Shown here: piece after piece, positions 1 through 64,000 of the stretch
Layout of the letters: every line of letters begins with the position of its first letter
Position numbering within the stretch: position 1 is the first letter of the stretch
NCBI GenBank assembly: GCA_965153285.1
Contig: OZ229121.1
DNA: 64,000 nt
From: Podarcis tiliguerta
Taxonomy: Eukaryota
Reading direction: 5' to 3' (one strand)
Position numbers and translations under genes: made by a program
The notes under the pieces: generated by a model
Told to the model about the DNA's origin: nothing
The model's database searches: none
What the model saw: the letters and a program-made list of their open reading frames with translations, nothing else

Positions 1-479
1 TGTTGCTCCACATATACTTTTATACTGTGAAGAGCCCTGAGATCTACAGATGAAGGCCGGCATACAAATTTAATAAATAAAAATAATATAGGTCTGATTT
101 CTGGCAGTGAGGGCTGCTCTACAGGCTGCCCCTTCCCGTGAGTAAGCAGATCTGTTCAGAGATCAGAGGAAGTGTGTTCCTCTTTGCTGCTCTTAGTCTC
201 TCTTTAGGAAAAATATACTCTGCTCCTTTACACTCACAAACGCTGATTTGTTGATTTCCTCTAAATTCTTTCCAGTTTCACATCCATAGCATATACTAGA
301 CCAGGTCGGGTAATATGGAACCCACCTGTGCTCTGAGCTGCACCATCTAGAATATAAGTATTGGTTGCTCTTGAAAGGACGCCTCGATCAAACCCAATCA
401 CCAAACATTTCCTAAGAAACAAAGCCAAACAACTCTTTTGAGCTGTTAGCCCCCAGGGGGCAGATCTGCAAAAGCTGCC

Positions 480-664
480 AACTATAGTTCTGGGGGGTGT
501 TACTCTGACTGGCTTTGGCCCTTCCAGGTCATAGACAGAGGTCTCGAGCATCACATGCAACTTGATGGTTTTTGTAAAAAAATAAATCAACGACGCCAAG
601 CATTGAATGTGGGACCTTCTGTATGCACAGTCTGTGTTGTACCATTGAGCCTAGGACCCTCCCC
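480..664 (-). mobile_element. Degenerate Squam3-like tRNA-derived SINE
   Basis: Minus strand begins GGGAGGGTCCTAGGCTCAATGGTACAACAC...CAGAAGGTCCCACATTCAAT (decayed A/B boxes); boundaries approximate. Confidence 0.55.
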
Positions 665-2217
665 AAATATGTAAAGCTTCATGAATCTGCATGTAATCTT
701 TGTGCAGGGGTCATGCTAAAATTGCTGCATAGTTCAAATTTTAATACAAGTGCTGCCAAAGCAAACACAAATTCTCAGCACCTTTGTCAGACTAAAGCTC
801 GAAGGGTTCTTAGGAGGAACTGGTGGCAGTTCAAATAGCACCAGCTAATTTAATTCTCCTGTGGAGATATGCTCAGAAACTGGGGGCCGGAATGTCTGCC
901 AGCTCTTCCCTAGCAGCCTGGCTCAGTCACTTTGTAAACAGAAACCCTTCAAATTTTTACTTAGAATTACAGCACAATCCACATAAATACTTGTTGGCTC
1001 CCAACTAGGATAAACGTAATTTGAAACAAGGTCTGTGTGCAACACACACAACTGTCAAACCCAAACTGTTGAATCAAACTTACATTAAAAGTCCATTTAG
1101 CAGTTTCACATCAACTCAGGCTGTATTTAAAGCAGAAGACTGATGTGAGGCTCCAGTAACTTAAATTAAGGAGCAAAATTCCCTAGCCCAAATCTGAAAT
1201 TTGGCTTGAAAACTGTACATAGATGAATAAACTTTCTCACGCATGCACATACACACACATTTTAAAAATGTTAATTGCTAAGCATACATTTCAAACAACA
1301 GCATGCAGCCAAATCATTCTACTTTATCCATTTAGCTGATTGTTAATATTTGCTTTCAGAAAAGCAAATTTTATTTCGAGTCAATGAGAGAAACTGACCT
1401 GGGGCCCAACAGGGAACGCTGGATGGGACTGACTGGGTTGGTGCTGATCAGATGTGCTTGTATCAGACAGTGCTGTGTTTCCTCTGGCTCCTGGAATTCA
1501 AAGAAAAAGCTCTACCTTAATATCTAGCCTGGGGACTAGCACATTACATTTTGCTGTGATGTCACATAGCATCAAGCTGAAAATGATATGCTAAAGCGGT
1601 TTATCAGTAACTCAAGCGCTCAAATCACTTATCAGCTGCATAAATTATGCTAACATTCATTCAGGCCAGCCTACTCACTCGGAGGGAGACACGGAAATCT
1701 GACAGCAGTGAAACTGAAGCCATCATCAACACAGCTAATGTGGATTGCATTATACATCCATTTACATAAAAAAAAAAATCGCACAAGCTCTCTGCAGGGG
1801 AAAGAGCCTTTTTTTTTTAATGCTAAAGTGAGCACCAGCTATCCTAATTTCATAGAGCAAGAATTAACTGGGCCAAAGTAAAGTGACTTCTACTGTTTAT
1901 CTCTGTGAAAGAGTAAAATATCTGTAAAATACCACGGTGCAAACTAGTGGATCCAAGGCAATTGGACTTTGCACAGATGAAGAGTGAGGGCTTGGGGCTA
2001 AGAGTCAGCCTAGGCTCTACAAATTTCACAGAACAAGAGACTAGAGGTACTACTTGAGACTAGAGGTAAAGGGTATTTTAAAATTTGTTTTAATGCTCCT
2101 CCACATAAATGCCCCAACAGGTAGACAATAGAGGAGCATAACAGAAAGAGGGCTAGATTACACTTTCTTACTACATGCAATGTACCATTCATTTGGGGAA
2201 GTGTTTCAATTAAGTTA

Positions 2218-2476
2218 CCGTATTTTTCGCTCTATAAGACGCATCAGACCACAAGATGCACCTAGCTTTTGGAGGAGGAAAACAAGAAAAAAACTATTCT
2301 GAATCTCAGAAGCCAGAACAGCAAGCGGGATCGCTGCGCAGTGAAAGCAGTGATCCCTCTTGCTGCTCTGGCTTCTGGGATAGCTGCGCAGCCTGCATTC
2401 GCTCCATAAGACGCGCACACATTTCCCCTTACTTTTTAGGAGGGAAAAGGTGAGTCTTATAGAGCAAAAAATACGG
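2218..2476. mobile_element. Tc1/mariner (Tc2-like) MITE
   Basis: 23-bp TIR CCGTATTTTTCGCTCTATAAGAC (1 mismatch); TA on both sides (2216-2217, 2477-2478). Confidence 0.9.
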
Positions 2477-2557
2477 TACTTCGCTGGCAGCAGGACTCAT
2501 TGCCATGCCACCTCAACTGACTAGTATTCTCTGCACAGATTGCAGAATAGTTTTAAG

Positions 2558-2925
2558 CAGGGCCAGCCCAAGACATTGGGGCACCTGAGGCAAGCCACAA
2601 AATAGCACTGACACCCCCCCTTCCCTGCCACCAGAGAAGAAGGGGTGAGTAATGATCTACATCAGGGAAAATGGTGGGGGGACACGACACACTGAATCAA
2701 CCCAATGGAATCAAAGGTCTTGGGGGGGAGGGTCAGCTCTGAATTGTGGTGGGCAGGTGTACCACTGTAGAGGCGTCATTGCCTTCAAGGAGTGCACAGC
2801 CACAGCCACGGGCACCCCAGCAGCAACAGCAGATGATGCATTCCTGGGAGGCCAGATCTGCCGCCTCATGGAAACTGGCACCCGAGGCAGTTGCCTCACC
2901 TTGCCTCCTGGGTGGGCCGGCCCTG
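2558..2925. mobile_element. hAT-type MITE
   Basis: TIR CAGGGCCAGCCCA / TGGGCCGGCCCTG; degenerate 8-bp TSD GTTTTAAG / CTTCTAAG. Confidence 0.75.
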
Positions 2926-3028
2926 CTTCTAAGAGACTTGGAACCAAATCCTCGCTCTGGAACAGACTGCCCCAGTTCTCTCCAAATGCTTTGGACTACA
3001 ACTCCTATCATTCCCAGCCTGTATGCCT

Positions 3029-3630
3029 AAAAGGTAAAGGACCCCTGACAATTAAGTCCAGTCGTGAACGACTCTGGGGTTGTGGCGCTCATCTCGCTTT
3101 ACAGGCCAAGGGAGCCGGTGTTTGTCCGCTTCCGCAGACAGTTTTTCCAGGTCATGTGGCCAGCATGACTAAGCCGCTTCTGGCGAAACCAGAGCAGTGC
3201 ACAGAAACAGCATTTACCTTCCCACCGGGGTGGTACCTATTTACAGTGGTACCTCGGGTTAAGCATTTAATTCGTTCCGGAGGTCCGTACTTAACCTGAA
3301 ACTGTTCTTAACTTGAAGCACCACTTTAGCAAATGGGGCCTCCCACTGCTGCTGCACCACCGGAGCACAATTTCTGTTCTCATCCTGAAGCAAAGTTCTT
3401 AACCTGAAGCACTATTTCTGGGTCTGTAACCTGAAGCGTATGTAACCTGAAGCGTATGTAACCTGAAGTACCGCTGTATCTACTTGCACTGAGTGCTTCC
3501 TAAGTGCTACGTTGGCAGGAGCAGGGACCGTACAACGGGAGCTCACCCTGCTGCGGGGATTCGAACCGCTGACCTTCCGATTGGCAAGCCCTAGGTTCAG
3601 TGGTTTAGACCACAGCGCCACCCGCATCCC
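3029..3630 (-). mobile_element. Sauria SINE, interrupted by a Tigger-like MITE
   Basis: Minus strand has tRNA-like head GGGATGCGGGTGGCGCTGTGG, B box GGTTCGAATCC and ACCTTT tail; colinear with the other copies except for the 3244-3476 insert. Confidence 0.93.
3244..3476. mobile_element. Tigger/pogo-like MITE
   Basis: CAGTGGTACCTC...GAAGTACCGCTG with TA duplication inside the SINE motif CTATT-TA-TCTACTTG. Confidence 0.9.
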
Positions 3631-4025
3631 CAGGCAGTATGCTTGGAGGGTGCCAATCAGGACACTTGGAGGGTATGAAATAGTTACCTGCATGCCACCA
3701 AGTTCCTGAAAGAAGACCTATGCAAGCAAGAAGCTGGGCCTCAGCCTGCTGTAGCTGGCCGTGGTGCTGATCAGCTGAGAACTCCCCACCTCAACACCTA
3801 GGAGTGCTATTGCCAATCAATCTGACCAGAGCCATACTTCCTCTAGCAACTAAATTGGGGTAGGAATATGTACCCATCTGTCAATGCAGTTCAATATCCA
3901 CTTAGAGATACATGCACAAAAGCCTACTTCCAACTTCTTATACCTCAATAAGTAGTGTGCATTATTTCTGCAGGTGAATGGCTATTGGTAGCAAATAAAA
4001 ATAAAAAAACGAATCAATGAAGCAG

Positions 4026-4142
4026 GAATCATAGCAGAATCATAGCACTGTAGAGTTGGAAGGGACCCTATGCAGCTGGTCCATACAGGGATCGAACCTG
4101 CAACCTTGGCGTTATCAGCACCGTGGTCTAACCAACTGAGCC
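4026..4142 (-). mobile_element. tRNA-Ile-derived SINE with CR1-type 3' tail, internally deleted
   Basis: Minus strand GCTCAGTTGGTTAGACCACGGTGCTGATAACGCCAAGGTTGCAGGTTCGATCCC, then GGGTCCCTTCCAACTCTAC...CTATGATTC. Confidence 0.8.
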
Positions 4143-5147
4143 TGCCTGTTTATTGCTTCTGGGGCATATGGCAAAGAAGCATCAGGAACACAGGTGCCTG
4201 TGTATTTCAGCAACAATTTTTAGGATTTCTGCCAGACAGTTTGGTGTAGATTTTGTTTTCTGTGGTTTTACTGATGGCTATAGAAATGGAATTCTAACTC
4301 AACCTTAATCAGATCCTCTCATCCCACCCCACGTTTGTCCTATGAATAGCAAGTGCAAGGCAATTCAGAACTATTTTATTGCCACGCCATGGTCTGTGAA
4401 GGGAAAAAAAGGGATCTGATTCTGCCATACTTATAAATTTTAAAGAAGGTATTATCTGCTCATTTAAAACAAATTCTTCTATATATTCTCCAAGGGGACA
4501 GACTTATAAATAATGTAAATGTGGAAGAAATACATCACCACATTAAGGTACAAATAAAACAGACTGCTACATATTATTCAATTGACTTCTATCTCTATAG
4601 CAATGTGTCAATCTTAACAATATTTTATATGGAGATTAAGCAATAAATGCAGAGAATCATTAGGCAGAAACCTGGGAATCTTATTAATTTGTAATTTTAA
4701 AAAAACCACAAAAGGAAGTCAGAGAGGCACATTGGTTTGGGAATACTTACAAGTGTTGTATTGAAATTCTTACATTGATTTAGAACAGGTTAATAATAAA
4801 AGCATGTTGATGTTTCTATAAAATGAACAGAGCCAGCATTGATATCACATTTAATGTTCTTCCTCTCTTTAAAAAAGAAGTTTTTAAATGTATATGAACT
4901 CCAGCAGTTGGCTATTACATTTTTGTTTAGGACGTACAGTCATCAGAACATTAATTTTAAAATAAAACTAGTGCAATTGTACATTACAGTTCAGGAGAAG
5001 GGGAGCACACAGTAACCAAAGAACAAACAGGTAAAGCCAAAATTCCACCCAGGATTAAGGGCAATAGCTTAATAGAGAAAAAAGGCATAGTCTTATTGGT
5101 ATTTGCCACTTAGGAAAAAAAAGTAACACAAAGTAGAAATAGTAATA

Positions 5148-5624
5148 CAGTGGTGCCTCGCAAGACGAAATTAATTCGTTCCGCGAGTTTTTTCGTTGTA
5201 CGAGTTTTTTCGTCTTGCGAAGCACCACTGCATTTAAACACTAACAACGGCGGGGGGGGGGGAGAAGCAGGACAGCTGCCGCAGCCGGTACCTCAGACTC
5301 ACCCGCGCGTTGTGGCCACCGCGCGATGCGGCTGCTGGAGGGCGGCGGGGCTCTCTGAGGGGAGCGCGCGAAGGGGGTGCGCAGCGGCGCGAGGCAGCCG
5401 GAAGGTCGGCCATCAGCCGGAAGGTGGGAGGGAGCCGGAGGAGCGGGGAAGTGAGCGTGCGTGCGTGCAGTGACTGTCGCCATGACACAAGAGGCAGGGC
5501 TGTTTCATCTAGCGAAGCAAGCCCTTAGGAAAATCCGTCTTGCGAAGCACCTCAGAAAACGAAAAACCCTTTCGTCTAGCGAATTTTTCGTCTTCTGAGG
5601 CATTCGTCTTGCGGGGTACCACTG
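5148..5624. mobile_element. Tigger-like MITE with GC-rich interior
   Basis: TIR CAGTGGTGCCTCGCAAGACG / CGTCTTGCGGGGTACCACTG; TA TSD; TTCGTCTTGCGA subterminal repeats; same ends as 23542-23804. Confidence 0.9.
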
Positions 5625-5889
5625 TACATGCAACCTCTTTACATGGCTTACATATGTTGTGGCAATTTCAACAAATTCATATCCAGATTGCTCAGGTTAT
5701 GTCTGTCAAAGTGCGCGCTGATGTGGTTCAGTGGCTAAGAAAATGAATTGCAAGTCATACAATTCCCTTTTTTGCTTCTGCCATGTTCTCAGTAGAGTCC
5801 TCTTCATACAATCTTTGCACATGCACAGAATATGTATGGGGGTGGGGGGTGGGGGGAGACATGGAATCCCACCAGGAAGCCCCACCATA

Positions 5890-6497
5890 TGTAAATTTGA
5901 TTTGTGGGATCACCAGTCTCATATAACCAACATGCTTAAGTCTAATTAAGGCATGAAGGGGTTAAAGCCATAGAGTAAGCTGTCCTGTCAGGCTTACCTA
6001 GGTCACTCCCCCTCACCTTGGGAGAAAATAGGTAATCAAGCTTATTGTTGTACCTCAGTCTACCTGAAAAACTCAGTGTGTAAAGAGGTCTGAGATGGCT
6101 GCTCTAAGCTCAGACTACATGGCGCTTTCAAGTGTTCTTATACCAATAATTTAGAAACTTTCACCCCTGCAATGAAGCCAAGTTTTACTGCCTGTGTTTT
6201 CTTACTGATGTATGGAAAAGCTCATGAACTTGACCTTTGGAGATTTTGTAAGTAAACCATTTTTAACTTACCAAATGTGTGGTCTTTTTCTATGCTAGGG
6301 GAAGAGAAGAATACTTTGCAACTTGCAAGGGCATATTTTAAAGGTCTAATAGCCTATATTTCCACGCTTTACTTTGCTGCACATTTTATTATTTAAAATC
6401 TCTGCTGGGGTTCTCTCACCAACCAGTACTTGCCCCAAACCTGGATCTTGGTATCCAGGAATTCTTTTATACCTGTTTGTTCATTGCCAACCAACAC
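5890..6497 (+). mobile_element. Old LTR-like interspersed repeat (copy 1)
   Basis: Colinear homology with 27890-28408 (CTCATATAACCAA; GCCATAGAGTAAGCTGTC; AAATCTCTGCTGGGGTT; CTGGATCTTGG); ends approximate, no TSD found. Confidence 0.6.
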
Positions 6498-6751
6498 AAT
6501 TGACAGTCAGAACTTCTTGTGTTTAAATACTGCATAGCCAAATTCTCTCCACATCATCTTAAACCTTCAAAAGATGAGTAGTATTGGAGGTAGGCGTCAC
6601 TCCTCACTGCTCATGTAATGACAATATTCTCCACCTTGCTTCTCTGCTGCTTTCACCCTAAGGATTTGCCTAATTATGTGTTTACTGTATTTCATGTGAT
6701 GATCACCAGTTTGAAATTGGCAACTTTCATCATATTTTATATGAGTGTCCA

Positions 6752-7246
6752 TCAAGAAGGACACTGACAAACTGACAAACTGACAAACTGGAACGTGTCC
6801 AGAGGAGGGCAACCAAAATGGTCAAAGGCCTGGAAACGATGCCTTATGAGGAACGGCTAAGGGAGCTGGGCATGTTTAGCCTGGAGAAGAGGAGGTTAAG
6901 GGGTGAGATGATAGCCATGTTCAAATATATAAAAGGATGTCACATAGAGGAGGGAGAAAGGTTGTTTTCTGCTGCTCCAGAGAAGTGGACACAGAGCAAT
7001 GGATCCAAACTACAAGAAAGAAGATTCCACCTAAACATTAGGAAGAACGTCCTGACAGTAAGAGCTGCTCGACAGTGGAATTTGCTGCCAAGGAGTGTGG
7101 TGGAGTCTCCTTCTTTGGAGGTCTTTAAGCAGAGGCTTGACAACCATATGTCAGGAGTGCTCTGATGGTGTTTCCTGCTTGGCAGGGGGTTGGACTCGAT
7201 GGCCCTTGTGGTCTCTTCCAACTCTATGATTCTATGATTCTATGAT
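6752..7246 (+). mobile_element. CR1 LINE 3' fragment (ORF2 C-terminus, young)
   Basis: ORF 6818-7165 [29 protein letters not shown]; (ATTCTATG)n tail; CTGACAAA triplicated near the 5' junction. Confidence 0.95.
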
Positions 7247-7799
7247 CTGTCTAAAAGTAATGGGCCAGTCCATACTAGTTCATGGCGCCCTTCAGATGTT
7301 AAGCACTACTACAACTCCTACAATTGGCCATGCTGGCTCAGGCTGATTGGAACTGTAGTCCATGGCATCTGGAGGGCAGCACATTTCCCTTCCTTTCTTG
7401 ATCACTGAGACATCAGGTGATGGCTTTCAAAAGTTATTGAGCCATCAGAAATCAAGCCCCACATGCAGAGCCGTCATGTGACTTCTTCCTTTAAACCCAG
7501 GGTTCATTAGCTGTGAACCATCAAGTGTCAAACAGTGAAGCAATGCACATGGTTGTCTAACTTGTCTAACTCTGTATTTCTTAGCACATTGCAAAAAAAA
7601 TTACCTAGTTCCTTACCGAACCTAAAGCACCCGCCCCCCCCCCGCAGTGAATTGAAAAATGACTTATTTTATTGTTTAACAGAATATAAACAAATCATTT
7701 ATTTGGAAGAAAGCAAATAATGTAGAACACCATTTTCAGTGCTTGTACAAATAAATTACTGTCAGACCTTAACTATCTATAATATTAGTTCCAGTAATT

Positions 7800-8620
7800 T
7801 ACAAAGTGTGTCCATTTTTCAACAGTTCTAGTTTTCTGGTTATTATTACACCTTTTATGTAACCCACCCATTGGTTAATTTGTCTATCTCTGTGACCTCT
7901 AAACACATCAATAACCCACACTGTCATGAGTTGTTGATTATTCCATTTATGAACCCTCGTAATTTTTGCTAACATTAATAGATTCATAATTAGCGATTTT
8001 ATGAACATCTGATTTTTTAAAAATAATAATCCAATGAAATAAAAACAGCAAAGGTCTTAATTCCGATCCTAACCTTGCAATTTCTGATATTGTGGTCCTT
8101 ACATTTCTGAGCACAATTCAAAGTGTTGGTGCTGACCTTTAAAGCCCTAAACGGCCTTGGTCCAGTATACCTGAAGGAGCGTCTCCACACCCATCGTCCA
8201 GCCCAGACACTGAGGTCCAGCACCGAGGGCCTTCTGGCGATTCCCTCCCTGCGAGAAGTGAGGTTACAGGGAACCAGGCAGAGGGTCTTCCTGGTAGTGG
8301 CACCCACCCTGTGGAACGTCCTCCCATCAGATGTCAAGGGAATAAACAACTATCTGACTTTTAGAAGACATCTGAAGGCAGCCCTGTTTAGGGAAGTTTT
8401 TAATGTTTGAAGTTTTATACTGTTTTTAGTTTTCTGTTGGGAGACGCCCAGAGCGTCTGGGGAAACGCAGCCAGATGGACGGGGTATAATAATAATAATA
8501 ATAATAATAATAGTTTCCAATAATCATGTGCCACCTGGCATGCCCACCACATATGAAGTAGACAATGAGATGCACATAACCAACATTTGTGGCTCTGTGG
8601 AACGAACAACCCCAACTGAG
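7800..8620 (-). mobile_element. Old L1-clade LINE 3' fragment, split by an L2 insertion
   Basis: Minus translation KCWLC...LLHMWWACQVAHDYWK (ORF2 zinc-knuckle-like) and LLMLAKITRVHKW on either side of the L2. Confidence 0.6.
8109..8511 (+). mobile_element. L2 LINE 3' fragment
   Basis: ORF LVLTFKALNGLGPVYLKERL...APTLWNVLP...FRRHLKAALF; (TAA)n tail. Confidence 0.9.
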
Positions 8621-10487
8621 ATATATCTCACTCCAACTTTGTCTTCTTTCAGACAACAGGTAAAAACCCATCTTTTTCACCAAACTTTCAGTGACAAATT
8701 AAAAGTCATTTTATGTGTTTTAATTATGCTATGTATGGAATTTGTTGGAATTATGTTAATACTTTTGTTTGTTACATGTTATGTTTTTATATAATTTAAT
8801 ATAGGATCAATTTCAATGGGATTACTCTGAGCATGGCTTTGTTAACTGTCCTTTTAAGTCTAGATCCAATTGTACATTTTTCTTAAATTTTAAAATATTT
8901 TTGTCCCATCCTTCCTTGATTCGCACCCAAGGCTGTTTATGCAACAAATAAGTTACCAATTATACCATGTGAATTCAATAACAATAACATTTCTATTATG
9001 TCATCGATGATCTATTCTGTCATATATGATCTAGTTGCAGGGGGTTGGACTAGATGATTCTGGGGTCCCTTTGAACTCCAAAATCCTACAATTCGATTAT
9101 TCTAATAATAATAATAATAAAAATCAAGGAAGCCAAACAAACAGAACCACCAGCAGCAAAAAAAAAGCAGTAGGCTAAGATAATGCTCAACCAAACATCC
9201 TTTTAAAGACAATGTACCATAAATGAGAAGTTCTTGCCTCCATTTCACATCTGTCTAATCTCTAAAATTAATCATATGTGATGACCAGATTTACACAGAA
9301 GAAGGCAATCCTTCTTCTGGGTTCAGATGTTCAAGGTGTTAATGCCAAAACCAGAACTCTGAACTGTTCTCAGAAACAGCTATGATAAAATTCCAACAAG
9401 CAATTTGGGGGGAGGATTCAGAACAAGAGTCTTGAATATATTCAAGAGCTTTAAAAACGAACTTATTTTTAAAGCATGTGCTTTGGATACTTTTTGTACC
9501 TCACAATTATAACCAGAGACACAGCTGCTACGAAGGCAGAATTAATAATATGTGGGACCCTGCATACATTCTGCTTTTCACAGAGGTATTTTAGCATGAA
9601 ATTTTGCATAACCTTAAATGGCTGCACTTCCCGTTGCACAATATTCAAGAGGACTCTGGTTTGAAACTCAGCATCTGATTTGTCCAGCTCTTTTTCCAAG
9701 CCACTTTAGCAATGCCTGGGAAACAGCATACCATTTCATGTGTATGAATGAGGCTTTACACAGCCTCAATATGAGATTATTCATGCTGGCTTTCCAGGAT
9801 CAAAGAGGGATGTATCCTCCTGACACCCATATCTCTTTTACTCAAGCACTTGTACTTCACTTAGCCTCATAGGCCCTCCTCCTAAGCTACCCGCCGTATA
9901 GGAATTGCACCAGAAACAGGTTTTGCTTGAAAACCAGAAGAATGGCCAGAAGAAGAATTGTGAGTTAAGAACCAAGAAAATGCAGCAAAGCAAGAATTTC
10001 AAACTGGCTGGGAGCTCCATTGCATCCAGCACTCCTGGTGAAAATTTATTCTCTGCCATTTATTACTGTCTGTGAGAGCATAGGTGGAAACACCCAAGAA
10101 TGAAAACCACAGCCACAAAACATTCAGATAAGGCCATGATTCTTTGTTTACTTGCAGTGCTCTCTATATGAGCCAAACGGGAGGAGGAAAACTCTGATCC
10201 TAAAACTCTGCTGCCTTGTGGGATATCTTTGGGAGAAGAAAAGGCTAAGTAAACCCTACACAGATCTAGAGTCTAAAACGGTTGGCTGGTGCTTTGTATA
10301 CCTCCTTCCAGCAATTCCTGCAGACAAGCTAGTGCCAAGTGTATTGCTCTGCTTTCCCTTTAACAACATCAGTGAGGCTGAGAAGGGGGTCTTGTCCTCT
10401 GGCTACCCCCCAGAGGTGCACTCCATTGTCTCTCAACAGATGCCAGCAATGGAAACTACAATAATAGTGACTATTATTTGGTACTTA

Positions 10488-10838
10488 AAAAGGAAAAGGA
10501 CGCCTGACAGTTAAGTCCAGTCGTGAATGACTCTGGGGTTGCGGCGCTCGTCTCGCTTTACTGGCCGAGGGAGCCGGCATTTGTCCACAGACAGTTTTTC
10601 CAGGTCATGTGGCCAGCATGACTAAGCTGCTTCTGGCAAAACCAGAGCAGCATACGGAAATGCCATTTATCGACACCTGTTTATCTACTTGCACTTTGAC
10701 GTGCTTTCAAACTGCTAGGTTGGCAGGAGCAGGGACCAAGCAACGGTTGCTCACCCCGTCACGGGGATTCGAACCGCCGACCTTCTGATCGGCAAGCCCT
10801 AGGCTCAGTGGTTTACACAACAGTGCCACCCGCGTCCC
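10488..10838 (-). mobile_element. Sauria SINE
   Basis: Full-length match to other copies; TSD TATTTGGTACTTA / TATTTGCTACTTA. Confidence 0.93.
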
Positions 10839-11029
10839 CTATTTGCTACTTAGACATCAACAGTTGAAGCCTCAAATTTGTTGCTGTCCACTCTTCCTGA
10901 GCAAAGAAACCCCTCTACAGCTGCTTGATCAAGTCATAGCCACCACTATGGGCTGCTTTGACTTATTCTGGCTGCTTATATATGAAACTGCTTGGAGTGG
11001 TCATTCAGAGTTTTGGAGCAAGTTGGCAT

Positions 11030-11395
11030 CAATAGGCTAATGACACTCAGCTGTATTTCTCCCTAACACCTGAATGTTAGGAAGAATGGAGAGGCCAACC
11101 AGTGCTTGGACGCAGCAGCAAGATGGATGAGAAAGAACAAGCTGAGTTGAATCCTAGCAAGAGAGAGGCACTGTGGGTAAATGGTTGCCATGTCTGAGAA
11201 CTTCTGGATGGGGTTGTCAGACCCCTAAAGGAGAATGTTCTCTATCTGAGAGGGTTCTGGATCCAGCTTTGTCACAGGAGGCCAAGGTAGCTTCAGCAAC
11301 AAGAAGTACCTTTCACCTGCCGGTACATCAGCTGCGACCATTCCTGGACCAGGAAAACTTGGCCATAGTAATTCATGCATTGGCTGCACCCCCCC
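11030..11395 (+). mobile_element. Old L2 ORF2 fragment
   Basis: Degenerate ...WMRKNKLS*ILAR... and LRPFLDQENLAIVIHAL motifs typical of the L2 post-RT region. Confidence 0.65.
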
Positions 11396-12755
11396 CCCCA
11401 GCATGCCAGTGCAATGTGCATCGCAATACAGCTCCACTCCATCTCTCTTCTATTTAGAGGCTGATGCAAGACTTACATTCATACATCCATTCTGAGCACA
11501 GGGGAAACGAAGGAGAGCTATTCTCGGGATGATCCTGTATGCTAGACATTATCAAATTAAAATGTCCCTGAATGCAAAAAGCATTCAACAAACTAGATTC
11601 AATCTTTACTGGTTGGAAACTAAACAGGACCCTCTACTTTTATCATTGAGGCCAATCCCAGCTTCCTGGCAATTTGAACTACGTGATACACATTTTTGTC
11701 ACATTCACACTTAACACTTTTAGGTGTTCAGCAACCCCTTTGCTCACTATGTTTCCATTCTCTCATTTCCACGCAGCAGTCTATTATTTACATTTCCAAC
11801 CCCACATCTTGATTTATACAGTTTTGCAAAATAAAAATGCATGTTCATATTGGAGCATCTTGTATTTTTACACTCTAAATGAGAGCTGAGAAGCAAGGTC
11901 ACTACATGAAATGGGAAGAGAGATCATTGTAAAATCATGTTCCTTATTTAAAATAAGCTGACGCCCCTTCTCCCTGCCTCTCCCCGCCACCCCCACCGCC
12001 CTGAACGGTGCACAAAGATCCCTCTGTTAATGGCGCATGCATCTTTTATGAACTGGACCCTGCCCATTGTGGGTTGTAGTTTCTTTGCTACTGAATGCAT
12101 TAGCACACATATAATCATATTAAGGTCACAAAGACTCTATCAATTTTCTACGAATTCATACAATATTTCTTTTGCTGTTAGCACTGCTGAATATAGTGGT
12201 GATAAAGGTTGCCTATTAGAAGATGGACAGTTGAGCACATTATTATTTTATGTTGGACAGCTGATCCCTAACTAAACAGGGCAGAAGACGCTCTAAATTA
12301 AACTTCCTTTCTTTCCATTCCTGCATCCTTACTAAATGCCAAAGGGGGAGTATGTTAAAAGAACATCTATTATTTGGAGCAACTGCTACTATTTGCCTTA
12401 AAAAAAAAATACCACTAGCCATCAATTTCTCGTGAGGTTCTTCACATAATTTATATATGTTTTCATCTGATTATAAAGTAGAAACGATTTTATCTTTAAG
12501 CAGAGTTGTAATCCATGTTGTAATCCTTGCAGGATTTACTAATCCCAAATGTTGACCAGGCTCATCTCCCAAGATTAGTTTCTCTTACTTAAAAAATAAT
12601 AATACACCTAGTAGATCTAAACTACTGATCTGCCATTTAGCCTCATCAATCAGAAAACATTGGAATCAGTCTTTACCTAGAACCATAAGTTTCAGAAATT
12701 TGCAAAAGGCAAGGAATGCTGAGATTCTTTCTAGCCTCCCTTATTGGTTTCCAAA

Positions 12756-13370
12756 TAGGGTTGCCACCTTTGTTCTGGCAAAATATAGGACAGGATGGGG
12801 GGGGGGGCTGGGGGCAACCCCCCCCCCAATGCTGAAATGACTTCAAAGCAATCCATTAAGTCTATTGCAGCCTAACCGGATGACCCCTCAGGAATTTGTG
12901 GCACCCACATGAATTTGTAAATTTGTCTGTGCTTTGCTACCCAGAGCTTAAATGCATGACTTTTCACATACCCTTGTACACATGCGCAGTACTGTACAGT
13001 AATACATGCAGGCAAGGGCAAAAAATAAACAGGGGGGCATATTCTGATGTGGGGATGAACTATATTCCACATATTAAATTTATGAAGGAGAGAAAATAAT
13101 ATTAGGGGGCAGTGGGGAGGGCAAGCCTTGTGGGGAGAAACTTCTCCCCCAACCTCCTCTCTCAAATATCATGTGGGGCTTCTGGGCTACACTGGCACAA
13201 AACCGCTTGTTTCTAGAGACTCAGAACTTGTAGTTCTCTGAGGGACAGGGCACCAAAGAGAGAGAACAGCAGAACACAAACTACATCCTATATTGAATCA
13301 ATACAAGGCATAGCACTTTACACTGAAATAACAGACAATCCTGTATTATACAGGACAGGTGGCAACCCTG
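12756..13370. mobile_element. hAT (Tip100-like) non-autonomous element
   Basis: TIR TAGGGTTGCCACCT / AGGTGGCAACCCTG; AGGACAGG subterminal motifs. Confidence 0.7.
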
Positions 13371-13402
13371 TTCCCAGGGCAAAAAGGCATCAGCACTTAA
13401 GG

Positions 13403-13657
13403 CATGGGTAGGCAAACTAAGGCCTGGTGGCCAGATCTGGCCCAATTGCCTTCTAAATCCAGCCTGCGGACAGTCTGGGAATCAGCGTGTTTTTACATGA
13501 TTAGAATGTGTCCTTTTATTTAAAATGCATCTCTGGGTTATTTGTGGGGCATAGGAACTCTTTCTTTTTTCTTCTTTTTTTCAAAATATAGTCCGGCCCC
13601 TACAAGGTCTAAGGGACAGTGGACCAGCCCGCTGCTGAAAAAGTTTGCTGACCCCTG
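13403..13657. mobile_element. hAT-Charlie-like MITE
   Basis: TIR CATGGGTAGGCAAACT / AGTTTGCTGACCCCTG; GGCCC subterminal motifs. Confidence 0.75.
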
Positions 13658-16066
13658 TCTTAGAGCAATGAAGCAGGATTGCGTTTCCCCACCTCAAGAT
13701 TAAGACCATTCCTTTAACAAACTGGGTGGCTGCAAAGGTGCAAAAAAAATGTTATATTCAACCAACTGCTAGGACACAGAACTTAATTAAGTTTGGGTTC
13801 TCTGGACTATTTGCATTTATTTACAAATATTTGCATTTATGTACACATACACGTGAACCTCCCCCCAGCCAACAAATGGCATTGCTCCCACATCAGTTCT
13901 TTAGGGGGGCAGCCAGCCCCAAAGTTGCTTTAAATTCAGCTCCTTGTGACTTTCTCAATCCTGCTCTCAATCTGTGATGCATTGTTCTTTTCACACACAG
14001 AGAGACACCCCCACCCCACCCTGCAGGGGACTAAAATCTGGATGAGTCATCTTTTTTGACCATCACCTAGCCTTCTGGAGCCTTATTAGCTCCCATGGAG
14101 ACTCAGCAACTGAATTTTAAAGGTCATATTTTTGTCAAATCCAGGTACTGCCTCAGGTCGACCCACACAAGGGCAACCCACCCTGATAATCCCAGAAGTC
14201 TGATAGGAAACCCACAACAAGCCCCTTTGGAGTTAGAAGGCAGAGCGGGCTTGCTTAAATCAACAGAAAAAATAAAGTACTCATGGGTAAAAACTCAAGT
14301 CCGTGCTTGAAATGGCACTGGCAGTGACAGTGGGAGAGTTTATTCGTAAAGAATCCATTCTGCTAAGACCCAAATCATTATCAATTCAGCTACTTCAGAT
14401 TTTGGATCTGAAGCCCCAAAGCTGTACACAGGAAGCATGAATCAAGATATTAGCTTAGAAGCCAATGAGCAACCTTAAAAAACAACCCAAAATATTTAAT
14501 TGGTAGAAGGGTTAGGAGTGCAGAAGACGGGCTCTACCCTGGAAAAAATTACCATCTTTTCATTACTGAGTTGTGTTTTCACCAGATTGTGTTAAGCTGT
14601 GAGAGCAGACAGGAGAAGGTGTTTTATGAAACTCTCTCTCTTGGTACTTAGTCCACTATTCTGGTCTTGCTTCCAGCAGCGTTTTTGACAATTTCCTACT
14701 CTGCTCTGTGGTTTTTATGCAGCCCTACGGGGCGGCTGAATCAAGAGTCTCATTACAGGTTGTTCAGCTGCTCAGACTTTGCTGAGACTCTTAAAAGAGT
14801 AGCCCCACAGAGAGGCATACAGTAGGAGCCAAGCAGTGAGCTAAGGGGATGACAGCAGTTTTGGTCTGTAGACATAAGGCCAGGCTTTAAGATCAGATGA
14901 AATTACAAGCGAAAAAGAAAGAATAAAAATAGGAAAGCCTGCTACAAATGAACATGCATATAGCATGCATTGTGAAATGTTTGTGTTTGCAAAAATTCTG
15001 ATACACCCAGCCCTCCTCGGCAAGACCTCAACAGCATGATACCTATAGCAAAGATCTCATGAAATGTCTCAGCAGGGCAAGCCATTATTTCAAATGAGAG
15101 CATTGGCTTCTATCTGTAGCAACTCATGGTATATTTGTGGCTGAAGATTGTGTGTGTTTTTGACTGAAATTAACCTGTGATTCTGTTTGCAATACAAAAC
15201 CCACCAAAGGAAATGGCTGTGACAGAGCTTGACAAAGGATTCCCATATCATGTCAATTTAGCTATACTGATGCAGTTTCTAGGGAAATAGTTCACATGCC
15301 TGGTTTGAGAATATGAAAAGCAACACGCACCCCCATACAACATGTCTAGTCTAAACTCAAGAAGACAAAATGTACTGAATGAAGAAAATTAATGCTAATT
15401 TGTGTTTAAATATTGGGGAAACTGGAATTAATAAATTGAGGAACAGAAGTATTAGATCTTAAAACAGCATAGATTCAAGAACAGAAAATGTAATAAAATA
15501 TATTGTCTGATCTACAGGAAAATCAAGAAGATGTAGGAATTTTTACATATCAGCCCATGAAAATACTTGCCTTGAAATAAGTATGAGTTCAGTAGGACTT
15601 AATCCCAAGTAAGTGTGAACTGGATTACAGCCACAGATTGATTCAGTCTGATTGCTTTTATAATGCATAAAACTTGGTGGCATGCTGAAAGAGCATCTCC
15701 AAACATCTTCTTTATGGCAAAACCTTTCCATAATAACGTGCTGTGCGGATAGCATGTATGCAAAACAATTCAGGTCACCTACTGAGTCAAAAGTGACTGA
15801 CAACAGGCAACTGAAAATGGCCAGGCTGTTCAATACCTACCAATCTTTCAGAGGCAAAATTAGGCGCACTCGTTCTCCCCTGTTCTCACACCAAATCATG
15901 TGGCTTCCGTTTACCTTTTCCCCTTCTCTGCCTACAGTCAATTGCTATGAACAGCCTGTCTGTTCCTGCAGCCTTTCGAAGCAGGCTGTGCTAGTAGGAT
16001 ATTGGTCATAACAGTTTCCTTTTTATTAAAATAATTGTGGGTACAGAACCCTTAATCTTACGATGG

Positions 16067-16250
16067 ATTTATTTATTGCATTTATAGTCTACCTTTTCCT
16101 CCAAGGAGCTCACAGTTCCATACATGGTTCTCCCCCTGACCTTTCTTAATCCCCACAACAAGGAGGGTAGGGAAGGCTAAGAGGCAAGTCACATGGCCAA
16201 GTGGAGATTTGAACCTGACTCTCTCAGGTCCTAGTCCAATACTTTAACCA
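16067..16250 (-). mobile_element. MIR/CORE-like SINE
   Basis: GATTTGAACCTG...CAGGTCCTAGTCCAATACTTTAACCA; homologous to 42230-42445. Confidence 0.65.
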
Positions 16251-16450
16251 GAATGTGGAGTATAAAAAACAACAACCATCATTTGCTATCAATAGGAGGG
16301 AAGAAGTCAATGTCATTTTCCGTCTGTGTGTCACATGGAACATATCCCACTCTCAGGGGTGAACTGCATGTTAGGAATCACTGGTGACCTTGGGGGGGGG
16401 GTTGGGGGGAGTGCCTTTGACAAGGGCACATTCTGAGCATAGAAATGGGT

Positions 16451-16788
16451 AGGTAAAGGTAAAGGGACCCCTGACCATTAGGTCCAGTCGTGGATGACTC
16501 TGGGGTTGTGGTGCTCATCTCGCTTTATTGGCCGAGGGAGCCGGCGTACAGCTTCCGGGTCATGTGGCCAGAATGACTAAGCCGCTTCTGGAGAACCAGA
16601 GCAGCGCACGGAAACGCCGTTTACCTTCCCACCGGAGCGGTACCTATTTATCTACTTGCACTTTGATGTGCTTTTGAACTGCTAGGTGGGCAGGAGCAGG
16701 GACCGAGCAATGGGAGCTCACCCCGTCGCGGGGATTCGAACCACCAAACTTCTGATCAGCAAGCCCTAGGCTCTGTGGTTTAACCCAC
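16451..16788 (-). mobile_element. Sauria SINE (about 18 nt missing at 5' end)
   Basis: Colinear with other copies; (ACCTTT)n tail. Confidence 0.93.
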
Positions 16789-16897
16789 AAGAGGAGTCAT
16801 TTAACCCTTTCCCCACTCAAGTCCCCACAACCCACAATCACAAGCTTCTTTTGCCTTTTGGAGGGCTTCAAATGCAGGCAAAGATTTACCTAACAGC

Positions 16898-17196
16898 CAG
16901 GGCCGTCTTAAGCATATCCGGCGCTGTGTTGCAAAGATCCTTCCAGTGCCCAAACCCCCCCTTTTCCCAGAGTTGCCGACCTTTTCCCAAGCCTCTGCGG
17001 GGATCGCTCTCCTCCCGTGGGGGCTTGGGAAGAAAGCTGCACGTCCGCCAGCCATATGTTTGACGGGGCACAGCTGGCAGGAGGGAAAGGGGAGGCTGCT
17101 GGCAAAGCCGCTCAGCTCCCCCCCTCGCTGGGGTGTCCCTGAGAGGCTGGCGCCCTGGCCCAACGCACCAGTAAACCCAGTGGGAAGACAGCTCTG
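16898..17196. mobile_element. hAT-type MITE
   Basis: TIR CAGGGCCGTCTT / AAGACAGCTCTG; GC-rich interior. Confidence 0.65.
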
Positions 17197-17378
17197 TTAA
17201 GAACATAAAAAGGGCCTGTTTGCTCAGGGCAGTGGTTCATCGAGTCCAGCATCCTGTTCTCATAGTGGCCAAGCAGAAGGCCTTAAGCAGGACTCTTCCC
17301 TGCCATAGTTTACATCAAATGGCATTCAGAAGTCTACTGGCCCCATCAGCGGAGGCAGCACATTGGGTTTGTAGCCAC

Positions 17379-17525
17379 CAGTGGCGTAGCGTGGGGGGTG
17401 CAGGGGGGGCCGGCCGCACCGGGCGCAACATCTGGGGGTTAGGGTTAGGGGGCGCAAATCCACGGGTTAGGGGGCGCAAATTACTTGCCTTGCCCCGGGT
17501 GCTGACAACCCACGCTACGCCACTG
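17379..17525. mobile_element. Young hAT MITE containing TTAGGG motifs
   Basis: Perfect 17-bp TIR CAGTGGCGTAGCGTGGG; perfect 8-bp TSD GTAGCCAC; sits within an older CR1-like 3' end (from ~17197). Confidence 0.93.
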
Positions 17526-19124
17526 GTAGCCACGGTGGGCTGTGTTAGCCTAATCCTCATTCAAAGCCTTTCAAACCTGTATGAATGGATTCCATTGCAA
17601 ACTACGCACTGTGTGCAGAAGCACTTATTTTTGTCTGTCCTGTCATGGCACCCACTCTGTGGAATAGTTTGCTTGGGGGAAATCCATTTGAACAGCATCG
17701 TTATATATTTCAGGCCAGGTGTTTAAGACCTTTCTTTATCTGCCAAGCATACCCTCCCCTCCGCTTCCCTGCTTTTACAGTGGAATTATAATTTTCTGTG
17801 TTGTGTTTCTACGGCTGTACTTAGTTAGGTTATTTTGAATTAATATTCAATACCAGTTGGGGTTAATAGAATTAATTATTACTGACATGCTGCCTGTAGC
17901 CTTGAAGTCAAGGAAAGGGATCTAAGAAAAAAGTGAATAAATAACTGTGAAGAATCCTATATTTTAAATATTGAGTTTTAAAAGGAATTTTAAGCTATGA
18001 CACTTGCAATTAATTCTCTTAGACAGCAGTCTTAGACACAAATACTAGGTCTTGAGGCTGACTAAACACAGTAGAACTTACTTTTGAGTAAACAGGTATA
18101 AGACTGTGCTGTAATTATAGTAATGCAGTAACTGCAAAGCTCAATTTGTAAACAAGTGTGTGGTTGTCTATATATTGTTAGTACATTAAACAAGTACCCC
18201 TTTTGCTCATATATAAACTCATTTTTAAACATTGATATTTTTTGACGTTCCTCTGAAGAGCATCTGTGGAATATTATGGCAACTCCCCAAATAGCAACAA
18301 TGGATGAACACCAGCTTGAGAAATTCATGTCTATATTATTTATGAAGCTACAATTCTCCTGTAAATAACCCAGTTGTTAAAATGATATGTATCTATGTAA
18401 TTGAGTCTTCTGTATACAAATAAATAAGGCTTTATTGCAATGTCAGAAGTTAACAGACCAGTCAATAAAATCAATAACTCACTTTTTCTTGCTTATATAT
18501 CTACCTTTTCTCCACCTTTCTTGTGTCCTCTGTTTGTTCTCATTACATATTAACACTCAAAGGATATATTGTGCTTATGTTACTGTTTATTAAATGGCAA
18601 TGAGCAAAAGAAGGCTTAGGAATCACAACCTCAGCAATTTAATAGACAGCCTATTTGTTGTGTGATTTCATGTATACCTACTGGAGATATACAAGGAGGA
18701 GAGAAAATGTCTCTCTTGATATATCAGAGTGCATGATACTTTTTAATATGAATGACTAGATGAAGGTTTAAATAAATTAGGTTCATGTTGATACACTTAG
18801 CTAAAAGTGCTTCAGGCCTGTATTGCATTATCCCATAACTGCTGTCAAAACAGTGCTGGCAGATTACAGCCTAGCACCTCTATTGCAAGGTTGTGTCAGC
18901 ATTTCCGATTATAAACTAGGTTTTTTCAGAAGTTTCTAACTTATCCATTAAAAAAAACTAAGCCTTTAAACTGTATGCATATATCCCTCATACTGGAGTT
19001 ATCAAAATAAGGCCTATAAAACACACCAATTAGTTGGTTCTTTTAGTACAGGAATCCGGATAGTTGTATAATTTTTCACAATGCCTTTTACACATGTATT
19101 GGTAATAATGATATTGATGAAATA

Positions 19125-19228
19125 CCATATTTACGCAAATCTAATGCGCCATCAAATCTAATAGGCACTCTAATTTTCATGACATAATTTGGCCAAAAAA
19201 GGTGTGCATTACATTCAAGTAAATACGG
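19125..19228. mobile_element. Old Tc2-like mini-MITE
   Basis: TA-CCATATTTAC...GTAAATACGG-TA. Confidence 0.65.
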
Positions 19229-19379
19229 TAATCTTTGCTAGTAGTAATGTCTGATCCCATCAATAAGAAGGCTTCCTGGATCAGGGAGGTTTGCCTCCCG
19301 CCCCCAGCCCTGGTTTTTAAATTAATTCTATTTGTAAATTTCAGTACAGAAAAAGGGTATCAACAAAACAAAGAGTTGA

Positions 19380-19651
19380 GAGGGAGTTAGCCTACAGCTT
19401 CCGGATCATGTGGCCAGCATGACTAAGCCGCTTCTGGCGAACCAGAGCAGCACACAGAAACGCCGTTTACCTTCCCGCCGGAGTGGTACCTATTTATCTA
19501 CTTGCACTTTGATGTGCTTTCAAACTGCTAGGTGGGCAGGAGCTGGGACCGAGCAACGGGAGCTCACCCTGTCGCGGGGATTCGAACCACAGACCTTCTG
19601 ATCGGCAAGTCCTAGGCTCTGTGGTTTAACCCACAGCGCCACCCATGTCCC
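19380..19651 (-). mobile_element. Sauria SINE (3' truncated)
   Basis: Head and body match the other copies; tail absent. Confidence 0.9.
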
Positions 19652-19770
19652 TAGTTGGGTAATTAGGAGATCGTGAAATCTCAAGAGGTGGGTTTAATAA
19701 AGTTAAGAAATTGTGCCAGGTTAAATTGAGTAGAAGAAATTTGGCTCCTTGCTTTCTGCCTATCATGCAG

Positions 19771-19952
19771 CAGGGGTGCCCAACCTTTTCTCAAAAAGGG
19801 CCAGATTTGATGAAATGAAGATGTATGAGGGCCGACCAAAGTTGTTGAGCTATTTTTAGGATTTTACCCCAGGACATATACTGCCATGGGGGCTGGATTA
19901 AATCGACCAGCGAGCCGGATTAGGCCCCCAAAATGGACTTTGGACATGCTTG
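19771..19952. mobile_element. hAT-Charlie-like MITE
   Basis: CAGGGGTGCCCAAC ... TTTGGACATGCTTG termini; no clear TSD. Confidence 0.6.
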
Positions 19953-19999
19953 CACCAATCTTTTGATGAGATTGAGACACCAAACACGCTTATACCAAT

Positions 20000-21870
20000 C
20001 TGCAAATGAAAAATCCAGGCAAGACTGAGGCACTAGGTGGTTCCCTGGACTGGATGGTTTGTGTTCAACCTTCTTTTGGAAGAGGTGAGTGTCTGCAGTC
20101 TGGCGCTTCGTCTGGATCCACTGTTGTCACTGGAGGCACAAGTGTCCTCAGTGTCATGGAGTGCCTCCTACCAGCTTCCACTGGTGGGATCCTAGCTAGA
20201 CAGGGGCAGCCTCCTTCAGCAGTCCATGCGGTGGTAACCTCTAGTTAGAGTACTGCAGTGTGCTATATGTAGGGCCTTTGAAGACAGCTTGCACACCCTC
20301 CAAGTGTCCTGATTTTCCAGGGATGGTCCTAGAATTATGAAAGCCGGCTTCTGATTTGATTTCGTAGAATCATAGAATCATAGAGTTGGAAGAGACCACA
20401 AGGGCCATCGAGTCCAACCCCCTGCCAAGCAGGAAACACCATCAGAGCACTCCTGACATATGGTTGTCAAGCCTCTGCTTAAAGACCTCCAAAGAAGGAG
20501 ACTCCACCACACTCCTTGGCAGCAAATTCCACTGTCGAACAGCTCTTACTGTCAGGAAGTTCTTCCTAATGTTTAGGTGGAATCTTCTTTCTTGTAGTTT
20601 GGATCCATTGCTCCGTGTCCGCTTCTCTGGAGCAGCAGAAAACAACCTTTCTCCCTCCTCTATGTGACATCCTTTTATATATTTGAACATGGCTGTCATA
20701 TCACCCCTTAACCTCCTCTTCTCCAGGCTAAACATGCCCAGCTCCCTTAGCCGTTCCTCATAAGGCATCGTTTCCAGGCCTTTGACCATTTTGGTTGCCC
20801 TCCTCTGGACACGTTCCAGTTTGTCAGTGTCCTTCTTGAACTGTGGTGCCCAGAACTGGACACAGTACTCCAGGTGAGGTCTGACCAGAGCAGAATACAG
20901 TGGCACTATAACTTCCCTTGATCTAGATGCTATACTCCTATTGATGCAGCCCAGAATTGCATTGGCTTTTTTAGCTGCCGCGTCACACTGTTGGCTCACG
21001 TCAAGTTTGTGGTCAACCAAGACTCCTAGATCCTTTTCACATGTACTGCTCTCAAGCCAGGTGTCACCCATCTTCTATTTGTGCCTCTCATTTTTTTTGC
21101 CCAAGTGCAATACTTTACATTTCTCCCTGTTAAAATTCATCTTGTTTGTTTTGGCCCAGTTCTCTAATCTGTCAAGGTCGTTTTGAAGTGTGATCCTGTC
21201 CTCTGGGGTGTTAGCCACCCCTCCCAGTTTGGTATTTGGTGATTTGATCCCAGAGTCCCCATTTCCCCCACCGGTGCTGCCTCTGCTGAGCTCAGAGAGG
21301 AGGAAGAGCTGGTACTTGTCCCGAGCGATAGATGCGGTGGCAGCTGTGAGGGACCATCTTGTTGCCAGATATTATACTGATTCTGGCCTGAATTAGTTTC
21401 CAGGCTCAATTTAAATTGCTGGTTATAAGGCTTTATGTTGCTCAGGACCCCAATCCCTCAAGGACCGTCTCTCTTCTCATGAACCAGCCGCGACCCTCCA
21501 GACTCCGTCTGAGGCCCTTCTCAGTGTGCCTTGTCCAAGGGAGGTGGGGAAGAGAACTACACAAGGCAGCCTTTTCCAGTGGTGGCTCCTCAGCTTTGGG
21601 GAGACCCTGGAAACATGCCTGGTGCCACCACTGTCGGCTTTTAGGTGCCAGGCAAAGGCATTTTTATTTACCAAGGTTTTTGGTGCACATGTTAGCCTCT
21701 ACTAGTGCGCTCATCTTTTAGTCGTGTGGAACAAGACTTGCCCTTCTTATTGAATGATCATTTTTAGGCCTTTTTGTGTGTGCATAATTTGGCTTTTAGC
21801 TGTTCGTATTGTAAGTACTTTGAGGCATTTATTTTATGTATACAGCGACTAATAAATTCAATAACTGGTG
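20000..21870 (+). mobile_element. Old L2 3' region interrupted by a MITE remnant and a CR1
   Basis: Degenerate L2 motifs at 20000-20290 (AVHAVVTSS*STAV) and 21330-21870 (AQFKLLV; AFSSGGSSAL); AT-rich tail near 21850-21880. Confidence 0.6.
20365..21233 (-). mobile_element. CR1 LINE 3' fragment (young)
   Basis: Open 209-aa ORF2 C-terminus ([12 protein letters not shown]...[17 protein letters not shown]); (ATTCTATG)n tail; TGATTTGAT at 20352-20360 and 21240-21248. Confidence 0.96.
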
Positions 21871-22429
21871 ATTAATAATAATATGTCTATGATTCTTCAA
21901 CCAGGCTGCAGCCTTGAAGTGTAAGAGCATGCAGGGTTCTTTTAAGCCCAAGGCTGCGTATTATATTTGTCTCGTGGAATTGGCACTGCCGTAAAGAGCT
22001 CTCCAGCACCAGCCACTCACAGCACCATTTACTGTCATGAGACAATGAGCTTTCCCATTTATGCTCGGCGCCATCTGTAGCCAGTGTGGTGTGTGCTGCA
22101 AAGGTGCAACTTGCTACGGGGAGAACAGTGCAGCCCTGGTGAATGTAATGTGTAGTCTGGACCAGAACCTAGAAAGTTACTCCAGCCTTTATTTCTCACA
22201 GCAGAGATGCGAGGCTCCTTCCCCTTCCAAGGATAAGGATTATTGTAAAACTTGCAAGCACCCCACACCATGCCTACAGTATATCTTGCCTAGACAGGAG
22301 CCCTGTTCAGAAATGATCCTTTATGTGTTACGAGAATGCATGGGGGCGGAGAAAAGGATTGCATATGCGCTGGTCCTAAAAAAACATCTGTCTCCACCAC
22401 CTTCATCTCCAGACCTTTGTATGCTGGGT

Positions 22430-23100
22430 AGGGGCATAGAAAGGGGGGTGGGAGCGGACCGCCCTCACTGAGAGGGGTGATATTCGGCACGCCGCCTGCC
22501 TGTGACTCCCAAGCCTACTCCGAGCTGTTGGGGTAAGGGGGGGAGCTGCGCCACTTTGCTAGGGGAATTCCGCCCCTTCCCCCTTTGTTTTATAATAATA
22601 ATAATTTTTATTTATACCCCGTCCTCCCCAGCCAAGGCCGGGCTCAGAGCGGCTTACAAGCAATAATAAAAACAAGAAGAATTATTACAACTTAAAAACA
22701 AAAGTAAAATACAACATTAAAATAATGGAACATTAAAATATTAAAATGTAGCCTCATCGCAGGAGGAGAAGGAAAAGAAAAAAGAGAGGGAGGGAGGGAG
22801 TCAAATTGGCTCCAAGCCAAAGGCCAGGCGGAACAACTCTGTCTTACAGGCCCTGCAGAAAGAAATCAGGTCCTGCAGGGCCCTGGGCTCATGAGGCAGA
22901 GCGTTCCACCAGGCAGGGGCCAGTGTTGAAAAGGCCTTGGCTCTGGTTGAAGCTAATCTAACTGTTGCGGTAAGGGGGGGAGCTGCGCCACTTTGCTGGG
23001 GGAATTCCGCCCCTTCCCCCTTTGTTTTGACAGCTTGGGGGAGGCTTGGGAGTCATGGGCGGCCGGTGCGCCAAATGTCCACCAAAATGCCCCCGGCTGC
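22430..23100. mobile_element. GC-rich hAT-like MITE remnant hosting an L2 insertion
   Basis: Starts AGGGGCATAGAAGGGGG; internal inverted repeat TGACTCCCAAGCCT / AGGCTTGGGAGTCA; no right TIR seen. Confidence 0.55.
22592..22961 (-). mobile_element. L2 LINE 3' fragment flanked by 67-bp direct repeats
   Basis: Minus translation RLASTRAKAFSTLAPAWWNALP...FCRACKTELFRLAF; (ATT)n tail. Confidence 0.88.
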
Positions 23101-23148
23101 AGAAACCTGGTTGAAAGAATAATTGTGGAAAAGGATGTAACTGAATTA

Positions 23149-23408
23149 CAGTCATACCTCATGTTACGTTTGCTTCATGATACATTTTTTCAGGTTGTGT
23201 CCTGTGGCGACCCAGAAGTACCGGAAAGGGTTACTTCCGGTTTTCTTCGCTTGTGCATGTGCAGAAGCACTAAATCACACTTTGCACATGCGCAGAAGCG
23301 CCAAATCGCACCACACACCTGCGCAGATACGGCGCTTCAGGTTGCAGGCTTTTCATGTTGCAAACGGGCCTCCAGAGCGGATTCCGTTCGCAACCAGAGG
23401 TACCACTG
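23149..23408. mobile_element. Tigger-like MITE
   Basis: CAGTCATACCTC ... GAGGTACCACTG; TA TSD. Confidence 0.88.
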
Positions 23409-23541
23409 TATAAAGAGAAACAATAGGCTACAGTAGACTCTTACTACCCTCCATGCGTTCTTGCAACATATAGTGGGTAGTTTCTGAATAAGGATAGTAA
23501 GAGTCTACTGTAGCCTATTGTTCCTCTTTATAATTCAGTTA

Positions 23542-23804
23542 CAGTGGTGCCTCGCAAGACAAAATTAATTCGTTCTGCGAGTTTTTTCGTCTTGTGAATT
23601 TTTCGTCTTGTGAAGCACGGTTTCCCATAGGAAATGCATTGACGGTTTCCCATAGGAATGCATTGAAAAAGGCACAAGACGTTTTTGTCTTGCGAAGCAA
23701 GCCCATAGGGAAATTCGTCTTGCGAAGCAACTCAAAAAACAAAAAACTCTTTCGTCTTGCGAGTTTTTCGTCTTGCGAGGCATTCGTCTTGCAAGGTACC
23801 ACTG
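23542..23804. mobile_element. Tigger-like MITE
   Basis: CAGTGGTGCCTCGCAAGAC ... GTCTTGCAAGGTACCACTG; TA TSD. Confidence 0.92.
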
Positions 23805-26250
23805 TACATCCTTTTCCACAAGTATTCTTTCAACCAGGTTTCTGGTAGAGCCAGAAAGCCAAGCAATTACACTGCTTTATAACCCAATTTTAAGCCTGCC
23901 TCATCCATCCATTTCCTATACTGTGTCTAACTCAGGACTACTTTGCAGAACAGAGCCTGTGATTACCTTTGGAAATTTCCTGGAACAGTAGGCACACATT
24001 TTATTCCAATATATTGGCAATAACTTTAAAATAGTTTTATTCAGCATTGCACATTATAACATTCATCTGCTAAGTTTACTACTTTTTGGCTCTGGCCTTG
24101 GCAACTTGTAGAATTCCGCTTCCCACCCTTTCTCATATTTTGTTTGTACAGTATGGAAGTCAAATACTTAGTTTCATACCCTCCAACATTTCTCTGGAGA
24201 AAATAGGGATGTCCTATTATAACAAAATAGGCACTGAAATTGGTTTTAAAAGAGAAGTTGTAAAATCTGAAAAAATACAGATTGTGATTTGTTCATTAAA
24301 ACCTTGCTGGCATAACAAAAAGTGCTGATTACTCTACTGTGCTATAAAATTTGAGATACTCAATCTTAGCAAGGCCACATCTTATTTAGCCACTCCATAA
24401 ATGCTATGTTCACTTTTCCTTATAAAGCAGCACTTAAAATCTGTCCACTGACTGAGATTAATCTTAGAGGCCCTTCTTTGGGTCTGATATTTTGGCCTGA
24501 CTAGTGGCATATAAATCAGTCCTACTAATAAATAAGTAAATATGTGTTATTTATAAATAAGAGCGAGGGAATATGCATGCCCAATTTGTAGAAAAGCCGT
24601 AAGATGTCAACTTTTCCCACATGACGAACCCTTACTGCCTTCAGCTTAGAATACTTCAGCGTTTTTGCATAAATATCAGAAAACATGTGGTGGTGATCAT
24701 ACATTATAAGATTCTAGTATTGTTTCTTCCTTCCAGTAATGAAGAAGCAGAGAAATGATTCAAAGAGAACTAAAAGGGTATTTTACATAAAGGGTATCTG
24801 TGCTTTGAAAACCAAAAACGTTTTCTTTTGCAACCAAAATGTTATAAATCCTATCCTTAAGTAAAGTGAAGCAAGCTTTACATATTCCCTCAAAAGCATT
24901 GGTCAATACCTAATGCAAGTTAATTTCATCTATAGCAGAGACTGCAGCCCAGACCATGTTTACTGCAGTAGGATTTACTCCCAAGTAAGTATGCCTTAGC
25001 CACGACTAACTCGTGGCACTTAGTTACAAATAACCTTTTGACGGATTTTGTCCATTCTGTAAAAAAATATCCCTTTTCTCTCATTCCTACACATTCTTAT
25101 TTCCCTTGCAATACACCTCTATTGCCATGGGTACACCAATTGGTCTGGAAAACCTTTTTCTTTGCCTTATGTGTGACATGCAGAATTCCAGTCAAGAGAC
25201 AGGATAATTCAGCAGTAACTCAAAATATTCACCAAGGGAATCTATTTTAAATATGCATTGTTTGCAACAAAGGAATAAAGCTATGAAAAATTTCTATTTG
25301 AAAATTAACTGTGGCTTTAAATTAATTTCTGTAATCACTGGTCATTAATATTTAACATATTCTTATAAAAGGATATTCTGCTGCAATTCCCCCAAGCACC
25401 TGACATTTAATATTGTGGAAATACTTCATCGTCTTGCCATCCCTAGGACTAGATTTGCAATAACAAGTAATGTTAAATGTATTTTTTGATAAAAAAAATC
25501 AATAATAAATAAATACATAAGCACTTCCCAGCAGATTGCTCCTGATGTTATTTACAAAATTAAAAAACAACGATGGAGTGACAGGGGATTTTATAACCAT
25601 TTCATTACTACCTCTTTAATTGTATATGGTGGAACTGCATAATCTGTTTATTGAAAATGAAATCTTTGGAACTGATTCTCCCTATAGACATTTGCCATAA
25701 GCATCCGGTGCAATAGCACAGCATGTAACGTAATATTAACATTATATGCATCAAGCTTTAAACATCCCTGTGGTTCCCCTGCTGGATCTGAACATTTTCT
25801 AACACTCTTGTGTTTTGCCAGTGCATTAAATCTCATATCTAATTTACAGACTGTAAAATACAATATTCACAGATTACAATAAATAAAGAAAGATACGTTC
25901 TGAAAACACACTTGAAATTGGTACATGGACAAGCTAGGCAATATTTAATAAAATGGAAATAAAGCAGACTCTTCCAGGAAATCTGAATGGGGCTCTATTG
26001 GAAAGAGATCACTTTCTTTCCACTGGACACGTCAGGATGCTATTGACACAGAAGTTAGTTCTGCCCAGAGGATACTGCTGGGTATTTTCTAGTCATAAGT
26101 AATGCCCATTGGGTGAAATCCACTTCTTTTACTCTATTGGGAGGCTGCTCACGGGGTGTAATCCTGCTTCCTTTGAAGCCAACAGCCATTTTGAGATGGG
26201 CTATTAAGACAGGTAGGATTTCACCCACGGCCTCTGCTGCGAACACTCAC

Positions 26251-26310
26251 CTAAGCAAAAGTATTGATGTGGTTGCTTGTAGAATTTATCCCAAAAGGAT
26301 TAATCAAAAA
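26251..26310 (-). other. Candidate 60-nt non-coding or poison exon
   Basis: Acceptor GAGCTTTCCTTAG, donor TAG/GTGAGT; no repeat recognised here; stops in all three frames. Confidence 0.35.
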
Positions 26311-26919
26311 CTAAGGAAAGCTCACATGAAGAATCCATACCTAATTCTTATTGACTTTAAACGTGAACTATATATATAAAAAAAGATTTTTACAATGGAT
26401 TGATGCTGTTTTTTCCTTATCTTACAATACAATAACCAAAATGAAGTTTTAAAACTCTTTCAGTTACAACTTGTAAGTGGTGTGTGAGTGTGGGGAGAGT
26501 TTCTCATTTTGATCCATTTATGGAGTTATTCAAAGAGCCTGAATGCTGTCAATATGTTCTAAAGAAAGCATCACTGGGCACTCCCTTGCACAGATATTAT
26601 TGCCCTATATTTGGATTCTCTTTCCTCCATGTGCTGTAAATTGCCTTACTCCTCCTCGTCTTCTCCACCTTCCCCACTACCTCATTTGTATGACCTTAAG
26701 CCTTCAATTTGCTTAAGTTTCTACTGCCCAGAATGACAAAAAGAGATGCATTTAAAATGTACCTTTACCTTTTTGATTCATTTTTAGCTGTCTGTCTGCA
26801 GTACTTTCTCACTGAGCATGATGTGAAGTAATAGCAGAGTGAAGACAATGTATAAACATATCAGACATGAAAGGAAACTCTTTTAAATAAGGACACAATC
26901 TAAAGACAGTTAGGTACGC

Positions 26920-27271
26920 GTAAAGGTAAAGGGACCCCTGACCATTAGGTCCAGCCATGGCCGACTCTGGGGTTGCGGCATTCATCTCGCTTTATTGGCC
27001 GAGGGAGCCAGCGTACAGCTTCCGGGTCATGTGGCCAGCATGCCTAAGCCGCTTCTGGCGAACCAGAGCAGCGCACAGAAACACCGTTTACCTTCCCGCC
27101 AGAGCGGTACCTATTTATCTACTTGCACTTTGACGTGCTTTCGAACTGCTAGGTTGGCAGGAGCAGGGACCGAGCAACAGGAGCTCACCCCGTCACGGGG
27201 TTCGAACTGCCGACCTTCTGATCGGCAAGTCCTAGGCTCTGTGGTTTAACCCACAGCGCCACCCACATCCC
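26920..27271 (-). mobile_element. Sauria SINE, full length
   Basis: Perfect 10-bp TSD TTAGGTACGC (26910-26919, 27272-27281). Confidence 0.96.
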
Positions 27272-27593
27272 TTAGGTACGCCTAGGTGCTAAGAAAATGA
27301 ATGTGACTCAGATGCACCTGATATTCTTTGGATTAAACCCTCTTCCAGGTTTTTGTTTTTGAAATGGTTTTGATGGTTAAAGAGACTTACAGCTGATCAA
27401 ACATGACTGGAATGTTAGGGGACCAATCCTATGTCCAAGTGGCTGGTAATATTTGTAGCGAGGAACCTCATGACTCAGATCAATGGCATCATTCTTTTCA
27501 GTACTGGAAGTCATGGCCTAGAAAGCAAACATGCCCTCCTGCCAGTGCAAGGTGGCTGGCTCCTTTCTGCATATAGTGTCTTGAGAACAGCAA

Positions 27594-28408
27594 TGTTGTT
27601 AGAAACCTAGGACGGTGGAGGAGGACCTCCCCTTTCTACCCCTTGGAAGAGGGAGGAGGGCTGCCAACTCTCCCCTCCAACCTTCCTGTGGAATGGAGAG
27701 CCTTGGTGGAGACTGTGGAGGGAAGCTGAACAGGAGGCAGCAGCCTTAACAGGACAGTGCTGTTTTGTTGCCTAGATCTAGGTGCCACCTTTGCAGATGG
27801 GAGCAGACCCACCTTCCCTGGCAGAGTGCACACTTGCAATCTTGACAATCCCATAAACTGAGAGCCACAATCCCATAAACTGGATAACCAGACTCATATA
27901 ACCAAAATGCTTGTCTAATTCATGCATGGAGGGGCTAACGCCATAGAGTAAGCTGTCTGGCCAGGCTTAGCTAGGTCACCACCCCTCACTCTGGGGAGAA
28001 AGATGTCAAGTCTATTGGTTCCTTCAGTCTAACATGTGAACGCTGATATGTAAAGAAGTCTCAGCTGGATGAGACACCATGGCTTTTCCACTTTGGAACT
28101 AACCTAAGTTTTGCTGACTGTGTTTTCTGACTGCTGTATGGAAAAGCACATGAATCTGACCTTCGAAGTTTGTAAGGAAATCATTTTTAACTTACTAAAC
28201 ATGTGGCGCAAGTGGGAAACTTTGGAAGGAACTCAGAAGGGTATATTTGAAAGCCTAATCGCCTGCATTTTCACTCTTCACTTTGCTTTTGTTTTGTGAT
28301 TTTAAATCTCTGCTGGGGTTGTTTCACAACAGAATACATGCCCCAAAGCTGGATCTTGGCATCCAGGGAATTCTCTTTTTATACCTATTTTTTCCTTGCC
28401 AACCATCA
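27594..28408 (+). mobile_element. Old LTR-like interspersed repeat (copy 2)
   Basis: Homologous to 5890-6497 from 27890 onward; 5' limit uncertain. Confidence 0.55.
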
Positions 28409-31400
28409 TGAATCTCATGACTGAGTGCACCATGCCTTGCCTTCTAAAGCTGTTGGGAGGGGCAGGAAAACTTGTTGGGACATCTTTGTCCAGTTCTGAA
28501 TTTCTTGCCCTCTTCTGGAACTCCTGAACCGTGGCTCCCAAGCACTGTGTCTGATGCCGAGTCTGTACCGCTACTTGCATGAATAAACATATCTCCCCTA
28601 CTTAAGCAGCCCTGTCCATATGTGCTGGGCAGGAGCCAGGACAGATATACCCAGAATGACATGGGATCCAGCCACATAGAAATGGCTGCCATTAATACTG
28701 TGGTTAATGTATAAATTGGCCCTTAGTAACACAATCTGTGGAGTTCAATTGCAGCTATTTGGCTCCCTCTTTCATAAAGAAAGGGGTGCCTGCAAGTGAT
28801 TCCTGTGGCTTAATGGACATCCTGTCTTGTGTGAATCACTGGCATAAACAACAGGTCATGCCCTGTTTCTGAAGTTCCTGGACACATAAACTTTGGTTTG
28901 GTTGGCACTGGAAACAGGAAGCTGGACTAGATAGATTTTTGGTCCAGCAGGAGCGGTCTCCTGCTCTTATGGAGCAAATCACGTGTACAAACAATTCACA
29001 GAATATATTTCTGTAAGTATCCAAACATGCAAAGCATTTCTCACTGGAAACATTTTGAATTTGAAAAACCAATTTGAATTGACTCTTGGAAGACAACCCT
29101 AAGAGAGTTGCACACTTTGAGCTTGCTCATGATGGATAATGAAGAGCCTCTGTGTTTTGTTTTGTTTAAAAAAAAACAACACAATTTTTTTTAAAGGGTT
29201 GCAAGAAAAAGCCAAGGAAAAAGAGAGCTAAACCTTTGTTTTCTCTACCTTTCAGCTATAAGAAATGTCAAGTTTCATCTTTTTCCATTTTTTCCTTTCC
29301 CAGTGACAAAGTTTGCCTGTTATTCAGAGACCAAGACTGGGAGCCTTCACAGCCCTTCCAGAGAAAGGGCAAGAGTGCTGACTCTTTCTTTCTGCAGCAG
29401 TTTGGGCATTAGATAGATGTTAACAAAAAACAAAGACCACAATATAACAAATGAAACTTTTTCATTTCCCAATACGCCATAGGTCCATACCTAACCTGTT
29501 GTCCTATGCTATCTCCTATTGTTGCGAAGGTTTTTCATTTCCCTTTTTTAAAAGGCTGGGCATTCAGTCTGAAATGCTAAAAAAGGGGGGGATGGGAGGA
29601 AATCAAAGGATGCCAAACACTTTGAAAAAGCCTTTCAGGTCTTTTTCATATATCATTAGAAACCCAAACATGAAAACAATTTGCTGCAGGTTGAACTACT
29701 AGATGACCCCCAGGGTTCCTTCCAACTCTACAGCTTGTTGAGTCTATGAATTTGCCAGACTGTCATCACTGGAAAATATTTATTACTGAGACATATATAA
29801 GATTTATTACATTTAGTTAAAATTCTTATTACAGCTGTGCACAGAAAAGTATTCCATTTTGACACCCGCCTTGTTGGCTGAGATAGTGGGCCACTTCAGC
29901 TTGGAGCCTGAAGCTCTGCTTCACGTCACTGAGCCAAGGCTGAGGTTGCCTTGACCGTTTTGCAAAGCCTCGGGTGCCTCTCCCACTGGCTTTAATGGGA
30001 AACCAACAAACGCTATAAACCTTTCATACAGAATTGGATGAAATCTGCAAGCCTAGTAGTCATGGGCGTAGCTCTCCCCCAACAAAAATCCTCTGCTAGT
30101 AGTCCCTTCAGAGTCTGCCAAATTTCAAACCAATAGGTACAGGGGCTAGGCTGTTATGAATAAAAAACAGTATTTGAGGCTTTTTCAAAAAAAATATTTA
30201 TTCTGCTCAGTTTGCACCAAAATCACAGAATGTGCAAAGCTGATTAGGATGAAGTGCCTATGGACAGAGGCACTGAGAATACCGTGTTCATTTGTAACAT
30301 TGCTTGGCAGGCAAGACTCTGTGTTGGTTTGCATCCTGTGTTGCGTACAGGTATATTGTGTCACTGTGTTGCATACACCCGCTCCAAGTGTTCTAGTGTA
30401 ACAAGCACTAATGAAAGACTCTTCTTTCTTGTAAAGTCTTAAGAATCCCTGTCTCAGGCAAAAAAGAACTCACTGCCTAAGGGTTGGCTCATTTGAGGGA
30501 TCGTGGATGAAATGAGTCTTTAGGCAGAGCTGGAGAGTACTCGAAAGGAAGGTGAAGAGATGGCTCTTTCATTGCAATGCTCTTTCACCTGAGTAGGACT
30601 CTTGCAATGGAGCTCAAATTTTGCTTGAGGCAACCTAGTGATATATGGAACGCATGCTGAAATTTCACTAACCAACATTATTTTAATTCCCATGAAATTT
30701 CCACAGAGCTTTTGCTTGAACCAGACTCTACGCATTCCCATTTAATTTGCTTCCATCAAATATTTCTGAATTTATAGTTAGAGGAACAAAATGGACATCT
30801 GCTTAATAAGGAACACTTGGCATAGGAATGGAGCAACTTAAATGTCTTTAAGTGTGCTTTGACAATCTCCTTCATTGCCAGTTCAATTGTCTTCCTATTC
30901 TTTTTTTTTTAGTAACCCAACACACTTCTTCAGCCAGAGTGGCAGTCTTGCTACAGAAAAGGCCAGTAAAGCTATTTGGAATTATCTATTGCCATAATGC
31001 ACACAGTTACTCAAACAGGTTTCTTGACCATTCTTTCTCTTCTAGGAAAACAAGAAGTCTGACGAAGGTCCTCTAACAAATCTGCACAAGGCTCCAAAAA
31101 CGCTAGGAGAAGTTCTGGCAGTTTCCAAATCTTAATTCTTTAATGCCTCTAAAGCCTGAGTGGAATTAATAATTCCTGACAAAAGTTTCAATAAGACCAT
31201 CTGATTTTAAAGGTGGGGGTCACTACAGTTGATATAAATGCATTAATGGCTGTGTCAGACTGATTGTAGAAATACACATATATGCAACTGAGAGGATGAA
31301 ACTTTATAAAAACTTTCAGTCATCTTCATTTGGTGCCTTTCTCTATGCTGTTATCACTGGCCTTAAAAGGAGAGGCATCGGTAGCTGATGCACAGACCCA

Positions 31401-31569
31401 TTGGCTCCTGCTCATGCAAGTTGCCCCAATCATGCAATATCTTGGTGAGGGCAGCTCTGAATCCAGAGGAATATTCAAATGTTTCCCCTTCCATTGAAAT
31501 GGAAGGGGAGGCTCCTGCAAGGAGGAAATTCCACGGCGTATCAGATCCTTTCTGTCTGCAATAGGCGCT

Positions 31570-31829
31570 TTTGTTGTTGTTTAGTCGTTCAGTCGTGTCC
31601 GACTCTTCGTGACCCCATGGACCAGAGCACGCCAGGCACTCCTGTCTTCCACTGCCACCCGCACTTTGGTCAGATTCATGTTTGTAGCTTCGAGAACACT
31701 GTCCCACCATCTCGTCCTCTGTCTTCCCCTTCTCCTTGTGCCCTCCATCTTTCCCAACATCAGGGTCTTTTCCAGTGAGTCTTCTCTTCTCATGAGGTGG
31801 CCAAAGTATTGGAGCCTCAGCTTCACAAC
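31570..31829 (-). mobile_element. RTE-BovB LINE 3' fragment
   Basis: KLRLQYFGHLMRREDSLEKTLMLGKMEGTRRRGRQRTRW; (CAA)n tail; 12-bp TSD GCAATAGGCGCT / GCAATAGGCACT. Confidence 0.95.
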
Positions 31830-33429
31830 GCAATAGGCACTGGATTGGGGTAAATAGTTTTCTTCTCCTTGTGACGAAATATTGCCCAATTAATTTACAG
31901 AAAAGGGCAATGTGTGGGCTGCATTACAAAGATCTAGATTTCAGGCAACTTTTGCTTTGATGAGACCATAATCAAGGTGCGTTGGTGATTTTCAAAATAC
32001 AGGAGGAATTCTATGACTATGAGAATTACAGGTGGTGTCATTAAGCACAGAAATCCTAAAGCAGTCTTGACAAGTATGCATGAATTTATCTTTGCCACTC
32101 TATCATGCCAAAAGCTTTCCATCCTCTCATTTGAAGGATTAAGACTTTACCTAGAGATGTGTCAAACAGGCCTCCTATGAATCCTAGATGATGAGAGTTT
32201 GGAAATTTTATTATGAAACCTCCTTCACATGCCTCTGCTACACATTATAATACATGGTAAAACTCTCATGTGCTACTAAGGAGTTGTCCTTGGTTGGACA
32301 ATTGAATAAGAAAAATATCAGCTGCAGCCTTCTCTTTAAGATGAATTAAAGCTCCACGTGTCAGGAACTCAGAAACTCGAAAGACATGAGTCAATTGGAA
32401 GGCACATTTCAATTTTATTCTGTGGTCGCATTGCAGTGAAAGAGACTTCAACATATAATTCTGTATTAACAGTAATAAAAGATGACAATGAAAACAGTAC
32501 TTTCTCAGAAAGTTTTGCAGATAAGCATAGTACCTGGAAACTCATGCCACATTTAATTGCTTTCCAGCTGTGTATTTTATAAGTCAACTGCTGAGGGAGT
32601 TAAAATCACTTTGTACAGCTTTTAATCAGCATTCAATAGTGACTGGTAAGGACCATTTTAACCCAAACCAAGTTCCAGTTATCATGTGTATAATGAATAG
32701 GTTCTACATGGTGATTTTCCCTTGTCATGTGTGCCAAAGCCCAGAAAGGATTTCGACTAAATGGGCCGCCAAATGGGGAGAGCAAAACATACCACTTCTT
32801 GGGAAATCATAACACAGGGTGCAATAATCTATCAGTTTCACCATTCCTATTAAATATTCAACAATTCATTTTTCCACTGACTTGTAGGAAAAGAGCACAT
32901 TCTTTCTGGCTATATTCTTCTCAGCTCAAGACTCTCTTTTCCTATCACCTCACACCCAGTTGCCCTGACAACCTTCCAAACCCCCAGTCTCTGTTCACAC
33001 CTCAGGGCAAAAGGGGAAGGACAGTTCTCTGGCATTGCCAATGGCCCTCAATAGCCCTGTGTTGTTTCTGAAGGGCCTAGCTTGGCCAGGTCGTTAGCCT
33101 GGGAATTCCTCTGCAGCTGGTATTTCTCCCTTCACATCTCAAATAATCAAAATCCTACCATTTATTAATTTCTAGGATTTAGGGGAGTCCCCCTCCCAAA
33201 TCTATAACAGTATTGACATTTTTGCTGTTTTCCAAGAATGGAGTCTAGACAGTCTGATCTGCCAATAATCTTTGAGGACTTTCTGTTTTAACCAGAAAAC
33301 AGTACTATGGAGAACATGGCTAGAGACAATTGTTTCTCTTTCCCTCATAATAATAGAATACAATGAAATTGACTGGCAGTAGTTTGAGACTGACAAGCGG
33401 AAGCGCTTCTTTATGCAACACATAATTAA

Positions 33430-33770
33430 ATCGTGCAATTCACCACCAGATGTGATGGCTACTAGCTTAACTGAAAAGCATTAGACAAATTCATGGATGA
33501 TAGGTCAATAAATGGCTATTAGCTATGATAGCTGGATGGTACCTCCATATTTAGAGTCACTATGGCTCTAGTGCTGACACGGGTGACAAACAGGGGGTGC
33601 TTGTCACATATGGACTGGTGCTTATTACATATGGGGACACTGGGGACAAAGAAAAGGGGATACTTATCATGTTTGTGAGTTTCCAAAAGAATCTGGCTGG
33701 CCACTGCTCAAAGCAAAATATGGTAGCAGAGCCAGAGGGAAATGGCTCTGATGCTTCTCTGATCATGTAT
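33430..33770 (+). mobile_element. Old CR1 3' end
   Basis: ATTAGACAAATTCATGGATGATAGGTCAATAAATGGCTATTAGC motif typical of squamate CR1 3' regions. Confidence 0.55.
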
Positions 33771-34860
33771 TAACTGGAATTTATTTGGGCTGTTAGACTA
33801 ATCACTGCCTACCAACAAATTTAAAAAATGGAGATAGCAGTCATGAGAGGGCTGACATACAAATTTATCCTTTTGCTGCTCTTTCTCTGCTTCAGGGTTG
33901 CACTGCCATTGTCCCATTAAAGTCCAACCCTGAGCACTGGGATGTTAAAATGTACCTGCCAGTCCATTCAGCAGAACAGTAGCTATATTCTATACTAAAG
34001 CACGGCTGCAATTTTCTACCTAAGTTTTTATTTGATATTCATCATGCATGTTGGTGTTCAGCAGCAGCCAGGAGACAGACCGTAACAAAAATGTTACTTT
34101 AAAAATAGTTTTAATTTAATGCATCAAAGGAAAGCCAGCATTTGTAACGGCTAACAGAGGACTCAAAGTATGGCAGGAGGAATGAAGAGCCGGGGAGCCA
34201 AAAATCTGAGCAAAGGAGGAGGTTATCGTTTTCTACATAGAATTATTTGAACTGCCATGTGGTGGATAATTACAATGATGTTGATGAAGTGAATATTGTA
34301 CGTAAAATACATTTTTAGTAACGTGAAATACAACTGATGTCATATTTTCAAGGTAAATCCAGCTTCAGCAGATCTATGGAAAAGTGGCTAGACGTAAAGG
34401 AATTAGGGTTTCCAGCTACTCTGAAAATCTCTTATTTTAGTACCTAAAAGGGAGTGGATAAAATGAGGCTTGAATGCCTCCAGAAATGCTGGAGGAAGCC
34501 AGACAAAGCACATCCATGCCTCCCTTCTCCACACCTGTGCATCATGCGCATGTGAAGAGAACCCCACAATGGAGAGGTGTCCATGCTGGCCTAACAGGAA
34601 GAGTTTGAGAGCCCTCTTCCCCTTGAAAGGGTGGAAGTAATTACATTGCTTATTTTTGATGTGACAGAAAAATGTAGAGATAGTAAACCCAGGTCATTTG
34701 CGCCATTTCCCCCCCCCCCCATATCAATATCTAACCCACACTTAGACACAACTCTGATATTATTGCAGTAGCATTCGAATCACTTCCTTGTACTTGAGAG
34801 CTATGCACTTCAATAAAATCAGGCTGGGTGAAGGGCACCGTTTCTTCCCAGAGCAAATGT

Positions 34861-35222
34861 AAGGTAAAGGTACCCCTGCCCGTACGGGCCAGTCTTGTCA
34901 GACTCTAGGGTTGTGCGCTCATCTCACTCTAGAGGCCGGGAGCCGGAGCCGTCCGCAGACACTTCCGGGTCACGTGGCCAGTGTGACATCGCTGCTCTGG
35001 CGAGCCTGCACCAGCGCAGCACACGGAATGCCGTTTACCTTCCCGCTATAAAGCGGTACCTATTTATCTACTTGCACTTTGACGTGCTTTCGTACTGCTA
35101 GGTGGGCAGGAGCTGGGACCGAACGACGGGAGCTCACCCCGCCGCGGGGATTCGAACCGCCGACCATACGATCGGCAAGTCCTAAGGCACTGTGGTTTTA
35201 CCCACAGCGCCACCCGCGTCCT
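34861..35222 (-). mobile_element. Sauria SINE, distinct CpG-rich subfamily
   Basis: Perfect 13-bp TSD CCAGAGCAAATGT; different 3' end (GCCCGTACGGGC...GGGGTACCTTTACCTT). Confidence 0.95.
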
Positions 35223-35326
35223 CCAGAGCAAATGTGCCCACACACAAAAAAAGCATCTTGGCTGTTAAACCAGCTTCCAAACCAGCTTCTAGGTGGTGAC
35301 ATGGCCACATCAGTTAACCAGTCCAG

Positions 35327-35400
35327 GATAATAATAATAATTTATTATTTATTATTATTTATACCCCGCCCATCCGGTTGGGTTTCCCCAGCCACTCTGG
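35327..35400 (-). mobile_element. L2 3' tip
   Basis: ATACCCCGCCCATCCGGTTGGGTTTCCCCAGCCACTCTGG plus (ATT)n; matches 48250-48295. Confidence 0.75.
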
Positions 35401-37869
35401 ATATTCTAGGGTGAAAATTTACAGAAACAATATCTTAATGTCATAAAGTTTGGGCTCTTTGAAATTGAGCATGAGCCATCAAGATGTGATTCAGCCCTGC
35501 CCCATATTTTGTGACTTGTTTGCAATGTGAAACCATTGAAAATCTGCTCTAGACAAAAATCTTACAGAGATGTTTCTTTTGGCTATCCGGATGCTAAATG
35601 TGGCACTTCCTTTGAACCGGTTGTTCTACTACGCTATCTGAGGACAGAAAAGCATATTATAAGCAAAGGGGGCCTATTGCCCCAAATGGAAGGTCTATGT
35701 TGAGTTATTCTGTTGTCCTAACATTTGTGTCTCCCTACCCTGCCCCCCATTACCAGTGCTGTGGATTGTGCCTGTACTGGTAGTGCTGGGGCGGAAAGAA
35801 CACTGGGTGATGGTGTCAAGACATAGAGTAAGTTTTACCACTAGTTTAGAAGAACTTTACACAGGACTGTTACAGGATGGCAGAACTAAATGAAAAGTTT
35901 CCAGTCCTGCTTATTATACCAAATTGGTTTATGTTCTGTTTTCTTCTTCTGGAATGAAGAATGTAGGCAATGGTTTGTTCATTTTTTAAATGTTTTGCTA
36001 GATTCAGGGTGAGCAAATACTTCCCCCAGCCTGTGCTGCATAAACACAGAGCCTAAAAGCTTCAGGCGACTTTTACCCCTGGACTCTGTTTTTGTCAGAT
36101 CAATGACAAGTCACGTTAACAGCGGTGTTTAATTCTATCAATATGTGACCAATTGTGTTAGATTGTTTGGCCATTGATTTCACTTAGTGCTACTGTTGAG
36201 CTCTGAAAAGCAACTAGTTCTCCCTACATTACCTCATACAGTGACAAATGCCTATGCCGACTTTCCATCTCGCCAGCACACAAGGCTTGCTTTGAGAGGT
36301 GCCTCTTTGTATATTAGATGAAGGCCACCTAAAGAGAATATTCCCCTGAAATACAATGGCCTATAATGACTCCTTGATTTTAAAGAAAGAATAAATTAAC
36401 ACAATGCCACTACAGTCCAACCCCCCCCCCCAAAAAAAAACCAGGCTATTTTTTGGCTAGGTTTGGTGTTATACTAGTTTTACTACATAAAATACACTGA
36501 AATAAAAATACAATTAAATTTTATGATTTATATATATTCAAAACCTGTTTATTTAAACATGCAACAAGAGTATGGTTAATGCCTCAAAGCTCTTGAGCCT
36601 AAAGGTTTCCTGTAATAATCAAATGAGACTTCTTTATATGTTTTTAAATCTTCTTTTGCCAGCCTCATCTGCAAGGTTTGAAATAGTCTAGTCTAGACAG
36701 AAGTATTTCATACAATTCCATGATGCCTGCAAACAACATGTGATGCCATCATGATGAGATTATGCCACACCATGTACTGGATACTGAATAGAAGTGAAAA
36801 TCACCGCACAGAGGTGGCATGGATAGAGTTATGTGTAGACTAGCTGTAAATGCAAATTAAGGACATTTAAGAAGGACCACTCTTGGAGAGAACTAGCTGC
36901 TTCCAGTAGCCTTCTGAAAGATCTGAGTACTTGCTGGGAAGGGTACTCTACTCGGGTGCTAAATCTCTCTTTATGCTTACCTTACCTCCATACATTACAT
37001 GGGCTACATTACTACAGCTGTTTTTTCTTTCTCCTCCCAGACCTTTTTTTAAGTATCTACAGAATCAATGAGCAGTCAGATTCTTATTCAGTGCTGGAAA
37101 AGTATATTCACTGGGGCCTGGGATATAGATTTACACATAATGTGAAGACGACATTATTAAAATGCTTCTCTTGTGCCTGTTCATCACTTGGTGAGGGCAC
37201 TGCCAAGGGGTCATGTGCATGTGCTAATATGCAATCGCTTATCAAAACCGCATGTGAAATTTGCATATTGCCTCCTATCACCTCAGACACAATGATTTTC
37301 AATGGAATTAGTCAATGTTGAGTAGTCAAATAATGCATGCACACGTGAGATCGGGCTGTCAGACTTCTGAAGTCTGTATTACAGCGTGCTTTTTCTTCTT
37401 GAATCATCTCCTACTGCCAGCTTACTGGTGACCCATCCATTTAGCTACATACTGTATCTTGATAACTCAGAAGCTTTCTCCCTTAACTCAAGTTTTCTGG
37501 TGATTACTAGACCCACATCACCCACTTTTGGGCTTTCCACAGGTATCTGAAGACCACAGCAGGGAACAAAATGCTGGACCAGAGAAGCCTTGGGTCTGAT
37601 TCATGAAGGCTCTCCTTCTGTTATATTCTTATCTGTCAACCACATCTGACTACTTCTACATTTTCACCCAGGTTGAGGTTGGTAAGGTTAAAGTCTGGGG
37701 AAAGCAGATCCAGAGCAGGTCAGATATGGAACAGCATCTCAAAAGATTAATAACTGGAATCAGAAACAAGAATGTTCAGATACAGGATCCTGGAGAGGTC
37801 CCACAGAAAATTAGACATGTTCCAAAGAGTGCTGGGGTGTGTGTGTTAAGCTGTGACCATATTGTTACC

Positions 37870-38420
37870 TGCAGTCCACAGCATAATTTCATGTGGCTCT
37901 CAGCCTAGGTTAAAAGCCCTCTGCAAGTGATCAGTTCAGACCTCTGGTCTGTCCCTCCAGAAAAGCCCACTGGGTGGGAAGAATGGGGGGTTGAGGGAGG
38001 TGAGATGGCAGAAAGTGAGACAGAAGGAGTGGTCCCCGCAAACATTTAGCTGTGACCCCTTCCACAGCAGGTATGTGGTCCTGACAGATTCTAGCCCATG
38101 GAACACAGCCTTTGATGAAAATAAAAATCCCAGCTCTGCCTTAGATATTTCCTGAACTTGACTATGTCTGCCCACTTGCTGACGCTCTCTATTATTATTG
38201 GCTGGCCACAAGCATAATGCCCTTGGCAAGATGGAAGATGATCCAATCAGAAGCTGTCTTGGCTCAGGGGTCTCCAGCTCAGGGGTCTCCAATTCAGGCA
38301 GTTCCTGGTTGTTGGACTCACACTCAGTGTCAGGACCCAGAGGTTGTGCTTCTGTGACTCGCACACACAAACCCCCACAAGTCAGCAGCCAACTCCAGTG
38401 GACAATCTGGGGCATGACCT
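37870..38420 (-). mobile_element. Possible Gypsy-type LTR remnant
   Basis: GC-richer block with 15-bp tandem GCTCAGGGGTCTCCA; termini not defined. Confidence 0.3.
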
Positions 38421-39272
38421 CCCCATTGCCTCCCCTTGGCACCAAGGAGAATAAAGGGCTGGGGAAAATATCCGCCTGAAATCTTGAAAAGCCCCTGCCA
38501 GTAATAGGCTAGATGGGTGAATGGTCTGCCTCAGTATAAAGCAGCAAAGCAGATAGATTCATAGGAATCCTGAAATTCAGTTGGCAAAACACAACTGCTT
38601 TAGATGGTTGTCGTTCACAACACAGAAACGTCTCTTGTACTTAACACATCCTCACTGAAGTCCACAGCAATATTCAGTGTAATTTCAGTGTAATTCAATG
38701 CACACGGAAACAAAAATTGAACCAAGAGACAAAGAAAAGGGAAGGTATCCATTATTCCTCTAAGGTAAGGTGCCATAAAGTTCAGGGTCTTGTTTTACTT
38801 GATTTAAAGCTCTGCTGCCTTTAAAGCAGCATGTCGGACACCCAGAGGTGGCTGCATGCCACTCTTAATTAAGATGGTCTGGAGGTGGGCATACATTAGG
38901 AGATTCTGGCCAGTGGGCTGCTGGGTGCAGCTGCCTAAAGCTCTCGCCCACACAAGCCCCTTTTTCTAGCACTCGGCTTATCAATTTACTTGCAAATGGC
39001 TCTCTGAAGTATTAACCCAGGTTAATTATTCGTCAAATATGATTATGCAGTCGTAATGTAAAAAATCGGAAATGTAGGATGGAATTTTTCACTCCAACGG
39101 TTTGGCAATTGTGGCAGCTGGTGGAGTCGCTGGAGTAATTACCAGCCCATTCCAGTCGGTGGATCAGCCTCCTGGTTCAGCGAGGGGAGGGGAAGGAGTG
39201 GCAGGGAGGTGGAGGAGAGAGAGAGAAGGAAAAAGCAATAAAGAACCAAGGGAGCGGGAATATGAGCCTTGC

Positions 39273-39476
39273 CAATCGACACGGNNNNNNNNNNNNNNNN
39301 NNNNNNNNNNNNNNNNNNNNNNNNNNNNNNNNNNNNNNNNNNNNNNNNNNNNNNNNNNNNNNNNNNNNNNNNNNNNNNNNNNNNNNNNNNNNNNNNNNNN
39401 NNNNNNNNNNNNNNNNNNNNNNNNNNNNNNNNNNNNNNNNNNNNNNNNNNNNNNNNNNNNNNNNGTTCACCTGCAT
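39273..39476 (-). other. Candidate 204-nt exon of the unidentified host gene, interior unresolved
   Basis: Strong acceptor TTGTTACTGTGTCTTTTCAG/ATGCAGGTGAAC; possible GC donor ATTG/GCAAGG; length divisible by 3 if the gap size is exact. Confidence 0.5.
39285..39464. other. 180-N gap or masked block
   Basis: Run of 180 N. Confidence 1.
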
Positions 39477-40572
39477 CTGAAAAGACACAGTAACAATGCT
39501 TCGGGCTCAGCTTGGCAGCAGGTGGTAGCAGTGGAAGCCGAAATTCCTTCTGTAATGCAAACTAAATAAAATCCCAAGTGCTGCCATTTAATTAAATGGG
39601 TGCTTTTTGTGTTTTAAATACAATTTCCTTTCTCTTTCACTCCACCCTGGACCCCACAGTTCACCAAACTTGAGAATTACAATTTTCACACCTTTGAAAA
39701 AGGAAAACAACACCAAAGGTGCCACTGGAAACTTAAAAGCATTTTGGGCACAATGCTTCTACGAGTAAGGTCGTTCGTGCAAGCCCCATATATGAGAGCT
39801 AAGCAGTAGCACAGGGGTATTTCCATACACTTCCAATTAATTTCAGTAGGGCAGGAGATTCTCCCTCTCCAGCAGTTTGAGTTCTCTCTGAGTTTTAAAT
39901 GCTTCCAGCAATGATTTAAAGAAAATGGTTTCAATATAGTCTTAAAACATTTGATCCCAAATAAAAAGTTTTTGTGAAGTTGGTGTTTTAAAATACACAC
40001 CTCCATAACATTTCAGGAAAGCAGATTTTCTTTCCGGTACTGTGCAGCTGAGAAGAGTGAAATTTGTGGTACAGCCTGTTCCGTTTGTGTGCGCGCGATG
40101 GGAGGGGGCAATGATTTCTCCCTCCATGTCAGAGGAATTCATACAGGCACCGAGAGCCAGATTGTGACCTTCCTCATGAACATGGGAAGGGAGCTGATCA
40201 CCTGAGACAATGAGGCTGCAAGTCCTGTGAGTAATTGCTCAATAGTAGGAGAAATAGGTTGATGATCCAGACTAAAAAGAGACCGTGTAACCAGGGCCTG
40301 CTGAAAAACCTGCCTTTGCCGAACAATAGACTCTCCAAGCTCCATTGAGAAGGGTATTTTTCCCCATCTTCAGAACAAAATGGCCTCATTCCATCAGGTC
40401 ACCTACTTCTTTTCTAAACTGACATATCCTACTTTGCTCAATTAAGAAGCCATTAGTTATCAACTCCTCTGTTAATTGTATGTTGTGTAAGTTTTATTTT
40501 TAACTCAGGGTTGCATACAAAAACAGAGACCTTCACTGTAGTTCAAAACATTATATGTGTGGACACCTCACA

Positions 40573-41394
40573 CAAAGCGTGTTCTCATTAAAGGAGAGCA
40601 CGTGTTGCGGATGGGGCCAGACAAAGCACCCCAGGGTTAACAGGCAGGCTAGTTTCAAAGGGATGGAACTGGATTGGTGGTTGGTGTTACTGGGGTAAAT
40701 TTGATGTTGCCAATTTAGGGGTGGGATCAGAGCTTATTTAAACAAGGTGCACAGCATTTTCCTTTCTCTTTCGCTGTGGGCACCGGATCACCCGCCCGCC
40801 CTCCCTTGATTGGGCTTGCGCTTTGACGTTGCTATTGCCTGTCTAGGGGTCGCCTGCATTGGTGCGGGGGCCTGGTAGGAATTTACCTTTTGGCTGATTA
40901 GTGTGTGCCAATTGGGTTTTGCCTACTGCGTAGCAAATCGTCACAACTTGTAAGGTTGGCGGTTAGGCATTGGTTAAAATTGGTTGGTGGAGGGGTGTGG
41001 ATTGGCTGTGCCTACCCCTCCAATGCTGCTGCTGCACGGGAATTCCGTTAAAGGAATTCAGGGGCTTACCATTCCCCTCGTCCAAACCCTTGGTGCAGGG
41101 TGCGGGCCGCGTAAGCTCCTAGGAGCAGGCAGGGATGGTACTGAGGGTCTGAACGGCGCAGCTCCAGTAATCCCTGGGTCCTGTTCCTCCACACTGGCTC
41201 CCGCCGGAGTCCGGGAGTCAGTGCTGTCCCCCAAGGCGGGGGGGACAGCTAGTCATAACCAATGCCTAAGCAACCACTCACAATTTGTATGATAATAAAG
41301 TTGTGGCCAAAATTATGCCAAAAACCTTAAACAAAAATGATGTGTGAAGTGTGAGTTATTGGGTTAGGGTGTTTTGGGGGACCTCAGCACGCAA
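40573..41394 (+). mobile_element. DIRS/Ngaro-like solo terminal repeat (copy 1)
   Basis: End-to-end homology with 53690-54504; TATA-like TTATTTAAA; AATAAAGTTGTGGCC; CAA at both boundaries; no TG..CA with TSD. The repeat is certain, the class is inferred. Confidence 0.75.
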
Positions 41395-41589
41395 CTGTGT
41401 TTGTTGTAAAGTTTAAAATCTTTTTGTAAACGAGAACTGCTGGTGCATGAGTGTATATGCACACACATTGTGTCTTAAGGCTACAGAACTGTCTCTCATA
41501 AAATTTATTTTTTAAACTCTGAAACCATGTTATCAGTGTTGTCACTCACATATTCCTTCATGAATGGGACCTTTGTGGTAATTTCTTAC

Positions 41590-41631
41590 CTGATTTCTCG
41601 AGTGATGTGCTGAGGCCATGTGTGTGGTAAA
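41590..41631 (-). other. Candidate 42-nt exon
   Basis: Acceptor TTTACTCTCCCTGTTTTTCAG, donor CAG/GTAAGA; open in all three frames. Confidence 0.5.
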
Positions 41632-42229
41632 CTGAAAAACAGGGAGAGTAAATGTTTCTCTGGGGTTTACTCCCCGTCTGGTACAAGTGCTGCGTATTAT
41701 CTATAAACGGCATCCCTCAAGTGAAACTCCATAGCACTCCTAGCTTGTCAATCATGGTGCTTCAACCTGCACACCTGCTGTGCCTGGGAGTTGCACCTGT
41801 CTATTTCTGCACCTTTTATCACACAGCACTAACTTGTCCTGCAGTTAGGAACAGCCTTACAACTTGGCATATTCCAGAAACACTCTTGTGAGCAAAAAAG
41901 GGTTTGGCAAAAATAACATCTCATGTCAAAGGCAACATTTATGGCTTCATACATTCTGGCATTGACTATCTCAGGGCCTTTCTTGAAGATGAAACAACAA
42001 CACACACAACCTTTTTTTAGCCCATCCCAGTGCAGCACCAGAAACATAAGACCTCATCCCTAGCTAAAACATAAGCACCTAGAATTACTCTAGAGGAGGG
42101 CAGCTCTTTCAGAAGGTGCAGGCACAAGAAGTGGGAGGTGTGGGCTTCAATGCTGGAGAAGGAAAGCACACAGATAACTAAATTTTCAGATGGGGAGGTG
42201 AGTAAGTTTCATAATTTCATTCATAATTT

Positions 42230-42445
42230 ATTTATTATTCTATTATTCTATTATTCTATCACAAGAGCTCAAGGTGGCATAACACTTCTCCCCTCCATGT
42301 TATCTTCACAGCAACCCTGTGAGGTGGGTTAGGCTGAGAGACAGTGACTGGCCCAAAGTCACCACGGGCCTCATGGCTTAGTTGGGTTTGGACCCCTGGT
42401 CTCCCAGGTCCTAGTCCACCACTCTAACCACTACTCCACACTGTC
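42230..42445 (-). mobile_element. MIR/CORE-like SINE
   Basis: CACAGCAACCCTGTGAGGTGGGTTAGGCTGAGAG core; head CAGTGTGGAGTAGTGGTTAGAGTG on minus. Confidence 0.75.
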
Positions 42446-44177
42446 TCTCCTGATACAGAATGTATTGCTGAGAAAGAGGAAGGAAGTCTTGATGGCATTC
42501 ACAACTTTCCTTTTTGTTTTTATAGGGCTTCCTATGAAATCCTTTCTGGCATGTGGCATGGAAATGCTCAAATGCTGTATGGAAAGCATGGGAGGATATC
42601 ATATTCATCAGTGATATCATATTCACTATCCAATAGATGCCTATAGAATATTTGCAAGAACAGTTAAAACTACACAAATAGAGGACAGTAATGTGTGCAG
42701 AAACAATTTCCAGAAACAAACATTTCTGGAAACATTTCTGCACATTTCCAGAAACAAAAGATTGCTAGTTCTCTCCATTAGAAGTGTTTCATTAAAGGAA
42801 GATACCTGGATTGCCCCCAACAACTGGGTGACAACTGTCCAGTTATGTGCTAAAGCCTATCATCTGAAATTAGCAAGCTAATAATTATATTTTAGCATCA
42901 ATAAAGCATCTTTCTAAAGGCCCCCGCGGTATACCTTTTGCACACTGAAGGCTCATCCCATTAGAAAACTATTTTAGTCTTTTTGCTTACTGGCCAAAAC
43001 ATTGTTAACAAACTCAAAATTAAGTTGGTAACACTCAAGTTAGTATATACCTATCATGTCCTTCAGATAGTTTTTTTAAAAGTTCCTGCAGACCTTTGAA
43101 ACTGTTCAATTTAATTTATTAATGCTTATCCTGAAATCTGATGTTTGGCACCTATGGGACCAACAGCTGGTTCCGAAGATGTCATAGTTAGCTAACTTAA
43201 CTAAGTATGGCTTAGTTGGAGAAGGCAGGGAAATGGAAAGTTCCGTGTAAATAATTAGTTCTATCCTTTTTTGGGGGTCTACTTACAAAGCAGAGGACAA
43301 TATATTTAGCTTCTACATTTTCCCCTTGAGGGCAATCTTTAAGAATCTGCTATACTGCATGGACAAAAAGTCATTTAAAGACTTTGCTACCTTTCATTGC
43401 CCTGAAGCCCAAGTAAGACCTGCAGGCTTCAGATTCTGCACCTATTCCTCCTATTCCACCTATTTTATCCTTTGAGGATAAAAAAAAATACTCCTGCAGA
43501 GCTTTCATAGGCCAAGCTCCATTGCCTGGAAAAACACAATGACTGCACCAAGAGACTGGGTCTATAACGGGCCGATTGCAGGACTCAGAAGGCAAAGTTT
43601 GGCCTTGCTGTTAAGATCTGGCAATTGCAACAAGCCTGCATTGTAACCATTGGTTTTTCCTATTCTCCACTCTGGGATTGTTGCCAGTGGTTCTGAATCT
43701 CTTGCTCCTGCATTTGAATCAGCATCCCTGTTCATCTCTGGAGTCTTGCTATCACACCAGCATGCAGCTGGTTTGGGCAGCTCTGTTGAGCACACAGACA
43801 TGGGCCCTCAAAGCCCTTTTGTAAGCCTTGCTTAACAAAAGCCTACAGCAAATGATCCAATGCCCCATTACTGTCCATGAATATATGAGACCCCCTTAAT
43901 GCCTAACCTATTTTCCTCCATTTTATCTCTTAAGACTTCCCCTCTATCCAGAACACTTAGGGTGAATTCGGATTACATAGTGAAGAAAGCAATTAAGAGG
44001 CATGAGTTCTTCTCTAATGAAGGAATGCTAATGGGGAAGAGCTAACTGAAAGGACTAACAAAGTCTCAAAGCATGCATAAACAGGGATTAAACTGGAGTT
44101 GAATTTCTGTGTTTTGTTGATTTTTTCTCTTTGAACATTATCTTCACGGAAACATAACCAACACATGGAGAACAATT

Positions 44178-44310
44178 GCATAGTAACTCAGTGGCAGAGC
44201 ATATGCCTGGCCTGCAAGAGGTCCCAGTAACAGGTGATGGGAAAAACTTCTCCTGCCTGAGACCCTGGATGCCTCCTGCGAGTCAGAGTTGATAAGGCAG
44301 TTTCTTATGT
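44178..44310 (+). mobile_element. Degenerate Squam3-like SINE
   Basis: AACTCAGTGGCAGAGCAT...GAGGTCCCAG...CTGCCTGAGACCCTGGA...ATAAGGCAGTTTCTTATGT. Confidence 0.6.
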
Positions 44311-44430
44311 ACATCTAACAGGAACAGCAGCAGCAGCAGCAGGAGGAGTCCCTGTGCACATACAAACGTGGCCACATACATGTGGAATATTGTAAAACAG
44401 ACAGTGGTACCTCTGGTTTGTAAAACAGTA

Positions 44431-44656
44431 CAGTGGTACCTCTGGTTACAAACTTAATTCATTCTGGAGGTCCGTTCTTAAGCTGAAACTGTTCTAATCC
44501 TGAGGCGTGCTTTCGCTAATGGGGCCTCCCGCTGTGTGGACGCCTCTGGTGCATGATTTCCATTCACATCCTGGGGCAAAGTTTGCAACCAGGAGCAGCT
44601 ACTTCCGGGTTAGCGGAGCTCGTAACCTGAAGCATTCGTAACCAGAGGTACCACTG
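44431..44656. mobile_element. Tigger-like MITE
   Basis: Perfect TIR CAGTGGTACCTCTGGTTAC; TA TSD; related to 3244-3476. Confidence 0.92.
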
Positions 44657-47600
44657 TAAATAAAAGCAGAGCATGTTTGGACTGCAATCCTATGCACACT
44701 TTCCCAGGATTTCTAAATAGTCATACAGAGGATTGCATAGGATTTTAAGGCTTCCGCTCTCTTGAAATAGTGTGATCAATTACAGCATTTGAACTACCGT
44801 ATATGAGGTGAACTATGGGAAGAGATTTCTATCCAGCTGTCCAGTAAGCATCTTGTTAGAATACAAAGCTACCAGCTTGCATAAGATTTACCATGGATCT
44901 CTCTGTCTGTCTCTCTCACTTTCTGAGCTCTCTTCTTACCCTGCTGAGTCCTAAACTTGCTGGGTTGTTCCCTCCCCTCCCCTCCCCTGGCCGCCCTTCA
45001 GGGTCTCCCTGTGCTTTCAAGTAATGGCACCATATGCAAGCACCAAGTCTTCCCCATATTAGTCTGGAGAGTGCATGGTAATTGTTTTGCCCCCAAAGAA
45101 GCACTGAGAGTCAAAATAAGCTGAAATACATTTATCCACCCCCCAGTATCTTGCTAGCTGCATTAATTTTGCATGCAGCCATATTAATTTGCACCTGTCC
45201 AAAGGGAGAATGTTAGCCAGCCTCTATGCGCGCATTGTGGACATTATAGCACAGAGGAAAAACATGGTATCCACTGCCTTGCACACACAAAAAAGCTGTT
45301 AATGAGAGCTACTGAAATGGTAGCTGTCACCTTGCATCGGATCAGGGCAATCTGTACAATGTAAGGGGAAATTAAAAGCTCCCCGTGGCAATGGATCCTA
45401 TTTCAGTCATTAACTGCCAGGGAGTGACAGAGACCATTCAGAGGACCAAGCCCCTGTGAGCTTCCTCCATCCTCAGGGGAATTCACTGCTAATGCTGTTT
45501 TATGACCCACTTCCTTATGATGTGTAGTGAGCCGAAATGAATAGTTGCATTTATTTATATATTTTGATGCAGCTTATATTTCGGAGCAGTGGGGAGAGAG
45601 CAGCAGAGGCTGACACACAAAACCCAGAAGCATTGAACTAATAAGCAAGCTAGCAATTCGCAACTCGCTCGGCACATATATAATATTAAAGCCTTTGTCC
45701 AGCTGTGTATGTAAGGGAAGCAACATGGAAATGGATTAGAATACAATGAATAACAAGTGTGAAGTTTTTCATCCTCTCCCATTCTCCTTTGAAGTATCTT
45801 CTACTGAGAATGAATAAGGAAAGCAAAAGCTCCAGTAAGTCACATTCCAGTATCAGAAGCATGAAATATATATTTCTATATGTGTTGGAACAAGAAGTTT
45901 CAAAATATTTGCTTCAGTCCTCCCGTTTCCAAAAGCGAGCGAATCAGACAGAAGGACAGAAGGTTACAGATTAGTCCTGGTCATTGCTCAAAGAGTGTGG
46001 GTTATAAATAATAAAGGAATAAAGGGTGAAGGACACTCAAATATAACTTGGGGCCCAGAACAGAATAATAAAAAACAACAAATCTAATTTCCAGCTTTAA
46101 AATATCAAGCAACTTTGAATTCTGAGATATATAGACAGCCCTCCACCCTCAATACAAAACATATAAAGATATATCTTTATATCTAAAGATATAACCATCC
46201 CCATACGCTTACGGTTACAAATTGAAAAATGTACAGAAATGACCTGTTTTCTAGCACATGTAAACAACAATATATGTTGTATAGGACTGTTAAATATTAG
46301 CTACGGTAATTCATCATACACAACCTTCACCTCTCATTGGGAAAGAAGAGAAGGTGCTGAATGATTTTATACATGGAGAAGAAACAATGGTTCTATCACT
46401 TCCTATTAGGGTTGCTGAAGATCCTTTATTTTCAGAAACATCCTTATTCCAAAGGATTGCAATATCTTACTGGAAAAAAATATAGCTCTGTAGAATGCAG
46501 AGGGCATCCAACTTAGCAGACAGCAAATTTTAGAAATTTTGACTGGAAAACACTGTTTCCCTTGGTCGAATCCTTCAAAATCAACCTGTCCAAAACCTTT
46601 TGCAGGCAGACTCTATCTGTGCTGAGAAAATGAGGGGAAAAACCTCCTCTATATTTTCTTCACAGGTTATAAATTACATAAGAAGTCAACTGTTAATATA
46701 AGAAGTCCATCTAGCCCAGTGTTTTCTACTCCAATAGGCAGTTACTCTCAAGGGTGTAGGGGTGCTTGCTAGCCCAACTTCCTATGCTCTTTAAGCCAGA
46801 GAAGCCAAGAACTGAACTAGGGACCTATTATGGAGCCTGCGAACATCTCCAGTCGATTTCACTTGGGCTTCAGTGCTTCACTGAACTGTTATACATAGCT
46901 TTACTCAAATGTCTACAATGCACACCTATGCAAAACAATGGGCTGCCAACGTTCATTCATTTGATGATCCACACATGAATCTGTGGTCTGTATTTTTGTC
47001 CCCACATGAAGCTATAATGGGAAGGGAACTCAAAAGAGAGTCGGGTTCACAAGGAGGGTCTCTCTAAAAGTGTACAGAGAAGCTGTTGGCAGGAGAACAG
47101 GATGGAAGAAATACTACGTCTGGGTGTTGCCGAACCCCTAACTGGAATGACAATATAGGCCAATGGAGAAAGGGCAGCAAGATGATAAGACGATCAGTGC
47201 CTATTAGATAGGATGGCTGTGTTCTGCATCCATGGTCAGAGGCCATAACTTCTAACAGTTACTGGAAACCACAGAAGGAGGCATCTGGCTGGCCTCTGGA
47301 TGGAACATCAGCTGACTCTCTTTATGCTTTTATTCATCATCTTATATACACAAACTCAGCAAAAAGCAAACAACACTGAGACCACACTAATGCTGCAATA
47401 ACAAGGACACAAAAGTTGGACCATGCAAAAAATGTCTGCTACCTATAATGTAATCCTAAAGGATCTTCTTTATCATCATTTATTGAGCTGTGATCTTCAG
47501 TTTTGTGGTGATTTACCTACTGCACAGATAAATGTGCACTGGGTTTGATATTTTGTTTATGACGCGGCCCCAGGCCTTATTTACTACACCCAACAAAAAC

Positions 47601-48197
47601 TGTACATCAGAGTGTAGAATGATCAATTTCCGTATACATGTTTTTTATGATGCTACCATTATATTTGACACTTTCATAAAAATGAACAACTCAACACACC
47701 AGTAAGGTAAGATGGTATTATAAAGATCCACTGATGTACGCTTAGATGTACAGGTTTTCACGTTAAAAAGAAAGAAAATTGTGGTACAAGAAAATGTGAT
47801 TCAACAGAAGATCACGCTTTGGCATCTCCCATTCCTTTAGATAAACTTTGTTAGCAGAACCCACAACAAAAAACATATAATAAAAACAGGCATGTATATA
47901 GTACTTCAGAATGTTCAGAGTGCTTCATACCTCTCTTCTTCTAATCCTCACAACTATCTATCAAGTCAGGTCATTACTATTATCATCATCTCCATCCTGA
48001 GATGTCAGTTTCACAAACTCTGCAACTAGGCCTATTCTTGAATTCTCTAAAACAAAAACATGGCATCAGAGAAACCGTGTGTCCTTGAGAGCAGCTTTTA
48101 CTTAAATCCCAATCCCTAAAATGCTATAGCTGTGTACAGAACTGCAGCCGGCACACTGTATTCCCCCAAAGTTTGGGGCTGGCCCTGCCACTGGGCA

Positions 48198-48198
<1 letters not shown>

Positions 48199-48243
<45 letters not shown>

Positions 48244-48572
48244 TTATTATTTGTACCCCGCCCATCTGGCTGGGTTTCCCCAGCCACTCTGGGTGGCTTC
48301 CAACAAAGATGAAAAATACACTAAAATGTCACATATTAAAAACTTCCCTGAACAGGGCTGCCTTCAGATGTCTTCTGAATGTCAGGTAGTTGTTTATCGC
48401 TTTGACATCTGATGGGAGGGTGTTCCACAGGGCGGGCGCCACTACCGAGAAGGCCCTCTGCCTGGTTCCCTGTAACTTGGCCTCTCACAGTGAGGGAACC
48501 GCCAGAAGGCCCTCGGAGCTGGACCTCAGTGTCCGGGCAGAACGATGGGGGTGGAGATGCTCCTTCAGGTCT
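48199..48572 (-). mobile_element. L2 LINE 3' fragment with long (ATT)n tail
   Basis: Reverse-complement homologue of 8109-8511. Confidence 0.9.
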
Positions 48573-50075
48573 ACTGAGTTCCTTCAGATATACTCAGTGA
48601 GGTGGCGACCTCAGAGGGCAGGTGCTGGTGTTGTCTTAGGACAACAGCCCGTCTGGCCATTTGCTTCTGGGTCTGTAATTCTCTTTGTTCCCACTTTGTC
48701 ATTATTTGTGTTGTTTAAATTCTGCCCCTCTCCCGGTGCAAGGCCCAAGGTGGCTCACAACATGAATTATAAATGGATGCAGCTAAAAAACGACAACCCC
48801 AAAACTACCAGCTACAACTATATTTAACAGCATATATAACAAATTAAGTTATAATATTTTTTAAAAAGCACAGAATAAAAACAGCTTAGAACCATTTAAA
48901 CTTTAAAACCATTAATAGGAATATGAAGTCTCATACCCTCAAGCATTTTCCATTTTTTCATCAAACAGAGTGGGTAAAGGAGAACCCGGGTCGCTTGTTC
49001 CACGTGGGGTTCAAGAGAACCTATAAATGCTTGCTTGCCTACCTTTGGCTCCCTGTCATACCCTTTTCTCTGGTTGTTTCCACATAAGAAGGGGCATCTT
49101 GTTATCTGAGACGCATACGATTTGACCACCAACTATTTGTAACTATGGTAACTAATAAGAAAACTTAGTGTACAGGCATAGCCCTAGACTCCCAGATCAT
49201 CAAGACTATCCGAGGACCTGCTCCTGTTTCTTTGGCAGTGCAATCCATCCACTTCCATCTCTCTTATCTCCCTGACCTTACTCTCTATTCTATCCTCATA
49301 TGGTTCAAATCCAAGTCATTTCAGGTTGCCCAGCCATTATCTTAGCCATTGCCCATCCCTACTTCCCTCCCGCCTCCTGAAAGGCAATATACATGTTCTC
49401 CATTGACTAGTTTCATGGACAGCAAGAGGGAGAGATAGTTGGAGGTCTCTCTCACCCTCTTGCTCCACTTCTCCACAGAGCTAGTCAACGAAAATGCTGG
49501 TTCAGGCAGGATGGCTCCTGGAAACTCTTGCATATAGAATTTCATTAACTGCTGCTTTATATGTAATGAATACAAGTTACTTTTCACTCAGCTGGCAGTC
49601 TGTGTTCTACTGGCATGGAAGGGAGTGTCCCTGTGGTGCGCTGTGACTCCGGGCCCAGGATCTTGGACACTGTGCCCTCTTTGGCAACGTGTGCACATTG
49701 TCAAGTGATTGAGATGTGTGCTAACACTATGCAAGACACTGTGATACGGGAATCATTTCAGTATTCTTCTGCATATTACTATGGCAATGTACACAGAATG
49801 CATGGTGTAGTGCTATAAACAAAATTCATCCATTGGCAGAACGAAGATGTAGTCACATTTACAATGACAGAGCCTATGCCACTCTGGTAATAAATGTTGT
49901 CATGTCATAATTTCCAAACTACAGTGGTCAGCTTCCACAGAAATTGTACCCTTGGTGTGGGAAGTAGCCACACCAGTTGCTCAACAGATGCTACAAGACA
50001 CATGGAATACAGACCCACAGAAGTGACTTTCAGGCTGCCCTAGAGAAATAGGTGATCCTAGAGAAATGCAACTCT

Positions 50076-50078
<3 letters not shown>

Positions 50079-50136
<58 letters not shown>

Positions 50137-50138
50137 TG
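50079..50138. repeat. Compound (CT)n(GT)n microsatellite
   Basis: Directly visible. Confidence 0.95.
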
Positions 50139-50722
50139 CATACATTCACACACATACACAGAGCATTCAAAATTTGAAACTAAATGTTTTTGGCTTTCTC
50201 TTTGACAAGTATAAAATTGTACAAATGTCAGCACACGTCACTGTAAATAAAGAAAACTCTCAATAAAGGTCAGTCCAGAGGAAAGTGAAATTCTTTTCCA
50301 CAGATATACAGCAGAGTACAAAATTAATACGTTCAAGTACTTGCTCTGTTCAGCTTCAGCTTGCAACTTTCCAAACTTCCAATCTTAATGCTAAAAATAC
50401 AGCTGCTATAGGTCCCCCAATTCAGCTTTGGGACACAGTGCTGAAGAAGGGGTTTGCTAAACCTTTTCCTCTGCATTCTTTTTCCAAATTTCCCCCTATG
50501 AAACAGCTGTTTGCATTGAAGTGCAAAACACGTAAGACTCAGTACTCCTGCTTCTCCCACCTACATGGTTCTAGACTCATATAGGCTCTGTACTCCCACC
50601 TGCCCTCTTCCCAAATTGTTTTGCTCCCAAATTGTTTTGCTCAAATAAAAGTGATTCACTATCATCAACCCCATGTATATCTATATAAAAGGAATTGGGA
50701 CAAAGCACAATCCATAACTTAC

Positions 50723-51316
50723 CATAGCTGTCAAGTGTCCCTTATTTGAAGGGACAGTCCCTTATTCCAACGCCATGTCCCGCTGCTGTCCCTTATTGAT
50801 GGATGCCCCTCAAATGATGTCCCTTAAATTTCAAAGGAAGCAGCTCCTCTCCCTCCCTCCCTGCCGGCCAGGGTGGAGGGAGGCTCCAACTGTGTTGCTT
50901 GGCTGTGTTGCTCACCCAATAAGAAATCTAAGAATGATTGGGGGTGGAGCTTGCATGCCTTGTGTGTGGCTAGTTAATGCAAGCTGAGGAGGTTTTTGAA
51001 TGCTGGACGCCATTTTGTTGCATGTGCTGCTGCAAACTTTGCAGTGCAAAGCCAGGCCGGGGAGCCATCTTAAGTTGAGGCTGCATAGGCCTTGTGGTGC
51101 ATGCGATTCAGATTCTATTCAGTTGAACCTCTGGTTACAAAGTTGGTTGGACAGTGTTCTCGAAGCTACCAGCATGAGTTTGACCAGACTGCAGGAGGAC
51201 AGGAAGACTGGAGTGCCTGGAACAGGTGAGGCTGCAGGTCCCTTATTTTGGCTGCTGGTCCCTTATTTTCAAGGCTGCTGGTCCCTTATTTTCAAATCTG
51301 TAAGTTGACAGCTATG
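50723..51316. mobile_element. TIR element (hAT-like) containing a BovB fragment
   Basis: TIR CATAGCTGTCAA / TTGACAGCTATG; three GTCCCTTATT motifs near each end. Confidence 0.8.
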
Positions 51317-52597
51317 CTCATTACCCCTGCCCCACTGCCACAAAAGCAGTGAAATCTTATCTGCCTTAAGTGGTATTAGGAAATTTACCAAGGCTGTACA
51401 TTGTCATTAGTACTTGGTATGAAATAAAATTTTAACATTAATTCAGGGAGCATGTAATCAAAACAAATTACTAAAATGCAGAGGTGGTTTCAAGGATGGG
51501 CAGATGGGACACGGCTGTGAAATATTTATAGGGGATAAATTAAAATCACTGACTTTGCCCATAATTAAGAATATAAGAATAACCTTCTGGCTTTGGACCA
51601 AAGTCTATCTAGTTCAGCTTCCAGTTTGCACCATGGCAGCCAGATGCCACTGTCAGGACATGCAGAGAATAGTTAGCCATAGAGATGACGCAGGCATCAA
51701 ACACAGCACAGTTCACACCAATACATACCAACAAACCAGAACACCATTTTCAAATCAAATACAAACAAAAATGCAATTACCTTGTAAACTGCTCAAAATA
51801 CTGCTAACCCCAGGACTGACTATTCTCTGTGAATTTATTTAGTCCTTTTTCAAAACCATCTAGGTTAGTGGCTGTCTTATGGTAGTATGTTCTAAAAGTT
51901 AGCCAAATGGCTGCTTGCTGTGTGCAACATACAGCTGGCATCTCACGTTTACTCTCTGATTTCTGTGGTGCTTGCTCCCAGGAAAGTGTACACAGGGCTC
52001 CAGCCCTGAATTCTAGAAAGTCTGAATAAGAGTCAGAAAGAGGTGGGGCTTTTGATTTTAATCAAATATACAAAACGATGAGAATATTAAAATATAGCCA
52101 ATGCAAACAAGCCCATCATAATTTAACTGCTAGAAGAAGAAAATACATGCACAGTGCAGAAGTAGGCCATGCAAATATATTCTAAAATAAAGAGAAAGTA
52201 CTATATTCACACATACCATAAGCAATAGTGAGGAAAAGATCCAAAAAAGTAAAATTAAAGTAAGTAATACACAGTGTGACTGACTTTGATCCTAGATCTC
52301 TGGATCTTGTAAGGATTCCCCATGGCATGTATGACATAATACCACCTCTTGGTTTTATATAATTACCTGCTTTGAAGGTTAATTACATGACTTCTTTCTA
52401 CCCTGGCCTTAAGGAGGCCATAGTGGAACAAAATAAGTTCAATGAGAGAAACTACCAAACGGCAATTCATCAAGAGGTTCATTGATATCACTTGCCGATT
52501 TGCACACGTTAATCAACTGGCGCATCAATGTCGGGATGCCTGTGATATCAACTACTGTTTTCTGTGAAAGGTCACTGTTCATAAGGTCATTATTGTT

Positions 52598-53040
52598 AAA
52601 GGTAAAAGGTAAAGGGACACCTGACCATTAGGTCCAGTCGTGACTGACTCTGGGGTTGCGGCGCTCATCTCGCTTTATTGGCCGAGTGAGCAGGCATACA
52701 ACTTCCAGGTCATGTGGCCAGCATGACTAAGCCGCTTCTGGCGAACCAGAGCAGCGCACGGAAACACTGTTTACCTTCCCGCCGGAGCGGTACCTATTTA
52801 TCTACTTGCACTTTGACGTGCTTTCGAACTGCTAGGTTGGCAGGAGGAGGGACCGAGCAACGGGAGCTCATCCCGTCTTCTATGATTCTATTATGTCAGG
52901 AGTGCTCTGATGGTGTTTCCTGCTTGGCAGGGGGTTGGACTCGATGGCCCTTGTGGTCTCTTCCAACTCTATGATTCTATAATTCTATGATTTGAACTGC
53001 CAACCTTCTGATCGGCAAGCCCTAGGCTCTGTGGTTTAGC
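52598..53040 (-). mobile_element. Sauria SINE interrupted by a CR1 3' tip
   Basis: TSD GTCATTATTGTTA / GTCAGTATTGTTA; insert at 52878-52992. Confidence 0.92.
52878..52992 (+). mobile_element. CR1 3' tip
   Basis: TATGTCAGGAGTGCTCTGATGG...CCAACTCTATGATTC matches 7147-7240. Confidence 0.92.
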
Positions 53041-53689
53041 CCTGTCAGTATTGTTACTTTTCTGCATTTCCCTTCCTTCTGATTTCACTGTTTCTGATCA
53101 CCAGCAGCAGCCTCACAACCAAATGCATTTATGTACCAGCAACTCAGGGTACCACTTTATGCATCTGATGTACTTCACAAAATAAACTGGTTAGTTTTTA
53201 AGGTGCCAGACTACCCTTCTGGAAATCATTTCTGCATTGTTGTTTTATTCAGGATACTGTGCATGTGCAGGTTTGTATATGTAATTATTACTTCAATCCA
53301 TGAAGTGCTTCTTCTTTAAAATGTGAGGACATTTTCTGTTGGAGCCATTTCTTTTCACACAACACAACACAACACACTTAACACTACACATTGATAGCAG
53401 GTGGGGAATGAGGCTTATTGGGTTGTGTTTTTGTTCTTGTTCTTAGCACGTATTTTGTGTTTTTATAGTGTATTTCTATGTTGTGAACTGGCCTGAACAT
53501 CTACAAATGAAGGGTGGTATACAAATGTAATAATAATCATAATAGCCATGGCTTCCCTCAAAGAAGTCTGGGAACTGTAGTTTGTTAAAGGTGCTGAGAG
53601 TTGTTAGGAGGCCCTTATTTCCCACCCAGGGAACTCTAGGATTATGTTTTGGGTACACCAGCCAAATATGCTTTCCTCAGAAAATGGGA

Positions 53690-54504
53690 CAAAGCGTGTT
53701 CTCATTAAAGGAGAGCACATGTTGCGGATGGGGCCGAGCAAAGCACCCCATGGTTGCCAGGCAGGATAGACTGAAGGGGCTTGGATCGGATTGGTGGTTG
53801 GTGTTGCTGGGGTAAATTTGATGTTGCCAATTTAGGGGTGGGAACAGAGGTTATTTAAACAAGGCTCACAGCATGTTCCTTTCTCTTTCGCTGTGGGCAC
53901 CGGATCACCCGCCCGCCCTCCCTTGATTGGGCTTGTGCTTTGACCTTGCTATGCCTGTCATGGGGTCGTCCGCATTGGTGCGGGGGCTGGTAGGAATTTT
54001 TCCTTTTGGCTGATTAGTGTGTGCCAATTGGTTTTTGCCTACTGCATAGCAAATCGTCACAACTTGTAAGGTTGGCGGTTAGGCATTGGTTTAAATTGGT
54101 TGGTGGAGGGGTATGGATTGGCTGTGCCTGCCCCTCCAATGCTGCTGCTGCACAGGAATTCTGTTAAAGGAATTCAGGGGCTTACCATCCTTTCGTCCAA
54201 ACCCCTGGAATCGGGTGCGGGCCGCGTAAGCTCCTGGGAGCATGCGGGGAGAAGCTGAGGGTCTGTGGCGCAGCTCCAGTTATCCCTGATCTTGTTCCTC
54301 CACACTGGCTTTCGCTGGAATCCGGGAGTCAGTGCTGTCCCCAAGACGGGGGGGACAGCTAGTCATAACCAATGCCCAAGCAACCACTCACAATTTGTAT
54401 TTTAATAAAGTTGTGGCCAAAATTATGCCAAAAACCTTAAACAAAAAGTATGTGTGATGTGTGAGTTATTGGGGTAGGGGTGTTTTGGGGACCTCGGCAC
54501 ACAA
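53690..54504 (+). mobile_element. DIRS/Ngaro-like solo terminal repeat (copy 2)
   Basis: See 40573-41394; again bounded by CAA. Confidence 0.75.
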
Positions 54505-57500
54505 TAATGGGATAATTTAACTTTTTTAAAAAAGCTACAAAGATTGTTTAACATCAAGAACAGTGTTTGACATATAGTTGAATATCAAGTTTATCTAGGT
54601 ACGCACAGAATGTAAATAGTCTCCTTTTCTTTCTGTTGATAAATACTGCGTGGTGTCAGCAGCATAAAATATATGCATCTTTTTGGACCCGAGTGGCTGT
54701 GCCTATTCTTAATTGATTAAAAAGCAAGACGTCTCACAAATGTGAAAAGGGAAACAGCTCTGTAAGCTGTATCATTGCTTCGGGTTTACATTTCCCATAG
54801 TGCAGAGGCTCGCCGAGTCTATAATGTATTTTTCACCTTCTCGTGTTTGCTCAAAGGCTTCCAAGCACAATATAAATTCCACTGTCAACCTGCACAATTA
54901 TTTTTACTAATCCGTTGAGAGTGCCACAAGCCAGAAACATTTGAACACTGTCAGCCTTGTACAATAATCCAAGAGCTCATTCAAGCACGCGCAGGAAGTG
55001 TTATGTAAATTCCAACTAACTTCTCTCTCTCTTTTAATGCATGAGTTCATTATGCTAATAATACTCCCCAGGCATCAAATTCATTCCTGTTACAGTCACT
55101 ACCAGCTCATCATAGCTCACCAGAGTGGGATCAACGGTAAGAACTACAAATGGGACTTGTTTTACAAACTACTCTGCCTAAAAGGGCAACAATCCTAAAG
55201 AGAGATCCCGGCTTTTACTTGTACAATAAGTAATCAAAAGCAACACTGCGGTGCCTCACAACAACTGACAGGCTCAGATTTCCAGGGAGCTGCTCCTGCG
55301 TTTAACTATATATTGAACATTTTCTTCTGAAACTAATCGGAAAGCCCTCCTGTTGAGTATCTAAGAGAAGTGTCCACATAACCAGAACATTTGTGAAGAT
55401 TAAGGTAGAAACACCACTATAAACATGTTTGCCAGATAATAAGCTCAATTTCTAGCATGGACCATTGCAACTGCCTGGGTGTGTGATTTTTATCTAGCTT
55501 TCTTTTAAAAAACACATATCTTCGCCTTACATATTGAATATTGAATACCAATCGGCCAAATAGCCCATCACAAATTATCATCAACTGCATCGCTGTGAGA
55601 AAACTAAAATGTGCATTTGCCAATATTCTCAGTTTACCATTTTTAACCCAATTTGCCATTCAAATTCCAGTTTTGCGCCATAATGTGCATACAGTATAAA
55701 TCTGCAGATGCGCAGATATGACGCTTTTCTACCCAGCAACAGATTGGGCAAGATTCTAGCAGGTGAAGGCTGCAGTGGGTTCAAACTTGGCCCCACCTGC
55801 TCCTTCCTTGCCACATACTGCTGACTGGCTTTAAATGTGTTGTGAACTTCTAGACAGACTATCCCTGATTCCTTTTGTTTTATGAAGAAATCTCCATAAT
55901 AATAGGATTGTTTTGAGCTTTCTAATATTCTGTCAAAGCCTTTGGAATTTATGAATTAATGTCTCAAGTAATCCACGGAATGCAGGAATTGACTCTGAAG
56001 TTATTGCATTTCAGACAAACACAAGAATGACGCAGAAATTACAGACATATCTAATAGACTTTGCCCTCTGGAGATGAAAATTTCCCAGGAGAATTATCTT
56101 AGAAAAATCTCTTTGCCAGCCGCCCTCGCTGACACAGACACTGCATGGATCCTGTTGAGTGTATGATGAAAGCAGGTAACACAGCAAATTCACATACACA
56201 TTCAGTTTTGACAGTAGGAATTTCTCTCTCATGAGATCGTACAAGAACCTGTTAGGGTGGGACAAAAACACTCCAATTTGCTCTCCAAAATGCAACCCTG
56301 GGCTTTGCTAGACAGCTGGACAGTCACATCAGTTAGAGACCTCCAAGAACGCCCAAAAGTGCCCCAATATGGAGCGTGTTTTTTGCCTCTCTTGGCTTTT
56401 CTCTATTCTTTGGGCAGTTCAGACAGTGGGATCTCCCTTATATCTTCCACAGAGATGAGAGATGCAAAGAATTAATTCAGCTTCTCTGCAATCTCCTTTT
56501 CTTTCTTTAGCACAACTTTGACACTCTTGTCAACTGAGGGCCAAATCTGTATGTGGAATGGGAGGTCGAAGGATATCTTCCTTCATATCAAGCAGAAAAA
56601 TGTCTTGGTCGAACCTTGGAACCAGGTGTTATCTCCTATTACGCCCTTCCTTTTAATTGTATTAATAAACAACTGCAAGTAAAAAGCTACGCACTTTACT
56701 TCTCCTCTGCTTTCAACACCTCTAAGAATGTATTCCTAATAAAAATATGTAATACACCACCTTTTTTGAAACCTAAATTTTCTATACACTTTGCATAAGA
56801 GAACCGTCATCAAAATATATCAGACAAACTTAGGTACAGGACTCGAAAACACTGTTTCTAAACCATAAACTAGTAGTAACACACACAAAAATCTGCTGAA
56901 ATTCATTATCTTTAGAACATTGGAATTTCTAATTCTTTTTCATCTCGAAGAGAACGATTCTATGATTTGATTACATTATATAGTTCTGATCAAGTTAACC
57001 TTTCTCCTCCTGTACAATATACTTGATCTATTCTTCTCAAAAGTTGGTTTTTAATTTGCATGACTGTTTTGGTAGAAAGATGCAAAATACCCTGAAATAG
57101 ATTTTACCAGTTTTATTTCTGTGTGTATTATAATGATTCCTTTAAGTGAAAAAGTTCACTGAAAGTAGTTAACAGTGGAATTAGGGCAAGGTGGGGAAAG
57201 GGGCCCGGTGGAAAAAAACTAAGAATTCACTTCTAAGCATGGCCAATCAGAAGTAAGGACGGGATGGAGTCCTCTGCAGCAGTCCAATTAGTGAGTGCAG
57301 CTTACGTAACTCAAACTCAAGTCCCACAGGTGTGAGGAACTACAAAGAAAAAATAGGTAACTGTCTGAATTCAAAAAAGTACATGGGGCTCACTCTTAGC
57401 CAAAGCAGTTGTTTAAAACACAAATCTATGTAGCATTTGCAAAGTGTAGGAAATGTTAAACTCTTTAATGTTCCAGTATTAAGCACTTTAATTCTGCTTC

Positions 57501-58512
57501 TCTCATAGTGAATAGGCCACAATCTTGAGTAAGTTGAATTGCTTTACTTACAGTAACCAATCACTCATGCATCGTTCAATGCTACAGCAGAAACAATGCA
57601 GACAAGGTAATCTTGGTTACAAAATGCAGAAGTTGGTTGCAAACACAGAGTCTGGGCATAGAGCTCCAGGCTAATGCATCTACTCAGCTTACATGGTTCA
57701 AACAGAAAACAACCCTTGTTCCTCACTCCCCAAAGCTGAAGGGTCATGGCCAATCTGAGTCTTCTCTACCACTTAAGAACTCTGTGATCCCTAACCCCTT
57801 TCATATTGACAATTATGCATCAATCTGCCACAGGGTGATGGCTGAGGAGACTTTTAAAATGGAATGTTTTCTTTTCTTTTTAGGGAACAACAAATTATGT
57901 TCTAGGCTCGATAAAGGAGATTTTTTGGTGTGAATTTTTTTTTTTAATGGTACTGATGACTGTGAACTCTCACAGGGGAGACAACAGATTGCATTGTTCA
58001 TGAGCACATGAGCTACAGCCAGGCTTGCCCTTGGGTTTGCTTTTTATGAGCTTCGTTCCCTTCCCTACTCATAAGTAAACCATCCTGACGTCAATGCAAC
58101 AAAGTCAAAGTAAGCTAATAGTTCAAATCCAGCTGTACTTGTGAATAGTACCTGGATGACAATTGATAAATTATCTTGCGACCTTAATTCCACATTTGTT
58201 TGATTTAAGATTGCACATGATTTAAGACTGCGCATGGAGGTCTCTGAAGTGAACTTCACATTCACTTAAATGGAGAGGGCAGATCTGGACATGTGTACAT
58301 GCATAGATCAGTGTCTTCCGCTATACTGAAGTGTGGGTGCTTCATGTAAACATGACAGATCCTTCATACTTGGTTGGCTTGGGAGAAGCATAGTTTAACT
58401 TAGAAAACAGAAAAATTAGTATTTTCTGTTCAAGAATATCCTATACCTGTCTTTATTCTATGGATCATATTCCAAAAATAAGGTTAAATCATCATTACTC
58501 AATATTTTTATG

Positions 58513-58650
58513 CAGGGCTTTTTTTTCTGCCAGAACTCTCTGGAGTTCAGTTCCAGCACCCCTCAGGTGGGCACGATTGTCATCATAAGAGAACAAGGGA
58601 GGCGTTCAGAGTGAGTTCTAGCACCTCTTTTTTCTAGAAAAATAGCACTG
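58513..58650. mobile_element. Small TIR MITE
   Basis: CAGGGCTTTTTTTCT / AGAAAAATAGCACTG; TTTTTATG on both flanks. Confidence 0.7.
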
Positions 58651-59324
58651 GTTTTTATGAAGCATCTTCAAAGAGACACCATTTTTAAAAGTGTTTTAAT
58701 AAAAAATACAATTCTAAGGGGAAATTCTATTCCTAGATGTATTCTGGATGCATTTCCTTCTCTCCAAGGGTTACACTAATCAATTGTAATCCTGATGTAA
58801 TTAATCATTTATTCGTTCAATTAACTAGCTTCAAGGAGATGAACTCTACCGGTATGTAATTGTGAAACTGGACTGGTAAGATGTTCAGTTCATAAACGGG
58901 AGTATAATGGGAAAGAGGCAATGCAAATGAAAATTCATAAGCAAAAGAGTGCAGTGAAAGTGCCTGCTTGGTCTCAAGTGGCAGGCAGTTCCAAAGTGCC
59001 TGTGAGGTGGTGGGACTGAGGGAAGGGCTTCCCATGAAGATCTCAGAGTCCAGACAGGTTTCTATGTGGGAATACCATCTTTCAGATAGCTTGGACCTAA
59101 GCCAAATAGGGCTTTATAACCAGCACTTTGTGCCCAGAAGCAGATGGTTAGCCCATGGAACTGTTATGTAGCAAGGCAGCTGTTATGGATGCTCCCTATA
59201 CCAGCCCCAGTCAACAATCTGGCAGCAGTTCTTTGAGCCAGTTGAAGTTTCCGAGCACTTTTTCAAAGAAAGCCCCACACAGAGCACACTACAGTAATCC
59301 AAACGGGATGTAACTAAGGTGTGT

Positions 59325-59757
59325 ATAGAAGACTGGATCCAAAAGCTGACAGAATATGCTGAATTAGATGGTCTATCAGAAAAAATAAAGAATAAATCAA
59401 AACAGGAATTTGTTTCAAAATGGGAGGTTTTCAAAAATATTTGAAAAATAAATACAGTTGTTTAAATTCTGTTGCAGCATTCGAGGAACTTCAGTAATAG
59501 TTGCAAGGTAGATATAAGAAATTAGATATATTAAGAAAAAGTTTAATTATGATAAAAGTGTGTATTGGCAATAAGTAATATGAAATCGAAATATGGAATA
59601 GACGGGAGGTTGGGTCTTTAGTGTTAAGACCAATATATGTTTTATTGTTTGTTAAGAAAATTATGTGTCTATGGTTATTCCAGTGTGTAATTTGGTATTT
59701 GTGTTTTTTTCTTTTTTCTTGCTATATCAATAAAAAGTTAAAAACAAAATTTTAAAA
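59325..59757 (+). mobile_element. L1-clade LINE 3' fragment A
   Basis: DWIQKLTEYAELD; AATAAA then A-rich tail; TSD AAGGTGTGT. Confidence 0.85.
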
Positions 59758-59952
59758 AAGGTGTGTGTCCTTGTGTCGAAATCGGACATCTCGAGGAACG
59801 GGTGCAGCCGGCACACAAGCTTAAACTGTGCAAAGACACTCCTGGGCACCACAGAGACCTGGGCATCCTTGCTCAGGGCTGAATCCAGAACAAACCTGTG
59901 TCTTCAGAGGGACCGGTACCCCAGGCAGCACAGGTTGAATCCCTAGTCCCCT

Positions 59953-60613
59953 ATTCTTCCATATGTGGTGGATATGTAGGAAAACACAGGTATTCTGGGA
60001 GAGTATACATGCAGAACTGCAAAAAATGCTAAAGATCTCTTTCAATAAAAAACCAGAGGCCTACCTCCTGGGAATAACAGATTTGGATATTCCACAAAAG
60101 AGGAAGGGTATCTTTTTATATGCGACGGAGTTTTGATCGCAGCAAAATGGAAGAGTAATGAAATCCCCTCTATTCAAGATTGGATCCAAAAGCTGACAGA
60201 ATATGCTGAATTAGATGGTTTATCAGAAAAAATAAAGAATAAATCAAAACAGGAATTTGTTTCTAAATGGGAGGTTTTTAAAGAATATCTGAAAAATAAA
60301 TATAGTAGTTTAAATTCTGTTGCAGCATTTGAGGAACTTCAGTAATAGTTGTAAGGTAGAAATAAGAAATTAGATTTAATGAGAATAAGTTTAATTATGA
60401 AAAAAATGTGTATTGGCAATAAGTAATATGAATTTGACGTATGAATAGATGGGAGGTTGGTTCTTTAGTGTTAAGACCAATAGATGTTTTATTGTTTGCT
60501 AAGAATATTATGTGTCTATGGTTATTTTTGTAATTTGTGTATAATTTGGTATTTGTGTTTTTTGTTTGTTTGTTTTTCTTGTTGTATAAATAAATAAATA
60601 AATAAATAAATAA
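59953..60613 (+). mobile_element. L1-clade LINE 3' fragment B
   Basis: HMWWICRKTQVFW...IAAKWKSNEIPSIQDWIQKL; (TAAA)n tail; 16-bp TSD GAATCCCTAGTCCCCT. Confidence 0.9.
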
Positions 60614-60713
60614 GAATCCCTAGTCCCCTGTTCTGCATTCTGACTGACCAAGAGCTCCTCCGTCCTGTCTAGTTTAAGTTTCAATTTGTTCACCCTCGTC
60701 CTCTCCATGACAC

Positions 60714-60950
60714 CAGGAGCACAGGGGGGCTGTGGCCCCAGGCACACAATATTTGAGGGGGCGCGAACTAGGCGCCCCCAGTCAGGTGACCCCAGAGCAG
60801 CGCAGCCTGGGATGGAGGCACTCCAGCAGCGTTGGCGGCAAGGGCCGGGCTGGCGCCTCCCCTGCCCGGCATGTGCAAGCGCAACCACCCTTGGCACTGC
60901 CTTGGATTTAGCTGGAAGGGAGAAACAGAGCTGGGTGCTGTCAGCACACT
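60714..60950. mobile_element. GC-rich hAT-like MITE remnant
   Basis: GC-rich block interrupting the L2; TGACAC near both ends; boundaries approximate. Confidence 0.5.
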
Positions 60951-63399
60951 AGTGACACTGAACCCCTAAGCTCCAAACAACCTCCCCAGCAGTTTCACAT
61001 CAATGCTCAATAGCATGGGGAGAAGAGACAGTCAAGGTGTCAAGCACCGCCCCCCCCCCAGCACCACCTTCTGGGTTTGCCCCTCCAGGAAAGAACAGAG
61101 CCTCTGTAAAACAGTGTGTGGATAGGAAGTATAATAGGGGAATGTTTCTCTTTTGTGGCACAAAAGGGGAACGACAGAGAGGAAAATATACAAGACATTT
61201 TAGCTATGTAAGAAAGCAAAGGTGCAATCCTATACACCCTTACCATGCTTCTGGCATAGGGCTTGCTTCTGAGTAGACACACACAGGATCATGCTTACTC
61301 AGTTCACTGGAAGTGAGTTTTATAGAACCCAATGTGGCTTACGCATAGGATTGTACTGTATCTGTAAAATTCTATGCGTATCTCGGACTTACTCCTAGAT
61401 AAGGGTGCATAAGACTGTGGCTTTAAAAACACCCTGAGCAAGAAAAATGTTAATGATAAGAAAAGGCAGGTGTTTTACTTCATAGCCATAGGTTTCATTA
61501 TTAATTGAAAAGCCAGCTCAATAATTTCAATAATTCTACAAGGCCAAAACAACAGCCCCACTCCAAAAGGGAAAGCCCATGAAAGCAGAGGTAAAATTGG
61601 ATAAGTGAAACATTTGTTTGGTTTGGTTTGTTTTAAGTAGATGGAGGCTGATATTTTGTGTTAGATAGTATTTTATTTTCTTAAACCTTTTAAAGGATTT
61701 AATGAGCTGCCTGTTTGTTAGCTTATACTGCTAATGGTTGGACAAAACTAACTGAAATAAAAAGGAAGAAATTGGTTTAATCTAGGTAGGCATGCATTCA
61801 ACTCTGACCCTCACTGTGAAAGGATTATTAATATTTGCATTTCCTGATGGGAAATAATGAGACAAAAACTTATGTGTCCAGAGTAGGTGTAGAATTTGAA
61901 CCCAGGGCCATTGTATCCCGATGTTGTCACATTTCATGCGGGCTATATACAAAATTTAAAAAATCCAAGATTCATTTATAAGGTATTTGCATAGCTACAG
62001 TATACATTTGCTTGTGTAGTATATATCTGATACTAGCATATCCCCTTTGTGACATGCCTATATTGCAAGATTAAGTCCCATATGCATCGCATAGTTGCTC
62101 ACGCTGCTTTGCCAGTGAGCAAACTGGCGATTCTGCTTGACTTTCTTATTATTTCTTTTCTTTCTTTTCTTTTCTTTATACTGTTCCACAAATCCCTTGA
62201 GATTCCGTGTTAAGTGAAAAAGCCCCAAGACTGTGAGACTGTTTCAGGTTAGTGTTGCCTTTATTGCTGTGTATGGGGAAAACAGAGAATCCCAAGGCCT
62301 TTTTCCTTAAGGCAAAAAGTAAAAATAAAAAAAACCCCACCTGTTCATAGAATAATCTCAGTGTTCCACATCAACCAAGAAGATGTGCAACTGGGATGGC
62401 TTTCTGTCCTTAATTTATAAATATGCTACTTGATTCTGTTTCTTGGTGTCAAGCATCCTAAAGTTTCTTTCAGTAAACAAGGCACGAGCCCAGAAAAAAA
62501 CTTTCAGGTACCAGTCTTTAAATTGCCAGTTTGTGCCCTAGGGCTTTTCTTAGGCAAAGATTTTATTAACCGCAGGTTCTGTTCCGCTCAATTTTGCCTC
62601 TGCTACTGGAAAACTGAAGCAACCTAGAAACAAGGACGGCACTTTTGTGCTGGTCCCTGCGTCTTGATAACTCTTCCTGTCACTTTCTCACCAGTCCTTG
62701 TCAGCAAAAAGAAAGAGGTGTATAAAACCGAAATGAGAAGCACCAAGAATCTGCCTGATATTAATAAAACACTGGCCAAAAGGAAATCCTCAAAGAAACT
62801 GCATTCGCATAGCCAGCGATGGTTCTAGAAATGCATTGCCTGCAGTCCAGGATTAATTTAGGCCCTGAATAGTTGTTACATTTGCATTTACTTAGTTATT
62901 TCTTTACTAAATGTGTCTCCTCCTGCTGCTCTAGCAGACCCACATATACATAACGAAGGGGGAAAGTCTTCAGGCACCTCTGAAATGAAGGCTGTGTCCT
63001 TCGCACCAACTTCTTCCAACCTGCCGCCCTCCAAAGGCTTTGGAATACCATACCAGCCCTGGCTGGGGCTGTTGGAGTTGTGATCCAAGACATCGGAAAG
63101 GCACCAGGCTGGCAAAATGCACATTTACCAGGGAGTAAGTTCCACTGAATTCAGGATTTCCTTCTGCGGAGGCATACCTACAATAAGAGGCGTACCTATG
63201 GGTTGGTGAAACTGCTCCTTGCCAGGGGCGTAGGCCGAGTGGCGGGGGGCAAGAGCTGAGAGCTGGGCATTAGGAGAAATGACAGTAGACTGCTGGAGAC
63301 TATGGAGTGTAGTGCATCAAATGCAGAAGAAGTGGGGTTTTTCTGGGGGAGAGTGCCAATACAGCTCCTGGCAATTGCACTGTAAGTTACCTATGCCTG

Positions 63400-63889
63400 T
63401 GTTATGTACTGAGTTGAATAGGATCCAAACTGCAGCAGTCTGATTGGTCCTAGAACAATAGGGTCCAAAAGGCAGCAGTCTGATTGGTCCTAGAACAATA
63501 GGATCCAAAAGGCAGCAGTCTGATTTGTCCTAGAACAATAGGATCCAAAAGGCAGCAGTCTGATTGGTCCTAGAACAATAGGATCCAAAAGGCAGCAGTC
63601 TGATTGGTCCTAGAACAATAGGATTCAGAATGCAGCAGTCTGATTGGTCCTAGAACAATGCAGCAGTATGATTGGTTGGCAGGAACCACCCAATCATGCT
63701 CCAGATAGAAGTGAATCCACAACCTGATTGGCTTACAGTAGAATTCCGGAATTAGCCAATCATGTGCAGCCCATTGTGTAAATAATGTATATAAGGCAGA
63801 TACTTTGAGGGGACTTTCATTCATTCCTCCTCACCACTATGAGCTGAATAAAGAGCATGAAATCACTTTGAGACTCTGAGCATATTTCA
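63400..63889 (+). mobile_element. Solo LTR
   Basis: TG...CA termini; 5-bp TSD GCCTG; TATATAA at 63788; AATAAA at 63847. Confidence 0.92.
63421..63660 (+). repeat. 6 x 40-bp tandem array in LTR U3 with CCAAT and SOX motifs
   Basis: Unit GGATCCAAAAGGCAGCAGTCTGATTGGTCCTAGAACAATA. Confidence 0.95.
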
Positions 63890-64000
63890 GCCTGCCACTA
63901 GAGCTTCTGGTTTTGTGTTTAAAGATTTAAAGTAAGGAACAACAAATAGGCTTAGAAGCTTGGTTTTTTATGGTCAAATTAATGCTTTCAGAAATCCCTG

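What the first reader, a model, noticed from the sequence alone, without database searches (positions are those of the whole stretch)
38990..39600. Best host-exon candidate is mostly N and may use a GC donor
Seen: a strong minus-strand acceptor lies 12 nt from one gap edge, and TTG/GCAAGG lies 12 nt from the other, giving 204 nt (phase 0: MQVN...PCRL; phase 1: DAGE...VSI). Flanks have no recognisable repeats, retain CpGs and include a long CT tract and a second donor CTG/GTAATT (boundary 39143). That donor could define a longer exon or a 29-nt microexon after GCTGAACCAG (39143-39171). Inference: a conserved, possibly regulated non-canonical splice region; it is the key to naming the gene.
Basis: partly seen in the sequence, partly recalled or inferred. 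Interest (0 to 1): 0.7.

Follow-up and report, generated by a model that had tools for sequence, protein, structure and literature searches.

The report
POU6F2 intron element, doubtful GC exon
This stretch lies inside a huge intron of the lizard gene for the developmental regulator POU6F2, whose known protein is complete without it, so it is likely an ordinary regulatory element rather than the missing exon, though a rarely used exon cannot be excluded.

Summary
Neighbouring DNA names the host without the N run: POU6F2, minus strand. Ten visible exons cover a whole 703-aa lizard POU6F2, and the real in-window exon is at 1399-1490. The candidate sits 44 kb into the 82-kb intron 2, which is phase 1, so MQVN...PCRL is excluded. 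Only the 204-nt GC form keeps frame; the 334-nt and 29-nt forms frameshift. Of 214 POU6F2 proteins holding the exon-2 end, 209 join exon 3 directly and none carries DAGE or VSIG. The GC donor is weak: 378 of 4,022 intron GC sites match U1 as well, and its 9-mer is absent from 500 natural GC donors. The flanks are single-copy, CpG-retaining on one side and rich in TAATTA, as for an intronic regulatory element. Against this, the acceptor is as strong as real ones, and splice motifs this close to both mask edges are rare by chance (0.02-0.3%), so a minor non-coding or decay-inducing exon stays possible. Conservation and splicing were not tested.

The parts
1399..1490 (-). POU6F2 coding exon 3 (92 nt, entered in phase 1): the real host exon in this window
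   Evidence: Translation matches residues ~94-123 of Lacerta POU6F2 X1 by tblastn; canonical AG/GT; region search returns POU6F2 proteins at 100% identity
1491..64000 (-). In-window part of POU6F2 intron 2 (82,389 nt in all, phase 1; exon 2 at G000:C12:4920051-4919880)
39477..39498 (-). Acceptor-like site (short pyrimidine tract, AG before 39476); no yUnAy branch-point match in 84 nt upstream
   Evidence: Score 6.75 against 4.1-12.4 for seven real POU6F2 acceptors; 35 sites in the intron score as high
39273..39476 (-). Proposed 204-nt exon, 180 nt unreadable; if used it would add 68 codons in frame (D-A-G-E ... V-S-I-G); unsupported by any protein seen
39267..39275 (-). Weak GC donor-like 9-mer TTG|GCAAGG
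   Evidence: 5 of 9 U1 matches, reached by 378 of 4,022 GC sites in the intron; 58 GC sites score as high by matrix; 0 occurrences in a list of 500 natural human GC donors
39172..39262 (-). Pyrimidine (CT) tract, 84% C+T
39143..39171 (-). Proposed 29-nt microexon ending at the GT donor CTG|GTAATT; the same donor would close a 334-nt exon from 39476; both shift the frame
   Evidence: Donor 8 of 11 U1 matches, like real donors at 7-9; acceptor score 2.0; 334-nt form meets a stop at nt 26 of exon 3
38990..39284 (.). CpG-retaining, single-copy left flank with two of the three TAATTA sites
39584..39599 (.). Perfect 16-bp palindrome centred on a homeodomain-type TAATTA core
   Evidence: 23 palindromes of 16 bp or more in 251,938 repeat-free bases of the gene

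Best explanation
The stretch lies in the middle of the 82-kb second intron of POU6F2 and is likely a non-coding cis-regulatory element (intronic enhancer), with splice-like motifs that are likely not used in the main mRNA. Shown: host gene, intron position, phase, weak GC site, direct exon 2 to exon 3 joining in the protein record. Inferred: homeodomain or POU factors would bind the TAATTA sites and the palindrome and act on the POU6F2 promoters 45-115 kb away; low germ-line methylation or constraint would explain the kept CpGs.
For: Ten visible exons cover all 703 aa of Lacerta POU6F2 X1 with no room for an insert. 209 of 214 proteins with the exon-2 end join exon 3 directly, including the Podarcis, Lacerta and Zootoca entries; the other 5 do not start with D; none of 239 holds DAGE, VSIG, MQVN or PCRL. 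0 of 48 cluster representatives continue with DAGE. GC donor weak, whereas natural GC donors are on average stronger in the rest of the consensus (PMC3167603). Pseudo-exons are common here: of 35 equally strong acceptors, 10 have a GT and 8 a GC donor of the candidate's strength within 50-350 nt. Flanks: single-copy, in the fifth-longest of 217 repeat-free runs, left flank in the top 1.3% for CpG, TAATTA three times against 0.23 expected, a 16-bp palindrome. Precedent in human: an ultraconserved element in a POU6F2 intron (10.1101/235242), five highly conserved elements near VPS41/POU6F2 (PMC2579482), a CRISPRa-validated POU6F2 enhancer (PMC11893885).
Against: No direct test of conservation or enhancer activity was obtained. 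The acceptor faces the host strand, equals real acceptors in score, and the layout of splice motifs at both mask edges is rare by chance (0.018-0.28%). 204 nt keeps the frame and the visible edges have no stop in that frame. Protein collections cannot show non-coding or decay-targeted exons; only 120 of 256 and 120 of 252 hits were listed, dominated by primates and birds. Motif counts are post hoc (six motifs tried; near-octamer sites 2 against 0.98 expected, not enriched). The right flank has ordinary CpG content.
Confidence: 0.5

Rival explanations
1. A minor non-coding or decay-inducing (poison) exon: the 39476 acceptor is used, closed by the GT donor at 39143 (334 nt) or by a donor hidden in the N run; inclusion would shift the frame, put a stop at nt 26 of exon 3 and trigger nonsense-mediated decay, tuning POU6F2 dose. 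It can overlap an enhancer.
For: Good acceptor on the host strand; the 39143 donor pairs U1 like real donors (8 of 11); predicted stop 64 nt before the exon 3-4 junction; such an exon would leave no trace in protein collections; non-random layout at the mask edges; a long CT tract that could bind PTBP1 (recalled preference).
Against: 334 nt is long for a cassette exon in an 82-kb intron (general knowledge); no branch-point match; no RBFOX or QKI motif within 38900-39800; 10 of 35 equal acceptors have such a donor partner by chance; 0 papers hold 'POU6F2' with 'poison exon'.
Confidence: 0.27
2. One reading: a 204-nt in-frame coding cassette with a GC donor that adds 68 residues to the N-terminal region of POU6F2.
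For: Exactly 12 nt on each side; length divisible by three; matches the phase-1 intron; in-frame layout in about 1 of 81,889 mask placements at 12 nt; TTG and GCAAGG each occur in natural GC donors (7 hits for TTG-GCAAG, up to 42 for GCAAGG); GC-AG introns are 0.8% of human coding junctions and can be deeply conserved (PMC7242645).
Against: 0 of 214 and 0 of 48 proteins carry it; the full 9-mer is absent from 500 natural GC donors; 6 of 11 U1 matches against 7-9 for eight real POU6F2 donors; a stronger GT lies 130 nt on.
Confidence: 0.1
3. An internal promoter or short first exon: the CpG-retaining, CT-rich stretch starts a transcript that splices from the 39143 donor to exon 3 and gives an N-terminally shortened POU6F2; or the 29-nt microexon is used.
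For: CpG retention and CT tract just before a fair GT donor; a macaque model (P0206/P0240) shows that another first exon can precede exon 3.
Against: Not a CpG island (GC 48%, CpG o/e 0.65); the only ATG next to the donor is out of frame with exon 3 (sequence); the macaque leader has no match near here (best hit at 59064-59093); microexon acceptor weak and frameshifting.
Confidence: 0.08
4. Neutral intron DNA whose features are all chance.
For: No direct conservation data; each feature alone occurs elsewhere in the gene.
Against: CpG retention, TAATTA excess, palindrome, top CT tract and a 5.2-kb repeat-free run coincide within 700 nt.
Confidence: 0.05

Closest known systems
POU6F2 (RPF-1), POU class 6 homeobox gene
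   Same: Host gene: exon translations match named POU6F2 proteins at 91-100%, Pou domain PF00157 at E 5e-16, ten coding exons, neighbours Yae1_N, Ras and kinase genes on one side and VPS41-like peptides on the other (names RALA, CDK13, VPS41, AMPH recalled).
   Different: The reported alternative splicing concerns two acceptors of the last exon, a 36-aa insert (PMC10436210, passages); the passages seen describe no exon in this intron.
Conserved non-coding elements and enhancers in introns of developmental transcription-factor genes, including POU6F2 (UCE_733; HCE block at VPS41; enhancer at rs7786896)
   Same: Single-copy, repeat-poor, homeodomain-site-bearing intronic DNA in the same gene.
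   Different: Conservation and activity not tested here. The three listed UCEs in this part of human chr7 (UCE_733-735) fall, by exon coordinates that I recall and did not check, just before exon 2, in intron 4 and at the last exon, so none would be this element.
GC-AG alternative cassette exons (U2 type)
   Same: AG acceptor, GC at +1/+2, frame-preserving length.
   Different: Donor lacks the compensating consensus (-2 A, +6 T); no isoform on record in the proteins seen.
Poison (NMD-inducing) cassette exons
   Same: The 334-nt AG-GT form predicts a premature stop over 50 nt before the next junction.
   Different: No transcript evidence and no tested conservation.

Membership tests
POU6F2 locus (host gene) | Exons in order on one strand encoding the full POU6F2 protein with a POU-specific domain | tested here: met
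POU6F2 constitutive coding exon | Peptide present between exons 2 and 3 in orthologous proteins | tested here: not met
   0 of 214 and 0 of 48
GC-AG cassette exon | GC donor with otherwise strong U1 complementarity | tested here: not met
   5 of 9; 9-mer absent from 500 natural sites
GC-AG cassette exon | Usable acceptor on the host strand | tested here: met
   Score 6.75, within the range of real acceptors; motif only, no branch-point match
GC-AG cassette exon | Open frame through the exon | not testable with these tools
   180 of 204 nt are unreadable
GC-AG cassette exon | Spliced reads at both junctions | not testable with these tools
   No RNA data could be laid
Poison exon | Inclusion creates a premature stop over 50 nt before a downstream junction | tested here: met
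   Predicted for the 334-nt form: stop at exon 3 nt 26 of 92
Poison exon | Inclusion seen and raised by NMD inhibition | not testable with these tools
   Needs RNA-seq
Neural microexon | Short, usually frame-preserving exon with a usable acceptor | tested here: not met
   29 nt shifts the frame; acceptor 2.0, rank 340 of 4,503
Conserved non-coding element / enhancer | Single-copy, non-coding, outside repeats | tested here: met
   (visible flanks only)
Conserved non-coding element / enhancer | Sequence conserved across distant vertebrates | not testable with these tools
   G000 has no relatives in the genome tool
Conserved non-coding element / enhancer | Chromatin or reporter activity | not testable with these tools
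   Needs ATAC or reporter data
Ultraconserved element (896-element set) | Listed element in the orthologous human intron | tested here: inconclusive
   UCE_733-735 rows read; their placement outside this intron rests on recalled exon coordinates

The most novel reading that the evidence does not exclude
An unannotated POU6F2 exon works as a splice switch: one acceptor (39476) pairs either with a weak GC donor, adding 68 residues in frame, or with a GT donor 130 nt further on, which shifts the frame and destroys the mRNA, with the CT tract between them deciding the choice and so setting the dose of this retinal and neuroendocrine transcription factor.
Probability: 0.08. Interest if true: 0.55.

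Novelty: new member of a known kind. Interest (0 to 1): 0.2.

Why it matters
If the best reading holds it is one more candidate regulatory element in a developmental gene already known to have them, of use mainly to people studying POU6F2 (retina, cornea, GnRH neurons). If the exon is real, it would give POU6F2 an undescribed dose-control splice event and a non-coding place to look for variants; the coordinates here make that a single RT-PCR from exon 2 to exon 3.

Tried and rejected
No RNA holder listed for the region (six DNA-sized runs of two organisms), which says nothing on expression. Two attempts to lay those runs on the left flank returned no data, so divergence between relatives is unmeasured. 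The visible read-through peptide after the N run (47 aa) found no protein at E <= 10 among 54 candidates (weak evidence). Rfam found nothing at the locus. The CpG-rich patch at 5200-5600 with an apparent donor and Kozak ATG at 4393 was considered as a promoter and rejected: it is bounded by repeated sequence and no POU6F2 exon maps there. The 163-aa plus-strand open frame across the N run has no support and was not pursued. Alternative tails of bat, duck, antbird and sturgeon models give only short, weak hits in intron 2; the one near the locus (8 aa, opposite strand, E 0.11) is treated as chance. No poly(A) hexamer AATAAA follows on the minus strand until 36553, so a terminal exon is not favoured. 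Near-octamer sites are not enriched. Earlier findings: none. Literature searches; none listed a paper on an exon in this intron by title or abstract; subscription papers (including the original RPF-1 description) were not searchable, and bioRxiv supplements and file 1 of PMC3167603 were not seen.

Full report
Observation. The N run is 39285-39464, the only one in the window. On the minus strand an AG precedes 39476 and TTG|GCAAGG follows 39273, each 12 nt from the run, spanning 204 nt; a GT donor follows 39143. With an approximate weight matrix of recalled frequencies the acceptor ranks 28 of 4,503, the GC site 46 of 3,237, the GT site 87 of 3,378 and the microexon acceptor 340 of 4,503. The flanks tested match once each in the 1.46-Gb genome and lie in a 5.2-kb run without self-repeats, fifth longest of 217 in the gene. 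CpG retention holds on the left (9 of 685 tiles reach 10 CpG) and not on the right. In 664 kb only one other N run occurs, of 200 nt.

Host gene. The window is G000:C12:4836001-4900000. Scoring exon candidates in 664 kb around it gave POU6F2 on the minus strand. Its exon-2 translation returns POU6F2 entries, lacertid ones at 95-100%, so the organism is inferred to be a lacertid lizard. Pfam confirms the Pou domain and the Yae1, Ras and kinase neighbours (four of eight peptides had no family or were N-terminal POU6F2 pieces: three had none). tblastn of Lacerta POU6F2 X1 places residues 1-703 on ten exons between 4,990,809 and 4,690,718 with no missing part. Exon 3 lies inside the window at 1490-1399, readable. 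The finding lies in intron 2 (82,389 nt), 44.4 kb after exon 2 and 37.8 kb before exon 3. By PMC10436210 (passages) human numbering is likely one higher.

Frame. Exon 2 ends TTC G|GT and exon 3 starts GA GCC, so the intron is phase 1. An inserted exon must read D-A-G-E; MQVN...PCRL is excluded. The 204-nt form returns to frame; the 334-nt form meets a stop at nt 26 of exon 3; the 29-nt form shifts exon 3 to another frame.

Protein record. Two searches listed 120 of 256 and 120 of 252 hits, and two cluster look-ups added members (15 of 58 listed for the largest cluster). Of 239 proteins, 25 lack the exon-2 end, 209 join exon 3 directly and 5 go elsewhere, none starting with D; none holds DAGE, VSIG, MQVN or PCRL. 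A search of 1.84 billion representatives without length limit gave 48 hits; none continues with DAGE, two start with D but differ after it, and one has PCRL further along a direct exon 2-3 join. The set is rich in primates and birds, longer isoforms of equal score rank lower and may be among the unlisted hits, and non-coding or decay-targeted exons cannot appear.

Splice signals. The GC site has 6 of 11 U1 matches against 7-9 for eight real donors; 378 of 4,022 GC sites in the intron match as well over nine positions. PMC3167603 (passages, section 18 and supplement file 2) says natural GC donors compensate elsewhere in the consensus; its list of 500 holds TTG-GCAAGG 0 times, TTG-GCAAG 7 times and CAG-GCAAGT up to 64 times. 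The acceptor equals real ones (6.75 against 4.1-12.4) but so do 35 sites in the intron, 10 with a GT and 8 with a GC partner in exon range. The result against my reading is the layout: acceptor and donor of this strength within 12, 24 or 40 nt of both edges of a 180-nt mask occur in 0.018%, 0.11% and 0.28% of placements. Thresholds were post hoc and the masking rule is unknown, so I count it only as a reason to keep exon models alive.

Regulatory features. TAATTA occurs three times in 481 visible bases against 0.23 expected, one inside a 16-bp palindrome; near-octamers are not enriched. RPF-1 footprints AT-rich sites such as AATAAGCTTAATT (PMC4139503, passages), so autoregulation is possible but untested. 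Human POU6F2 has an intronic ultraconserved element (10.1101/235242, one passage), nearby highly conserved elements (PMC2579482, one passage; supplement search empty) and a CRISPRa-validated enhancer (PMC11893885, passages). UCE_733-735 (PMC4207606 supplement 3 rows) would lie outside this intron by recalled exon coordinates. PMC10920033, PMC6138899, PMC5704063 (passages) and PMC7242645 (passages) added only context.

Verdict. Shown: POU6F2 intron 2, phase 1, no need for the candidate in the protein, a weak GC site. Inferred: a non-coding regulatory element (0.5). Rivals: minor non-coding or poison exon (0.27), in-frame GC cassette (0.10), internal first exon or microexon (0.08), neutral DNA (0.05). 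Conservation and splicing were not measured. It works like an intronic enhancer of a developmental gene; membership as a conserved element is not established. Interest 0.2.

Noticed in passing
window 663-768 (-): Full-length U6 snRNA-like match (61 bits) inside POU6F2 intron 3; diverged, with no T-run or A-tail right after it; likely a pseudogene.
   Followed up: partly
G000:C12:4780303-4785146 (+) and 4955156-4950633 (-): Two LINE elements with open ORF1-like (361 and 244 aa) and ORF2 (1,248 and 1,258 aa) frames inside POU6F2 introns; likely young L1-type copies (family recalled).
   Followed up: no
window 6776-7165 (+) and 20442-21074 (-): Near-identical reverse-transcriptase fragments of CR1 type (recalled) in opposite orientation.
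   Followed up: no
G000:C12:4678582-4678735 (-): A 154-nt AG-GT candidate with an open frame about 12 kb beyond the last POU6F2 coding exon; chimpanzee models of 732-740 aa exist, so a further 3' exon is possible; not compared.
   Followed up: no
G000:C12:4964751 and 4941551: Other repeat-free 300-bp tiles in POU6F2 intron 1 with 10 CpG and 7-9 TAAT cores, candidates for further regulatory elements.
   Followed up: no
window 63417-63659: Tandem repeat of a 40-nt unit, 6.1 copies, 95% alike.
   Followed up: no
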